A DNA stretch of 63,918 bases, the filler included, from Limisphaerales bacterium (GTDB lineage: Bacteria > Verrucomicrobiota > Verrucomicrobiia > Limisphaerales > SIBE01): the NCBI GenBank assembly GCA_044225505.1. It is 4 parts of 4 records of this genome, joined end to end, with 100 filler letters (N's around TTAATTAATTAA, not from the genome) between each part and the next. Parts side by side here need not be neighbours in the genome. Positions count along the whole stretch, not along the records: positions 51,922 to 63,918 come from JBGAIN010000212.1; 3 more parts are not named here. One strand, written 5' to 3'. This document shows, piece by piece, positions 1-63,918 of the stretch; the first letter of the stretch is position 1, and each line of letters opens with the position of its first letter. Made by a program: the position numbers and the translations under genes. Under the pieces are notes generated by a model. It was not told the origin of the DNA and made no database searches. It saw nothing but the letters and a program-made list of their open reading frames with translations.

Positions 1-29
1 TTCTTCCGTTCAATGCCACGTCCTCGGCC

Positions 30-110
30 GTCCCGTCGGGACTTGGAATCGCGCCCATTCAAGCTCGGCGTTAAAACGCCGAGCTATTCTCGAGTTGCCC
101 CATCCGGGGC
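30..110. repeat. REP-like three-hairpin palindromic element
   Basis: GTCCCG-T-CGGGAC (30-42), AGCTCGGCGTT-AA-AACGCCGAGCT (62-85) and GCCCC-ATCC-GGGGC (97-110). A degenerate copy lies at 6364-6450. Confidence 0.55.
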
Positions 111-905
111 GCCAGGAGGCAATTACCGAATGGCATTAGGATTTATTCCGCAGGAAGCCTCGCCTGGCCGACGGCGCTGGGATAATTCGAACCCTGCCCT
201 CGCCGCGCCTGTTCCTGCGAACTGCAAGTCCGCGTTGCTCTTCAATTTGGCATGCTGACCTTTGCCGGTCGCGTCCCGCGTCCATCGATCGCGTATGGCC
301 ATGCCTGGCGGCACTTCCGCCAGGCCGCAGAGTTGTCCAGCCAGCCGTATGCCCGGCTCCTGATCGCGTTGCGCCAGGAGTTGGGCGAGCACAACGGGCG
401 GCTGTTGAAGCCGCCTCTTGACCTCTCCGGCTCTATAGACCAGCCCGCTTAAATTGGGGCCGTAAACGAGGCGATAGCGTCAAGATAAACGGGCAAACCT
501 ACGGGCCCGCCAGTGACACTCACCCCAAGGGTCCCAGGGCGGGGAGCGGTGCGGCGCGCCAGCGCCGCCCGCCCCCGCTCTGGGTGGCTTGAAGAGGAAC
601 TTTGTACGGATGAGGCCGCCGCGCATGGCGATTCTTGCCGCCATGTCAGCAACCGGGCCGCTCATCAAAACGCGCTATAACTCAAATGCGTGCGAAGTCT
701 GGGAGGCAATTCCAGAAAAACTGGAAGTTCACCGGAAATTGCAGCGATACCGGCGGCGCTCAGCGTACGATGGGAAAAGTCGCGAGACAGACATCTGCGA
801 TTCTTCGGGACTGACCCTTCCGCTTTCGCGTTCTGGATCTTGCTGCTGATCGTGCTCTTGTTCTTACTCATCCGCCTGAGCCGCATATTGGTTGGCGCTT
901 TCCAG

Positions 906-949
906 AACAGCGGCGGAGGGCCGCCGCACTCCAAAACCTGTCGGAGTGC
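906..949. repeat. REP-like palindromic element (second family)
   Basis: GCGGCGG-AGGG-CCGCCGC hairpin followed by ACTCCAAAACCTG. A related inverted copy lies at 33998-34033. Confidence 0.45.
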
Positions 950-1072
950 AGTCGCTTAGCCATTGCGCGGCAGGGTCTTGGAATGCTCCAGCCTTTTGGA
1001 GAATGGGCATCGGACACCAGCGAACACGGTGTCCGATCTTGAACGGCTTAGCCGCAGTATCGCGACCTCGCG

Positions 1073-1091
1073 TGGTGACATTTTGTCACCA
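1073..1091. promoter_or_regulatory. Palindrome TGGTGAC-N5-GTCACCA, copy 1
   Basis: TGGTGAC ATTTT GTCACCA; recurs at 8171 and 33869. Confidence 0.5.
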
Positions 1092-1250
1092 GCAACATAA
1101 GCCCTTGCGCCGAAGACGTTAAGGATCGGCAAAAACCGGAATTAGGCGCCTATTTCGAGCCACGGTCGACGGTGCCATTCGTAGGGATCGGAAAACCACG
1201 AGAGGATTCAGGAATTCGGAGTAGGCTAAAAGACGAGCCGCCCGTTGCTG

Positions 1251-1357
1251 ATTCGTATTATACAGGGAGATACCAGGGTATTAACATGGCTTTAACAGGG
1301 CTAGTATCCGAGTGAAATCCCTGTTATATCCGTGTTATTTCCCTGTTATATACGAAT
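1251..1357. repeat. AT-rich inverted repeat built from degenerate 11-bp units
   Basis: About 5 units per arm (consensus ~CAGGGATATAA) around a central CTAG, bounded by ATTCGTA...TACGAAT. Confidence 0.65.
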
Positions 1358-1540
1358 GGACCGCCTGCGGCGGACCTTGGCCGATGCTCCAGACCCTCGG
1401 CGTTCCGCGATGACAAAACAGCCAGTTTCGGCCCCACAGCCGATCCAGTCCGGCAGGAGGGCGACGCGAATTGACTTTGATTGGCCGCTATCTGGGTTAT
1501 TCTCGACTTACAGCGAAGCACGGGTTCCCTGTGCGTAGCT

Positions 1541-3523
1541 ATGTTCCCTGTGAAGACGCGAGGCAAAGGCGCAAGAAGACCGAGTCGGAAGGCTGTTCGG
1601 CGTCGAGCTTCACCCGCGGGATCGATGGCGCAGAAAAGCTTTGACCCCGTTCGTAGCCGGGAGATCAAACCTCGTAAAGCATCCAAGCCGGTCAAACCCA
1701 GATCACAGCGGCTGAAGGAGGCGGAGGAGTATGACGAAGAGCGGCTCCGGTTGTTTGCGGAACACGCGCCGGTCGCCCTCGCGATGTTCGACACGGAGAT
1801 GCGCTACCTGATCGCGAGCGACCGGTGGCTGTCCGACTACCACCTTTCACGGGAAACGCTGCGCGGTCGCAGTCATTACGAAGTGTTCCCTGATCTTCCC
1901 GAGCGCTGGAAGGAAGTGCACCGCCGCTGCCTGGCTGGAGCTGTGGAACGCGCCAACGAAGACCAGTTCGACCGTGGCGATGGCACCGTCCAGTGGGTCC
2001 GCTGGGAAGTGCACCCGTGGCATCGGGCTCCTGGAGTCATTGGAGGGATTGTTATCTTCAGCGAAGACATCACCGAACGAGTTCTGGCGGAAGCGGCCTT
2101 GAAGCGGAGTGAAGCCGCCTTGAAGGAAGCCCAGCAACTGGCCGGGGTGGGGAGTTGGGATTGGGACATCACCAGCGACCAACACACTTGGTCGGAGCAG
2201 ACCTATCGAATCTATGGTCGAGACCCTGCCCTGCCCGCGGCGACTTATCCCGACGTGCAGAAATATTTCACGCCGGAGAGTTGGCAACCCCTGGCCGCAG
2301 CGGTGGAAAAGAGCTTGTCCCAAGGAAACGCCTACGAATGTGACGCCGAATTGATACGGACCGATGGGACCCGAGGTTGGATCACAGCTCGCGGTCAGGC
2401 AATGCGCGACGCCGCCGGAACGATTATCCGGCTCCACGGGACGGTGCAAGACATCACCACGCGGCGCCATGCGGAACAGGAACTGCGCAAGAGTGCCCAG
2501 GAGTTATCGGATTTCTTTGCCGAATCGCCGTTGGGAGTGCTTTGGGTGGATCCACACGGCCGAATCTTGCGCGCCAACCGGGCAAACCTCGATCTGCTCG
2601 GTCGCAAGGAAGGCGATGTCGTTGGCCGAGCTGTCGCCGACTTCCATATGGAATTCCAGGTTGTGAACGAAATCCTGGCACATTTACGAGGCCGAGAGGT
2701 AGTGCAGAATCAGGCTGCGCGCATCCGGCATCGGGGTGGAACGATCAAGCAAGTGCGGATCGATGCCTATGGGCTTTGGGACGGGGACAACTTGCTCTAT
2801 TCGCGCTGGTTTGTGAGGGATGTGACCTGGCAGGCGGAGTTGGAGCGTGAAATCCTGGTGATTAGCGAACGCGAACAGCGGCGGCTTGGCCACGATCTGC
2901 ATGATGACCTTTGCCAACAACTGGCTGGCATCGAATTCCTTTGTGAATGCCTGGCGCGCGATCTAGAAACGCGTTCTGCGGCCGAAGTCGCGCAAGCACG
3001 CGCCATTGCCCAAGGGGTCCAGCAAGCGATCGTGCAGACCCGAGATTTAGCGCGCGGTCTTTCCCCGGTGGGACTTGAGGCAGGCGGACTCCTGGACGGG
3101 TTGCGCCAGCTCGCGGAACGCACCCGCAAGGTATTTCGACGGTGCTGTGACGTGCATGCGGATGATGGAGTTCGGACCGCTGACCACGCGGTGGCCATCC
3201 ACCTCTACCGGATCGCCCAGGAAGCCGTCAGCAATGCCGTGAAACATGGCCGAGCCAAGCAAATTGACATTTCGCTCTCGGTTCTGGGAAACGATCTCCA
3301 GTTGCGCGTGCGAGACAACGGTTCTGGGATGGGCGCCAGCACGGCGAAATCGACGGGAATGGGGCTGAAGATCATGCGCTATCGTGCTGGAGTGATTGGC
3401 GGAGCTCTGTTCGTGCAGCCCAATCCGGACGGGGGCACCGACGTCGTTTGCACCGTAGCGAACGGACGGACGATTCCCGCTAAAGGAGTTCGAGTGCCTT
3501 CGCCAGCCAGTGAACGGCCCTGA
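1541..3523 (+). CDS. PAS-domain sensor histidine kinase (HisKA_3, NarX/NreB type)
   Basis: Three PAS/PAC-like domains, H-box EREQRRLGHDLHDDLCQQL, N-box QEAVSNAVKH, DNGSG and GMGL boxes. Start is uncertain (1541 or 1625). Confidence 0.9.
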   Translation: MFPVKTRGKGARRPSRKAVRRRASPAGSMAQKSFDPVRSREIKPRKASKPVKPRSQRLKEAEEYDEERLRLFAEHAPVALAMFDTEMRYLIASDRWLSDYHLSRETLRGRSHYEVFPDLPERWKEVHRRCLAGAVERANEDQFDRGDGTVQWVRWEVHPWHRAPGVIGGIVIFSEDITERVLAEAALKRSEAALKEAQQLAGVGSWDWDITSDQHTWSEQTYRIYGRDPALPAATYPDVQKYFTPESWQPLAAAVEKSLSQGNAYECDAELIRTDGTRGWITARGQAMRDAAGTIIRLHGTVQDITTRRHAEQELRKSAQELSDFFAESPLGVLWVDPHGRILRANRANLDLLGRKEGDVVGRAVADFHMEFQVVNEILAHLRGREVVQNQAARIRHRGGTIKQVRIDAYGLWDGDNLLYSRWFVRDVTWQAELEREILVISEREQRRLGHDLHDDLCQQLAGIEFLCECLARDLETRSAAEVAQARAIAQGVQQAIVQTRDLARGLSPVGLEAGGLLDGLRQLAERTRKVFRRCCDVHADDGVRTADHAVAIHLYRIAQEAVSNAVKHGRAKQIDISLSVLGNDLQLRVRDNGSGMGASTAKSTGMGLKIMRYRAGVIGGALFVQPNPDGGTDVVCTVANGRTIPAKGVRVPSPASERP

Positions 3524-3681
3524 ATTTGCCGCTCGCCCGCCTGCGTTGCACAGCCGGAACGAGCGACTGTGCAGAAACTTCTCGAACGGGGGTTTAAGTG
3601 CTGTCTCAGGCATGGCTCAGGAATGCTTTAATTACACACAACAACCTCATTTTTATTGGCTTATAAAAGCACCCAGAAAGA

Positions 3682-3696
3682 CGGCACGCGTTCTGC
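3682..3696 (+). promoter_or_regulatory. Putative sigma-54 -24/-12 promoter
   Basis: CGGCACGCGTTCTGC (GG-N10-GC) downstream of an AT-rich tract and ~60 bp upstream of ATG 3758. Confidence 0.45.
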
Positions 3697-3757
3697 CAAT
3701 AGCCTTCCCGGGCAGGCCACAGGGCTTGCCGTGGTTCAAACTGAAATGAATTGTGCT

Positions 3758-3964
3758 ATGAACGAAAGCGTTACCCCTAATTCCACTTCACCCTGCGGCT
3801 GCGCAGCGTCCAACTCGGCCGCCGTCCCGGCCGCTTCGGTTTCCACCGCAGCTCCACCGAGTCCGGCTGCACCCGCGGTGAGTCCGGCCAGCCTGGCCGG
3901 TGACACGAATGGACGTCCGGTAAGCGCGAAGCCATCGCGACGCCGTAATCCGCGCAGTCATTGA
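3758..3964 (+). CDS. Small Ala/Pro/Ser-rich hypothetical protein with basic tail
   Basis: 68-aa ORF MNESVTPNSTSPCGC...KPSRRRNPRSH preceded by a sigma-54-like motif. Confidence 0.4.
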   Translation: MNESVTPNSTSPCGCAASNSAAVPAASVSTAAPPSPAAPAVSPASLAGDTNGRPVSAKPSRRRNPRSH

Positions 3965-4112
3965 AGTTCGCTGTTGTTCGGGTCCTCGGCTTTTGCGCAG
4001 TATTCAGTTAGGCAGAGGACCTCGTGCGTAAGAAGCAACGGGTCTTCCCTCTGGTTGTAGAACGGGAGACCCCCGCCCGACGTGGACGCCACGCGCGTCC
4101 ACCTGCTGAGTG

Positions 4113-5549
4113 ATGAACGTGAATCGAATTGGCCATCCTGGCGATTCCACCAACGCAAACCGCACTGTCTTGGAGCGGGTGGTCGCTGGTCTGAGCGACG
4201 CTGTGCTCGGGCTTTTGGCGTTGCTGGCGGCAGAACTCGCGCTGGCCCCCGGGCTCTTCGATTTGCCGACGGTGGTGATCCAGGTTCTCAACACGCTGCA
4301 ATGGCTGGTCGTTGGCTTGTTTGCCGTGGAGTACGCCTGCAGTTTGACCCTGAGCAAACACCGGATGCGCTTCATCCTAGATCCATGGCGGCTGCTGGAT
4401 CTAGTCATCATTATTGTCCCGGTCATCTCACTGATGCCCAGTGTGAGCAACGCCTTGCGCTCGGCGCCCGTTCTAAGGCTGCTCCGAGTGGTGCGTCTAG
4501 CCTCGCTGGCTGCGCGCTTCAGCGGTTCCGTCGTGCGCGAAGGAACGACGCGTCAATTATCGAGCGCGAGCGCGGTCCCCGAAATCGTGTTGGTGAAGTT
4601 TCAGGGTGAGTTGCGTCCGCAAAAGTCGACTTGGAGCGAGTTTGTGCAGTCAACCTCCCGTCCCGCCGCCAACTGGTGGCATCTGTCGAATGTCTCCGGG
4701 GAGTACTTAGACGCGATTGCCCAGGTGGAAGGGCTTTCACGTCCCTTGTTAGAATCGTCCTTAAGCCAGGCGAATTATCCGCGCTTGGAGCTATCGCGAC
4801 AGAGTGTGGTCCTGTCGCTCTGGGTGCCGACGCGCCGGAGTGGAGCGCCGCGCGAATTCGAACGATACTCGGTATTGCTCGTCGCCAATCCGACCGGATT
4901 AATGACCGTCGCGCCGCACGCCATGGATGTGCCATCGGTGCTCCTCGACCGATTGCCGCGAGAGCTCTCTCCAACTCGCTCACTTCCAGCCCAACTGATC
5001 TTGGCCTTGCTGCGATTGGTTTTGGACCGTTACGAAGAGGTCGCTGGGACCTTGGAGCAGGAGTTGCGCGGACTGGAAGATGTTCCGATCCATCAGAGTC
5101 AACCGGTATTCTTCGAAAGAGCCTTTTGCCTTCGCAAAGAACTCTCCGCGACCAAGAGTGATTTATGGCGAATTAAAGGGATCCTCTCGGCACTGTCCGA
5201 GGGAAGGGTTCCCCTTCCCGACCGCAAACGAGGCGAGGACGCGGAAGAGTTGCGCGTGCTTTGCGATCGCGCGGATTACATCTACCAGACAGCTGACAAC
5301 CTGCGAGAAGGTCTGACCTCGGTGATCGAACTTCACCTGAACGTCGTCTCGTTCGAAATGAACAAATTCATGCGCCTGTTAGCCGTGGTCAGCGTGCTGG
5401 GACTGGTTCCGGCCGTTGTGGGTGGGCTCTTAGGGATGAATCTCATTGGCAACCCATGGCCGTTGACGCTGTCACAAGTGAGCTATGGGGTGATCTCGGT
5501 GGTACTCTTGGTGGTCTATTGGTTCTTGGTCAGGGGCTGGCTGCGGTGA
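4113..5549 (+). CDS. CorA-family divalent cation transporter with N-terminal voltage-sensor-like (S1-S4) domain
   Basis: S2 LFAVEY, S3 WRLLDLVIIIVP, S4 LRLLRVVRL; then a CorA-like cytoplasmic domain, MNKFMRLLAVVS, the GMN signature and two C-terminal TM helices. Confidence 0.85.
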   Translation: MNVNRIGHPGDSTNANRTVLERVVAGLSDAVLGLLALLAAELALAPGLFDLPTVVIQVLNTLQWLVVGLFAVEYACSLTLSKHRMRFILDPWRLLDLVIIIVPVISLMPSVSNALRSAPVLRLLRVVRLASLAARFSGSVVREGTTRQLSSASAVPEIVLVKFQGELRPQKSTWSEFVQSTSRPAANWWHLSNVSGEYLDAIAQVEGLSRPLLESSLSQANYPRLELSRQSVVLSLWVPTRRSGAPREFERYSVLLVANPTGLMTVAPHAMDVPSVLLDRLPRELSPTRSLPAQLILALLRLVLDRYEEVAGTLEQELRGLEDVPIHQSQPVFFERAFCLRKELSATKSDLWRIKGILSALSEGRVPLPDRKRGEDAEELRVLCDRADYIYQTADNLREGLTSVIELHLNVVSFEMNKFMRLLAVVSVLGLVPAVVGGLLGMNLIGNPWPLTLSQVSYGVISVVLLVVYWFLVRGWLR

Positions 5550-5612
5550 GCACGGGAGAATGTCGTGACGCTGACCCACGCCCCAGGCAAACTGGAGGGA
5601 AGGCATGCACGT

Positions 5613-6305
5613 ATGACCTCGATTGAGGAGAAAGCCAAACAGCGGTACCAGGGTTCGCAAGGGAAGCAGTACCAGCAAGGCAAACGGTTTATCCCGGACC
5701 AAGCGTATCCTTGGATCGCGCGGTTTCGGGCGGAAAAGTTAAGCCAGGCGATCGCCCCATCCGATGTCGTGCTGGAATATGGTGTTGGCCTTGGTTGGAA
5801 CTTAGCGGAACTCAAGTGCGCCCGTCGGATCGGGTATGACGTCGCAGATTTCGTTGAACCGTTGGTCCGACAGCGCGGGATCGAGTTCCTTTCGGATCCC
5901 GGCCGGCAACCCGCGAATTCCGTCGATGTGGTCGTCTGTCACCATACGCTAGAGCACGTCTCCGCGCCGGTCACAGTCTTGGAGTCCATTCGCGAACTGC
6001 TCCGGCCGGGGGGCCGCTTGCTTTTGTTTGTGCCGTTCGAAAAAGAGCGCCGTTTCCGCCAATTCCACGCGGATGAGCCGAATCATCATCTTTACGCCTG
6101 GAACGTCCAGACCTTGGGGAATCTGGTCCAGGAGGCCGGGCTGCAAGTGCGCGAGGCTGGCTTGGGCGCGTTTGGACAGGAGCGATTTGCCGCGTGCTGG
6201 GCGTGGCGCGTGGGGATCGGAGAGTCTGGGTTCCGTCTCTTGCGGTGGGTCTTGAACACCTTGAAGCAGGAGAAGGAAGTTCGGATCACCGCGGTCAAAG
6301 CGTAA
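5613..6305 (+). CDS. Class I SAM-dependent methyltransferase
   Basis: VLEYGVGLG motif I, VDVVVCHHTLEHV, LLRPGGRL. Confidence 0.85.
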   Translation: MTSIEEKAKQRYQGSQGKQYQQGKRFIPDQAYPWIARFRAEKLSQAIAPSDVVLEYGVGLGWNLAELKCARRIGYDVADFVEPLVRQRGIEFLSDPGRQPANSVDVVVCHHTLEHVSAPVTVLESIRELLRPGGRLLLFVPFEKERRFRQFHADEPNHHLYAWNVQTLGNLVQEAGLQVREAGLGAFGQERFAACWAWRVGIGESGFRLLRWVLNTLKQEKEVRITAVKA

Positions 6306-6363
6306 GATTAGCGCCACCGTCCTGCCTGGATGGAAATAGGATGTTCCGAAGGGGTTTCCCTTC

Positions 6364-6450
6364 CCGTCCCTGACGGAACGAAACGTCACCTCGCCGGGAC
6401 CCCTCGCTGCTGAAACGCCAAGCTACTTTTAAGCCTTCCTTCAGGGGCTT
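6364..6450. repeat. Degenerate REP-like element related to 30-110
   Basis: CCGTCCCTGACGG ... GCTGAAACGCCAAGCTACTTTT ... AAGCCTTCCTTCAGGGGCTT has the same three-part layout. Confidence 0.35.
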
Positions 6451-6498
6451 TGATTTGTCGGTTGCTAAAGTGAAACGAGGATTTTAGCGTCGGAGCCC

Positions 6499-8073
6499 AT
6501 GGCAAGAATAAGACGTGCATTGCTCTCGGTCTCCGATAAGACCGGCCTGATGGCCCTGGCCCAGGTGTTGGTCAAAGCGGGTGTGGAACTGGTCTCGACA
6601 GGTGGGACCGCGAAAGCGCTTCGCGATGGAGGCATTCCCGTTTTGGACCTGAGCGCTTACACAGGGTTTCCCGAGATGTTGGATGGACGAGTCAAGACGT
6701 TGCATCCCAAGGTGCATGGCGGACTCCTCTTTATTCGGGGAAATGCAACCCATGAAGCCGCGGTGAGTCAGCATGGGATTCAGCCGATCGACCTGGTGGT
6801 GGTCAACCTTTACCCCTTTGAACAGACGGTCGCCAAACCGGGCGTCGACCTGCATGAAGCGATTGAGAACATCGACATCGGCGGTCCATCGATGCTCCGG
6901 AGCGCCGCGAAAAACCACGAGAGCGTCACGGTAGTCGTCGATCCCGCGGATTATAGCGAGGTGGCGGCTCAGATTCAGGCAACGGGAGAGACCACGCTGC
7001 AATTCCGGCGCACTCTCGCCGCTAAAGTCTTTGCTCGGACGGCCGCTTACGACGGAGCTATTGCCGCCCATCTCACTAAGGCTTTCCAATCGACCCCTGC
7101 CCCTGCTCAAAACGGCGCGGCCATGGCCTTGCCTGGAGAGCTGCAGCTTCGCGCCGGTCTGGTTCAGAGCCTGCGATATGGCGAAAACCCGCATCAAAAA
7201 GCCGCGCTTTATGGAGATTTTTCGCAATATTTCAGCCAGCTTCATGGCAAAGAGCTCTCCTTTAACAACATTCTGGACCTGACCGCGGCCGGATCGCTCA
7301 TCGCGGAGTTCACCGAAGCCATGCCGACACTCGCTATCCTGAAACACACCAATCCATGTGGTGTTGGACAAGGCCCCACTCTGCGAGAGGCTTGGGACGC
7401 GGCTTTCGCCACCGACCGGCAAGCTCCTTTTGGCGGCATCATCGCCGTGAATCGACCGCTCGACCGTGCCTGCGCCGAAGCGATCGCTGAAATCTTCAGC
7501 GAAGTCATTATCGCGCCCGATTTCGCGGCGGACGCCTTGGAATTGCTGCAAAAGAAGAAAAACCTTCGGCTCATGAAGTTACGAAAGGCGGTGCCTCTGG
7601 CTGGGACATTCGATCTCCGCAGCGTTGGCGCAGGTTCGTATCTCATGCAAGAACGGGACGGGCACCGAGTGGAAGCCGGGGACCTTAAGATCGTCACGCA
7701 AAGACAACCGAGCGAAGCAGAGCTCCGGGCGATGCTCTTTGGGTGGCGGGTCGTCAAGCATGTGAAATCCAATGCGATCGTCTATTCCGGTCCGGATCGG
7801 ACGCTAGGGATTGGAGCTGGCCAAATGAGCCGAGTCGATTCGAGCCGGATCGCGGTCTGGAAAGCTGGAGAAGCGCAATTATCGCTCCAGGGAAGTGTCG
7901 TTTGCAGCGATGCCTTTTTCCCATTCCCGGATGGATTGATCGCAGCGGCTGACGCGGGGGCGACCGCAGCCATTCAACCGGGCGGTTCGGTCCGTGACGC
8001 GGAAGTCATTGCCGCCGCAGACGCGCGCGGAATGGCGATGGCGTTTACGGGAATTCGGCACTTCCGCCATTAA
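6499..8073 (+). CDS. purH: Bifunctional AICAR transformylase/IMP cyclohydrolase
   Basis: [79 protein letters not shown]. Confidence 0.98.
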
Positions 8074-8170
8074 CGTTTCAAGGCCAAGCAGTTTGGCTTT
8101 GGGAAGAGCGAGATGCCGCGGAGGCGTATGACGGAGCGCTCCATTGACTTCCGGACAGGGCCGAGATGCG

Positions 8171-8189
8171 TGGTGACGATTTGTCACCA
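8171..8189. promoter_or_regulatory. Palindrome TGGTGAC-N5-GTCACCA, copy 2
   Basis: TGGTGAC GATTT GTCACCA, located between convergent genes. Confidence 0.5.
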
Positions 8190-8410
8190 ACGTTTCCACA
8201 AAAAGTCAACACGTTGCCCGTGAAAGCCTTATCAAGACATCAACCGCCGAGACCCGCTTTGACTGGAAACGTGGGACTTCCAAACGTCCTTGCCTCGGTC
8301 GGTATCTCCAACGGGGATTACCACCGACCCAGGCGCGTTTCACAAAGGGTGAACGGCTGGGTGGACGGCCGGACGTATCCGAGCCGTTCGGCCTTGGGTA
8401 ATGTGGGGTC

Positions 8411-11400
8411 CTACGGAATCACTTCGATCCGGTAATACGCTTTGTCAGTGGCTCCGAAATCGGTAAATGATGCCGTTGCCTCCGTTGCGGTAACGAGAGG
8501 CGCAAGCGCTTCCCAGAGACCCTCGCCTAAGGTGGCACGGCGTGACACACGGTATTTGGTCCCTGGAACACTCTTCCACGTAACTACCGGGACTGCGCGG
8601 ATGGTGGCACTCAGGACGGAATTGGGATCCCGCGGATCGGTTCCAGCGAGAAACTCCTGACTATTCGTTGCGCCATCCAGGTCAGCGTCAGCGTCTGCAC
8701 CACTCACTTTGGCATCGGCTAACTCGGCCGCAGAAAAATAGCGCGATTGCCAGGTCACAAATGGGTTGTCCGCGACAATCAGGTTAAAGGTCGCACGGGC
8801 GGAGAGGGCCCCGGCATCCGTTACGATGACGGTCACAACAGCGCTTCCGGTCTGGCCGGCCGCGGGGACCAACTGCAATATCCGATGTCCACCAGCCCCA
8901 CTGAGCGCGGTGTCTTTGGCTGGAACCAAGGTTGTGTTCGAGACCTCCACCTTCACTTGCAGGGCGTCCGCGGCTGTCTCAACATCGGAGATATCGAACG
9001 TCAGTTGAAGCGGCACCCCGGAGGTGACCGTTTGATCTGGGATGGCAGAGATCATGGGCGGAGTGTTGGTGGGAGCCGGACCCTCGAGGGCGATTCCTCC
9101 ATCGTTATAGCTAGCGGTCAGTTCATCCACCGCCACACTCACAATTTCACGCGCGATGGGCTGATCGCCAAACGTGAGCGGCGCGGTGGCCGGACCTTGC
9201 ACCAAGGCGGTGAAGCGCACTTCAACGATGGACAGCTTGCCCGCGGGCACCGTCTGTCCGGATGGCATCGCCACCGCCAACCCGATTCGACCGTTGTCGA
9301 CGGCACCGGTGTTCAGATTAAGAGTGGCTCCCGTGAGTCCGGATGCCACATTGGCCCCCGCATAACGAAGCTGGAGCGGATCAAAGTTTAAGCTGAAACC
9401 GAGCGCATTGATGTCACCCTCGGATTGCACACTCACGGTGATCGCTCCGGTCTGTCCAAGGGAGAGGGGCGCGCTTTCCACGCTGAGGATGCGCGGCGCA
9501 GGACCGAGTTTCCCAACCTTGGCGGCCCGCGTTGACAGGCCACTGGTCCCCACCGGACTCGAGGGACCTCCAGCCGCTTGGATCGGGTCCAACCCAGCCG
9601 CGTAGCGACCCGCCTGGACCCAATCGGAAATGGTGATTGCGCCATTGCCCAGAGCGAGCGCGCCGTTGCTGTTCCGCGGAGCACAATCGGCTTTCTGGAA
9701 CTCCCCGGGACTGGACGTTCTATCCAATCCAGCCGCGAACCGGCCGACCTGGACCCAATCGGAAATAGTCACTGTGCCGTTGTTGCTGCCATTTGGGCGT
9801 GGCGAGACATCGGCTTCATAGCCGGCTTTCAGCGTGATTGTGCCGCCTTGAAAGGTGGCGGTCAGCGCATTGGCCGAAGCGTCAATCAGTTCTTTGGCGA
9901 TCGGCTGATCCGCGAAGTCGACAGGAATGGAACTGACTGCGCCACCATTCACCGCGAACGTGACTTCAACGAGAGTGTTATTCCCTGCGGGCAACACTTG
10001 GCCTGCTCCCAAGGCGAGCGCAATGCCAATCCGTCCCACTCCTGTTTGGCCAGTATTCGTGTTGAGCTGCGCTCCCGCAACACTGGTTTTAACCCGCGGC
10101 GTAGAGAGCGATGCCGGATCGTACTGAAGACTAAAACCAATCGCGTTTTCATTTCCCGTGGCACTAATGAGGATGGGAACAACGACATCCGCACCGGCCC
10201 CGCCTGTCGCATCGCCTACCCGAACGATTCGTGCTGAACTACTGCCCACGGCCACTTGAAAGCTGGTGTTGCCTACCGATTGGCCATCGGTAACCGAGAG
10301 AGTGATCGTCGCGGTGCCGGACTGCCCGGGCGCCGGTTGAATGGTTACCGCCCGCGCGCTGCCGGTACCGGAGATCGAAATTCCCGAAACAGGCACCAGC
10401 TCAGGCTTGGAACTGGTCACACTCACCTGCAGAGATTCTGCAGAGTTATCGACATCCGACATCGTGAAAGCAATGGGTCCAAAGACTGAACCGACCGGCC
10501 CGGATTGATTCGCGATAGCCGAAATGGTCGGAGGATCGTTGATCGGTCGGACCGTGAGGATAAACGTGTCGGTGACAGCCAAACCGCCGCGATCGGTCAC
10601 GGTGACCGTAACGGTCGTTGATCCGGAAGCATTCGCTATTGGAGCGAGTGTGGCGCTGCGAGTCGCGCCGACGCCAGCAACGAGGATCCGCTCCGACGGC
10701 AGAAGGTCCGGGTTGGAAGAGGACACGGCCACCTGGAGGCTGGTCGCGGGAGTTTCGGCATCGCCGATCTGAAGCGTCACGGCGGCGACCGTGTCTTCGT
10801 CCGTTGCCTGGTCCGGAATATCCGCGAGCGTCGGGGCAGCATTGGGGGAGCTTGTCACCGTGATGATGGCGGGTTGACTGAGAGTGGAACCGACTCCATT
10901 GGACACCCGGACGAGATAGCTGGCACCGTCGGAGGGTTGAACGTTTTGCAGAGTCAATGTCGAACGGGTGGCGCCGAAGATCAAGGCCTCGTTCTTGTAC
11001 CACTGATACCGCAACGGCTCCGCGCCAGTAGCCGTGACACTCAGGGTGACTGTCCCGCCCGCTGCCACCGTCGTGCTGGCCGGCTGTTGGGTAATCTCTG
11101 GGGATGCACTAGATTGCGGTCGACATTTGCCCGCGCCGCCCGCGGTGTAGATTGCCTGAATCTCACTGCGGAGCAACGCGCGGTTGTAAATTGAAATCTC
11201 ATCGATACCCCCTGAAAAATAGAATGGGCTTCCATCAAAACCAGACGGTCGATAACCAAACAGCAAATTGTAACTCGTCTGTGGAACAAAGGTTCCTAGC
11301 GATTCATCGGCCAGCAAGACGCCATTCAAATAAAGGATGGCGTGACCGGAGATGCTGTCATACGTCAAGGCAACGTGTTGGTACTCTCCGACCGAAATCG

Positions 11401-11893
11401 CACCTGCTCCCGATCTTACCACATGATTCACCCCTAAAGTGTCGACCAGATTAGCGAACAGGCAGCCGGGACCATTTCCACCTGGAGGTATCACGGAATG
11501 ATAGAAGTGAACCCCGTAGGCCGTGCCTGAATTCCATTCCAGGATCGGGCTTTGACGCGTTACGGTCGAGGGATTGATCCAAGCTTCCAGAGTAAATCCC
11601 AATGCTCGGCCAACGTCGAGCGCGCTAGCGGCCGGCACGACAGCACCGTCGTCTAGGCCATCGAAGCCGTAGGCCTGGTTCACGCGTCCTGGAACAGCCG
11701 CAACTCCGTTGAGTGGGACGGCATGTAACTGCCCAATCACGTCCTCGGTACTTCCATCCCCTGGCCACCAAGCGACAAGCCCAGGCGCAAGCGGCGCACA
11801 CGACTGGGAGAATGCGCAAAGCTGACTGAAGAGATGAACAGCCGTAACGGTTAAGCCCAAATGGATGGCGAGTCTGCGTAGTGGTTTAGTCAC
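8411..11893 (-). CDS. Large secreted protein: LamG, Ig-like, cadherin/Big-like repeats, cohesin-dockerin-cohesin, terminal module
   Basis: Signal peptide; LamG (HVALTYD..LYLNG..IDEISIYNRAL); Ig (ITQQP..YQWYKN); cohesin-like AIGFSLQYDP and ALGFSLNFDP; duplicated TISDWVQxGRxAAGLD; DADLDGATNSQEFLAGTDP; ends YYRIEVIP. Confidence 0.85.
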   Translation of the reverse strand: MTKPLRRLAIHLGLTVTAVHLFSQLCAFSQSCAPLAPGLVAWWPGDGSTEDVIGQLHAVPLNGVAAVPGRVNQAYGFDGLDDGAVVPAASALDVGRALGFTLEAWINPSTVTRQSPILEWNSGTAYGVHFYHSVIPPGGNGPGCLFANLVDTLGVNHVVRSGAGAISVGEYQHVALTYDSISGHAILYLNGVLLADESLGTFVPQTSYNLLFGYRPSGFDGSPFYFSGGIDEISIYNRALLRSEIQAIYTAGGAGKCRPQSSASPEITQQPASTTVAAGGTVTLSVTATGAEPLRYQWYKNEALIFGATRSTLTLQNVQPSDGASYLVRVSNGVGSTLSQPAIITVTSSPNAAPTLADIPDQATDEDTVAAVTLQIGDAETPATSLQVAVSSSNPDLLPSERILVAGVGATRSATLAPIANASGSTTVTVTVTDRGGLAVTDTFILTVRPINDPPTISAIANQSGPVGSVFGPIAFTMSDVDNSAESLQVSVTSSKPELVPVSGISISGTGSARAVTIQPAPGQSGTATITLSVTDGQSVGNTSFQVAVGSSSARIVRVGDATGGAGADVVVPILISATGNENAIGFSLQYDPASLSTPRVKTSVAGAQLNTNTGQTGVGRIGIALALGAGQVLPAGNNTLVEVTFAVNGGAVSSIPVDFADQPIAKELIDASANALTATFQGGTITLKAGYEADVSPRPNGSNNGTVTISDWVQVGRFAAGLDRTSSPGEFQKADCAPRNSNGALALGNGAITISDWVQAGRYAAGLDPIQAAGGPSSPVGTSGLSTRAAKVGKLGPAPRILSVESAPLSLGQTGAITVSVQSEGDINALGFSLNFDPLQLRYAGANVASGLTGATLNLNTGAVDNGRIGLAVAMPSGQTVPAGKLSIVEVRFTALVQGPATAPLTFGDQPIAREIVSVAVDELTASYNDGGIALEGPAPTNTPPMISAIPDQTVTSGVPLQLTFDISDVETAADALQVKVEVSNTTLVPAKDTALSGAGGHRILQLVPAAGQTGSAVVTVIVTDAGALSARATFNLIVADNPFVTWQSRYFSAAELADAKVSGADADADLDGATNSQEFLAGTDPRDPNSVLSATIRAVPVVTWKSVPGTKYRVSRRATLGEGLWEALAPLVTATEATASFTDFGATDKAYYRIEVIP

Positions 11894-11984
11894 GAGTGTT
11901 GAGGGTTAATGTGAAAGTCCGTCCCCGGTAGCGCTCTTGAATGCGCCACCGTTGGACACAGCTTGTTTATGAATGCAACCCAAC

Positions 11985-14900
11985 TCAAAATGCGCGGCGA
12001 GTCGCACGGTAGAATCTCTGTTTATCATTCCCCATTGCCGAATCCCCGAAACGCAAGGTGCCCGTGGAATTGGTCAGTTCTAACAAAACTTCCCAGTTCT
12101 GCAAGTTCGCGGATGCTTCAATGCGATAGATCAGCCCGTCAGGTTCTCCCAGGTCCAAAGATAGTTCCCCCTTCGCATCGACCCTAACGGATCGAATGCG
12201 GACCTCGACTGGAAGCAACTCGTCACCTGCGATGGATTGGCTCAGGCCGTCCCATGAGACTTGGCCGCTAAACTTGAAACTCGATTGAGAGGCGTTGGAC
12301 GGTTTCACACGGAAGGTCAACTCTCGCTGTTCCCTATCAAAGAAAGGCCCCCAACGCACCACTCGGTTTAACGTATCAAGAATGCCATTCTGACCTACGT
12401 CAATTACCGATAACCCTTTGGGCACGCTCTCTTCCGCGGCGTAGACCGCCGTCGATTCGGATGGCTGGAAGACCACTCGGACCGTTGCCGCTTCATCTCC
12501 CGCAGCGTAGCTCCCGAGGTAACGAATCGCGGTGCTGAGGTTCGCTTTCGTTCCGGCTGACGGCAGGATTTGCAGGCGAACGACGGTTGAGCCTGCCCGG
12601 GTCACCCACCAGATGGGCGGTTGGGTAATCGACGGATCGAATCGATACACTTCTCCGTTCTTCCAGAGAAAGCCAGCGCGCGTCACGTAATCGAGCGGGA
12701 TAGGGTTTGGGCCTACCGTCCAAGCGTCCCCGCGGCGCCAGGCGGACGCATAGGCCGTAATCTCATTAATGGAGATTCGCTGATCCGCGGGACTGACGTC
12801 TGCAGGATGCGATGGGGCGCTCGTAATCTTCACTGCCCCCTCGATTGAGAGAATCAAGCTGTCCGCTGAGACAATCCCTCCAAACTTCTTCTCCCCTGAG
12901 TCTCCAACTGGAGGCGTCGCTTCATAGGTCAACGTCCTGGGTAGGAAATCAAAAAACGGACCAAATTTGACTCGATGATTCGTCGGATCGTAACTCCCTC
13001 CGCTGCTAATCTTCCCGACCGTCCAATTCGCGGGCGGTTCGTCTTCGATGGCATATGCATAACCACCATCGCTCGTTGCTCCAAGCGTCGTCTCGAGCCG
13101 TACCGGGACCGCAATCCCTGGCACGTAATAGAGCGGAAGCGTCCGGTCGAATCGAATCGGGTTCACCACCGACAAAGTAATCGCGGCGCTTTCGACGGCC
13201 GCCACCGGGTTGCGAACAGTCACCGAATAGTTTCCCGCTTGCGACGGTTGAACATTGATTAATTTCAGGCCGGAGCCAGTTGCCCCCGCCATATCACGCC
13301 CATTGAACCTCCATTGGTAAGTATACGGCCCCGACCCGCTCACCTGGGTGGTGAAACTTATCTCCGCTCCGATGGGTAGTGTGCGGGCGGCCGGTTGCAC
13401 CGTGACTCGGGGAGCGGTCAGAAAACCAACCGTGCGAATGCGTTGGTTGCCTGTATCCGCAATGACCAAAGTGCCATCCGCGGTGATCCCGAGCCCTCCC
13501 GGCGCGTTGAATTGCGCGACTGCTGCCAAGCCGTCCACCCACCCTGGCTTTCCGGTGCCAGCAATCGTGCGCACCACACCCTCAGGGCTGATTTGTCGAA
13601 CGGCGTGATTCCCATTCTCCACACCAAACAGAGTTCCCGCCGGGTCAACCGCGATCCCGTCCGGACGGTAAAAACGCGCTGCTGCGCCCGGACCGTCCGT
13701 AAACCCCGGAAAGATGCTTCCAGCGAGCGTGGTAACCACCCCCGTTGGCGTCACTTTGCGAATGCGATGACTACCCCATTCGGTGACGTAAAGATTGTCG
13801 GCAGCATCGATCGCCAAACCAGCCGGTTGGTTAAGTCCCGCCGAAGTTCCGATCCCGTCGGCGAAGCCGGGTTGGCCATTGCCGGCAAAGGTCAACACCT
13901 GGCCGTTCGTCATTTTCCGGATGGTGTGATTATTGAATTCGGAGATGTAGAGTGATCCGAACGAGTCGAATACCAAATCGTTGGGGAAATCAAACTGGGC
14001 GCGATCGGTCGGGCCATCCAAGTACCCGCGCACACCGCTGAACAGGTGCCCCACCATCCTTGGATTGTCCGCGCTAATCTTTCGGATCTGATTATTGCCA
14101 GTATCCGCGACAAAGAGGGATCCGAATCGATCAACCACCACGCCGAGCGGTGAGTTGAACTGCGCCGGTCGCCACATCGACGCGGCGGATCTTGTGGTTG
14201 AGAGTGTCTGCCACGTAGGCGCCTTGGTCCAGTCCGACCACTCCCGCGTTCGGATTCGCGAAACTGGCGGCCAACCCCTCCGCATCGTTCGACCCCATCT
14301 GGCCTGAGCCCGCGAGCGTTGAAACATAGGTGTAAACGGGTTCCGGCGCAGCTCCGGCGATGTGCAACCGCACGCCGACATAATCTCCTTCCTCGCCTGT
14401 TGGAAGGAATTCCAACCGGACAACGTCGCCCGGCGCGACCTGAATTCCTCGCAGCGGATTTGGGCCGCCCGCACCCGATTCCAAAGGCATAGGGTTAGCC
14501 CGGCTGTACGGATCTCCACCGCTGATCACGCCGGACGAGATGACCGAGTTGCGGACCGAGAGTGTCCAGCGATTGCCCCGCAACCCGCCTCCCAAGTCGG
14601 GGATGTCCCGCGCCTCCCAGACCGCACCGGAAAGATTGATGCTGCCGTTAAACGAACTCGTCCAGGTTACGCTCGCGGCCCCGTTCTGAAGCCCATTGGG
14701 CGTGCCGGGCTTATGCGTGTGCACGACGATATCACCCATCTGCCAATCCTCCCCGATGTTGGGAAGGGAAGAACTGCGAAACCAAAATGGGATCGTGCTG
14801 CCAAATGCCCATCCTCCCTGCGGTGGCGAGAAGACGTCGAGTTTCCAATCATCCACGCGGGGTAAGATGGAATTGCCAGCCCAGAATGTCCAAGGACCGT

Positions 14901-16947
14901 TCGGGTTGGAACCCTCGTTCCAATCCTTCTGTAAATCGGATGTGACCGCGGTTGGGACGGTCGCCGAGCACTTACCGGCAGCGCCGGAGCTGTAAACCGC
15001 GGCGATTTCTGATGGCTTCAGCCCTCGCTGGTAGAGGCTCACTTCATCCATGCGACCATTGAAAGCAAACGGGCTCCCGTCAAAGCCTGGAGGTCGATAG
15101 CCCAGGAGGATATTGTAGCGAGTTTCCGGAGTAAATATGCCCAGGTTTTGCTCGATCAAGAGAGCGCCGTTCAGATAGAGGGCTGTTTGGCCGGAGCTTT
15201 TATCGTAAGTCAGCGCGACGTGTTGAAATTGGTTGGCCTGAACAACTCCGCCAGGCGACGTGATCACGTGGTTATTCCCATCGATGTCTACTAAATTAGC
15301 GTACAAGCAACCCGGGCCGCCTCCCCAAGGAGGGATTACAGAAATGTAAAAGTGCGCTCCGTAACGAAGGCTAGAATTCCACTCAAGAATGGGTTGCTGC
15401 TGGCTCAGGCTCCTCGGGCTAATCCATCCCTCGACGGTAAACCCAGAGCCCCTTCCGACGTCCAAAGCGGCTGACGCTGGAACCTGCACATACCCGTCAA
15501 CGCCATCAAACGCAAAGGCCTGGCCGACCTGCCCGCGTTCGTAGCTAATTCCCCCGAGTGGCGTTCCGTCGAGAGCTCTAATCACCTCTCGGGGAGAGCC
15601 GTTGCCTGGCCACCAGGCGACCAGGCCGGCAGGCGCGGCGGTGCATTCGGTCGCACCAAATTCGATGGTGCGAATGCGCGGTGCATCGGTCATCAGGATA
15701 TTGCCATTGGGCAGGAAGAGCGGTTGTGAATAATGCTGAAATTGGGCGACCGCGACCGGCCCGTCTTGATAGCCCACCGGATTATCCAAAGACCATTCCA
15801 CTTGGCCGGCCGGGTTGAATTTGATGAATCGATGGCTTCCAGCGCCCGGCGGCAGTGAGGCATAGACGTTGCCCGCCTGGTCCACCTCGACGACTTCGAT
15901 GTAAGGCAGCCCACTCGCAAAGGTGCTGACTTCTCCGCTCACGCTGATTCGACGGACCAAGCCGTTCAGCCAATCCGCCACAAAGAGCTCGCCGGTCGAA
16001 GAACCACTGACCCAGTGCGGACTCTCAAATGTCGCTGCGGTCCGATCTCCATTCTGCGCTCCCCGCCGGCCCGCGACTCCCGCATAGGTGGTTACTTGAG
16101 CTTGTGGTGTGATCTTCCGAACGACCAAATTTTCGAAATCGGCCACGTAGAGATTGTCATTGGCATCAATGCACATGCCAACCGGGGAGTTGAAACGAGC
16201 CGCAGCCCCCACCCCATCCGCATAGCCGGCCGTTGAGCCGGCGAAGGTGGTGACATTTCCTTGGGTATCTAGTTTGCGAACGCGGTGATTGATACGATCG
16301 GTAATGAACATATTTCCCGCGCGATCAAACACGATCGCGTTCGGGCCTCGAAAACGGGCGGTTAAACGAGGCCCTTCCACAAGGCCCGGATCGCGACTCC
16401 CAGCAAACGTCGAGACGATTCCATTCGCATCGATGGCACGAATGCGATGCGCTCCGGGTTCCACTGTGGTGAACGTGGGAACATACGATTCGGTAACGTA
16501 TATTCGCCCATCGGGTCCTAACGCGAGCGCAGCTGGATGCTCGAAGGTCGCCTCGGTCCGGAACCCGTCGGCGGAGCCATCGACCGAACCGGCAAAGGTA
16601 GTGACGCGCGTTGGCTTGCCGGAGGCGGCGGTTTCCGGCCCCAATAGTTGCAGCCCGTTCATCACTGGGAGACCGGATACGCCTGGTTTAATAACGATGA
16701 AGACCTGTCCTCCAGCAACAACATCCAAATCACGAAAAACGACGTACTGCCCTCCTTCCTTCCAAATTCCCGCGTCCCAATCCGAGGTTGGGCTAGTCTG
16801 CTTAGTCCCGTAGTTCCGGCCGCCAGAAGCGACTTCAATTACGCCGTTCTCATTGGGCGGCTGTCCATGGGCATAGAAGTACAGCGTATAACGCCCCGGA
16901 GGGAGATCCCTCAGAGTGACGGTCGTATCCCCGCTCCGGCCGAGCGG
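11985..16947 (-). pseudogene. Large NHL-repeat/LamG/Ig surface protein, 5'-truncated by the gap and frameshifted near 14160
   Basis: The frame is open from the gap (PLGRSGDTTVTL...) through NHL repeats and LamG to HKIRRVDVATGAV. It continues in another frame as AQFNSPLGVVVD with NHL, Ig, duplicated GPFFD domains and RFYRA. Could be a real lesion or an assembly error. Confidence 0.8.
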
Positions 16948-17047
16948 NNNNNNNNNNNNNNNNNNNNNNNNNNNNNNNNNNNNNNNNNNNNTTAATTAAT
17001 TAANNNNNNNNNNNNNNNNNNNNNNNNNNNNNNNNNNNNNNNNNNNN
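16948..17047. other. Artificial contig linker
   Basis: 100 nt of N with a TTAATTAATTAA six-frame stop spacer. Confidence 0.99.
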
Positions 17048-17245
17048 CAAGTGCACCAGTTGGAAGATGCGCCAGCGGAACTGGACCAAGCGGCCGCCAT
17101 TTCTGAAGTGCTGGCCTTGGGGTATACCTACCGGGGAGAATTGGTGCGGCGCGCGTTGGTTCGGGTCAAAGCGGAAACGGCGGAGAAAACTGAGCCGGAA
17201 TTGGCCGCTGCGGAACCGCCGACCACCTTAAATCTCCCACTCTGA
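17048..17245 (+). CDS. 3' fragment of a GrpE-like nucleotide exchange factor
   Basis: QVHQ...EVLALGYTYRGELVRRALVRV resembles the GrpE C-terminal beta domain; truncated by the gap. Confidence 0.6.
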   Translation, partial: QVHQLEDAPAELDQAAAISEVLALGYTYRGELVRRALVRVKAETAEKTEPELAAAEPPTTLNLPL

Positions 17246-17307
17246 TTCGAGGGCAGAGTTGGCTGGCCAGTGGGGAAGGAGAGTGCTCTCCACAAGGCTC
17301 CACGCTC

Positions 17308-19098
17308 CTACTTGGCGGTCGGAGGTCCAATGGCAATTGCTTCGGAAAGTAAGCCCAGGGCATCCGCTCGCGCCACGGAGCCAACCAACCGAAACTCCGC
17401 AAGATTGTTGACCACAGGAATATTGCGTTGCTCGCTGGAAAGGAGCACAGGAAGCGCATCGAACAGGCTTTGGCCCGGGGTCAGACAGGGTGGAGGCGGG
17501 CGCATGAGGTCGTAAGCAATCACACTGGTCAGCTCCAATTGCGTGTTCAGGTATTCCTTCATGTCCTGCAACGCGACGAGGCCGATCAGACGCTGCGTTT
17601 TGTCGACGACCGGCAGAAAGCTATTCGAACTGGTCAGAAAACGATCGACGATCTCCTGAAAGCTCGCGGTCTCTCGCAACGGAGTTATTGGCTCGCGCAT
17701 GAGATCCCCCACGTTTTGTGTGCTCGCTTCGCCCAACCGACGGCTTTCCCCGTCAAAATGGAGTCCCTTGCGGCGGAGCGGCTCCGTGTAAACGGAGTCC
17801 GGGTGCAACCGGCGCGCGGTGAGTGTGGCCAACGCGCAGGCCAACATCAGCGGCGGCATGATCGAGTAATTCAACGAAATCTCGAACATCATGATCAACG
17901 CTAAAAGCGGTGAATGCGTTGTGGCCGAGAGCACACTTCCCATTCCCACCAAAGCGAACGCCGCGGCGGGCATCTGGTCCGCATACCCGAACTTGTGCAG
18001 GACCTGGCCGAGCGCGCTGCCCAACCCGGCCCCGAGGAAGAGCGTTGGGGTCATGACACCGCCGACGGTGCCGGAACCGACGGTCGCCAACGTGGCAATC
18101 AGTTTGGCGCAGAAAACGCCCATTAAAATCGTGAGCTCGAATTGCTCGTGCAGAATGCTATTGGCGACACTGTAGCCATTGCCAAACACCTCCGGGAACC
18201 GCGTCGCCAACCCGCCGACAATCAACCCGCCGAGCGCCAGGCGGACAAATATGGGAACGGTCAAGCGTTCGAACAAGACTTCGCTATAACGGAGCATTTT
18301 GAGAAAACCCGCCCCGAGACAGCCCGCGAGAAATCCCAACACGAGGAACCAATTCAACTGAATGAGGTTGTCAAACTCCACCGCAGGCACTTCGTACCAG
18401 GGATGAAATCCGAAGAAACTCCGCGAGACCATGGTCGCGACGACTGACGCGAATACAACCGGCGCGAACAGGTTCATCGAAAAGTTGCCCAGGACAATCT
18501 GAGCGGCGAAGACCGCGCCAGAGACCGGGGCGTGATAGGCGGCAGCCAACCCCGACGCTGCGCCACACGCCACGAGCAACCGCAGTCGATAGGGCTGCCA
18601 ATTGGCCAGCTGCCCGCCTTTGGAAGCGAGGGTCGCTGTTAATTGGATGATCGAACCTTCTCGTCCGATCGATGCTCCCGTCGAAATACTAAACAGGGAC
18701 GAGAGCGATTTGACGAGGGCGCTGCGCATGCGCAACCGGCCGTCCCCCGCCACGACCACCTCCATGATGTTTTGCGAGCCCTGGCCCATAACGATCCGCA
18801 ACCCCCAGAACAACACGAGGCCCGAGGCCAACCCTCCCACGCAAGGAATCAGCGCCCGATGCCACTTTGGGAGTTCATGCGCCACATCCACCAGATCCCC
18901 AGCTTGACCAAAAAACGCCGCAATCAAACCACGGCTGCCAAAGTAAAAGGCGAGGTTCGTTACGCCGCCCACCACGCCGACGAGTCCCGCGAGAATAAGA
19001 TGAAACGTCTCCTCGTTAAGCCGGAGCTTCTCCCGGGTGGTCTCGCAAAAGACCCCGTCCAGCCGAGGCCAACTCATGCAGAGACTTGGAGCGATCAA
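17308..19098 (-). CDS. ClcB-like chloride channel/transporter with C-terminal CBS pair
   Basis: SIGREGSI, ACGAASGLAAAYHAP, GGVMTPTLFLG, ATTHSPL, many TM helices and CBS domains. Confidence 0.9.
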   Translation of the reverse strand: MIAPSLCMSWPRLDGVFCETTREKLRLNEETFHLILAGLVGVVGGVTNLAFYFGSRGLIAAFFGQAGDLVDVAHELPKWHRALIPCVGGLASGLVLFWGLRIVMGQGSQNIMEVVVAGDGRLRMRSALVKSLSSLFSISTGASIGREGSIIQLTATLASKGGQLANWQPYRLRLLVACGAASGLAAAYHAPVSGAVFAAQIVLGNFSMNLFAPVVFASVVATMVSRSFFGFHPWYEVPAVEFDNLIQLNWFLVLGFLAGCLGAGFLKMLRYSEVLFERLTVPIFVRLALGGLIVGGLATRFPEVFGNGYSVANSILHEQFELTILMGVFCAKLIATLATVGSGTVGGVMTPTLFLGAGLGSALGQVLHKFGYADQMPAAAFALVGMGSVLSATTHSPLLALIMMFEISLNYSIMPPLMLACALATLTARRLHPDSVYTEPLRRKGLHFDGESRRLGEASTQNVGDLMREPITPLRETASFQEIVDRFLTSSNSFLPVVDKTQRLIGLVALQDMKEYLNTQLELTSVIAYDLMRPPPPCLTPGQSLFDALPVLLSSEQRNIPVVNNLAEFRLVGSVARADALGLLSEAIAIGPPTAK

Positions 19099-19269
19099 AC
19101 ACGTGTGTATACTATAATGAATTTTTCGAGGATGCGACGAGTCTAGAATTTAGGGGATGTTGTGCTCTGACGTCGGGGACCACAAGAAATGCGACGCAGA
19201 GGTCAGCGTTGAAGACCGCCGAGTGCCGCAGAACGGTTTTATCGCATCGGAAGGGGCGGACGAGAGCTT

Positions 19270-19284
19270 GGCACACCAAATGCC
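19270..19284 (+). promoter_or_regulatory. Putative sigma-54 promoter of the MacAB-like operon
   Basis: TGGCACACCAAATGC (GG-N10-GC) ~70 bp upstream of ATG 19354. Confidence 0.45.
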
Positions 19285-19353
19285 GACGATTCTGCTGGTA
19301 TGTTTCCCGATTGCGCGTAGACGTATTAAACGGTACGATATAATGCCGAAAGC

Positions 19354-20583
19354 ATGAAAAAGTGGATCATCCTAATCCTGGCCGTGGCGGGAGCAGCGTG
19401 GGGCTTCCAGAAATGGCGGACTCGCGCACCCGATGCGGACGCAGCACGTCTGGCCAGTCGTCCAACCACTGCGGTGGTTGAAACCCGGGACATCCGCTTT
19501 GCGGTGAACGCCGCAGGAGATATCGGCCCAGCCGAACAGGTCTCCGTCCGCCCGGAAGTAAACGGGAAGATCGAAAAGCTCCCCGTGGACATCGGAGATA
19601 TTGTCAAACAGGGCGACCTGCTTTTCTCTTTGGAGGACTACGATTTACAGACTGAACGACAATCTCAGGAACGCGAAATTGAACGAGCCAAATTGCAGTT
19701 GGACCAAGCCAAACGCAATTATCAACGTGCCCAGCAACTCTTCGTGGACAAGCTGATTTCGCAAGAACTCTTCGAAGACACCAAGACTCAGTTTGATCTC
19801 GCCAAGAATGCGTTGGATCGCTCGGAAAAGGCTTTGGATATCGTAAAAGACAAGCTCCGCAAAACGCGGATCGTAGCGCCCTTCGACTGCACCGTGCTGA
19901 CCCGCCCCGTTTCCGCAGGGCAGGCCGTGGCGGGTTCCGGAGGATTTAGCAGTGGCACGGAAGTGCTGACGATCGCCAATTTGAAGGAGATGATCATTAA
20001 TGCCCACATCAATCAGGCAGACGTCTCGCGTCTCAAAGTAGGACAAGAGGTCACCGCGCAGGTCGAAGCCGTGCCAGGGCTAAAGGTGGTTGGGACCGTC
20101 GAGCGCATCGCCCCCCAAGCTACTTTTAAGAACAATATCAAAGGTTTTGCGGTTCGGATCTTGTTGAAGGACGCCGATCGGCGCATCCGGCCGGGCATGA
20201 CAGCGAATATTGAGATTCCTGTCTCAGCCGCCGACAATGTCGTGGCTGTGCCGCTCGCGGCCGTCTTCACCGAGCAGAATCCTGAGACGCAGAGCACCGA
20301 GAGGTTCGCTTACGTCAAGAAAGCCGATGGTCTAGAACGGCGCCCCGTGCAGATTGGTATATCCGATTTCTTTTTTGCAGAAATTCAGAAAGGCCTGACT
20401 CCCGGAGAAGTGGTCATGATCGAACTTCCGAAAGACGATAAACTAAACATCAGCAAGAGCCCCCCTTCGCTCCGCACGGCAGGCACAGCGTCGGACAGCG
20501 CGACAAAGCCAGGCAGCAGCAGCACCGCGACCCCAGCAAAAGCCACGACCACGACCGCGTCGCGCGCGCGGGGCGGATCCTAG
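19354..20583 (+). CDS. MacA-like periplasmic adaptor (membrane fusion protein)
   Basis: N-terminal TM, lipoyl half-motifs (VNGKIEKLPVDIGDIVKQGD; IVAPFD), coiled hairpin, IRPGMTAN. Confidence 0.9.
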   Translation: MKKWIILILAVAGAAWGFQKWRTRAPDADAARLASRPTTAVVETRDIRFAVNAAGDIGPAEQVSVRPEVNGKIEKLPVDIGDIVKQGDLLFSLEDYDLQTERQSQEREIERAKLQLDQAKRNYQRAQQLFVDKLISQELFEDTKTQFDLAKNALDRSEKALDIVKDKLRKTRIVAPFDCTVLTRPVSAGQAVAGSGGFSSGTEVLTIANLKEMIINAHINQADVSRLKVGQEVTAQVEAVPGLKVVGTVERIAPQATFKNNIKGFAVRILLKDADRRIRPGMTANIEIPVSAADNVVAVPLAAVFTEQNPETQSTERFAYVKKADGLERRPVQIGISDFFFAEIQKGLTPGEVVMIELPKDDKLNISKSPPSLRTAGTASDSATKPGSSSTATPAKATTTTASRARGGS

Positions 20584-20604
20584 TTCCCCAGCCCGGTCCA
20601 GCTT

Positions 20605-21330
20605 ATGTCGCTCGTTGAACTTCGCAACGTCAGCAAGGTTTATCATTTGGGAGGGGAAGAGATCCGCGCCCTGGATAATATCTCGCTTGATATTGAAACC
20701 GGTGAATTTATTTCGATTATTGGGCCTTCGGGGAGCGGCAAATCCACCTTGATGCATATTCTGGGCTGCTTGGACTCACCCAGCCGCGGCACGATCCAGC
20801 TGGACGGCACAATGATTCAGGGCGCTTCCGCCCGGGAATTGGCCGGCATTCGGAACCGCAAGATTGGATTCGTTTTCCAGTTCTTCAATCTTCTGCCGAA
20901 ACTGAACGTCCTCCAGAATGTGGAATTGCCCATGATCTACTCGGGCGCTTCGGGAGCCGAGCGACGACAGCGGGCCATGGACGCTCTGAAACTCGTGGAA
21001 CTGGAAAACCGCAGCAAGCATCGGCCGTCCCAGCTCTCTGGAGGACAACAGCAGCGCGTGGCAATCGCTCGCGCGCTGGTCAATAACCCAAAGATCATTT
21101 TCGCCGATGAACCGACGGGCAATCTCGATTCCCACACCGGGGAAGTGATCCTGGAGCTTTTCCGAACCCTCAGCGGCGAAGGCCGAACGATTATCTTGGT
21201 GACCCATGATCCGGAAATCGCCGCCGTGACTCCCAGGCGGATCGAAATTCGAGACGGCAAAATCGCCGAGAAAGTAGACCCGAAGTTGGCTGGTTTGGAT
21301 CGATTGCCAACGGCCGCGACACCGGATTAG
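20605..21330 (+). CDS. ABC transporter ATP-binding protein (MacB/LolD type)
   Basis: GPSGSGKST, FVFQFFNLL, LSGGQQQR, ADEPTGNLD, VTHD. Confidence 0.95.
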   Translation: MSLVELRNVSKVYHLGGEEIRALDNISLDIETGEFISIIGPSGSGKSTLMHILGCLDSPSRGTIQLDGTMIQGASARELAGIRNRKIGFVFQFFNLLPKLNVLQNVELPMIYSGASGAERRQRAMDALKLVELENRSKHRPSQLSGGQQQRVAIARALVNNPKIIFADEPTGNLDSHTGEVILELFRTLSGEGRTIILVTHDPEIAAVTPRRIEIRDGKIAEKVDPKLAGLDRLPTAATPD

Positions 21331-21343
21331 CCAGGGGTCCACC

Positions 21344-22738
21344 ATGAATCTCTGGATTGCGATTGCTGTCGGCTTCAAAGAGATTTGGGCTTACCGCTTT
21401 CGCTCCCTCCTCACCATGCTCGGCATTGTGTTGGGAGTATCAAGCCTGGTGGCGATGTCCGCGCTGGTGAAAGGGATGGAAAAAGGCGCCAAGGAATCGC
21501 TCATCGCGATCGGCGGGTTGCAGAAAATACGCATCGAAACTCAGGACTTGCCCATCGAACAGAGGCATCTCAAAGACCAGGCCGTGGGCATGACCATCAA
21601 CGACGTTTACGCGCTCGAAAATAGCGCGCCGCTCGTCGAGGCGGTTTCTCCGGAGATGCGGCTCTTTGGTGCGTTGATTTCTGCCCATGGCAAGAAATTC
21701 CGTCCATGGAACCTCGTGGGTGTCTGGCCGATCGCCGCTAAGCTAAGCGAGCATGTGCTCGAGCATGGCCGAATGTTCAATGCAATCGACGACGAAATGG
21801 CTCGCAGCGTCTGTGTGATCGGCACGGATGTCCGAGATGAGTTGTTTGGCAACCCCGAGGAGGTTGGACACGAGATCATTCCCGTCGGCGAAATCGTCTT
21901 CATCAACAATCAGCCATTCACCATTATTGGAATGTTTCAGCATTATGAGAGCGATCAAGACCGCAAGAAGCGCGAGTTGATGAAGGCCACCCCAAAGCCG
22001 GCGACGAAGACTGGCCCAACGCGAAGTCGCGGTTGGAGCGGTGGCGGCAATTGGGCGTTCCGACTCAAGAATTCTACGGTTTATATTCCACTCAACACCA
22101 TGTGGCTGCGCTTCCGGGCTTCAGGCGGACCGAGTTCTTGGAGAAATTACGGAGGTTCAGCCCCGCAAACGGTGATTCCTGATCCGCGCCTTTCCAATCT
22201 GGAAGTGAAGATCCAAGACATCGAGCAGATGAACTCGGCACTTCAGCAAATCCACAACGTGCTCATGTCGACCCATAAGGGAATTGAAGACTTTGCCTTT
22301 CGGACATCGGAGGAAACCATTGATCGAATTAATACGTTTATTCGCAACGCGCGAGTCAGCCGGGGAGTGATCGCGGGTATCAGCCTCCTGGTCGGTGGCA
22401 TTGGCATCATGAACATCATGCTGGCCAGCATCTCCGGACGGATCCGGGAAATAGGCATTCGCAAGGCTGTAGGCGCTTCCACGAGTGACATCTTCACCCA
22501 GATCATTATCGAGAGCGTGGTGATCGCGATGCTGGGCGGTTTGCTCGGGCTGATCAGTTCCTACGGTTTGGTGCATGCCTTACGCTCGTTTTCACCCACG
22601 GATAACGTTCCCATCATTACTTTGCCCGCCATGCTGTTTGCGTTTGCTGCCAGCGTGGGCATCGGCATATTGGCAGGCCTCTTCCCGGCATTTAAGGCGG
22701 CAAAGCTTAATCCCATTCAAGCGTTGCGTTACGAATGA
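21344..22738 (+). CDS. MacB/FtsX-type ABC permease
   Basis: RSLLTMLGIVLGV, VGGIGIMNIMLA, REIGIRKAVGA, PAFKAAKLNPIQALRYE. Confidence 0.93.
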   Translation: MNLWIAIAVGFKEIWAYRFRSLLTMLGIVLGVSSLVAMSALVKGMEKGAKESLIAIGGLQKIRIETQDLPIEQRHLKDQAVGMTINDVYALENSAPLVEAVSPEMRLFGALISAHGKKFRPWNLVGVWPIAAKLSEHVLEHGRMFNAIDDEMARSVCVIGTDVRDELFGNPEEVGHEIIPVGEIVFINNQPFTIIGMFQHYESDQDRKKRELMKATPKPATKTGPTRSRGWSGGGNWAFRLKNSTVYIPLNTMWLRFRASGGPSSWRNYGGSAPQTVIPDPRLSNLEVKIQDIEQMNSALQQIHNVLMSTHKGIEDFAFRTSEETIDRINTFIRNARVSRGVIAGISLLVGGIGIMNIMLASISGRIREIGIRKAVGASTSDIFTQIIIESVVIAMLGGLLGLISSYGLVHALRSFSPTDNVPIITLPAMLFAFAASVGIGILAGLFPAFKAAKLNPIQALRYE

Positions 22739-24099
22739 ACCTGTTCAACGCCATTATTGTCGGCTTGAAGGAGATTTGGGCGCACAAGTTCCGCTCGATC
22801 CTCACTATGCTCGGGATCATCCTGGGCGTCGCCAGCCTCGTCGGAATGGCAGCCATGGTGAAGGGCATGGAGAACGGACTCAAGGAGAGCATGGTTGCCA
22901 TGGGGGGCGCCGACAAAGTGCTCCTGGAACAACAACCCGTTCCCGCTTATCAAGAGCACTTGGCGGACGAAGCGCCCGGCCGGACCATGGTCGACGTCAA
23001 AGCCCTCCGCAAGAGCGCACCGCTCATCCGACTGGCATCCCCCGAAATGGCACTGGATGAGGACAGCGTCACGTTGACACGCGCCGACAAACGCACCCGC
23101 CCTTCCGAATGTGTTGGAGTCTGGCCTGCAGTCCTCGACATGAACCTACACACCCTGGAATACGGCCGGTTTTTTACTGAGATCGACGAGGAAAATGCCC
23201 GCCCGGTGTGCGTCATCGGAACAGGGATTCGTGACGACCTTTTTGGTGCTCCCGAGAAAACGGGCAACGAGATCGTCCCGATTGGCGAGGTGATCAATAT
23301 CAACGGGCAACCGTTCACGATTGTCGGGATGTTCACTCGTTACGAAAGCGAACAAGCACGCAAAGAGAGGGAACTCGCCAAGAAGGACCCCGAACAACAC
23401 GCGGCCTCAGACAAGGTGCGGAAGCGCGGCTGGGGCAGACCGGGAGGCTGGGCTTTCTGGCGTAAGAACTATACCGTCTACATGCCTCTCAACACGATGT
23501 GGATTCGCTTTCGTTCCTCAACAGGAACGAGCAATATCCCAGATCCGCGCCTCACGGACATTGACTTGAAAGTCGCGGATATCGAACTTTTGGAGCCGGC
23601 CTTACAGCAGGCACGCAATGTTCTCATGTTGACCCATAAGGGCATCGAAGATTTCAGCTTTCGCACGCAGGAAAACCAGATTGAAAGCATCAACACTCAG
23701 ATCCGCAATGCTCGACTGAGCGGCGGCATTATCGCCGCCATCAGTCTGATCGTCGGCGGAATTGGGATCATGAACATCATGCTCGCCAGTATTAATGAAC
23801 GGATCCGCGAAATCGGCATCTGCAAGGCCATTGGCGCGACCGGGGTTGCCATCTTTGTCCAGATCCTCGTCGAAAGTGTGGTTATTTCTTGCGTCGGCGC
23901 TGTGACCGGACTGGCGGCTTCCTACGGTTTGGTGAACCTGCTCACCATTATGTCGCCGACCCAGAACTCGCCTCAGATTGTGCCCGAGTCCATGTTCCTC
24001 GCCGTTATTTTCAGCGCAGCGGTCGGAATTGTCGCCGGGTTGTTTCCAGCCCTCAAAGCGGCCAAGCTCGATCCCATTCAAGCGTTGCGCTATGAATAG
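22735..24099 (+). CDS. MacB/FtsX-type ABC permease (paralog)
   Basis: Same motifs as the upstream permease, with ATGA translational coupling. Confidence 0.93.
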   Translation: MNLFNAIIVGLKEIWAHKFRSILTMLGIILGVASLVGMAAMVKGMENGLKESMVAMGGADKVLLEQQPVPAYQEHLADEAPGRTMVDVKALRKSAPLIRLASPEMALDEDSVTLTRADKRTRPSECVGVWPAVLDMNLHTLEYGRFFTEIDEENARPVCVIGTGIRDDLFGAPEKTGNEIVPIGEVININGQPFTIVGMFTRYESEQARKERELAKKDPEQHAASDKVRKRGWGRPGGWAFWRKNYTVYMPLNTMWIRFRSSTGTSNIPDPRLTDIDLKVADIELLEPALQQARNVLMLTHKGIEDFSFRTQENQIESINTQIRNARLSGGIIAAISLIVGGIGIMNIMLASINERIREIGICKAIGATGVAIFVQILVESVVISCVGAVTGLAASYGLVNLLTIMSPTQNSPQIVPESMFLAVIFSAAVGIVAGLFPALKAAKLDPIQALRYE

Positions 24100-24308
24100 A
24101 GCGGTTGAGGGTTAGTCTAAGGCTGATTCCCCATCTGCGGTCCGAGAGTCGCCAGCCGTTGGTGCCAATTGTCTCCATCCATTGCAGTCTCTTCACCAAT
24201 GGTTTAGAGAATTCGAAAACCTTTTTGGGCAGCTAACGATCCGCTAATTTTCAATTCGCGTCATCCGATCCAAGCTTTGCTTTCGGGCTGGAATTGTTAA
24301 ACTGCGAC

Positions 24309-27140
24309 ATGGCTTCCCGATTATTTGTCCAGTTTGGTCACCCCCCCCGGTTCATCCGGCAGCCAACCGTGCTAGTCGTTTTATCCCTTTGCGCCCTCCC
24401 ACTTGCGCAAGTTTGCGGGGCGGATAAGGCCGAACTTGCCCTTCATCCACTTCCGAACGCGCGGTTCCATTTCGACGGTAAAGTCGGCAACCGGATCCAG
24501 AACAACGTCGATCACTGGCTGCTCCCTGCACCCACGGCCAATCCGGGGATGCTTGAGATGTTCCGTGTGCGCGATCGTCAACCCAAACCCGAGCTCGTCC
24601 CCTGGGCCGGGGAATTTGTTGGGAAATATTTGATCTCGGCGATTCAAGCCCTACGGATGACCGAACGGCCTGAACTCCGAACCCTGGTCACAAAGACCGT
24701 CAACGAGTTGATCTCGGTGCAGGCGGAGGATGGCTATCTCGGCCCATTTCCCATCCAGGACCGGCTGCGAGGAAACTGGGACCTTTGGGGGCACTATCAT
24801 TGCATGCTGGCATTGCTCATGTGGCACGAGGCGACCGGCGACAATCACGCGCTCCAAGCTTCCCGTCGCGCGGCGGATCTCGTCTGTAACACCTATTTGG
24901 GGTCAGAGCGTCGGGTGTGGGACGCGGGCTCACATGAAATGAATATGGCGATTGTCCATAGTCTGGGGCGTCTCTACCGGATAACCCAAGAACCCCGTTA
25001 CCTGCAAATGATGCGCGAGATTGCCAAAGACTGGGAACGGGCCGGCGACTACTTTAGAACCGGCGTCAACCAGGTGGAATTCTTTCAAACGCCTCGCCCT
25101 CGCTGGGAGAGTCTCCACGATCTGCAGGGACTCGTGGAATTTTATAGAATCACAGGCGAAGTCCCCTATCGTCAGGCGTTCACGCAGCACTGGACGAGTA
25201 TTCTCCGCTGGGACCGCCGTAACACCGGTGGCTTTTCTTCCGGCGAGCAAGCCACGGGCAATCCGTACGCGAATTCGGCCATCGAAACCTGCTGCACCAT
25301 CGCTTGGATGGCGCTGACCGCGGATATGTTGCAGCTCACCGGGGACTCTCGCCCCGCGGACGAACTAGAGCTCAGCTTCTACAATGCGGCGTTGGGCGCG
25401 CAGCATCCGTCCGGACGCTGGTGCACCTACAACACCCCCATGAACGGAAGCAGGGAAGCATCTGCACACACCATCGTGTTTCAATCTCGCGCAGGCACGC
25501 CGGAATTAAACTGTTGCTCCGTCAATGGGCCCCGAGGCTTGGGAATCCTCTCGGAATGGGCCGTCTTGGCAGGCGACAACGCTCTGGCGGTTAACTATTA
25601 CGGCCCGGGAATGTTCCAAGGCAAACTCGCGGACAACACGCCGGTCGCTTTGACCTGGGCGACAGACTACCCGTTATCCGGCCAAGTGCTGCTCCGTGTG
25701 GAACCCTTGGCCGCGCGACGATTTCAATTGTTGCTCCGGATCCCGAGCTGGTCGACCAATACCACAGTCGATTTGAATGGCAAAAGCGTTGGCGAAGTTA
25801 CCGCGGGCCATTATTTAGCCCTCACGCGACGCTGGGAACCAGGAGATAAGATTGTCCTCAATTTCGAAATGCGACTCCGGGCAATCCCCGGTGATCGGGA
25901 AGCGCTTGGAACTGTATCTGTCTATCGAGGTCCGCTCCTTCTTGCGTATGATCAGGCGCTCAACAGCTTCGATGACAATCGAATCCCCCCGCTGGACCTG
26001 GCCAGACTAGGCTCAGCTAACGAGGTTGCCTTGAGCGTCAAGAATTCGCGCGATAGCTTGGAGCCTTGGCTGGTTCTGGATCTTCCCTCCTCGGGACCTG
26101 GCTTTGTTCGAGTGTGTGACTTCGCCAGCGCGGGCGCAACGGGCACGCGCTACCGGTCGTGGCTGCCAGCCACACCCGTGCTGCCGCCCGTCGTCGTGAC
26201 TCGCGCCCCGATCGAGAATGCCCACATTTCGGCCCAAGCAGCCCGATTCCAATGGTCTGGCCCGAAACGCCCAACCGCTCAGGTCAGTAGCTACGAGCTC
26301 CTAATCTCGTCCCGATCGGACTTTTCGGTCCTTGCACTCTCCATCACAAACCTAATGTCCAGTCGCGTCGATCTGGATGACCAAGCCTTGGGACGTCTCG
26401 CTGTTCACCAGCCTTATTGGTGGAAGGTCATCGCTCGAAACCAAAACGCCGCCACGGAGAGTGTGGGTCCAGCCTCTCGCTTTGTGGTCGATCCATCGGT
26501 CCCGAAGCCGCTGCTCTCAAAGCTCTTGACCACAACGGAAACCCCTTGGATTCAGGATCCACTCCGCGGAAAACCGACTCCAACGGGTGGGGATCTCGTG
26601 AGTTCTTCGTCCTTTACAAGCAGATCTGGGCCAGGATCTCAGGGCAGCGTCGTCGAGACCGACGGTAAGTCGGGCAATGTGACTTACCGGCTCGAGGAGT
26701 TTCCCGAAGAAGATTACTCCGTGGCGGTGTGGGTCCAGATCAACGCCTTGCCTGTCGGCAGGATTGGCCAGGTATGCAGCGCCTGGACAGGTTCCGTCGA
26801 CGACCCACTCAGGATCACCATAGATAACGGTAAAGTCTACGCCCGCATTGAAGCCGGCCAGAACTACAGTACGGGTGGCACCCCGATTGCACCTGGCCAA
26901 TGGCATCATCTAACCGCCGTCAAGTCAGGCACCGATCTGACTCTCTTCGTCGACGGGGAAAAGCGTGGCCATACGACCGTTCCGTTACTCGTCACGAGTC
27001 AAGCACGGGACATTGCTTTAGGCGCCAATCCTCATTACACCGGAAGTGAATATCTGGCAGGGCAGTTTTCGCAATTCGCATTCTATGGACGAGCGTTGTC
27101 GGCAGCCGAAATCGGAGCGCTGGCAAAAAGCGCGCCTTAG
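24309..27140 (+). CDS. GH127-like beta-L-arabinofuranosidase (DUF1680) with FN3-like and LamG domains
   Basis: QAEDGYLG, ETCC, NCCSVNG, TDYPLSG, LRIPSWS, RGPLLLA; C-terminal LamG (WHHLTAV..LFVDG). Confidence 0.85.
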   Translation: MASRLFVQFGHPPRFIRQPTVLVVLSLCALPLAQVCGADKAELALHPLPNARFHFDGKVGNRIQNNVDHWLLPAPTANPGMLEMFRVRDRQPKPELVPWAGEFVGKYLISAIQALRMTERPELRTLVTKTVNELISVQAEDGYLGPFPIQDRLRGNWDLWGHYHCMLALLMWHEATGDNHALQASRRAADLVCNTYLGSERRVWDAGSHEMNMAIVHSLGRLYRITQEPRYLQMMREIAKDWERAGDYFRTGVNQVEFFQTPRPRWESLHDLQGLVEFYRITGEVPYRQAFTQHWTSILRWDRRNTGGFSSGEQATGNPYANSAIETCCTIAWMALTADMLQLTGDSRPADELELSFYNAALGAQHPSGRWCTYNTPMNGSREASAHTIVFQSRAGTPELNCCSVNGPRGLGILSEWAVLAGDNALAVNYYGPGMFQGKLADNTPVALTWATDYPLSGQVLLRVEPLAARRFQLLLRIPSWSTNTTVDLNGKSVGEVTAGHYLALTRRWEPGDKIVLNFEMRLRAIPGDREALGTVSVYRGPLLLAYDQALNSFDDNRIPPLDLARLGSANEVALSVKNSRDSLEPWLVLDLPSSGPGFVRVCDFASAGATGTRYRSWLPATPVLPPVVVTRAPIENAHISAQAARFQWSGPKRPTAQVSSYELLISSRSDFSVLALSITNLMSSRVDLDDQALGRLAVHQPYWWKVIARNQNAATESVGPASRFVVDPSVPKPLLSKLLTTTETPWIQDPLRGKPTPTGGDLVSSSSFTSRSGPGSQGSVVETDGKSGNVTYRLEEFPEEDYSVAVWVQINALPVGRIGQVCSAWTGSVDDPLRITIDNGKVYARIEAGQNYSTGGTPIAPGQWHHLTAVKSGTDLTLFVDGEKRGHTTVPLLVTSQARDIALGANPHYTGSEYLAGQFSQFAFYGRALSAAEIGALAKSAP

Positions 27141-27326
27141 AATGTGGCCGGGCGGACAGGGTTGCGCGCCCCGTTAGGACTGCAGCCAAGCTATTCCTAA
27201 GCCGAAGTTGGTGAATCGCGGAGAGACGTTGGCCCGTGCCCCTCCGAAAGCTTGCGAGGGAGATTCAACTGTCCTTCTTGGTACGGATCACTTAATCTTC
27301 GGGCTCACACAGAGATGGAGAGACTT

Positions 27327-28214
27327 ATGATGAAGTACACTCGCCGCCAGATCTTGTTCCAGTCCGCAAAAGTCATCGCAGGGATTGCCGCTGGCTCGCG
27401 CCTGGCCCCATTGTGGGCTGCCCCGGACAATCGTCGCTTCAAGATCGGAGCTTGCGATTGGTCTATCGGCAAGCAAGCGGAGGTGTCCGGCCTGACGCTG
27501 GCCAAGCAAATCGGCCTCGACGGATTGCAAGTCAGCCTCGGGACTCTGAAGGACGACATGAAACTGAGGCGCCGTGACGTCCAAAAGGCCTATCTCGATG
27601 CTGCAACGTCCTCAGGCACGGCGATTGCCTCGCTGGCCATTGGCGAGATGAACAACATTCCTTACAAGAACGATGACCGCGCCGAACAATGGGTTAGCGA
27701 CAGCGTCGACGTATGTCAGGCGTTAGGCTGCAACGTGGTCCTGCTGGCGTTCTTCGGTAACGGCGATGTGAAAGGCGACCGGGCTGCGATCGATGAAGTC
27801 GTTCGTCGCTTGCGCAAGGTGGCGCCGAAAGCGGAGAAAGCGGGCGTCCGGTTGGGTTTTGAGAGTTGGTTAAGCGCGGAAGAGCATATGGACATTCTGC
27901 AGCGTGTGGGATCGCCCGCATTGCAGGTCTATTACGACGTCGCCAACTCGCACAAGATGGGATACGACATCTATAAGGAGATTCGGACACTCGGACGCAA
28001 GCGCATCTGCGAATTTCACATGAAAGAAAACGCGTCGCTTCTGGGCCAAGGTCCAATTGACTTTCAAAAAGTGCGACAGGCGATGGACGATATCGGCTAT
28101 GAAGGTTGGGTGCAAATCGAGGGAGCCGTCCCGCAGGGACAACCGATGTTTGAAAGTTACCAAAAGAACTGCGCCTTCCTAAAACAACTCTTCGCGTCCA
28201 ACGAAGCTCGCTAA
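27327..28214 (+). CDS. Sugar phosphate isomerase/epimerase family TIM barrel with Tat signal
   Basis: TRRQILF twin-arginine leader; GFES, YYDVAN, FHMKE and QIE metal-ligand pattern. Confidence 0.85.
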   Translation: MMKYTRRQILFQSAKVIAGIAAGSRLAPLWAAPDNRRFKIGACDWSIGKQAEVSGLTLAKQIGLDGLQVSLGTLKDDMKLRRRDVQKAYLDAATSSGTAIASLAIGEMNNIPYKNDDRAEQWVSDSVDVCQALGCNVVLLAFFGNGDVKGDRAAIDEVVRRLRKVAPKAEKAGVRLGFESWLSAEEHMDILQRVGSPALQVYYDVANSHKMGYDIYKEIRTLGRKRICEFHMKENASLLGQGPIDFQKVRQAMDDIGYEGWVQIEGAVPQGQPMFESYQKNCAFLKQLFASNEAR

Positions 28215-28416
28215 GGCGGCGGCGCAACAGAGATTGAGCGAACGCTCATCCTGCAGGAACCGTCTTCCCCAGAGGGCGAGAGGTTGAGTCCTCGCCTCCA
28301 CGGGCCGGCGCGGCCCCGGTCGCAAGGGCAAACTCCCACGCCAGCCGCTTCGGGAGGGACAAAGGGTCTCCGTTCTGGACTCGTCGCATCGCTGCAACTG
28401 GGAGAGAAAGAGGATC

Positions 28417-30165
28417 CTATTGCAGAACTTCATTACGTCGCTGGAGTTCCGTGATATGTTCTGCTCGCGCCGTTTCGAATCCGAATCGCATTCCCTCTTG
28501 CACAATCCGAGAGCGCTGCTGCGTCGATTGTAGGTGCGGAATGAAGACGTAGTCGGCACCGAGGCGATAAAGTTCCAACGCATGCCGGCATCGTTCCGCC
28601 GTCGCGACGATCTTCGCCTCGGGACGCAGCCGTCGCACTTGTTGGAGCAAGCGCTGGTTCGAGGTGCCGCGCAGGATCGAATCCGGGATCGTCAACAACA
28701 CCAAATCGGCACCGTGGATATGGGCATGATGAAGGGTCTCCATGTGAGCGAGATCGCCGTAAATACAGGCTACCCCCCGCCTTTTCAGTTCCGCATGCAC
28801 CTGGGGGTTGAAGTCGATGACCAAAACCTGCTGAACGATCGGATCACGCGAATCGGGCGCATCCGGCCTCTCCCACTCGTGCAAGAGTGCGCTCGCCATA
28901 TCAAAGAATCCAAGCAGCACTACATTCTTGTCGGCAAGTCCGGCGCCCGCTTCGTCTCCCGCTGATCTCGAGTCGATGTCGGGAACCCCCAGCCGCTTCA
29001 GACGCGCGGTAAACCAGCGCGCGATCGGATCGCTACTGCTGATCATGTAGGTCGATGTGATCGAGGTGATCACGAAGACGAAGATCAGGACGCTCACAAC
29101 TGTGTTATCGATCTGGCGCTGGGCAACCCCAAGCGAGGCGATTACCAATGAAAACTCGCTCAACTGCGCCAAGTTGATCGCGGCCAGTGAACTCGTGCGA
29201 TGTCCAAGTCCAAAAGTTTCCAACAACGGAAGGACCGTCAGGAATCGGCTCAGAATCAGGAATGCCGAAGCGGCCGAGGCCAAGCCTAAAACCTGAAGCG
29301 TCGGCGCGGGGATTTGCATCCCCAAAGCCACAAAGAAGAGGGTCACAAAGAAATCACGGATACTCACGACCTTGGCCATGACGTCCAGGTTGTAAGGAAA
29401 GGCCGACAGACTGACGCCGGCAATGAGCGCGCCCATCTCACGAGAGAGCCCGCAATAGCTTGAGCCACCGCAGACGGCGAAACACCAAGCCAGGGACGCT
29501 ACCAACATCAACTCAGGCTGTTTGGCGACCGAGCGAAAGACCGGTGGCAACAGCCATCGGCTCATCGCCAGCGTTATCCCAACCAGGAGCGCACTCTTTC
29601 CCACACTCGCCAGGAGCGGGCTTAACTGCGGGTTGAGCAAGTTAGGCTGAATGGCCAGGACGACAATGGCCCAGATATCCTGAAAAACGAGAACTCCCAA
29701 CGTGATGCGCCCTGGCAACGTGTCCAGCTCGCGTTTTTCATAAAGCAGCTTCACCACAACCATCGTGCTGCTCATGCCCAGGCAAGCCGCCATGTAAAGA
29801 AGCCCATAATCTCCACGGCCCATGCGGAAGCCCAACCCGTAACAGAACGCCAACCCCAATCCCGCACACAGGAGGAACTGGAACACCCCGGTCACAATCA
29901 CGGGCTTGCCTGCGGCGACGAGCTTTTTCAGGTCCAGCTCCATGCCGATCAGGAAAAGCAGCAGGATCAGCCCGATCTCTGCAACGTTATGGATGCTTTG
30001 CTTCTCGTGGATTAGGCCAAGGCCCAGTTCCGGACCGATCGCCACCCCCGCGACCAGGTATGCGAGGATCAGCGGCTGCCGAATCTTGCTAAAAACAACA
30101 GCCAGAACGGCCGCCGCCGTAACACATATTCCGATGTTGGATAGCAGATCGACAGACTCGTGCAC
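28417..30165 (-). CDS. CPA2 cation:proton antiporter (Kef-like) with TrkA-N domain
   Basis: EIGLILLLFLIGMEL, SSTMVVVKLL, GVLVFQDI, RDFFVTLFFVALG, QLSEFSL; C-terminal VIDFNP..IYGD. Confidence 0.9.
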   Translation of the reverse strand: MHESVDLLSNIGICVTAAAVLAVVFSKIRQPLILAYLVAGVAIGPELGLGLIHEKQSIHNVAEIGLILLLFLIGMELDLKKLVAAGKPVIVTGVFQFLLCAGLGLAFCYGLGFRMGRGDYGLLYMAACLGMSSTMVVVKLLYEKRELDTLPGRITLGVLVFQDIWAIVVLAIQPNLLNPQLSPLLASVGKSALLVGITLAMSRWLLPPVFRSVAKQPELMLVASLAWCFAVCGGSSYCGLSREMGALIAGVSLSAFPYNLDVMAKVVSIRDFFVTLFFVALGMQIPAPTLQVLGLASAASAFLILSRFLTVLPLLETFGLGHRTSSLAAINLAQLSEFSLVIASLGVAQRQIDNTVVSVLIFVFVITSITSTYMISSSDPIARWFTARLKRLGVPDIDSRSAGDEAGAGLADKNVVLLGFFDMASALLHEWERPDAPDSRDPIVQQVLVIDFNPQVHAELKRRGVACIYGDLAHMETLHHAHIHGADLVLLTIPDSILRGTSNQRLLQQVRRLRPEAKIVATAERCRHALELYRLGADYVFIPHLQSTQQRSRIVQEGMRFGFETARAEHITELQRRNEVLQ

Positions 30166-30408
30166 AATTGGTTCGTAACGTATTTCCTAGAGCGTCGGTC
30201 CAACAAACGATGTCGCCACAGCGCAGTTACGGCCATTCTCTGCTGAGGCGCGGATTCGCAGGCAAGCCCAACGTGCCCTTTTCAGGAGAATAACAATAAG
30301 CGGATGTTCCCGCAACGTTCTACGACAACAGCTCTTTAGATTGAGCTTGTCCTTAACCGTGCATGGCTGTTCGGACGAGCTCAGGAGACTTTCGCCCCCC
30401 ACTTTCCT

Positions 30409-30423
30409 TGGCAAAACGATTGC
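30409..30423 (+). promoter_or_regulatory. Putative sigma-54 promoter
   Basis: TGGCAAAACGATTGC (GG-N10-GC) 60 bp upstream of ATG 30483. Confidence 0.5.
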
Positions 30424-30482
30424 TTGATACTTCGCGTCAACACAAGCCTCCGCCGAAGAGTTCGCTCGACCTTGGAGCATCT

Positions 30483-30932
30483 ATGAGCGCGATCATCGAT
30501 TGGGTCAAAAACTATCCCATTCGCGACTTTGGCGAGGGTCATATCGTTCTCGAACAGGGTCAGCAATCCGGCGTGATGCTGGTTTTTATCTCGGGCAAAG
30601 TGGAAATCATACGAGACGGCGTTTCCGTCGCAACGGCCGCGCAGCCAGGCGTCGTCTTTGGCGAAATGTCTACCCTCTTGGGCGGACCCCTCACCGCCAC
30701 CGTCCGAGCGGTCGAGCCGTGCCAATGCGCCGAAATCGCCGAGCTACGGGCGTTTCTTCAAGATTGTCCCGAAGCAAGCTTGTTTGTCGCAGAACTCTTA
30801 GCGCGGCGCTTAAATGCGGTTACCCAATATCTGATCGATTTAAAGCGGCAATACGAGGGCCATGATCACATGGGGATGGTCGATGACGTCCTCGAAACTC
30901 TCATTCACTTGCCCCCGCGAGCTCGCCGTTGA
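30483..30932 (+). CDS. Stand-alone cyclic nucleotide-binding domain protein
   Basis: VLEQGQ, SGKVEI, PGVVFGEMS, TATVRA. Confidence 0.85.
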   Translation: MSAIIDWVKNYPIRDFGEGHIVLEQGQQSGVMLVFISGKVEIIRDGVSVATAAQPGVVFGEMSTLLGGPLTATVRAVEPCQCAEIAELRAFLQDCPEASLFVAELLARRLNAVTQYLIDLKRQYEGHDHMGMVDDVLETLIHLPPRARR

Positions 30933-30982
30933 CGCGATCGCCCCTCGCGAAACGCCTCTAAGCCCCAGACAAACGCTTTTTG

Positions 30983-31776
30983 TTAAACCTTCCGTTCAAA
31001 ATCAAAATCCTCTGCGTCTCGCGCCCACTCCAGACGTCGTGATCCGAGGATTTGGCCGGCCGTCCGCTGGAGATTATCCAAGTTTTCAATCCCATCACGC
31101 CCCAAGTGAATGAAGATGATCCGCTCAATACTTCGGGTTGTCAGGTATCGAAACAATTCATCCGGGGGGACGTGGGCGAGTTCACACACCAGGACGTCGA
31201 GCGGCTTGGCCAACAACGGGTCTAGGTCCTCAATTGCACCGATGTCCGCGCTATGCCCAATCCGCAGGTCACCCGTCTCGATAAGGAAAGAGAACGCTTC
31301 ATAACCTTGCGGATACTTACTTTGGAACCGGTTGCGGAAGTAAGCTAAATGGGTGGTCGGGTATGGGGTCACTTCCACTTGACCCGCCGAAAAAGAGACT
31401 CCGGCTTTCAAAGCGTGAAAGGTGAGGCGAAACGGAAGGATCTCGTCAAAGATGCAGGCACTCTGCAGCAACTGACGAATCAAAGGAATACCATCAGACG
31501 GTGCGTAGATGCGAAGTTCTTTGGTGCGACGTTCCAACCAAAAGCCTTGAATCAACATGAAAAGGCCGCCGACGTGATCGAAATGAAGATGCGAGATCAG
31601 AATCGTATCGATCGTATTGTAGTCCAGTCGGACGCTTTGTAACTGCGACTGATCGGCTCTCCGCAGTCCACCAAAATTGATTGATTCCCCAACCGGTAAA
31701 GAAAGGAAGAATGATTGCGTTCGGCGGATGGCCATCCATCCCCTACCCCGAAAGTCTTTAACGAGAAGCTGGGCAT
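30983..31776 (-). pseudogene. MBL-fold metallohydrolase (RNase Z-like), frameshifted
   Basis: N-part FGVGDGWP..ILVDCGE is in one frame and SHLHFDH..SADIG..CELAH..IHL in another. A 1-nt deletion at ~31629 (TCC G[G]A CTG GAC TAC) joins them. Confidence 0.8.
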
Positions 31777-32087
31777 GATTCCGGCGCCGACTTTGTCCAG
31801 CACCGTGGCCGTGACTTAAACCATTTCTATCTCGATGACGAGAGGAAAACGCGGCTCCTGCCTCAGACCCTGCGCGGGTCGAGATTCGTGCCAGCCGCAG
31901 CAGCCACCCCTCTGCGGAAACACCTCGTGCTGTTCAGCGGGCTGGAAAGGGCGGAGCTCCTGCGGCTGGCCTGATGATACAGCCGCGGTCCGTAATCCAA
32001 CCCTGTTTCAATCACACCCAGGCCATCCTTCCCAGGAACTCCAGCCGTGCATTTCTGGGGGTTCCAGGGCAGAATCCTGGCCAGCGT

Positions 32088-32786
32088 ATGTTGGAATCGT
32101 TAAAAGAAAGCGTCTGCCAAGCCAATTTAGACCTCGTCAAAGAAGGGCTCGTCGTTGAGACCTGGGGAAACGCGAGCGGCATCGATCGCCAAAAAGGCCT
32201 GGTGGTCATCAAACCCTCCGGCGTTCCTTACGCCGGGATGAAACCCAAGCACATGGTCGTGCTCGAAGTTGAAACCGGACGCGTGGTGGAAGGATCTCTT
32301 AATCCCAGCTCGGACTCTCCTACCCACCTCGTCCTTTACCGATCCTTTGCGGATGTGGGGGGAGTAGTTCACACTCACAGCCTCTACGCGACCGCTTGGG
32401 CGCAAGCGCAGAAGTCAATTCCCTCCTACGGGACCACTCAGGCGGATTACTGGTATGGCGAAGTCCCCTGCACCCGGTTATTACGACCGCAAGAGATCCG
32501 GAAAGACTACGAAGCGAACACCGGGCACGTCATTGTCGAACGGTTCGCGAAACTCGACCCGCTCCAACACCCGGCCGTTCTGGTCGCCAGCCATGGTCCG
32601 TTCACTTGGGGCAAAGACGTTGCCAGCGCGGTGCGAAATGCCGTGGTCCTGGAATTCGTCGCCCGCTTGGCCAGCGAGACCCTGCGGATTCAGCCGCGCG
32701 TCAAGCCGATGCAACCGGTCTTGCTCGACAAACACTTTCTTAGAAAGCACGGTCCGACGGCCTATTACGGGCAAAAGGGCCGCTAA
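32088..32786 (+). CDS. araD: L-ribulose-5-phosphate 4-epimerase
   Basis: TWGNASG, IKPSGVPY, PSSDSPTH, VHTHS, HGPFTWG, KHFLRKHGPTAYYGQ. Confidence 0.95.
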   Translation: MLESLKESVCQANLDLVKEGLVVETWGNASGIDRQKGLVVIKPSGVPYAGMKPKHMVVLEVETGRVVEGSLNPSSDSPTHLVLYRSFADVGGVVHTHSLYATAWAQAQKSIPSYGTTQADYWYGEVPCTRLLRPQEIRKDYEANTGHVIVERFAKLDPLQHPAVLVASHGPFTWGKDVASAVRNAVVLEFVARLASETLRIQPRVKPMQPVLLDKHFLRKHGPTAYYGQKGR

Positions 32787-32870
32787 CTCCGCTCCTTCTT
32801 GGGAATCTCCAATAAACTCGGAAGCCACTCGCGACGACGCGCATAGGACCCGATTGCACTCCTCCCCGCC

Positions 32871-32947
32871 TGATCCTCCAGTGATCCTCCAGTGATCCTC
32901 CAGTGATCCTCCAGTGATCCTCCAGTGATCCTCCAGTGATCCTCCAG
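32871..32947 (+). repeat. Perfect tandem repeat (TGATCCTCCAG)x7
   Basis: Seven exact 11-bp units, intergenic, downstream of araD. Confidence 0.97.
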
Positions 32948-33298
32948 TAAGGAAGCGAGGGATTTACTAGGATCTGACAGGGCATCCGGGGAGATCGCGC
33001 CGTGATCTTCCGAGCTCGCGGACGCTTTCCGCCTTGCTGTCCCGATCCCCGCCAGTTCTCCGCACCTAACCGTGCCTCCGATCCATCCACGATCGCCGCT
33101 GCGACCCCAGCGCTTCGTCGAGCCGAGGCCGCTCTAGAAAGATACAAATCTCTGATTAACAATGATAAACGACGTATCCAAAGCGGCCACTCTAGCCTCC
33201 TCTCGCGATCCATCGATGAGCAAATGACATTTTGCATACCCTGATTGCTGAGCAAACCTGATTGACAGTAGGCTCATTTCCTGCTTCCATTTTCACCC

Positions 33299-33712
33299 GT
33301 GAATGTGACCGAATCCGCTTCACTCTTGTGCTGGGACGCCCAAGCTGTCTCTCAGGACGGGGCACGCCCCTACCCTACCCGGTCCCTTTCGCGCCACACG
33401 TTCCGCGCACTCTTCTGTGAACGTTTTCGGTGTCCTCTAGAAGAGTTTGAAAATCAGATGTTTGCACGGTGTTCAACCAAACGTCTGTTTCTTTTGGCCG
33501 ATGCCTTGCAGGTTTTGAATCCCCACTTTTTTCGGGAGGACCTGGGTTTGATCGCAGATCTGGCGACCGCATGTTCTCACGCTGAGGTGCGGATGGAGTT
33601 GGACCGCTTTCGAGGGCGAAACCTGCGTGACAAGAACTGGTTACGACGCAAGCTGTCGTTGCGCATTTCCGGTAAACGAGTCTTGCGCTTGTCGAAGCAG
33701 CTGTTCGGCTAA
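33299..33712 (+). CDS. Hypothetical protein
   Basis: 137-aa ORF with a TTGACA ~35 bp upstream; TFRALFCERF...RISGKRV. Confidence 0.6.
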   Translation: MNVTESASLLCWDAQAVSQDGARPYPTRSLSRHTFRALFCERFRCPLEEFENQMFARCSTKRLFLLADALQVLNPHFFREDLGLIADLATACSHAEVRMELDRFRGRNLRDKNWLRRKLSLRISGKRVLRLSKQLFG

Positions 33713-33868
33713 GTCTAAATCGGTCAATCGGTTACGTCTTCCGTCGCCGCAGTGTGATCCTAACTTGGAAACTCCTTGCGATAAGCCATTAGCGGTAAAA
33801 TCCACCAAGACTTTCAGGACGATTCGTTCGGCTGAATGAAAGGTTTCGTCCGCTGCGCAACACCGGTT

Positions 33869-33887
33869 TGGAGACAAAACGTCACCA
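33869..33887. promoter_or_regulatory. Palindrome TGGTGAC-N5-GTCACCA, copy 3 (1 mismatch)
   Basis: TGGAGAC AAAAC GTCACCA, located between convergent genes. Confidence 0.45.
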
Positions 33888-33997
33888 GCGGCTGAAGGAT
33901 TTGGGAACGGTCCGTTCCCAAACCAAGCTTCAATTGCGACTTGTCGCACACGCGGTTCACAACCTGTGCGAAGGATAGTAGCTTAGTCATTGCGCTC

Positions 33998-34033
33998 CAG
34001 CGTCTTGAAGTGCCCCAGCCCTCTGGAGCTTTG
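33998..34033. repeat. REP-like element related to 906-949 (inverted)
   Basis: Reverse complement reads CAAAGCTCCAGAGGGCTGGGGCACTTCAAGACGCTG versus AACAGCGGCGGAGGGCCGCCGCACTCCAAAACCTG. Confidence 0.4.
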
Positions 34034-34059
34034 GCATGAAACGCCTGCGAAGACACGGC

Positions 34060-34551
34060 TCAGAGACCGGGCTGAAGTTGCACTCGGTAAAACCGGTTTG
34101 CCCAATGGCCTCGCCCACCGTCCTGAAACTGGCAAACCCCATTTGTCGCCGTCGTTTGTGTGCCGAGAACCGTCCAATCCACCAGGTTGGTCGAAGTGAA
34201 CAACCGAATGGTTTGCCCCGCTTGAAAGACACACTCGAGCTGGGCTGCTTGATCTGAGAGGCTAATCAAGGCCAGTTTCGGCGCCAGTTCAAAGGATCCA
34301 ATGTCAACCCCTAGTCCCTGTGGCCTAGGTATCCCGCGCTGATCGAGCGGGGGAGAGGCCGCACTATCGGCCGCGTCGATTGCTGGACTGCCTGGCAAAA
34401 GCGCCATCGTTGGAGTGAGGCCACCGTCGTCTTGCAGCGGACCGAGGAGTGGATCGGTGTCGTTGCGGCTGGTGGGAGCGGTCAGGCCCGCGCTGTTATC
34501 TGAGCACAGGTTGTGACCACCGTCGTGGATCAGGCCGGTCACGTTGGTTTG
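34060..34551 (-). CDS. 3' fragment of a choice-of-anchor Q domain surface protein
   Basis: DPLLGPLQDDGGLTPTMALLPGSPAIDAA..DQRG.PRP..DIGSFE, then a TSTNLVDW..RFYRV terminal module; truncated by the gap. Confidence 0.85.
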   Translation of the reverse strand, partial: QTNVTGLIHDGGHNLCSDNSAGLTAPTSRNDTDPLLGPLQDDGGLTPTMALLPGSPAIDAADSAASPPLDQRGIPRPQGLGVDIGSFELAPKLALISLSDQAAQLECVFQAGQTIRLFTSTNLVDWTVLGTQTTATNGVCQFQDGGRGHWANRFYRVQLQPGL

Positions 34552-34651
34552 NNNNNNNNNNNNNNNNNNNNNNNNNNNNNNNNNNNNNNNNNNNNTTAAT
34601 TAATTAANNNNNNNNNNNNNNNNNNNNNNNNNNNNNNNNNNNNNNNNNNNN
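34552..34651. other. Artificial contig linker
   Basis: N run with TTAATTAATTAA. Confidence 0.99.
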
Positions 34652-34841
34652 ATCCGGGCGGCCCGCTGAGAAGAATGTGATCGAGAGGTTCGCCGCGACC
34701 CTTAGCTGCCTGAACCGCGATTTCCAAACGCTCCTTCACTTTGGCTTGACCGGTAAAATCCGTGAACAAGGAGGGGCGCAGCGTCATTTCTAACGCAGCG
34801 TCCGGCTTGGTCAAAACGTCTGAAACGAGTCGTTCCGGCAT
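34652..34841 (-). CDS. ruvB: Holliday junction helicase RuvB, 5' fragment
   Basis: [30 protein letters not shown]; truncated by the gap. Confidence 0.92.
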
Positions 34842-34934
34842 CGTTACCAACATGGTGGAAGCTCATGCCATCGACAAGGGGAAACGGTAGACGCCTCCCA
34901 CCCGCTTGAGGCAAGCATCGTCCGGTCACGGCGG

Positions 34935-35681
34935 TTACCGATTCGGCTCAGTCAGTGGGAACGCCGCCTGATCCGGTAGAGCGGTCCGCTTCATCAGGTC
35001 GATAAGCGTGATTTTCTGCCAGACTTTTCGGGAGATCCCGATGGTTAAATCCTCAAGATCGTCCACCGCATCCAGAACGACGGAGTCCTGAAAATCCTGA
35101 ACGTACAACGCGGCAATCTTGCTCATCAGGGAAAGCGCTTCGCTGCAGTACTCAAGATATCGACTGAGTTCGAATGGGCTGAGTGTTCGTTTGGGAGACG
35201 ATGCCGTATCCACGCCCACCCGAAAGGCCCGCTCGGGATCTTTGGTGAGTTGGTGCATGTCTACAATATGAGCCATGGCGCGTAATTCGTGGATGGCCCT
35301 CAAGGCGCGCCCTCGTTTCAAACGCGTTTCCCAGGTGATTAAGAAAACAATGGCGGCACCAATGTAAACGATCGAACTAATTCCCGCGTCCAAAGCTTGG
35401 ATGAAATTGGCAAATTCCGTGAGGCGCAACTCGCGATAGTTGAAGAGCATTCCCAGAAAAACGGCAATGATGGCGACCGTTAACGTCCACATGCCCACGC
35501 GCAGTGGCAAGTGAGGTTTTTGGATCCAAGCCATCCGGGAAATCGTCTCGTTCGCGACCTGATGCAAGTCGGCCACGAGGCGACTTAGGCTTGAGCCTGG
35601 AAAACGCTCCGAGATGCGAACCTCAAGCGCGGCCACCGTTTCCACGATTCGAACGGAATCGAGATGGCGATAGGTCGTCAT
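34935..35681 (-). CDS. Hypothetical membrane protein (2 TM)
   Basis: 248-aa ORF abutting the upstream permease; HELRAMAHIVDMHQLTKDP, RYLEYCSE. Confidence 0.8.
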   Translation of the reverse strand: MTTYRHLDSVRIVETVAALEVRISERFPGSSLSRLVADLHQVANETISRMAWIQKPHLPLRVGMWTLTVAIIAVFLGMLFNYRELRLTEFANFIQALDAGISSIVYIGAAIVFLITWETRLKRGRALRAIHELRAMAHIVDMHQLTKDPERAFRVGVDTASSPKRTLSPFELSRYLEYCSEALSLMSKIAALYVQDFQDSVVLDAVDDLEDLTIGISRKVWQKITLIDLMKRTALPDQAAFPLTEPNR

Positions 35682-36587
35682 TCAAAGGCAGGCGCTCGAA
35701 GGCGTTCTGCCGAACCGCGACGAGTGAGTCAAGGCACTCCAGAGGTGTTTTCCGGCAAAAACGATCGTGTAGAGGATTCCGAGTAAGGCCACGTCCGTCG
35801 GTCCAACCGGGAGGTCTAGTCGGTAGGCGATGTAAAAGCCCACCAGTGCGCCCAGCCCACCCACTCCGGAAGCCAAAAGCGCGAACTGTCGCATATTGCG
35901 CGCCAGGATGTGCGCAATCAATGGAGGGATCAATAAGAAGCCGAAAGAAACGAGCGGTCCAACACTTAAGACGGCCATGGAGATGGTCAGGCCAATGAGC
36001 AGGAAAAGGAATGCGTCCCAGGCCGCGGCGCGCTTTCTCAAGGTAATCGCCATCTCCCGATCAAAGGAAATCAAGAGAAACTCTTTTTGAAACACAATGA
36101 GGCCAAGGGCGACCACGAGGAACGCCACAGCCGAGCGAGTCAGATCGGTATTCGATACGGCGATAATCTCACCTTTGAGCATATCCAGGAGACCATGTTC
36201 GCCCAGGGGATTCGTGACCAGGAGGAGAATACTCCACGCTCCGGAGAGCGCATAGAGGGTCCCCATGCGCCCTTCCGCAGACCCGCCGCCACGGCGCACG
36301 AGCACGGAGAGCAAAAGGATCGTCGGCACCGTAAAAAGGGTTGCTCCTAAGAACGCCAGGTGATGCTCGCTTTCATGAATATGCGGCAAAATGCCCCAGG
36401 CCTGCAAAGCAAAGGCAAAGGCAATCCCGCAAGATGAAACTTGCGGCAGCGCGACCCCCATAAAAATCAGCCTGCGCACCACCAGATACACTCCGACGAG
36501 CGGACAGACCATTCCGACCAGAAGGCTGACGTAGATAGAATTGCGGAGCAGGAATTGCGGGGAAAGAATCTCGCGCCAAGTCTCCAT
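35682..36587 (-). CDS. Metal (Zn/Mn) ABC permease, ZnuB/MntB type
   Basis: VGVYLVVRRLIFMGVALPQ, KEFLLISFDRE, DLPVGPT. Confidence 0.9.
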   Translation of the reverse strand: METWREILSPQFLLRNSIYVSLLVGMVCPLVGVYLVVRRLIFMGVALPQVSSCGIAFAFALQAWGILPHIHESEHHLAFLGATLFTVPTILLLSVLVRRGGGSAEGRMGTLYALSGAWSILLLVTNPLGEHGLLDMLKGEIIAVSNTDLTRSAVAFLVVALGLIVFQKEFLLISFDREMAITLRKRAAAWDAFLFLLIGLTISMAVLSVGPLVSFGFLLIPPLIAHILARNMRQFALLASGVGGLGALVGFYIAYRLDLPVGPTDVALLGILYTIVFAGKHLWSALTHSSRFGRTPSSACL

Positions 36588-36588
36588 A

Positions 36589-37308
36589 TCAACTGAGTTC
36601 CAAGTGAAGGATCTCTTCGATTTTGCTCTGTTTGAGAAGCTCTTCGACCGGGCCAAGCAACACCGCGCCCTGATGAAGCCAGATTACTTCCTGGGCATAC
36701 CGCCGCACCGTGTTCAAGTCGTGGCTAACCATCAGGATGGTCAGGCGCTCCTCTTTGTTTAATTGCGCGAGCAGACTCATGATGGCCTGGCTCGCGCTGG
36801 CATCGATGCCGGAAATGGGTTCGTCGAGCAGCAGAAGGTTCGGCTTCGCCGCCAAGGCCCGGGCTAACAACACCCGCTGTTTTTGACCGCCGGAGAGCTG
36901 GGAAAAGAGCCGCGTTGCCAAGTCGGCCGCGCCGGCATGTTTGAGACACTCTCGCGCCCAATCCCGTTCGAGTTTGCCCACACGACGTCCGGCGCCGACT
37001 CGCCCGCATACTCCCATCAAGACCACTTCATAACTGGACAGGAGAAAGACCGGATCGAGCGACTCTCGTTGTGGGACGTATCCCAACACCAAAGGCGGGC
37101 CGTTCGGTGAACCCAAACTGATCCGGCCGGCTAGGGGCTCATAAATGCCCAGAATCGTTTTGAGTAACGTGGATTTTCCGGACCCATTGGCTCCGAGCAA
37201 GCCGGTAAAAGACCCCGATCGCAGCTCGAAATTGATGTCTTTCAGAATGACGGTGTGCCCGTAACCAACGGCGACGCCCCTCAGTTGCAGCAAGGCGGAT
37301 TCGCTCAC
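36589..37308 (-). CDS. Metal ABC ATP-binding protein, ZnuC type
   Basis: GANGSGKST, GYVPQ, LSGGQKQR, LDEP, VSHD. Confidence 0.93.
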   Translation of the reverse strand: MSESALLQLRGVAVGYGHTVILKDINFELRSGSFTGLLGANGSGKSTLLKTILGIYEPLAGRISLGSPNGPPLVLGYVPQRESLDPVFLLSSYEVVLMGVCGRVGAGRRVGKLERDWARECLKHAGAADLATRLFSQLSGGQKQRVLLARALAAKPNLLLLDEPISGIDASASQAIMSLLAQLNKEERLTILMVSHDLNTVRRYAQEVIWLHQGAVLLGPVEELLKQSKIEEILHLELS

Positions 37309-38216
37309 GGCAGCCCCTTTAGCGCCGTGGTCAACTGGGTGACGATGTAGTCGAACAGCGAAATAGTCTCCCGGGCTTGTGCGTTCCCTTCGACCTTCTC
37401 CGGCAACACCAGCAGTTTCGCGTTCAGCGCCTGCGCGATGTACTCGGGAATTTTGCGAGGACGATAGGGTTCGATAATAATCAGCTTGATCCCGCTTTTC
37501 TGCAAACGCTGGATCAGGCCGTTGATATAGGATGGGGATGGCTCCAGGCCTGGCTTGGCTTCGATCGTTCCCGCTAGCTCAAACCCAAAACGATCGAAAA
37601 AGTAGTCGAACGATCGGTGATAGCTCACGACTTTCGTCCCGCGAAATGGGGCCAAAGACTTCTGCCACTCCGCGACCTTGGAGGCCAGTTTCTGATGGAA
37701 GACTGCTAGATTTGCTTGGAACGCAGCCGCGTTGGCTGGATCCAATGTTGCGAACCGTTCCGCGATCACTTGGGCGATGATTTTGTCATTCTCTGGGTCC
37801 AACCAAAAGTGCGGATTGCCCAACGGGTGGATGTCGCCCATAGATCGATCGATGGGACCGGTGGGGATTTCCGACAAGTGCAGGAATTGTCCGAGCACCA
37901 AATGCCCGGGCGCGTCAGCCAGGATCTTGGAGTTGCGGGCGCCGTTGACTAACGGGGGCAACCAGCCGACTTCCAATTCGGCTCCTCCCTCGATCAGGAC
38001 GTCTGCCTGATTGAGGACTCGGACGAAGCTCGGCTTGGCGTCCACGAAGTGCGAGTCTTCAGTGCCTTTGGCAATACTGGTGACTTTCACGTTATTGCCG
38101 CCGATGGCCTGTGCAATCGCACCGAAATCTGTGATCGTGGCCACCACGTTGAGTTTGGCTTGAAGCGATGACGAACAAGCTAGACAGAGCAGGCCCGCCC
38201 AAAAATGTCGATTCAT
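37305..38216 (-). CDS. Metal ABC substrate-binding protein, ZnuA type
   Basis: Signal peptide, DSHF, GDIHPLGNPHFWLDP, YHRSFDYF, IEAKPG. Confidence 0.93.
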   Translation of the reverse strand: MNRHFWAGLLCLACSSSLQAKLNVVATITDFGAIAQAIGGNNVKVTSIAKGTEDSHFVDAKPSFVRVLNQADVLIEGGAELEVGWLPPLVNGARNSKILADAPGHLVLGQFLHLSEIPTGPIDRSMGDIHPLGNPHFWLDPENDKIIAQVIAERFATLDPANAAAFQANLAVFHQKLASKVAEWQKSLAPFRGTKVVSYHRSFDYFFDRFGFELAGTIEAKPGLEPSPSYINGLIQRLQKSGIKLIIIEPYRPRKIPEYIAQALNAKLLVLPEKVEGNAQARETISLFDYIVTQLTTALKGLP

Positions 38217-38220
38217 AGAT

Positions 38221-39684
38221 TTAAAAATTGTGGGCCGCATGACTGCCCAACAAGAACTCTAGTTGCAGCCAGACGGAATGGTCATCCCCGATTTTTTGCC
38301 GGTGGTCGAAGTTATACTGCAATCGTACCTTGGAGAACTCACTGGGGTACCACGTCAGATTCGGTGCGATGCGCCAGCGCGTCGCTCGGTCCCAATCCGT
38401 TCCTAAAACGCGTTCATACTCGCCTGCTTCCTCGGGAAACACATAGTCCCAGCGCAAAGCGGACACCCATCCCTTGCGAAAGCCGTAAGCCACCTGCGAG
38501 TACATCCCGAAATCAACCAATGTTTCGCTTGGCAACGGGGGAACGGTCGCATCCCCTGGAAACTCACCGGCTTGGAAACGGCGCATCATCGCTTCGGTCT
38601 GCCAGGTAACAAACGGAAAACCAGCGTTCTGATGTGGCGATTTCCATTTCCAGAACAGGTCTACTCCGTAGATCTGGGTGTCGGCATTACTTCCGCTGCT
38701 ATTTGGACCAAAGGCAGCGGAAGCGCCCGCCATCAAGGTTTGGGAATCGGTTAGGTCGAAAGACGCGACGTAGCGCGGCACAAACAGCATGTCTCCAACG
38801 GTTTTCACGCGGTCGTTTGAGGCCGGGCGACCGAAGAACGGAGCTCCTTCATGCTCGTTGCGAAAGCTAAAGGCAGTTTCACCCTGACTGTTCGCTACCG
38901 CGAAGAGCAACTCCGAATAGAAAGGAGTTGGCAGGAGCCACGAAAGCCTGGCCCCAGCACTGCGCAATCCATCTCCACCCAAAAACCGCCCATTGACGAT
39001 CGGCTGATCGACGAAGTCCCAACTGTGCGGGTGCGTCGGATTGAGTCGGCCGAACTCTGTGAAAAACTGTCCTGCCTTTAGCTGCAGATTGCCGGGCAGC
39101 GCCATCGTCTCCAGATAGGCTTCCTCCGCTTCGATGACGGTCTCACCTTCAGAGTCAATTTGAAGGACGACGTTCGCTTGCCCGCGGAAATAGGGGTCGA
39201 TTTTCCCCTCAAAAACGGCTTCGAGGTTTTGCAGCGTAAAGCCGCGTTGACTGGGATCGTGGCCGCCGAGTTCCAGTCGATCGATGTCGCTAGCCGTGGA
39301 AGTGCCCGCCGTGAACAGACCATCCAAAGAAAGGTTCAAGTAATTGCGCTGGTTTCCCAGCAGCGGTAGCGCACTCGTGGGCGTCCACTTCGGGGTGGAA
39401 ATCACTTCGGGCTTTGCCGATTCCAATTCCGGCGGGGAGGCCGCCAGCGGGGGGGCGGCTGCGGCCGTTACCGCATTGGTCCCGTATTTCGTCTGCAATG
39501 AGTCGAGCTGCCTTTGTAGGGATTCGATTTGTTGCTGTTGTTGTGCCTGAACGCGTCGAAAGGTTTCCTGCAAATCCTGCAATTGCTTGCGTAAGCCGTT
39601 GAGATTTTCTGCTTCCTGGGCCGGGGTCGAAGCGACCCCGAGGTAAAATACCGTCAGTACTGCGGTCCATTGAAAGGTTTTCAT
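38221..39684 (-). CDS. Outer-membrane beta-barrel (zinc-uptake-associated receptor/porin)
   Basis: Signal peptide, coiled coil, EEAYL, FGRLNPTHPHSWDFVD, PSEFSKVRLQY, C-terminal GSHAAHNF. Confidence 0.8.
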   Translation of the reverse strand: MKTFQWTAVLTVFYLGVASTPAQEAENLNGLRKQLQDLQETFRRVQAQQQQQIESLQRQLDSLQTKYGTNAVTAAAAPPLAASPPELESAKPEVISTPKWTPTSALPLLGNQRNYLNLSLDGLFTAGTSTASDIDRLELGGHDPSQRGFTLQNLEAVFEGKIDPYFRGQANVVLQIDSEGETVIEAEEAYLETMALPGNLQLKAGQFFTEFGRLNPTHPHSWDFVDQPIVNGRFLGGDGLRSAGARLSWLLPTPFYSELLFAVANSQGETAFSFRNEHEGAPFFGRPASNDRVKTVGDMLFVPRYVASFDLTDSQTLMAGASAAFGPNSSGSNADTQIYGVDLFWKWKSPHQNAGFPFVTWQTEAMMRRFQAGEFPGDATVPPLPSETLVDFGMYSQVAYGFRKGWVSALRWDYVFPEEAGEYERVLGTDWDRATRWRIAPNLTWYPSEFSKVRLQYNFDHRQKIGDDHSVWLQLEFLLGSHAAHNF

Positions 39685-39777
39685 TGCTGCTCTCGAATAG
39701 CACAAACACCGTTTGTGCAAATTAGTCCGTGATCCAGTTCTCGATCTGCGGCCCGCGATGGCGCCGCACCTGACAGA

Positions 39778-40101
39778 CTAAGAACGGGAAAGGGGAGGAG
39801 CTCGTTCGGGCGGCCGCTGGAAGGCGATTTGGTCTGGCCACGCCTCGTGCGGGCGAAGCGTGCAATCGATCAGCCGCTCGGTGCACGGGCTTGAGTCCAG
39901 GGAGGTATCCGAAACGGCTACGGCGCTGTGGGCAAACAGGCAAATCAGGCAAGAATGTTTCCCAGCCTTATCAACGGGAGGATGCCTGTCCGAGTGGGCC
40001 GGACTTACCGTCAGGACTGTGCTGATCAACACAAGAAAAACCAAGAGCACAGCGAGGGCTGACTCTGCCACAGCACGGAAGGTCTTTCTTTGCAGTTGCA
40101 A
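39778..40101 (-). CDS. DUF2946/CruR-like leader peptide (TM-CxxC-RAPP)
   Basis: Hydrophobic N-terminal segment, HSCLICLFAH and C-terminal PPERAPP, immediately upstream of the metal-uptake operon. Start is uncertain. Confidence 0.75.
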   Translation of the reverse strand: MQLQRKTFRAVAESALAVLLVFLVLISTVLTVSPAHSDRHPPVDKAGKHSCLICLFAHSAVAVSDTSLDSSPCTERLIDCTLRPHEAWPDQIAFQRPPERAPPLSRS

Positions 40102-40190
40102 GCCTTTTCCTACTCAAGCAGAACAGGTCGACCGCTGCAACGTTTTTCCCTGCGCCATTCCCAGCGCCGAATTGCATCCCGACAGAGTTC

Positions 40191-40211
40191 GTGACACCTT
40201 AACTGTGTCAC
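40191..40211. promoter_or_regulatory. Inverted repeat GTGACAC-N7-GTGTCAC in a divergent promoter region
   Basis: Perfect 7-bp arms between the RAPP leader and ORF 40243. Confidence 0.3.
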
Positions 40212-40242
40212 CTGGAATGCAGCGATAAAACCTGCTGTGCCT

Positions 40243-40575
40243 ATGAAAACTACTGTCGATGATTGGCACTTCCGGTCCCCCGAAGCAGAAATGCTCGTCT
40301 TGGATGTCTTCTTAAGTAATGGTCAGCATGCACTCCTGGAAGTGCTGCCAATGAAGAATCCAGCGGCTCCCAATGGACAAATCCCCGAACTCGTGGTGTT
40401 TGGTGAGCTACCCGGGGAAAAGCTCACCGGGCAAGTCTGCCCCGGCCGATGGGCTGCGCGTCCGCCCGATCGGAATTGCGCCTGGAGCGCGGTGCAAATT
40501 CCTTCCGCGCTGATGCAGCAGATTCGGGAGAGACTCGGCTATGGCGAATCGGTTGCCGCTACGAACGTGACGTAG
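40243..40575 (+). CDS. Hypothetical protein
   Basis: ~110-aa ORF filling the intergenic space; no recognised motif. Confidence 0.5.
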   Translation: MKTTVDDWHFRSPEAEMLVLDVFLSNGQHALLEVLPMKNPAAPNGQIPELVVFGELPGEKLTGQVCPGRWAARPPDRNCAWSAVQIPSALMQQIRERLGYGESVAATNVT

Positions 40576-40837
40576 TCAGGACCGTTTGCCGCCGTTCCGC
40601 GGCGCGGGTGTTTGGCTCGGTAGACAGGGTCACACTCCCTGGGAATGCATTTTGCCCAAACGGCAAAACTGCCGCATCCTGGTTTCGGTCTGAACCAAGA
40701 TCACCGATCGGCAGGCGTGGATCGGGAACGCGTTGCTATCTCGCAGTCGGTCGTCCAAAGCCGGTCCCGGAGGCGGTTGCCGAAAAAACTTACGCCCCAA
40801 GCCCTTTCTTTCCCGCAGGTCTGCACTAGAATGGCTA

Positions 40838-42043
40838 ATGCAGACAAGGAGGTGTCTGGAGCGCGAGATTGCAGTCGATCCGATCGATTCGGCGAAAGCC
40901 GTCGGCTTGCGCTATGTCACCGACCAGGGATCTGGGATCTCTCGAACTCGAGTGGGGAAGGATTTTGACTATCGGTCGCCGAGCGGCGGAAAGATCGACG
41001 CCGAGACCCGCGCGCGCATCCGAGCCCTGGCAATTCCGCCAGCGTGGGCGGACGTTTGGATTTGTCCGGTGCCCAATGGTCACCTTCAAGCGACCGGGAA
41101 GGATGTGCGAGGGCGAAAGCAGTATCGTTATCACCCCCGATGGCGCGAGATCCGCGATGAAACCAAGTATAACCGCATGATAGAGTTCGGCCGCTGGCTT
41201 CCAAAAATTCGCCACAAGGTGTCGCAGGACCTCCAGCGACCCGGGTTACCGAAAGAGAAGGTCTTGGCCGCAGTTGTGCGCTTGCTCGAAGTTAGCCTGA
41301 TCCGTGTCGGTAACGAGGAGTACGCCCGGGCAAACAAGTCTTTCGGACTGACCACGATGCGAGATAAACACGTCGAAGTCACCGGATCCAAGGTGCACTT
41401 CCAGTTCCGCGGCAAATCCGGAAAACAGCACCAGGTCGAGGTGGACGATCCGCGTTTGGCTCGAATCGTCAAGAACTGTCGCGATATCCCTGGCCAGGAG
41501 CTATTCCAGTATTTGGATAGCGACGGCCAGCGCCAAACGATCGGGTCATCTGATGTGAACGTTTATCTGAAATCCATCGCGGGTCGAGATTTCACCGCCA
41601 AAGACTTCCGGACCTGGGCCGGCACTGTCCTCGCCGCTCGTGCCTTGCACGAGTTGGAGAAGGTGGACTCAGTGGCGGGAGCGAAGAAAAACATTGTTCG
41701 GGCCATCGAAGCAGTGTCCGAAATGCTTGGCAACACTCCGAGCATTTGCCGCAAATGCTATATCCATCCCGCAGTCATTCAGGCCTACCTGGATGGCGCG
41801 CTCGTTTCGACATTGCGACGCCGAGCCGATGAAAAACTTGCCTCACAGTCGTCGGAGCTCCGGCCGGAAGAGACCGGGGTCTTGGCCTTGCTTCGACAGC
41901 GGCTCGCCGAGGAGGAAAACGGGCAAGCACAACCTGGGAGGAGATTGGCCTCGGGCTCGCATCGGCCCCGGTCAAGATCCCGCGGGCAGGGGATTTCCGT
42001 GGCTAAAAGCCGAGCGTCGCGGGCGCTCACAGCGGTTCGCTGA
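40838..42043 (+). CDS. Bacterial DNA topoisomerase IB
   Basis: LAIPPAW, GHLQATG.D.RGRKQYRYH, IRVGN, FRGKSG, AKDFRTW, LGNTPSICRKCYIHP (catalytic Tyr). Confidence 0.95.
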   Translation: MQTRRCLEREIAVDPIDSAKAVGLRYVTDQGSGISRTRVGKDFDYRSPSGGKIDAETRARIRALAIPPAWADVWICPVPNGHLQATGKDVRGRKQYRYHPRWREIRDETKYNRMIEFGRWLPKIRHKVSQDLQRPGLPKEKVLAAVVRLLEVSLIRVGNEEYARANKSFGLTTMRDKHVEVTGSKVHFQFRGKSGKQHQVEVDDPRLARIVKNCRDIPGQELFQYLDSDGQRQTIGSSDVNVYLKSIAGRDFTAKDFRTWAGTVLAARALHELEKVDSVAGAKKNIVRAIEAVSEMLGNTPSICRKCYIHPAVIQAYLDGALVSTLRRRADEKLASQSSELRPEETGVLALLRQRLAEEENGQAQPGRRLASGSHRPRSRSRGQGISVAKSRASRALTAVR

Positions 42044-42231
42044 ATGGCGACGGGTGATCTGGCCGTTAGGCTCGACAAGCGGCGGTGTGAGAGGAGTCCG
42101 TCGACGTGTCCACAATTTGTTGACAGCCGCTTAAGTTGCAGGTCTGCAGGCACTACCAAAGTGCTTCGTGTTCCCATGGGGAAGTGGGTCTGCCAATTCA
42201 AGGAACCGACAACTCTTCGCTGAAAACGGTA

Positions 42232-42292
42232 TCAGACCCCTATGAGACCCCTATGAGACCCCTATCATGATAGGGGTCTCATAGGGGTCTGA
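42232..42292. repeat. Palindrome of 11-bp tandem units
   Basis: (T[C/G]AGACCCCTA)x3 - TCATGA - (TAGGGGTCT[C/G]A)x2. Confidence 0.9.
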
Positions 42293-42462
42293 GGCTGTTT
42301 AGCGTGCCGGTGCTGTGTCTGCAAGACGGTCGAGCGCCTCAAAACGAACGCTTTGCCGTTGTTTTGCCGGCCAATGCGGGGCATGGCGACGCATTTAAAT
42401 GCTCGGCGTCACGGCGAAGGGGGTTGCCCGCATCACGGAGTCACTGCTAACCTATCTCCATC

Positions 42463-43767
42463 ATGATTCAGTTCCTCGTTGTGCTGCTGGCGAGTGCATT
42501 CGTCCCGGCGATTCAGGCCGCGTCTGCCGAGTCGTGGCCTCAATTCCGCGGTCCGGCTGGAGATGGCCACGCTTCGGTCGAAAGAGTTCCCCTCCATTGG
42601 GCCGAATCGACCCATGTTCGATGGAAAACGCCGATTCATGATCGCGGTTGGTCTTCCCCGGTCGTCTGGGGAGATCAGATTTGGGTAACCACGGCTTCGC
42701 CTGACGGAAGCCAGTTGTATGCGATTGGTGTGGATCGAGAGAGTGGAAAAATCTTGCATGACTTGAAACTGTTTACCGTTGAAAAACCGCAGTTTGCACA
42801 TCAATTTAACACCTACGCATCCCCGACCCCCGTCATTGAAAAGGACCGGGTTTACGTGACTTTTGGGTCTCCTGGGACGGCTTGCCTGGACACTAAGACG
42901 GGAACGGTCATCTGGGAACGACGAGACTTTGTTTGCAACCACTACCGAGGCGCTGGGTCGTCCCCAATCTTGCATGGCGATCTCCTGATCATGAACTTCG
43001 ACGGCAGCGATCGTCAATTTGTGGTCGCGCTGGACAAAGCGACCGGCAAGACCGTTTGGCGTGTGGACCGATCCATCGATTTCAAAGACTTAGGTCCAGA
43101 TGGATTGCCCATGACGGAAGGCGACTTTCGCAAGGCGTTTTCGACGCCCCATGTCGCCGTGATCAATGGTGTGGAGACCTTGCTGAGCGGAGGGGCGAAA
43201 GCGCTCTACGGTTACGTTCCTACCACTGGGGAAGAGCTCTGGCGGGTGGAAGAGCGGCAAAACCACTCCGCGAGCACGCGCCCAATCGCAGGATTGGGGT
43301 TGGTATTTTACGCGACGGGCTGGTCGACTGGCCAACTGCTGGCGATTCGTCCAGGCAAGAAGGCGGAGGTTCTCGACGTCAACCAATCCACCAATTCAGC
43401 AAGTCAACAGCTCGAGTTGGTCTGGAAGTCGAAACGTAGTGTTCCCAAGAAGCCATCCCTGCTGTTGCTCGAGGATCTACTTTTCACCATTGACGACAAC
43501 GGTGTTGCCGGTTGTTTAGAGGCGACGACTGGCAAGGAAATTTGGCGTGAGCGCATCGGCGGCAATTATTCCGCATCCCCGATTCTCGTCGACGGGCGCA
43601 TTTACTATTTCAGCGAGGAGGGGAAAGCGACCGCCGTGGCGGCCGGGCGGGAATTCCGCAAGCTCGCCGAGAATATGTTGGACGATGGGTTTATGGCCTC
43701 TCCTGCAGTGGCGGGTAAAGCGTTCTTCCTCCGAACCAAGACCCACCTGTATCGAATCGAGGAGTGA
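42463..43767 (+). CDS. PQQ-like beta-propeller repeat protein (BamB-like), secreted
   Basis: Signal peptide, WPQFRGP, GWSSPVV, YASPTP, SASPI. Confidence 0.88.
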   Translation: MIQFLVVLLASAFVPAIQAASAESWPQFRGPAGDGHASVERVPLHWAESTHVRWKTPIHDRGWSSPVVWGDQIWVTTASPDGSQLYAIGVDRESGKILHDLKLFTVEKPQFAHQFNTYASPTPVIEKDRVYVTFGSPGTACLDTKTGTVIWERRDFVCNHYRGAGSSPILHGDLLIMNFDGSDRQFVVALDKATGKTVWRVDRSIDFKDLGPDGLPMTEGDFRKAFSTPHVAVINGVETLLSGGAKALYGYVPTTGEELWRVEERQNHSASTRPIAGLGLVFYATGWSTGQLLAIRPGKKAEVLDVNQSTNSASQQLELVWKSKRSVPKKPSLLLLEDLLFTIDDNGVAGCLEATTGKEIWRERIGGNYSASPILVDGRIYYFSEEGKATAVAAGREFRKLAENMLDDGFMASPAVAGKAFFLRTKTHLYRIEE

Positions 43768-43800
43768 TCCAGTCAGCGCCTTTTCTTACACCGAGAAGCG

Positions 43801-45909
43801 TTACCGCATCTTGGCCAGTTCTTGAAGAATGAACTTGCGCCGATTCACGACTTGGCTCCGAAAAGAGTTCATGTAGCCGGTGAATTCACGGACAGCTTGC
43901 TGTGCATCCGCTCCCGTCGCCGAAGCCTGAGCGCGAACTTCAGGTTCAAGGCGTTGCTGCATCACTTGAATGATGGGATTGAGGTTGGTCTCGGTAAAGG
44001 CCGACTGACACAGCACCTGAAGCCTGGCCAGGAAGAGTCTTCGAAACTCTGGATTCGCCAGCAAAGGGCCGGACAGGTAACCCGGAGGCCGCCACCAACT
44101 GACTCCGCCGAAGGGCCCTCCGCCAAAACTTAAGAACTCACGAGGCGAAGCGTCTCCGTTCATGCCGAAGGTGAGAGGCATTGAGTACCAATCGTAGCGG
44201 GGCGACGCTCCGTCATAGTCGCCCCAGGTCTTGTCTTCGTCCCACGGGAGAATCTCCCACTTCCCGTTCGGGTTAAGATCCTGATAAACGTAGTAGTTAT
44301 TGAAAAAGCCGTCCCAGTTTTGGATGCACATATTGACGGCATAGTAGCTCGCGACCTCGTCCACGTTGAAATGCTGCTGGATATAGGCCCACTGGTCGCG
44401 GCCAGACTTGGCCTTTAGGTCCTGGATCAAGCGAACGAGCGCCGCATGGCCAGTTTCTGGATTGGTTTTTTTCTCGTGCTGCCCGACGATTCCCTGGCCA
44501 TACCAGATCAGCTTGTAAAGATCCCCTGACGGATCGCGACTGTTTCGGGTAAGGAACGACTGGTTGGGCTGTTCGACCAGAAGCTGCAGCCCGACGTTTC
44601 GACCGTCCAACGAGATGCGAATATGCTCGGTCAAGGGGCAGGGGACACCGGCCATTCGATAAACAACGTAAGCCAACGGTTCTGCCAGAATCCATCGCAT
44701 CGGGCCTTCCGAAATAAGGTTGATGGCCGACATTCCCTTTAAGGTGTTGTCTTTTTGGAAATGTACTTTGGTCCCACCGTGGCGTCCCACAACCTTAACG
44801 TAATCTAAGGTCTGAGGCGGGCTCCCATCCGCGGGGACGTACAGGAAAGCCCCGTTCCCTCGGATCGGGATGGCTGTTTGGGCTCGGCGACTGGGCTTTC
44901 TCTCATAGTGCCCAGGCCCTCGGGGCGCGCGACTGACGTTGACAAGTTGTCCCACCGCGATCTTAGCCGGAATCGCGTTGGTGTAGGAAAAGTAAGAATA
45001 GGTGGGACGCGGTTCATTAACGCCAGGTTCCAGTCGATCCAAACCTGCACCGTCCGTCGCTTTGATCCGAAAGCGCACCAGCTGCCCGTTGGGCCTTGGG
45101 GGGAGTGTCGCCTGATACACCCCTTCTTTGGCGTCCCCGGAGACCCGAGTCATCGCGATCGATTGTTCGTCCGATTCCCGGCCGGTGGTCGGGAGCCTGT
45201 AGAGCAACTGGACCGATTGAACTCCCTCTTGGGCGGCAACCGACGCGGTCACTTTGACAGACTGGAGCGGGGTGGGTGCCACGGGCAAGAAGGTGACATT
45301 CGAGATCTGGGGCGGGAGGTTAGTCACCAGGCAGCTGTTCATGCGGCCCGGAGTCCCCGCGGCCCGTTTCGCTGGCGGCCACGTCGACGCCGCCCAGTTC
45401 GCGGGCGCATCGCTGGGAGCTTGGGGACAGATACGTTCCAGCGAACTGGAGTAACCGTCAGCTCCAGCTGGCCAACCGTTGCCATCGCCGTATTTCAGAC
45501 TATCGATCACCTCGCCTGCAGCATTGACCAGTTCCAGGCGATCACTTTTATGGCTGAGGCGCCCTCCAAAAGGACCTAAGGGGCTTACTTCGCGTCCGTA
45601 GTGGGCCGAAAATGCCCCTGGGTCGAGACACAGGACCAGAAAGGACTGCGGCGCGGCGATGGTTCCCTTGGGGAACGTAAATTTAATGCCTTTAGTGAAA
45701 GACCACTGGCTCAGGTTGACCGCTTCCGAACCTCGATTGAACACCTCCACAAACTGGAGTTTGTCTTGATCGTTGGGTGGGTGGTACATAATTTCGTTGA
45801 TCACCACGTCACGATCTGCCGCCGACGTCAGATTGCCCCATGCGACAAGTCCAGCAGCCAGCGCGCTGGCCCAAGCTCGACCAAAAGCAATGCCACTGAT
45901 TCGTTTCAT
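43801..45909 (-). CDS. CotH kinase family protein with lamin-tail domain
   Basis: VVINEIMYHP LTD, GTPGRMNS, EPLAY, NWDGFFNNYY, PWDEDKTWG. Confidence 0.85.
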   Translation of the reverse strand: MKRISGIAFGRAWASALAAGLVAWGNLTSAADRDVVINEIMYHPPNDQDKLQFVEVFNRGSEAVNLSQWSFTKGIKFTFPKGTIAAPQSFLVLCLDPGAFSAHYGREVSPLGPFGGRLSHKSDRLELVNAAGEVIDSLKYGDGNGWPAGADGYSSSLERICPQAPSDAPANWAASTWPPAKRAAGTPGRMNSCLVTNLPPQISNVTFLPVAPTPLQSVKVTASVAAQEGVQSVQLLYRLPTTGRESDEQSIAMTRVSGDAKEGVYQATLPPRPNGQLVRFRIKATDGAGLDRLEPGVNEPRPTYSYFSYTNAIPAKIAVGQLVNVSRAPRGPGHYERKPSRRAQTAIPIRGNGAFLYVPADGSPPQTLDYVKVVGRHGGTKVHFQKDNTLKGMSAINLISEGPMRWILAEPLAYVVYRMAGVPCPLTEHIRISLDGRNVGLQLLVEQPNQSFLTRNSRDPSGDLYKLIWYGQGIVGQHEKKTNPETGHAALVRLIQDLKAKSGRDQWAYIQQHFNVDEVASYYAVNMCIQNWDGFFNNYYVYQDLNPNGKWEILPWDEDKTWGDYDGASPRYDWYSMPLTFGMNGDASPREFLSFGGGPFGGVSWWRPPGYLSGPLLANPEFRRLFLARLQVLCQSAFTETNLNPIIQVMQQRLEPEVRAQASATGADAQQAVREFTGYMNSFRSQVVNRRKFILQELAKMR

Positions 45910-46177
45910 CCGTTTACAGTATAACTCCATGATTGCCAGAAACCGTCGTCCGCGGACCCGTGCTAGCGGCAGCTGTGACTCCTGGGATGACGTTTTCGAA
46001 CGGGCGCCTACAGATCGACCCGATTTTACCGCCAATCTTAGACATAACCCGGCGGAAGCTTTTTTGTTGCACGCTTCCTGGCGATCTGCATCGGTCAAAA
46101 AAAGTTGCATTTGGGCGAAGAATGATTGGCGGAAGAGACTGATTACCGTAAACATCGTTCCAAAGCCACATTTGAAG

Positions 46178-48280
46178 ATGAGACAAACTCAGCAGAAACC
46201 TTATCTACCCCAGGACATTCGGAACTTTGCAATTGTGGGCCATGCCACCTCTGGCAAAACCATGCTGAGTGAAGCGATGCTGGCCTACGCTGGCATCATC
46301 AATCGTCTCGGCGGCATTAACGGCAATCCTGTCTCCGATTACCACGAGAGTGAGCGCGACCACCGAATCTCGATTCATGCGTCGCTCCTTCATGCTGAAT
46401 GGCAGGGGAAGAAGTTCAATATCATCGATACTCCCGGGTACCTTGATTTCATTAGCGAAGGTCTCGGAGCGTTGCGGGTCGGGGACTTCGCGTTAATTGT
46501 GGTGCACGCCAATCATGGTGTAGGCGTCGGGACCGATCAGGTCTGGCGGTACGCGACTCAGTACGGCTTTCCCAAGATGTTCGTCATTAACGCGGCGGAC
46601 AAAGAACGAACGGACTTCGACGCCGTTTTAGCACAGATCCGTGCCCGGTTTGGCGAGCGGGTCTTCCCCATGACGATACCCATCAACCCAGGACCTGGCT
46701 TCAATCAAGTTCTCGATGTCATGCGCAGTGAGATCATGACCTTCCCGAACGACTTCAGCGGCAAATACGCGGAGGTTCCAGCCACCGGCGCATGGAAGGA
46801 GCGGGTCGAGACGTTGCATCGCCAGTTGATTGAGTTCATTGCCGAGTCGGACGATAGTCTCTTGGAGAAGTTCTTTGAACAGGGCGGATTATCCGAAGCG
46901 GAAATGCGATCGGGAGTTCATGCGGCGGTGCAAAAGCAAGCCATCGTGCCGCTCTTTGTCACCTCCGCGGAGAACAATATCGGGGTTTCGCGAATGATGG
47001 ATTTCATAGCGAAGTTTGGTTCGTCTCCAGTGGATCGTGAGAAAGTTCACGCGATCGACATCAACGGGACGGACGTTGACGTTGCCCTGGGCGACCCTGA
47101 CCCGGCGCTTTATGTCTTCAAGACCCTGAGCGAAGGTCAAGCTGGGGATCTCTCGTTCTTCCGGCTCTATGCGGGCTCAATCCGCATGGGGATGGATCTC
47201 TACAACTGCGATCGGAAAATGACCGAGCGCTTTGGGCAGATCTATGTCATGAACGGCAAGAACCGAAGTCCGGTGGAAATCCTCAACGCTGGCGATATCG
47301 GGGCCGTGGTTAAACTCAAGGACACGCACACGGGAAACACGCTTTGTAACTCAAAACGGGCTGTGTCTCTGCCCAAGGTGGTATATCCGAAACCCAATAT
47401 TCACGCCGCCCTAAAACTCAAAGCCAAAGGCGAAGAAGACAAAGTTGCTGTTGGCCTGGCGACGTTGCACGAGGAGGATCCAACCTTCTTGTATCATGTC
47501 GATTCGGAGTTGCATCAGACGGTCATTTCTGGCCAGGGGGAACTTCACCTCCAAGTGATCTCGGAGCGATTGAAACGGCGTTACCGTCTCGATTTTGAAC
47601 TTATTCAGCCGAAGATTCCGTTCCGCGAGACAATCAAGGGCAAGGCTGAATCCAAGTATCGCCACAAGAAACAGACGGGTGGCGCCGGCCAATTCGCCGA
47701 GGTTTGGATGCGCATCGAACCGAAAACGCGCAACACGGACGTGGAGTTTACCGAGTCTCTCTCTGGACAGAATGTGGATCGGGTGTTTGTTCCTTCGGTC
47801 CAAAAAGGGGTAATGTCAGCTTGCCATGAAGGCGTGATCGCTGGATATCGAATTGTCGATGTGCTCATTGATTTCTACGACGGGAAGATGCATCCCGTGG
47901 ATTCGAAAGACATTGCCTTCCAGATTGCGGGGAAAGAAGCGTTTCGCGAAGCATTCTTGGCCGCGCGGCCCTGCTTGCTCGAACCCATCCACGATATTGA
48001 AATCAAAATGCCCGAGGAATGCATGGGAAACGTGATTGGAGATCTCTCCAGCCGGCGCGGAAAGATCCTGGGCATGGATTCCGCCGATGGATTCCAGGTT
48101 GTCAAAGCCAAGGTGCCGGCGATGGAACTCTACCGCTATTCAAGCGTGTTGCGATCGCTCACAGGCGGCCGCGGGATTCACATCGAGGACTTCAGCCATT
48201 ACGAAGAAATGCCGCGAGAAATGGAGCAGAAGGTCATCGCTGACAGCAAGAAAGCCAAAGAAGAGGCTTCCAAAGCGTAG
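46178..48280 (+). CDS. fusA: Elongation factor G paralog (EF-G2-like)
   Basis: GHATSGKT, DTPGYLDF, GQGELHL, KKQTGGAGQFA, DGKMHPVDS, GDLSSRRG; divergent G2 (HRISI) and G4 (NAAD). Confidence 0.9.
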   Translation: MRQTQQKPYLPQDIRNFAIVGHATSGKTMLSEAMLAYAGIINRLGGINGNPVSDYHESERDHRISIHASLLHAEWQGKKFNIIDTPGYLDFISEGLGALRVGDFALIVVHANHGVGVGTDQVWRYATQYGFPKMFVINAADKERTDFDAVLAQIRARFGERVFPMTIPINPGPGFNQVLDVMRSEIMTFPNDFSGKYAEVPATGAWKERVETLHRQLIEFIAESDDSLLEKFFEQGGLSEAEMRSGVHAAVQKQAIVPLFVTSAENNIGVSRMMDFIAKFGSSPVDREKVHAIDINGTDVDVALGDPDPALYVFKTLSEGQAGDLSFFRLYAGSIRMGMDLYNCDRKMTERFGQIYVMNGKNRSPVEILNAGDIGAVVKLKDTHTGNTLCNSKRAVSLPKVVYPKPNIHAALKLKAKGEEDKVAVGLATLHEEDPTFLYHVDSELHQTVISGQGELHLQVISERLKRRYRLDFELIQPKIPFRETIKGKAESKYRHKKQTGGAGQFAEVWMRIEPKTRNTDVEFTESLSGQNVDRVFVPSVQKGVMSACHEGVIAGYRIVDVLIDFYDGKMHPVDSKDIAFQIAGKEAFREAFLAARPCLLEPIHDIEIKMPEECMGNVIGDLSSRRGKILGMDSADGFQVVKAKVPAMELYRYSSVLRSLTGGRGIHIEDFSHYEEMPREMEQKVIADSKKAKEEASKA

Positions 48281-48374
48281 TCCTGGCTGCCGTCAGCGCG
48301 AAACTGATAATCCACTGTCATAGCCGAGCGGCGAACCACCGCGCACCTCGCCGAGTTCGCCGCTCGAGTGATTT

Positions 48375-48808
48375 CAGAAGAGCTGTAAGCCGAATTCTGT
48401 CTGCGCCCTATTGGACGGAGAGAATCATTTGTCTGAGCGGCCACTACCCGAAACCGGGTCTGCCGAAGCAGACGCTGAAGCGGGCCGCTTCGCGGTTTCC
48501 TATTTGGCCTTGCACCGGATGAGGTTTTCCGTGCCCCCTCGATTGCTCTCGGGGCGGTGGGCTCTTACCCCACCTTTTCACCCTTGCCTTACCCTTTCTC
48601 GACGAAGGGCTGCTTCTTAATAGAAAACATCCCTCCGACCAGAAAGGGCCAGGCGGTTTGTTTTCTGTGGCACTCTCTGTCAGCACGGCCTCGCGACCGT
48701 GCCTCCCGCGTGTATCTGGAACCTAATTCCGGTTACGCGGCATCCTGCCCTGTGGTGTTCGGACTTTCCTCTTCCAACTCGCGTCGAAAGCGATCCTCCA
48801 CTCTTCTG
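48375..48808 (-). ncRNA. rnpB: RNase P RNA (type A)
   Basis: Minus strand: GAGGAAAGTCCGAAC, AGTGCCACAGAAAA, GGGTGAAAAGGTGGGGTAAGAGCCCACC, ACAGAATTCGGCTTA. P1 is formed by CAGAAGAG/CTCTTCTG. Confidence 0.97.
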
Positions 48809-48882
48809 AAATCGCTCCTACGCTACCGTCCTTTGGTCAAGATGACAAGCAACACCGCGGCGAATTGTGGCCGTCCAAGAAA

Positions 48883-49830
48883 CTACTTCTTAGGCTCAAC
48901 TTCCGCCTGCAATTCTTGGCAATTCGGTGTCGCGGACTCCAAATTGGGAATTGTCTCGGCGTTCACGTTTCCAGCTGCCCAACCGATCCCGCCCAACAAT
49001 TGGTTATGAAACGTGTTATGAGTCCAGACATCTTCACGATGACCCAAGCCGGTGTAAAAGACCCTGCCTTTACCTTGCCGGCGAGCCCACGTGATGGGAA
49101 AGAGATCCCTTTGATAGTCAATTCCGCGCATCCCCCGGGTCTCGAGTGCCAGGACCACATGGAGATCTGGGGTGAAATCTTTGAAGGTGTACCACTCTTC
49201 CAGCAGTTCCCAGGTCCCCGAAAGGCCCTCGCACCCGGGAAATTGGGGATCCACTACCCGTGCTTTGGCGATCTGTTGAGGTCCATGCCGCAAGAATTCG
49301 GCACCAAGCATTGCAACGTAAGGGTCAACTCGGGGTCCATGACGCACAAACGGCTCTGCGTTGAAACCGGCTGGTGTCGTGTAGTGGAACGAGTCGGTCG
49401 AGGGGTGAATACCGACAAATCCTTTTCCCTGTTCGACGGCTCTCATCAAGGCGGATTTGCCCGCTTCGCTCATGGCGGGGGCACCGTCCGTTCCGGTCGT
49501 TAGTAGATTGCCGCTCGTGTAAAACACGATGACATCGAACTCCGCCAACTTCTCGGTCGTGAACACCGATCCGTCCTTCGTGCAAACGACCTTAAACCCG
49601 TGCTTCCGCCCGAGGTCGGTGAGGATCAGTTCAGAAAAGCTGAGATTCCCATCGGAGCTCCGTTTCACGACGCTGTGCTCGTAGCCGGCCGACTTCGTAA
49701 AGAAGAGCACCGATTTCCCGGGACTTTTGTCCCATCCCCCGGGAGTGATGTCTGTCGCTGGCGCCTGACCCGAAACCACTTCGAGCAAACCAGTAGCCAG
49801 GCTTAGGAGAGTCAATAGAACAGTCCTCAT
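48883..49830 (-). CDS. ThuA domain-containing protein, secreted
   Basis: VLFFTKSAGYEHS, FDVIVFYTSG, GFVGIH, EEWY, GRVFYTGLGH. Confidence 0.88.
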   Translation of the reverse strand: MRTVLLTLLSLATGLLEVVSGQAPATDITPGGWDKSPGKSVLFFTKSAGYEHSVVKRSSDGNLSFSELILTDLGRKHGFKVVCTKDGSVFTTEKLAEFDVIVFYTSGNLLTTGTDGAPAMSEAGKSALMRAVEQGKGFVGIHPSTDSFHYTTPAGFNAEPFVRHGPRVDPYVAMLGAEFLRHGPQQIAKARVVDPQFPGCEGLSGTWELLEEWYTFKDFTPDLHVVLALETRGMRGIDYQRDLFPITWARRQGKGRVFYTGLGHREDVWTHNTFHNQLLGGIGWAAGNVNAETIPNLESATPNCQELQAEVEPKK

Positions 49831-49931
49831 AGCTAATAAATGGTTACGGAGGAATGAGAGTCATGGCGAGCTCTAACTGCTATGGATCCGCAAGTTCGTG
49901 CTTGCTCAATCCCCAAGATCTCCATGTTCTA

Positions 49932-51821
49932 ATGGCAGAAATGCGCCTTTCCGTCACAGCTCGAGTGGTGTTCCTGCGCTCGGCCCGCATGGGTGTGGTC
50001 GTGCTTCTTGTCGGGATCATCCATTCTCAAGCGCGCTGGTCGGAGGCCAAACACCGTCTACCGATCTCGCTACGCCAAGCGTTGAGGTTCTTTCCCTTGG
50101 GGCATCGAGTGCAATTGAAAGATCCAGAACGTGGCACCTATCTCGTGAGCGACGCCAAAGGCACTCCGGTTGGCACATTGCTGCGCACTTCGCCCTTCAC
50201 GGATCGCATCGTCGGATACGCAGGCCCCAATGATGTCCTAATTGCGTTGGATGAAAAGGGAGCCGTTCGTGGTCTCGAGATTCTTCGATCTGGTGATACT
50301 CCCGAGCACGTGCGTCAAGTGCGGGAGGCTCCTGGATTTCTCCGGCGCTTCCTGGGGTGGAGCCCAAGTTCCTCCTTGCCCCCGCGGGTCGATGGCGTCG
50401 CAGGCGCGACTCTGACAAGTTTGGCCGTCGCTGAAAGTATCGCCCAACGACTCGAAGGTGCCTCCCCCTCCTTACGCTTCCCTGATCCGTTGCGGTTGTC
50501 CGAAATTCAAGGTCTATTCACCAATGCTTCCCGCTTCGTTCAAGAGGGATCGCGGTGGCGTGTTTTGGATGATCGTCAGAAAACCCTAGGCTTTGTTGTC
50601 CGGACTTCGCCGCAATCCGACAACGTCTCTGGCTATCGTGGCCCGTCGGACTCGTTGCTGGCGTTTGGTCCAGACGGCCAAAAGGTTCAGGCGGGTTCAA
50701 TTTTAAGGAGCTATGACACCGATTCCTACGTCGACCAGATCCGTCGCGCGGACGGATTGTCGAAGCGATGGACAGGCAAAAGTGCGGCGGAGTTGGAGCA
50801 TTTGGAGTTTCCGAGGGATCGTATCGATGGCGTTAGCGGTGCAACGCTGACCGCCCGCGCACTCGTGGAAGGCATTCATCGCAGGTTCGAATTTGAAAAC
50901 CTCCACGGAAAGATTCTGCAGAGTTGGCGCCCTCAGGGGCGTGATCTCCTCCTGACCGCTGTCGTTGCCGGAGCTCTTTTCCTAAGCTTCACGTCCTTGC
51001 GCGGGTTTAGCTGGCTCCGGATGGGATGGCAACTCCTGCTCGTTGGCTATGTTGGCCTCATCAACTGTGATTTCGTGTCGCTGGCTCTATTGGGAGGTTG
51101 GTCCACCGGGAGTGTCGCCCTGAAGACGGCGCCAGGGCTAGTCCTGCTCGTGGTCGCGTCGTTGATCGTTCCGTGGGGTGCACGTCGGCAGGTGTATTGT
51201 CACCAGATTTGTCCCCATGGCGCCGCGCAGCAGTTGCTAGGTCGCTTCGCAGGCTGGCTGCGGGGAAGTCGAACGGCACGCGCGTCGGCCAAGCCCCGCG
51301 TCGATTTGAGCGATTCGAAAGGCTGGCTTCCGCCGACGGTGAAGATACTGGAATTTGTCCCCGGGGTGCTGCTCGTAGTCGCTATCCTTGCACTCTTACT
51401 CGAGTGGAACTTTAGCCTTGCAGCGCTGGAACCTTTCGATGCTTGGGCTTGGCAAACAGCACAATGGCTAACCTTAGCCTTAGCTGCGTGCGGAATGATC
51501 GCAGCGCTGTTTGTTCCCCAGGCATACTGCCGGTTTGGTTGTCCAACGGGCGCCTTGCTGAGCTTCGTCCGATCGTCCGGTTCGAGCGATCACTGGCGTC
51601 TCCGAGATACGACAGCCACGGTTCTGCTGGTATGTGCAGTCGGCATTCTGGCGCGGACACGCGTCTGGCCCAGCCCTGAGTTGGAATCGCCTCCGTTGGA
51701 ACTTCGAGGCAACGCGCTGGGATTGCCATGGATTGCTAAGGTCCGCGATGAAGTAGCTGATCCCTGGGCTCTGCAGCGGGCCATCGACAAAGAGTTGGAC
51801 TGGGCCGAATCGATGACGGCA
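49932..51821 (+). CDS. NosR/RnfG-like membrane protein: 2 FMN-binding domains, 4Fe-4S motifs, start of an ApbE-like domain (3'-truncated)
   Basis: GYAGP/GYRGP, DGVAGATLTS, DGVSGATLTA, CHQICPHG, CRFGCPTG; ends LRGNALGLPWIAKV..LQRAIDKEL at the gap. Confidence 0.85.
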
Positions 51822-51921
51822 NNNNNNNNNNNNNNNNNNNNNNNNNNNNNNNNNNNNNNNNNNNNTTAATTAATTAANNNNNNNNNNNNNNNNNNNNNNN
51901 NNNNNNNNNNNNNNNNNNNNN
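51822..51921. other. Artificial contig linker
   Basis: N run with TTAATTAATTAA. Confidence 0.99.
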
Positions 51922-53180
51922 TCGAGCAAGAACTGATCGTAAGGCTTGTCCGTGTTGAACGCGCGGATCACGTAGTCCCGGTATCGCCAGGCAAAGGGTC
52001 GCGGGAGATGCTGCTCCCGACGTCCCTCACAGTCCGCGTATCCCGCGACGTCCAGCCAATGTCGCCCCCAGCGTTCTCCATAGCGCGGGGAAGCCAAGAG
52101 TCGATCGATCAGACGTTCGTAGGCGTCAGGATGGAAATCCACGAGAAAGGCTTCTATGTCAGTCGGTTCGGGAGGCAACCCCGTGAGATCAAACGACGCC
52201 CGTCGTATCAGGGTCAATCGATCAGCCGACGGCGACAATGACAACCCCTTCGCCTCGAGTTGCTGAAGCACAAACGCATCGACAGGATTGATAACCAACT
52301 CCCGGTGTGTGGGCTTCGGCAGCGGAGGCACATGCGGCGTTTGAAACGCCCAAAAGGCACGATCTTCCTTGCTCGTGGCCTCTCCCAAAAAGCTCGGTGT
52401 TGACGAATCGGCTCCAACTTCCGGCGCCCCCAGTTCAATCCAACGGGTCAGCGTCCGAACCTCTTCGGGTTCCATCGGTTTGACCATGACCTCCACCAAG
52501 CTTTTCCTGGGCGGCATTTCCTCGGCTTGAATCCGTTTGAGCATCAGGCTCTGGCTGGGATTGCCTGGAACGAACGCTGGGCCAGATTTACCACCTTTCC
52601 TCATGCTCGTGGACGTTCGCAGGTCCAAGCCCCCTTCCCTTCTCTGCGTGCCATGGCACACGGTGCAGCGGAGCAAAAGGATCGGGATAACATCGTGCTG
52701 CGTCACCTCGGGTTTCGCACTTGTTGCCCCGTCGTCAAAAGCCGCGCCCGTTTCGATCCACTCGCGGATCGCTTGCACCTCCGCGTCAGTAAGTGGGGTA
52801 TTCTTTTGCTTCGGCGGCATCTCCTTTTCGTGAACCATTTGGTAGAGCAGGCTCTCGTCCGGCTTGCCAGGGACGACGACGCGGCCAGATTCGCCACCCT
52901 GACGGATCCCCACGGCATCATGGAGGTCGAGGTTGGCTTTTCGGACAGCTTTCCCGTGACACCCCCCACACTTCGTCTCCAGCAACGGCTGAATCGTCGA
53001 GGCAAAACCGGAATCTGTCGCCGCCACGGCCGCCCAAGGAAAGACCGAGCCAAGAAAAAAAAACACGGCGCCCAAGAACGACGCAGTCCCACCCGTGCGA
53101 ACGCTTAGAAGCGTCCCCAAGTCAAAGCCCGAGCCCTTTCTTAAGATGTTGAAAGGCGGCGCCACGGTCGCAGTATTCAA
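51922..53180 (-). CDS. Planctomycete cytochrome c (x2) plus DUF1549 protein, 3'-truncated
   Basis: CGGCH and CTVCH, each with ..[46 protein letters not shown]. Start is uncertain. Confidence 0.9.
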
Positions 53181-53319
53181 ACAGGTCTGGACGAAGGTTC
53201 AAGACCGAAGGCAAGAGCTCTGAGAGGCGCGCTATGTCGGCGCCGTCCGAGAATCCTCCTGGTCGCCGCCTCCGAACTAAACTTGCCCCCCGTCGGGGCC
53301 TACTTCTAAGCTTTGCCGA

Positions 53320-55719
53320 ATGCCGAAAGACCGCAGGCCATCTCGAATCGACGACTCGCAGCCAGCCCCGGCGCGCAAGCGGAAACTCGGCGTCTGGGCA
53401 ATGGCTATGGTTGTGCTCGGCGCGGTCGCGATTTGGGGCTGGATAGGCTCGCGCGCCGTTCGCCCCGAGCGGGAGTCAACAAACGGTGTCCGGTCTTCAT
53501 CGGATCAAAATAGATTTCGCTTGGAAGACGAAAAAGCCGTCTTCAAAACCTATGCGGGTTCGAGCGCCTGCCGCGATTGCCACAAAGAGGCTTATAAGCT
53601 TTGGGAAGATTCCCACCACGGCCAGGCGGAGCGCTCACCACGGGCGGATTGGGATCAATCGGCCTTTGACCCACCTCAGACTTTTCGCCATGGAACACAA
53701 CAGTCATCCGCCTCCTGGACTAACGGGAAGCCTCATCTCGCCAGTTTAGGGTTGTCCGGCCAACGAGAAACACACGCGGTCGAACGAGTGATCGGGCACA
53801 GCCCGCTTCGTCAGTTTTTGGTGGCGGCGGGAGAAGGAAGGTTGCAATCGCTCGAGGCTGCGTTTGATCCGAAGGCGCACGTTTGGTTTAACGTCTACGG
53901 GGATGAAGATCGACGCCCAGGCGAGTGGGGTCATTGGACTGGCCGCGGCATGAACTGGAACGCGATGTGCGCCAGCTGCCATAATACCCGACTCCGCAAG
54001 AACTACGATGCTGCCGCCGACAGCTATCGCACAGCGATGGCCGAACGGAGCGTCGGTTGCGAGGCCTGCCATGGCCCCTCCAAAGAGCATGTGGATTGGC
54101 AAGCGCAGTACGGACGATCCGGTCGCCACGATCCAACGGTGGCGAAGTTATCGCCGCAACAGCGTATCGATAGCTGCGGATTTTGCCACGCACGCCGCAA
54201 TGATCTCACTGGCGACTTCAAACCGGGCGACCTGTTCCTAGACCACCAAGATCTGGTAATTCTCGACCACACCGATCGCTACTACCCAGATGGCCAAGTT
54301 CACGACGAAGACTACGAATACGCGTCGTTTCTAAGCAGCCGCATGCACGCCCGAGGAGTCACTTGCGGCGACTGTCACGAGCCTCACTCGGCAAAGCCCG
54401 TCCTGCCTGGGAATTGGTTATGCATGAAGTGCCACAACGGCAGCTACGCCAATGCCCCAGTCATCGCACCGGTCGCGCATAGTCATCACAAAGTGTTCGG
54501 ATATAACTCCGCCGGAGTCGTAACGAACTCAGATCTGCTCGCCTATAACCCGACGGCCATCCGAGAAACGGGAGGCGAATGCGTGAACTGCCACATGCCA
54601 CAGACCACCTACATGCAGCGCCACCGACGCCACGACCATGGGTTCACGATTCCAGACCCGGCCCTGACTCAAGAACTCGGGATTCCCAACGCCTGTAATC
54701 GTTGTCACCAGGACAAGGGCACGGCCTGGGCCATGCAGGCTGTCGAACGGTGGTACGGACCCAAAATGGTTCGTCCCAGCCGAAACCGAGCGCGCGTCAT
54801 TGCCCAGGCGCGAAACGCCGCATCGGCAAGCCCAACGAACCTGCTCCAGCTTATTAAACACGAAGAAATCCCTTACTGGCGAGCGGTTGCTTTGGGACTT
54901 TTGGGAAGTTGGGCCGAGGATAGCTCCGTCCGGCAAGCCTTGCTACAACATCTCCATGACACGAATGCCTTGGTTCGAGCTGCTTGCGTTCGGTCCCTGG
55001 AGGGTTTGGCGAATGGTGGGACGCCGATTGCCGACCTTCTTCGACCAATGCTTGATGACCCCGTTCGCGATGTGAGAATCAGCGCAGCTTGGGCTCTGCG
55101 GTCAACTCTTTCGCCGGAAACGCAAGCCGCCGCCGAACTCCAACACACTCTTGACCTTAACGCGGATCAGCCGACAGGACAGTGGCAGCGCGGCATTTAC
55201 CATTATAGCCGCGGCGAGTTCGATATCGCCGTCGGACACTTTAAGAAAGCGGTGGCGTGGGATCCCGGTTCGCCCCCGTTCCGCCATGAACTAGCCATCG
55301 CCCTCAGCACACTGGGCCGTTCCCGCGAAGCGCTTGAACAACTCCAAGCCGCGTGCCAACTGGAACCACTCGACGCCGAAACCCATTTTAAGCTCGCCTT
55401 GGCTTATAATGAGACTGGAGATCTCCATCACACCGTCAGTGAACTCAAAGAAACCGTCCGATTGCAGCCTCGCCACGCCCGGGCGTGGTATAACCTGGGA
55501 CTCGCCCAAAACGAACTAGGGGATGCCACGACCGCCGTCGAAACGCTCCTTCGCGCCGAGAGTATCGATGCTTCCGATCCGCAAATCCCATTCGCCCGCG
55601 CTTCTGTCCTCGTCCGCTTGACGCGCCATAGCGAGGCGAAACAGGCCACTTTAAGAGCCCTTGAGCTCCGTCCAAACTATCCTGAGGCGCGTCAGTTGTT
55701 AAACCAGTTGCCGCGCTGA
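53320..55719 (+). CDS. Multiheme cytochrome c (8 CxxCH) with HEAT and TPR repeats
   Basis: CRDCH, CASCH, CEACH, CGFCH, CGDCH, CMKCH, CVNCH, CNRCH; N-terminal TM; HEAT (DPVRDVRISAA) and TPRs (AWYNLG). Confidence 0.92.
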   Translation: MPKDRRPSRIDDSQPAPARKRKLGVWAMAMVVLGAVAIWGWIGSRAVRPERESTNGVRSSSDQNRFRLEDEKAVFKTYAGSSACRDCHKEAYKLWEDSHHGQAERSPRADWDQSAFDPPQTFRHGTQQSSASWTNGKPHLASLGLSGQRETHAVERVIGHSPLRQFLVAAGEGRLQSLEAAFDPKAHVWFNVYGDEDRRPGEWGHWTGRGMNWNAMCASCHNTRLRKNYDAAADSYRTAMAERSVGCEACHGPSKEHVDWQAQYGRSGRHDPTVAKLSPQQRIDSCGFCHARRNDLTGDFKPGDLFLDHQDLVILDHTDRYYPDGQVHDEDYEYASFLSSRMHARGVTCGDCHEPHSAKPVLPGNWLCMKCHNGSYANAPVIAPVAHSHHKVFGYNSAGVVTNSDLLAYNPTAIRETGGECVNCHMPQTTYMQRHRRHDHGFTIPDPALTQELGIPNACNRCHQDKGTAWAMQAVERWYGPKMVRPSRNRARVIAQARNAASASPTNLLQLIKHEEIPYWRAVALGLLGSWAEDSSVRQALLQHLHDTNALVRAACVRSLEGLANGGTPIADLLRPMLDDPVRDVRISAAWALRSTLSPETQAAAELQHTLDLNADQPTGQWQRGIYHYSRGEFDIAVGHFKKAVAWDPGSPPFRHELAIALSTLGRSREALEQLQAACQLEPLDAETHFKLALAYNETGDLHHTVSELKETVRLQPRHARAWYNLGLAQNELGDATTAVETLLRAESIDASDPQIPFARASVLVRLTRHSEAKQATLRALELRPNYPEARQLLNQLPR

Positions 55720-55885
55720 AACCACGTTTGGCAGCATCGCCGTGGACCCAGCGCAGAATAAAACCAAAATCGATCGTTGACGACTGCCTGGAAAGGCGCA
55801 GGATTAGGACATAGTACCCGACTCTAAACCAGTTCTCTCTCTGCCGTGGAGGGTCCGCAACGCAAGGAACCGTCTGGACCGTTCG

Positions 55886-56431
55886 TTGCGGAAAGGGCTT
55901 TCTTACCTGTTGTGCGTCGCCAGCGTTGGGGTAACGGCAAGCTTCTGCGGGTGCGGTTTGCTTGGTCCCTTGGTTAACACGGCAGTTCCTGTAGCCGGAG
56001 CCAAGATGATGTTTGCTTGTATCCCGGCACGGACGCAAGTGGACACTCCGCTCGGCCCGAAGCCGATTGAAGACTTCCTTGCAGGCGATACGGTGATCGG
56101 CTTTACCGGTAAGCCGGTCCGAATCTTACAGAAACACGCCTACCTCGAAGATCCCCAAACGCAGTTTCTGCAGGTTAGTTTTGAAGGTGGGTCTACCCTC
56201 GCTCTCTGCGGCATGCATCGCATTGCTGGAGTTCGAGCGCAGTCCATTCAGGTCGGACAGACGATAGCCCATCGTAAAGTAGTGCGGATCGAACGGAGCG
56301 CCGGATACACCCAATCTTTCGACCTCCTGACCGAGGACCCGGGTTACCAAATCCAAGGAATCCCCGTTAACAGCATGATCGCGGAAATGCAGGAAACTGC
56401 CGTCTCGCGGTTGCGCACGGTTCGTCCCTGA
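55886..56431 (+). CDS. Lipoprotein with a stand-alone Hint (intein-like) domain
   Basis: Lipobox-like ASFCGC; Hint block A CIPARTQVDTPLGPKPIEDFLAGDTV, block B CGMH, blocks F/G SFDLLTE..GIPVN-S. Confidence 0.8.
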   Translation: MRKGLSYLLCVASVGVTASFCGCGLLGPLVNTAVPVAGAKMMFACIPARTQVDTPLGPKPIEDFLAGDTVIGFTGKPVRILQKHAYLEDPQTQFLQVSFEGGSTLALCGMHRIAGVRAQSIQVGQTIAHRKVVRIERSAGYTQSFDLLTEDPGYQIQGIPVNSMIAEMQETAVSRLRTVRP

Positions 56432-57062
56432 TTTCAATGCGAGTCATGGAACCCGTTTGATTGGCTTCCTATAAGTCAGGGTGCCTCAGCAACGCGCTGC
56501 CGCTTTGCCGGCTTGAATGAGCGCAAATCGCCAGATCACCAACGGCTCGGTGACTGCAACAACCTCCGTGCCGGTAGTGGAGTCGGCCTCATGCCGAGCA
56601 ACTCAGGGCCAGACTCACAGGTGAGTACGCCCCCCTTCTCTCTGGGAGACCGAGACGCTGTCTAGAATGAGAGTCCGCAAGCCTGGGCTTCGAATCCAAG
56701 GATCCAGGGTAAACACGTTGAGCAGCGCCTGCGGTCATTCGAGGCAAGGCCGGTGCAAGGCCGGTCCGTGAGCGGCTTTGCACCGCGGTTGTCCGGGCGT
56801 TGCATCGTGGTTGCTCCGGATCAGGCGGGCACTCCGCTCCTCGCACTTTCACTCAACCTCTGACGCTTCGTTCAGCAACTGCTGATCGTCCGAGGTTCGG
56901 CCTAGCTCCGAGCCAAAGGGAAACATCAACGTGAACGCCGGCAGAGCCGCAGCTTTGATCGCGAAAGCCCTCCCTTAACCAGGATGCAAGAGGCCAGCGC
57001 AATCCAAACCGTGTCCCTTTTCCTTCATTCCCACCAACCAGATCGTCCTCGGGTCCGCCGGA

Positions 57063-57434
57063 TCACGCCGCTCCTTCGGTTTCCCCGCCACGCCCTGGGG
57101 AACCCACGCCCGTGAAGCCACCAACCTTGCGCTCCGCTCGGGCAATCAACTGGAGCAGCCCTGGAAAATGCCGATTCAGTTCCTCGCGTCGTAACGAGGT
57201 CATGCATTTGGTTCCCTCGACTTCGGTATAAATGATTCCAGCTTCACGCAGGACATCGAAATGGTGGGACCGAGTCGCTTTCGAAATGCTTAAGCGCACC
57301 TCGTTGCAGGCCAAGGCTCGGCCCTTCGCGCCGAGCAGCTCTTTCACGATCGCAATCCGGCACGGGTCCGATAAGGCTTGCAGAACCGCATGCAGCGGCA
57401 CGTTGCGCAACGCCGGATGAGAGTAGGACTTCAT
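57063..57434 (-). CDS. ArsR/SmtB family transcriptional regulator
   Basis: VLQALSDPCRIAIV, SKATRSHHFDVLREAGII; divergent from the reductase genes. Confidence 0.9.
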   Translation of the reverse strand: MKSYSHPALRNVPLHAVLQALSDPCRIAIVKELLGAKGRALACNEVRLSISKATRSHHFDVLREAGIIYTEVEGTKCMTSLRREELNRHFPGLLQLIARAERKVGGFTGVGSPGRGGETEGAA

Positions 57435-57463
57435 GACCATAGGAGGATGCCATCCTTTCCATT

Positions 57464-57532
57464 GTTCGACAATGATCAAACCTTGGCTTTGACAATTCGC
57501 CAGAGTGATCCTAAGTTCGCCTGCCATCGAAC
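57464..57532 (+). promoter_or_regulatory. Sigma-70 promoter with two candidate ArsR operators
   Basis: TTGACA (57489-94)-17 bp-TAAGTT (57512-17); GTTCGA-N6-TCAAAC (57464-81) and GTTCGC-N6-TCGAAC (57515-32). Confidence 0.65.
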
Positions 57533-57583
57533 TACGATCCACCTCGAGGCGGATCACGGTGCGCAACTCAAGCTTTTATTGGT

Positions 57584-58645
57584 ATGATGACGTTATTCGA
57601 CCCAGTCCGTATCGGCGCGTTGGATCTGCCCAACCGAATCATCATGGCTCCTCTCACCCGAGCGCGTGCGGGAGCGGAGCGGGTTCCGAACGCGCTCATG
57701 GCGGAGTATTACCGACAACGCGCTTCGGCCGGGCTCATTATTTCGGAAGCCACGTCGGTAACACCGATGGGCGTCGGCTACGCCAATACCCCGGGCATCT
57801 GGTCTGCCGAACAGGTGGAGGGCTGGAAACTCGTCACCCGAGCGGTGCACCAGGCAGGCGGACGAATTCTCCTGCAGCTCTGGCATGTTGGCCGCATGTC
57901 AGATCCAATGTTCTTGAACGGGGAGCGCCCAGTCGCGCCCAGCGCCATAGCGCCCGCCGGGCACGTCAGCCTCGTTCGCCCGTTGAAATCATTTGTAACG
58001 CCGCGCGCGCTCGCTCTCGAAGAGATTCCTGGGATCGTGGAAGCATACCGTCAAGGGGCGGAAAATGCTCGGACCGCAGGCTTTGATGGAGTTGAGATTC
58101 ACGGTGCGAACGGTTATCTGCTCGATCAGTTCCTCCAGGACAAGACGAATCATCGAACGGACCGTTATGGGGGCTCGGTGGAAAATCGGGCTCGCCTCAT
58201 GTTGGAGGTCACGGACGCCGTCATCTCGGTGTGGGGCGGAGATCGTGTTGGCATGCATCTGGCCCCCCGGGGTGATGCGCATGACATGGGAGATTCGAAT
58301 CCGCTCGCAACATTCGGATACGTTGCTCGGGAACTTGGCAAACGCCGGATTGCTTTTATCTGCGCACGCGAATCTCTCGGCGAGAAACGTATCGGGCCTG
58401 AACTGAAAGCCCTTTTTGCCGGGCGCTACGTAGCCAACGAGAAGTTCAATCTTGAAACCGCGAACCAAGTGCTGGCCGCACGGGAGGCCGATGCTGTGGC
58501 TTTCGGTGTTCCGTTCCTGGCTAATCCTGATCTCCCGGAACGCTTTCGGCGTTCTAGCCCGTTGAATGAACCGGACCCGTCGACCTTTTATGCTTCGGGG
58601 CCGAAAGGGTATACAGATTACCCTGCGCTGTCGGCAAACGTCTGA
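57584..58645 (+). CDS. nemA: Alkene reductase (old yellow enzyme, NemA-like)
   Basis: NRIIMAPLTRAR, QLWHVGR, EIHGANGYLLDQFL, NHRTDRYGGS, GYTDYP. Confidence 0.92.
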   Translation: MMTLFDPVRIGALDLPNRIIMAPLTRARAGAERVPNALMAEYYRQRASAGLIISEATSVTPMGVGYANTPGIWSAEQVEGWKLVTRAVHQAGGRILLQLWHVGRMSDPMFLNGERPVAPSAIAPAGHVSLVRPLKSFVTPRALALEEIPGIVEAYRQGAENARTAGFDGVEIHGANGYLLDQFLQDKTNHRTDRYGGSVENRARLMLEVTDAVISVWGGDRVGMHLAPRGDAHDMGDSNPLATFGYVARELGKRRIAFICARESLGEKRIGPELKALFAGRYVANEKFNLETANQVLAAREADAVAFGVPFLANPDLPERFRRSSPLNEPDPSTFYASGPKGYTDYPALSANV

Positions 58646-58665
58646 ATTTCTAACGGGAAACGACT

Positions 58666-59700
58666 ATGGAATACCGACAACTTGGCGGCTCTGGATTCAA
58701 GGTTCCAGTCTTGACGCTCGGCACCGGGACCTTCGGTGGCAAGGGAGCTCTCTTTTCCTCATGGGGAAACAGCGGAGCGACGGAAGCCAAGCGGCTGATC
58801 GACATCAGCCTGGAAGCTGGACTGACGATGTTTGACAGCGCCGACGTCTATTCAGACGGCTTGGCAGAAGAGATCCTGGGCCAGGCGATTGCAGGCCGCC
58901 GTGACCGTGTGCTCATCTCGACAAAAGCCACATTTCGTCTGGGAGAAGGCCCCAATGATGTCGGTTCGTCGCGGTTTCACTTGATCCGCTCCGTGGAGAA
59001 TGCTCTCAAGCGTTTACGAACGGACTATATCGATCTCTTTCAACTGCACAGTTTCGACGCCGTGACCCCAGTGGAAGAGACCTTAAGCACGCTGAACGAT
59101 CTCGTTCGCGCCGGGAAGATTCGTTACATCGGTTGCTCGAACTTTTCCGGGTGGCACTTAATGAAGTCTCTGGCCACGTCAGATCGTTACGGATGGCCGC
59201 GTTATGTCGCGCACCAAGCGTACTACTCGCTGGTGGGTCGGAGCTATGAATGGGAGTTGATGCCGCTCGGCCTCGATCAAAGGGTTGGCGCCGTCGTCTG
59301 GAGCCCACTCGGTTGGGCACGGTTAACCGGCAAAATCCGGCGCAGCCAGCCGTTGCCACCGGAAAGCCGCTTGCAATCGAAGGTCTCAGTGGATCTTGGG
59401 CCGCCTGTTGATCCCGAATATCTTTATCGAGTCGTGGACGCTCTCGATGCGGTCGCGGCGGAAACTGGCAAATCAGTTCCCCAGATCGCCATCAACTGGC
59501 TGCTTCAACGCCCTACCGTCGCTACCATCGTTATCGGCGCGCGGAACGAAGAGCAGCTGCGTCAAAACCTTGGCGCTATCGGTTGGAATCTGACCCCCGA
59601 ACAGATTTCGCGACTGGACAAAGCCAGCACCATTGAGTGGGCTTATCCTTACTTCCACCAAAGAGGTTTTGCGGAGCGGAATCCGTTCCCGACTGGATAA
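58666..59700 (+). CDS. Aldo/keto reductase
   Basis: FDSADVYSDG, ISTKA, LRTDYIDLFQLH, GKIRYIGCSN, WSPLG. Confidence 0.93.
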   Translation: MEYRQLGGSGFKVPVLTLGTGTFGGKGALFSSWGNSGATEAKRLIDISLEAGLTMFDSADVYSDGLAEEILGQAIAGRRDRVLISTKATFRLGEGPNDVGSSRFHLIRSVENALKRLRTDYIDLFQLHSFDAVTPVEETLSTLNDLVRAGKIRYIGCSNFSGWHLMKSLATSDRYGWPRYVAHQAYYSLVGRSYEWELMPLGLDQRVGAVVWSPLGWARLTGKIRRSQPLPPESRLQSKVSVDLGPPVDPEYLYRVVDALDAVAAETGKSVPQIAINWLLQRPTVATIVIGARNEEQLRQNLGAIGWNLTPEQISRLDKASTIEWAYPYFHQRGFAERNPFPTG

Positions 59701-59869
59701 TAGCCTCGTTACAACCACAGAGGTCCGTGCGACTCCGCCGACTCGGCCACGAAGCAAGTGCGGATTTCCCCGAAGGTCGATCGAGGTTTCTGGCAACGCA
59801 AATGGTGGATGCCATGGCTTCCGAAAACGCGCTCGCCAGCTGGAACAGGGACATGCCACAATCACGCTT

Positions 59870-61855
59870 ATGCGTATCGTCTGGATTGCTGCGGCCTCTT
59901 GGATTCTGCTTAACGTCCCAGGTAACGTTGCCGCTGATCGGAGCATCTATTCTTTCGACCGCCAGATCTCACGCCCAACGCTGGAGAATTATCTATCTCG
60001 CGCCGTCACGTTTTCCGATTTGCTCCACGGCCGCGGGAATGTGGTCGATAACCTGCGGTTCCTCACGAATACCGGAGCAAAGTTCGTCGGACGTGCCATT
60101 TACCGCTGGGGTGGTGAGGCTGAACTTCCGGCGTTGCTCGCGAGAGCAACGCCAATCGCAATTGCCGCCCACGAATCGGACCCAGACTTGATCTTGCAGG
60201 CAGCGTGTTTCGAGATCATCAGCCAGCAAGTCGATCAGTTACCCGTCCCGGAATGGGTATTTCTCGAATGTAATCAACCGGTTGAGCGAAGGAATTTTCG
60301 CTACTCCGCGATGCTCTACCCAGAAGGTCACCTGCAAAATCATTGGGGTCCCGAAGCCTCAGTCCCGGACATGAGTCGCCCTGAGACACAACTCTGGTTT
60401 CTTTACCTCGCCGGGAGTTATATCAAAATCGGCATCGAGGCGATTCACTTTGGACAGGTTGAACTCATGGACCATCGAGATCGCGACCACACTCATTGGA
60501 GAAGACTCCTCGCCCGCGTCCGTGCCTACGCCTCCCGCCACGCCAGACGGCATTTGATTCTTTGCGACGCGCATGTGCCCAGCGGCGGTATTGTCCATGA
60601 AGGGCAACTCCTGTTCGACCTCCACTCATTCCCTCTGCGCATTGACGAGGTAGTTGATAAACCGGAAGAAGGCGTTTTAAAAATCGGTTACCTTGACAGC
60701 TTGTTCGGCCGAAGCAAAGGAGGCGCAACCCCGAGTGGATGGACCTGCGAACATCTCCCATTCCTCGTTGAACTCGACAACTTCGAACCGAGCGGCCGGG
60801 AAGGACAGAACATCGGGCAACACTGGATTTGGGGGTACGACGAGATTTCCTGGTTTGCCCATCAATCCGAGGCGTATCGGAATCAGTGGCTGCGCTACGC
60901 TTCGGAGTGGATCCAACAGCACGACACCAACGGCTGGCTGCAAATGCCTGGCAGCCGAACGCTCTCGGCACCGGTTGACGGCAAACATTGGTATTGGGCC
61001 AATTCGAAAAGCACTGCGGTTCCCGACGGATTCAGTCAGGAATCGACCATTAAAACCATCTGGCAGGCTGGGAATCATGGATCCAACGCGGGCATAGCGC
61101 CAACTCCAGAGAAAGATCTGAGGCACTCCGTTTGGGAAGGATACGATCGGCTTGATTTTCAAGTTGCGGGACGAGCCAGCTTGCTCGTCGTACCGAAGGC
61201 ATCCGCCCCAGGAAGCCCTTGGATTTGGAGGACTGAGTTTTTTGGACACGAGCCACAAGGGGACTTGTCCTTGCTCGGGAAAGGTTTTCATGTGGCCTAC
61301 ACCGACGTGCAGAACCTTTACGGTGCGCCCAAGGCCCTGGACCACATGGACCTGTTCTATTCGCACGTGACAAACCGCTTCGGACTGGGTGCCAGGCCGG
61401 TGCTGGAGGGTCTCAGTCGAGGTGGCCTGTTTGCGTTCAACTGGGCAGCACGACATCCGACGCGTGTGACCTGCCTCTACGTCGATGCCCCGGTCTGCGA
61501 CTTTAAGAGTTGGCCAGCTGGATGGGGAAAAGGCCCGGGTTCTCCCTCGGATTGGGCGCGCTGCAAAGAGGTTTACGGATTAACGGATGAACAAGCCCGA
61601 GCGTATGCCTATAATCCAGTCGATAACTTAGCTCCCCTCGCCGCCCACCATGTGCCCATTCTCAGCATCTGTGGTGACGCGGATGAGGTAGTCCCATTTG
61701 ACGAAAACACGCAAGTCGTACAGAAGCGCTATTCGGAATTGGATGGTCCCATCACGGTCATTGTAAAGCCCGGAGTTAAACACCACCCGCATAGCCTCAA
61801 GGACCCAGCGCCAATCGTCGAGTTTATCCTAAAGGCCTCCGCCATGTCGAAATGA
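59870..61855 (+). CDS. Secreted two-domain protein: uncharacterised N-terminal domain plus alpha/beta hydrolase
   Basis: Signal peptide; C-terminal GLSRGG nucleophile, GDADEVVP Asp and HHPH His. Confidence 0.8.
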   Translation: MRIVWIAAASWILLNVPGNVAADRSIYSFDRQISRPTLENYLSRAVTFSDLLHGRGNVVDNLRFLTNTGAKFVGRAIYRWGGEAELPALLARATPIAIAAHESDPDLILQAACFEIISQQVDQLPVPEWVFLECNQPVERRNFRYSAMLYPEGHLQNHWGPEASVPDMSRPETQLWFLYLAGSYIKIGIEAIHFGQVELMDHRDRDHTHWRRLLARVRAYASRHARRHLILCDAHVPSGGIVHEGQLLFDLHSFPLRIDEVVDKPEEGVLKIGYLDSLFGRSKGGATPSGWTCEHLPFLVELDNFEPSGREGQNIGQHWIWGYDEISWFAHQSEAYRNQWLRYASEWIQQHDTNGWLQMPGSRTLSAPVDGKHWYWANSKSTAVPDGFSQESTIKTIWQAGNHGSNAGIAPTPEKDLRHSVWEGYDRLDFQVAGRASLLVVPKASAPGSPWIWRTEFFGHEPQGDLSLLGKGFHVAYTDVQNLYGAPKALDHMDLFYSHVTNRFGLGARPVLEGLSRGGLFAFNWAARHPTRVTCLYVDAPVCDFKSWPAGWGKGPGSPSDWARCKEVYGLTDEQARAYAYNPVDNLAPLAAHHVPILSICGDADEVVPFDENTQVVQKRYSELDGPITVIVKPGVKHHPHSLKDPAPIVEFILKASAMSK

Positions 61856-62320
61856 CAGATAACGGAGCTCAAGGGATGGTTGGAGAGGAAGCCGCCTTTC
61901 CTGAGCGTGTCAACGGCTTACTCGTGATCCAGCCCTTTCCCCGGCCTTGGTGTTCCACAAGCCACGGTTGGTAAACGCAGTCCCTTTCCCAAGTTCCGCA
62001 GTCGAGCCGGAATCACGTGCTCGGCCTGGTAATGCCAATTTCGAAATGGCGCAGATCACCCGTCCAACCTCGCCTGGTCAATGGTTGCCCAGGACATCGC
62101 CTGAGTCACCCACAACACCAGAACGGTTAGCAATTTTGGATTGATCATTTGCGACGAAGGTTACTCGGTCGTTTCCAAAACTCGAAGCGCGATTCGCACT
62201 GCCGCTTCGGCACGCGTCGCTCTGAGCTCAGGACGGCAAGCAGCGTTCAACGAAACGATGCATTGATGGATTTCGTTTTTTGGCGTACGCTGACCTTGGT
62301 GGTCTCACGGCATTCATGTT

Positions 62321-62674
62321 ATGAAAAACTCCGATTTGGTTTTCATTGGCATCAAAGGTTCGGTGGTAGCGCTAAACCGCGCAACAGGAGAGCAAGTCTG
62401 GTCTATTCACCTCAAAGGGTCGGACTTTGTTAACGTCGTTGTGGAGTTTGGCCAAGTCTTCGCCACCTGCTCAGGAGAGGTATTCTGCTTGGATCCGCTC
62501 AGTGGAACGGGACTTTGGCACAATCCTCTGAGGGGCATGGGCACCGGACTAGCCACCATCGCGACTTCCGACGGGATTCGTGACAACCTAAGCGCGGTCC
62601 TGGCAGAAAAACATCGGCGCGACCAAGAAACCGCCGCCGTTTCAAGCACGACCGTCGTGACTGCGGCGTCTTGA
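62321..62674 (+). CDS. Small PQQ-like beta-propeller repeat protein
   Basis: VVALNRATGEQVW and VFCLDPLSGTGLW repeats. Confidence 0.75.
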   Translation: MKNSDLVFIGIKGSVVALNRATGEQVWSIHLKGSDFVNVVVEFGQVFATCSGEVFCLDPLSGTGLWHNPLRGMGTGLATIATSDGIRDNLSAVLAEKHRRDQETAAVSSTTVVTAAS

Positions 62675-62693
62675 CCGTCAACTCGGCAAGTCC

Positions 62694-63233
62694 GTGTTTG
62701 CGCTCCTTCCTATTGTCACTGAGCGCCTAACCTTGCGCCTGATCAGGATGCAAGATGCCCACGATTTCCAACAACTCGCTGGGCGACGAGAGATCGCCGA
62801 TACCATGATCTCCATTCCGCACCCTTGCTCCCTGTTCCAAGCTCAGCATTGGATCACCACCCAGTGCAACGCCAGCGCAGACGGGAAATGCCTGCCTCTA
62901 GCCATAGAATCCAACTGTTCCCGTCAACTCGTCGGCACGGTCGCACTCCGCGATATTGATCAAATTCATTCCTGCGCGGAGCTGGGGATCTGGATTGGCT
63001 CGGATTGGTGGGGCCTAGGGTTTGGCACTGAAGCAGCGCGGGCCATTATCCGCTATGCGTTTGACTCCCTCGCGCTCAATCGCGTCTGCGCCCACCATAT
63101 GGTCCGCAATCCCGCCTCGGGCCGCATGCTGGAAAAAGCCGGCATGAAACGTGAAGGACTGCTTCGACAAGCCGTTCGCAAGTGGGGAACATTCGAGGAC
63201 GTCGTCCTGCTGGCAATCCTCCGCAGCGACTAG
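62694..63233 (+). CDS. GNAT N-acetyltransferase (RimJ/RimL family)
   Basis: TERLTLR, AELGIWIGSDWWGLGFGTEAA, NPASGRMLEKAGMKREG. Confidence 0.92.
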   Translation: MFALLPIVTERLTLRLIRMQDAHDFQQLAGRREIADTMISIPHPCSLFQAQHWITTQCNASADGKCLPLAIESNCSRQLVGTVALRDIDQIHSCAELGIWIGSDWWGLGFGTEAARAIIRYAFDSLALNRVCAHHMVRNPASGRMLEKAGMKREGLLRQAVRKWGTFEDVVLLAILRSD

Positions 63234-63540
63234 CGACTTGGCGTTCGTCTCCCGTCTCTAAGAATTAGCTTCAGGCGAAAAGCTTCGCCCACCAGACCTC
63301 GGGCCTTAGGCTTAGATCAAGGCTCGCTGCGATGAGACGCGTCCACTCAACGAATCGACAGCCGCTTCCGGACCAGACATCCGCAGTGCAGAACAAGAAA
63401 CGGTCAAGAAAAAGCAATCCGGGTGTAGATGCTCTTAAAGCCGCTTTTACTGTTTGAGGCGAACGCTCCGTGTTGACGAAATCACATCCTAGTCTGTCGC
63501 CGCCTTCACTGGAGAACAACCCCTGAACCCCCAAATCATC

Positions 63541-63918
63541 ATGAGACTCGTGCCAAAGTTAGCTTGTGTTGTGCCGCTTCTGGCGCTGCTCCTCAGCCCA
63601 TCCCAGCCGACCTCCGCGGCCGAAACACCGCCTGACATATATAACTTCAGCAAGCCTGCCGCAGGCTCCATGCAAATCTTCTTCCACGGGGGGTCCGGCC
63701 CCTTCTTGATCCAAACCAGGAAATCGCTCGATCCAGCCGCACCTTGGATAGACTTGCCCGATGCCAGCGTGACCGAGGTTCGACCTGGCGTCTTAATGGG
63801 CCTGGTCCCGAGCCCAGCGGGTACTGTCGACCTCAACTTCTATCGCATCGTCAGTGAAGGGGGTGAAGCCGCAGCCGACTTACAAGGATGGACAGTCCTG
63901 CTCCGGACGAGCGTGCCG
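63541..63918 (+). CDS. Secreted protein, 5' fragment (runs off the window)
   Basis: Open frame MRLVPKLACVVPLLALLLSP.. signal peptide, then GGSGPFLIQTRKSL..W..NFYRIV. Confidence 0.7.
   Translation, partial: MRLVPKLACVVPLLALLLSPSQPTSAAETPPDIYNFSKPAAGSMQIFFHGGSGPFLIQTRKSLDPAAPWIDLPDASVTEVRPGVLMGLVPSPAGTVDLNFYRIVSEGGEAAADLQGWTVLLRTSVP

Follow-up and report, generated by a model that had tools for sequence, protein, structure and literature searches.

A minimal Hedgehog-like Hint domain in a predicted lipoprotein of Verrucomicrobiota, shared with phage proteins

A small gene of a Limisphaerales bacterium encodes a precursor that is made up of a predicted type II signal peptide, a short Gly/Ala-rich segment, a Hint domain and a C-terminal helix (Table 1). 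The residues that serve the N-terminal step of Hint chemistry are conserved, and we observed the same cassette at the end of long phage proteins. The product is likely an exported lipoprotein whose predicted Hint domain probably cleaves itself at Ala44-Cys45, leaving a 22-residue lipid-anchored amphipathic helix in the envelope. A Hint subfamily with predicted Hedgehog/type-B chemistry, present in minimal lipoproteins and in phage ejection-slot proteins, is apparently undescribed: none of the papers listed by full-text literature searches dealt with it. Secreted bacterial proteins with a C-terminal Hint have been mentioned from Myxococcus, Photorhabdus and others (Buerglin 2008, PMC2362128).

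A solitary gene for a lipoprotein-type precursor

The window, i.e., the whole stretch of 63,918 nucleotides analysed, carries the gene as an open reading frame (ORF) with a TTG start codon. Its coordinates and translation match those of the first-pass annotation. The latter described a minimal Hint in a lipoprotein precursor that lacks a folded host domain, and the architecture bears this out. The gene is present in one copy in its own genome (9.0 Mb), with a G+C content of 0.566 versus 0.573 for the genome. The public call of the same gene (P0002) begins at Met42 and has lost the signal peptide (region 55886-56011), and mis-starts are common among the homologues too. Four of the 10 RNA runs listed, from 3 studies, each yielded one contig of 195-252 nt inside 55848-56489; since these contigs carry neither strand nor level and the runs were found via the same stretch, they are a weak sign of transcription.

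Table 1. Features of the lipoprotein-Hint gene, with positions in the window
Feature	Position	Strand	Basis
Whole gene, lipoprotein-Hint precursor, 181 aa	55886..56431	+	ORF translation, homologues
Predicted type II signal peptide, residues 1-22, lipobox F-C-G before Cys23	55886..55951	+	motif; homologue starts
22-residue Gly/Ala-rich amphipathic helix, Cys23 (predicted lipid site) to Ala44	55952..56017	+	predicted released lipopeptide
Lys40, at -5 relative to the cleavage site; may be an acyl acceptor or serve in docking	56003..56005	+	conservation
Hint domain, 119 aa, Cys45 to Ser163	56018..56374	+	predicted model, structure match, alignment
Cys45, Cys1 nucleophile	56018..56020	+	134/134 dereplicated rows (rows chosen to have Cys45)
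Glu88, conserved acid in a family-specific loop	56147..56149	+	49/49 lipoprotein, 70/85 phage-type rows
Block B, Cys108-x-x-His111	56207..56218	+	His in 134/134; in lipoproteins Cys 39/49, Ser 10/49
Block F, Asp146 and Thr149	56321..56332	+	both in 134/134
Block G, Asn162, Ser163 and Met164	56369..56377	+	structure match, alignments; Ser/Thr at 163 in 134/134
C-terminal helix, 18 aa	56375..56428	+	model helix 164-177; same motif in phage forms

A protein search for near-length homologues gave 315 matches among 429 candidates, and Cys45 to Asn162 spanned 118 residues in 121/121 proteins (the query and 120 homologues among the matches listed). In GTDB, 111 stretches encode a relative; among the 80 listed, the phylum was Verrucomicrobiota, except for 2 Planctomycetota, 1 Lentisphaeria and 4 without a phylum. 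Beyond its own genome the gene is rare, being found in 3/300 genomes of the order and 0/6 of the family, and a sample of 400 genomes of the phylum gave one strong and one weak match. The weak match (L130, in G176; E 3.7e-6) covers the N-terminal half of the profile and lies inside a 755-aa frame. The gene is real and under purifying selection: dN/dS was 0.19 for the N-segment, 0.23 for the Hint domain and 0.08 for residues 163-171 (14 non-overlapping pairs, 36 genes). The value of 0.92 for the signal peptide comes from an ungapped comparison and is unreliable.

The lipobox-like FCGC with Cys23 that had been noted at first pass was confirmed by motif, and homologues begin 21-22 residues ahead of the same lipobox Cys. 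A Cys lies exactly 22 residues ahead of the Hint Cys in 105/121 proteins; among the remaining 16, short gene calls predominate. Scoring of 81 genome loci revealed Gly/Ser/Ala-Cys behind a hydrophobic stretch, with LSGC (15) and LSSC (12) as the commonest motifs and several non-canonical ones. None of these 81 loci has Asp at +2. In E. coli, a lipoprotein without Asp at +2 favours the outer membrane, a rule that derives from E. coli and not from Verrucomicrobiota.

The AlphaFold2 model contains a helix over residues 27-40 of the N-segment, at low pLDDT, and the periodicity of the segment is 100-115 degrees. The length from lipid Cys to junction ranges from 14 to 40 residues (22 in 60/96 proteins, 18 in 13 and 26 in 10), and the lengths, of which 12 are distinct, tend to correspond to whole helical turns (R 0.51, p ~0.004 versus random subsets). 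Judged by this sequence pattern, the N-segment appears to be an amphipathic helix held in register with the predicted lipid anchor. Since its lengths fall near whole helical turns, anchor and junction would keep a fixed orientation at the membrane.

The gene stands alone. Linkage to the upstream multiheme-TPR gene, raised at first pass, was seen at 0/80 other loci, of which 68 had at least 2.7 kb upstream; links to the ArsR, flavin oxidoreductase and aldo-keto reductase genes were likewise ruled out (0/80). The multiheme gene itself (53320-55719, plus strand), which encodes a multiheme cytochrome c with HEAT and TPR repeats, is common in relatives independently of the Hint gene; nine relatives (G401-G404, G406, G479, G617, G650 and G677) have a DNA match to it and none to the Hint family. 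A conserved operon was ruled out, the largest neighbour clusters covering 11 and 8 of 81 loci (own overlapping frames excluded), and so was a conserved upstream RNA, as only close kin align and no Rfam match lies near the gene. No promoter or terminator consensus was found near it. In a Pfam scan of 105 of the 149 neighbour ORFs, the neighbours were unrelated metabolic genes, with no phage or integrase family among them, and 4 of the 149 nearest ORFs matched PADLOC (E 1e-15, greedy ORF calls, raw count). A defence-island or prophage setting was thus not seen in these scans. At three loci of one subclade (L044, L060 and L068), an NA37 nucleoid-associated gene lies beside the gene upstream, and at L047 fxsA lies downstream.

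Fold and active-site register of the Hint domain

AlphaFold2 (107 sequences) gave block-mean pLDDT values of 94-98 across residues 51-160. A Foldseek search with this model returned matches with a best E of 3.7e-7, and every listed match was of the Hint fold (inteins, BIL and Hedgehog domains). In VIA, the model aligned over 119 residues with Hedgehog 1at0 (Z 17.2, rmsd 1.6 Å), several inteins tied at Z 16-17, and 84 chains reached Z of at least 8. The fold proposed at first pass is confirmed by these three results, and the domain can be described as a Hedgehog/type-B-BIL-like Hint of 119 aa. Its unusual shortness, also remarked on earlier, holds as well: gp41-1, termed one of the smallest inteins, has 125 aa (10.1101/546465). 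Across the subfamily, the domain takes 109-126 residues up to the penultimate position, which places it below gp41-1.

Cys45, block-B His111 with Cys at the Thr position, and block-F Asp146 are present as the first-pass annotation had them. Its reading of the C-terminal end, with a terminal Asn-Ser and a penultimate His replaced by Val, is off by one residue according to both structure and sequence alignment. Residues 45..163 of the model pair in VIA with residue 1 to the last residue of many inteins, among them Mtu RecA (1..440), Mxe GyrA (1..198), Ssp DnaE (1..159) and PI-PfuI (1..454), and these last residues we take to be the terminal Asn. Residues -1..125 of gp41-1 pair with model residues 43..163. 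In a MAFFT alignment with the five Hints of P0262, Asn162 lies opposite His and Ser163 opposite Asn; P0262 is a protein of 1353 aa in which five tandem Hints, four ending in His-Asn and one in His-His, are separated by short Cys-rich linkers. In the corrected register, as modelled and aligned, Asn162 occupies the position of the penultimate His and Ser163 that of the terminal Asn, with Met164 as the +1 residue. Val161 is an ordinary block-G residue.

The two residues expected of the HINT superfamily, Cys/Ser1 and the block-B His, are present as the invariant Cys45 and His111. No block-F or block-G His is present in the domain. At residue 163, a single one of 120 near homologues naturally has Cys, and the +1 residue is Met in all 120 of these as well as in 134/134 dereplicated rows (49 lipoprotein and 85 phage-type). 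The loop that carries Glu88 is four residues longer than that of gp41-1, and by its position Glu88 is a possible counterpart of the Hedgehog general base.

Canonical splicing requires a terminal Asn and a +1 Cys, Ser or Thr (PMC7765530). It is excluded here, since Ser163 stands at the terminal position and Met164 at +1, and the leading idea of the first-pass annotation, a 41-aa spliced lipopeptide, rested on the misread register. Class 1 inteins end in Asn, Gln or Asp before a +1 Cys, Ser or Thr, and neither feature was found. The class 1 mini-inteins gp41-1, Cat/TerL and MchDnaB1 share the fold (Z 16-17), and CatC is the nearest sequence profile to the subfamily (E 5.6e-6, phage-type alignment). 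Unlike them, the present domain, 6 residues shorter than gp41-1, has no His-Asn end, no +1 nucleophile and no C-extein. The C-terminal His-Asn of type A BILs is likewise missing, Asn-Ser occupying those positions.

The motifs agree with those of a type B BIL: block A, block B and the block-F Asp are present, and His-Asn is absent. Type B BILs lack only the C-terminal motif, and N-terminal cleavage is expected of them (PMC7765530). The type B family Hint_2 (PF13403) is also the best Pfam match, at 17.8 bits versus a cut-off of 28.4 and over 38 matched residues. None of 78 long relatives reached this cut-off either (best, 28.3), and no Pfam model catches the subfamily at cut-off. In contrast to type B BILs, the host here is conserved, under purifying selection and not hypervariable, and the domain has conserved flanks of its own.

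The Hedgehog Hint (1at0, 6tyy) resembles the domain in fold (Z 17.2, rmsd 1.6-1.7 Å, 119-120 residues aligned), in Cys1 and the block-B His, in a Ser, Thr or Cys that replaces Asn at the end of block G and in an N-terminal product that is a lipidated peptide, as predicted here. It differs in length (145 residues versus 119) and shares 18% identity; the block-F Asp, the Lys at -5, the one-helix N-terminal part and the occurrence in bacteria and phages are particular to the present family. A sterol-recognition region was not found, the tail being 18 residues long with about six conserved. Model residues 45..165 align with Hedgehog 258..402, so that Ser163 would face residue 400 (Cys143) if the alignment, known by its range ends only, is gap-free. 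Hedgehog Cys143 forms a branched thioester and has been called functionally equal to Cys+1 (Faris et al., PMC12054796). By analogy, it would be the nearest model for Ser163. A Hedgehog-type active site in bacteria and phages bears on the origin of Hedgehog autoprocessing and on the job of the block-G nucleophile.

The cassette at the end of phage proteins

Searched with a profile, 1.84 billion representatives yielded 403 proteins. Among the best 150 of these, 77 carry the complete domain behind at least 150 residues, always near the C-terminus and between a Gly/Ala-rich hydrophobic stretch and the same short helix; these 77 are sequences alone, without genomic context. Confirmed viral loci carry the long form in 47/47 cases and the lipoprotein form in 0/47. 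The viral long forms measure 291-1256 aa, a few being clipped by contig ends, and their cassette (Lys-x4, Hint, short helix) lies directly behind a Gly-rich hydrophobic helix. The cassette is thus shared between Verrucomicrobia lipoproteins and phages. Cultured phages gave no match to the lipoprotein-Hint protein or to P0149, none of 20 long proteins checked had an informative host name, and the viral loci did not match the bacterium's own genome.

Gene order places the long forms in the slot of the first ejection gene after the tail genes, as seen from an annotated example and from the size pattern: a same-strand ORF of at least 900 aa lies within the next three genes at 24/28 viral loci with at least 6 kb downstream. 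In the annotated phage, a Hint-less homologue of P0165, one of the phage-type proteins, comes after the portal, major virion protein, tail tube, stabilisation protein and acetyltransferase, and before genes of 444 and 718 aa. The same order has been described for gp14/gp7-gp15-gp16 (PMC8954989). At six viral loci, 13/50 proteins matched PHROGs, including tail fibres and virion proteins; an acetyltransferase lies directly upstream of the long form at L082, and a lytic domain directly downstream at L126. The long proteins themselves matched PHROGs in only 3/32 cases, one as "DNA ejection protein" (E 1.3e-6) and two as "virion structural protein"; phrog_4287 was matched by 1/32 and, in another set, by 2/58 phage-type proteins, and the host part of P0165 matches phrog_6121. 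The host profile A3 had no match to a solved ejection protein in the PDB, and the Atlas match of the phage-type host to P22_gp7 stood as a lead at 0.87.

The long phage-type proteins are likely DNA-injection proteins of the gp7/gp14 slot, with sequence kinship to gp7/gp14 at the level of a candidate only. They share with P22 gp7 and T7 gp14 the gene slot and a Gly-rich hydrophobic C-terminal helix. Their length (291-1256 aa versus ~200) sets them apart, and the literature consulted on gp7 and gp14 describes no Hint. In P22, gp7 inserts into the outer membrane by two helices that include hydrophobic residues 191-229 (10.64898/2026.09.03.749273).

The slot behind the Gly-rich helix is variable. 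Among the 120 homologues of the P0165 host in the matches listed, it holds the Hint in 8, Peptidase S74 in 49 and nothing in 41, and 22 are unclassified; 48 of the 49 proteins with the S74 motif carry the PF13884 tag. A continuous empty allele, as for a class 1 intein, was thus not found among these sisters: the 41 end at the junction, and the 49 carry S74. S74 is a chaperone domain that detaches itself from the low-complexity virion proteins carrying it (PMC7824862). It uses the same C-terminal slot of the same host family and is an analogue only, unrelated in fold and in chemistry (Ser-Lys). By inference, phage ejection-slot proteins carry the Hint cassette as a cap that can be both exchanged and removed. 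Only about the first six residues of its tail are conserved and some tails stop after 9-10 residues; the tail helix would belong to the cap and not to the product. Many podophage ejection proteins may perhaps start out with a C-terminal cap, either Hint or S74, that is later removed, and full-text literature searches gave no description of such a maturation. The proteins that end in Peptidase S74 after the Gly-rich helix, ~49 of the 120 ejection-slot homologues of P0165 residues 1-299 (P0272-P0390), would be labelled tail fibres if annotated by the S74 domain.

The lipoprotein Hints cluster in the tree (3 changes versus 40 when shuffled). They lie on one side of a branch with support 63 in a 60-row rooted tree, for which the five Hints of one protein served as outgroup and two long-branch rows were left out. 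The phage-type Hints are the more diverse. In an AU test, monophyly of the 35 phage-type rows was not rejected (p 0.76), the constrained tree scoring 12.5 units higher; transfer from phage to bacterium is thus unproven as a direction.

Proposed processing, alternatives and role

In the proposed mechanism, the precursor would be exported by Sec and lipidated at Cys23, after which an N-to-S acyl shift would take place at Cys45, aided by His111 and Asp146. The acyl group might then be relayed to Ser163, as to Cys143 in Hedgehog. Resolution would be intramolecular, with water and the side chain of Lys40 about equally probable as acceptors, and the Hint domain and tail would leave as a single piece. 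In phages, the helix by which the first ejection protein inserts into the membrane would be capped by the cassette until the latter is removed; in the sister proteins, S74 would play this part.

A Lys corresponding to Lys40 is found at -5 in 117/117 testable near homologues and, after dereplication, in 49/49 lipoprotein and 75/85 phage-type rows; 10/85 phage-type rows are without Lys at -5, and 80/85 have one within -4 to -6 (5/85 without). In the P0165 family, it is present in 8/8 Hint-bearing members, which are close kin and hence not independent, versus 0/49 S74-bearing and 0/41 capless ones. Since none of these 90 Hint-less sisters has it, Lys-5 would serve the Hint rather than the membrane helix. 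In the lipoprotein and the phage-type groups alike, it is found on the hydrophobic face (-21 and +7 degrees), which on a helical model would be a poor place for a free Lys charge, though Lys40 ends the modelled helix. A precedent for a Lys acceptor of a Hint thioester is BIL2, a Hint forming a Lys isopeptide (PMC8616854). Because Lys-5 tracks the Hint, sits on the hydrophobic face and has this precedent, ring closure through Lys40 is a tentative hypothesis worth stating; the product would be an i to i+4 lactam whose C-terminus bears no charge, formed without another enzyme, and if true the cassette would be a self-contained cyclisation tag. Docking of Lys40 on a conserved acid (Glu88, Asp151 or Glu167), followed by hydrolysis, is as likely as ring closure.

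Ligation in Hedgehog style had already been offered as an alternative at first pass. Here, an acceptor outside the molecule would resolve the thioester or the ester at Ser163. Such ligation suits the corrected active site well, and we rank it below self-release, as an unlikely outcome. Lipids of the membrane, amines of the cell wall and lysines of other proteins (a neighbour copy or an incoming phage protein) are candidate acceptors, and the lipopeptide would thereby be turned into a covalent tether or into an oligomer held by cross-links. The structural match to Hedgehog is among the tied best, Ser/Thr persists at the putative Cys143 position, the Glu88 loop is extended relative to gp41-1, and the N-segment lengths near whole helical turns would fix the orientation of anchor and junction. 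However, the tail offers no region of the size needed for sterol recognition, no conserved partner gene lies nearby, phage forms would need to remain soluble in order to be packaged, and S74, which occupies the same slot, is a domain for plain release.

Splicing in a register shifted by one residue, with Ser163 taking the acyl group and Asn162 cyclising, would yield a 41-residue spliced lipopeptide. Both residues are kept in 91/91 lipoprotein forms. Asn, Asp and Gln are residues that cyclise in inteins, and they account for 118 of the penultimate residues of 124 phage-type proteins (Asn 94, Asp 20, Gln 4). Some weight is left for this route because the branched thioester of Hedgehog Cys143 is held equal to Cys+1. 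It is nevertheless very unlikely: structure and alignment both put Asn162 at the His position, the block-F and block-G His are lacking, the penultimate residue is Ala (3), Glu (2) or His (1) in 6/124 phage-type proteins, and Hint-less sisters end at the junction without a tail, so that nothing needs rejoining. Equally improbable is a precursor that stays unprocessed or is slow in the cell, its lipid-tethered Hint being a stable periplasmic partner-binding domain with, e.g., a Cys45-Cys108 disulfide, for although two cysteines lie in active-site blocks of an exported protein and Cys108 is present in 120/120 near homologues, Cys108 behaves like the Thr of TxxH (Ser in 10/49 dereplicated lipoproteins, Cys in 71/85 cytoplasmic phage forms) and all N-terminal catalytic residues are invariant.

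For self-release as the preferred reading, the bacterial role of the helix is the weakest step. Its rarity and location, together with its resemblance to the pore helix, point to a decoy that would disturb the outer-membrane injection pore of phages, a role that we regard as doubtful and to which the gene neighbourhood lends no support. SieA blocks entry of P22 DNA by acting on the ejection conduit (PMC10883804). Like P22 SieA and the lipoproteins Ltp and Llp, in the accounts available, the product would be a small envelope protein stopping DNA entry; these proteins are phage-encoded, not self-processing and without homology to it, and the likeness in role is a guess. The whole scenario taken together is a long shot: a one-gene, enzyme-free cyclic lipopeptide (or cross-linked copies), of a kind that phages would use to mature a pore helix and that Verrucomicrobia would keep as a decoy jamming injection.

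Two further elements were seen in the window. An intergenic repeat with a predicted hairpin lies downstream of the lipoprotein-Hint gene (56677-57014, core 56733-56825); it had 56 blastn matches at ~36 places on 30 contigs of the same genome and looks like a REP or MITE. A class A RNase P RNA is located at 48370-48809 on the minus strand.
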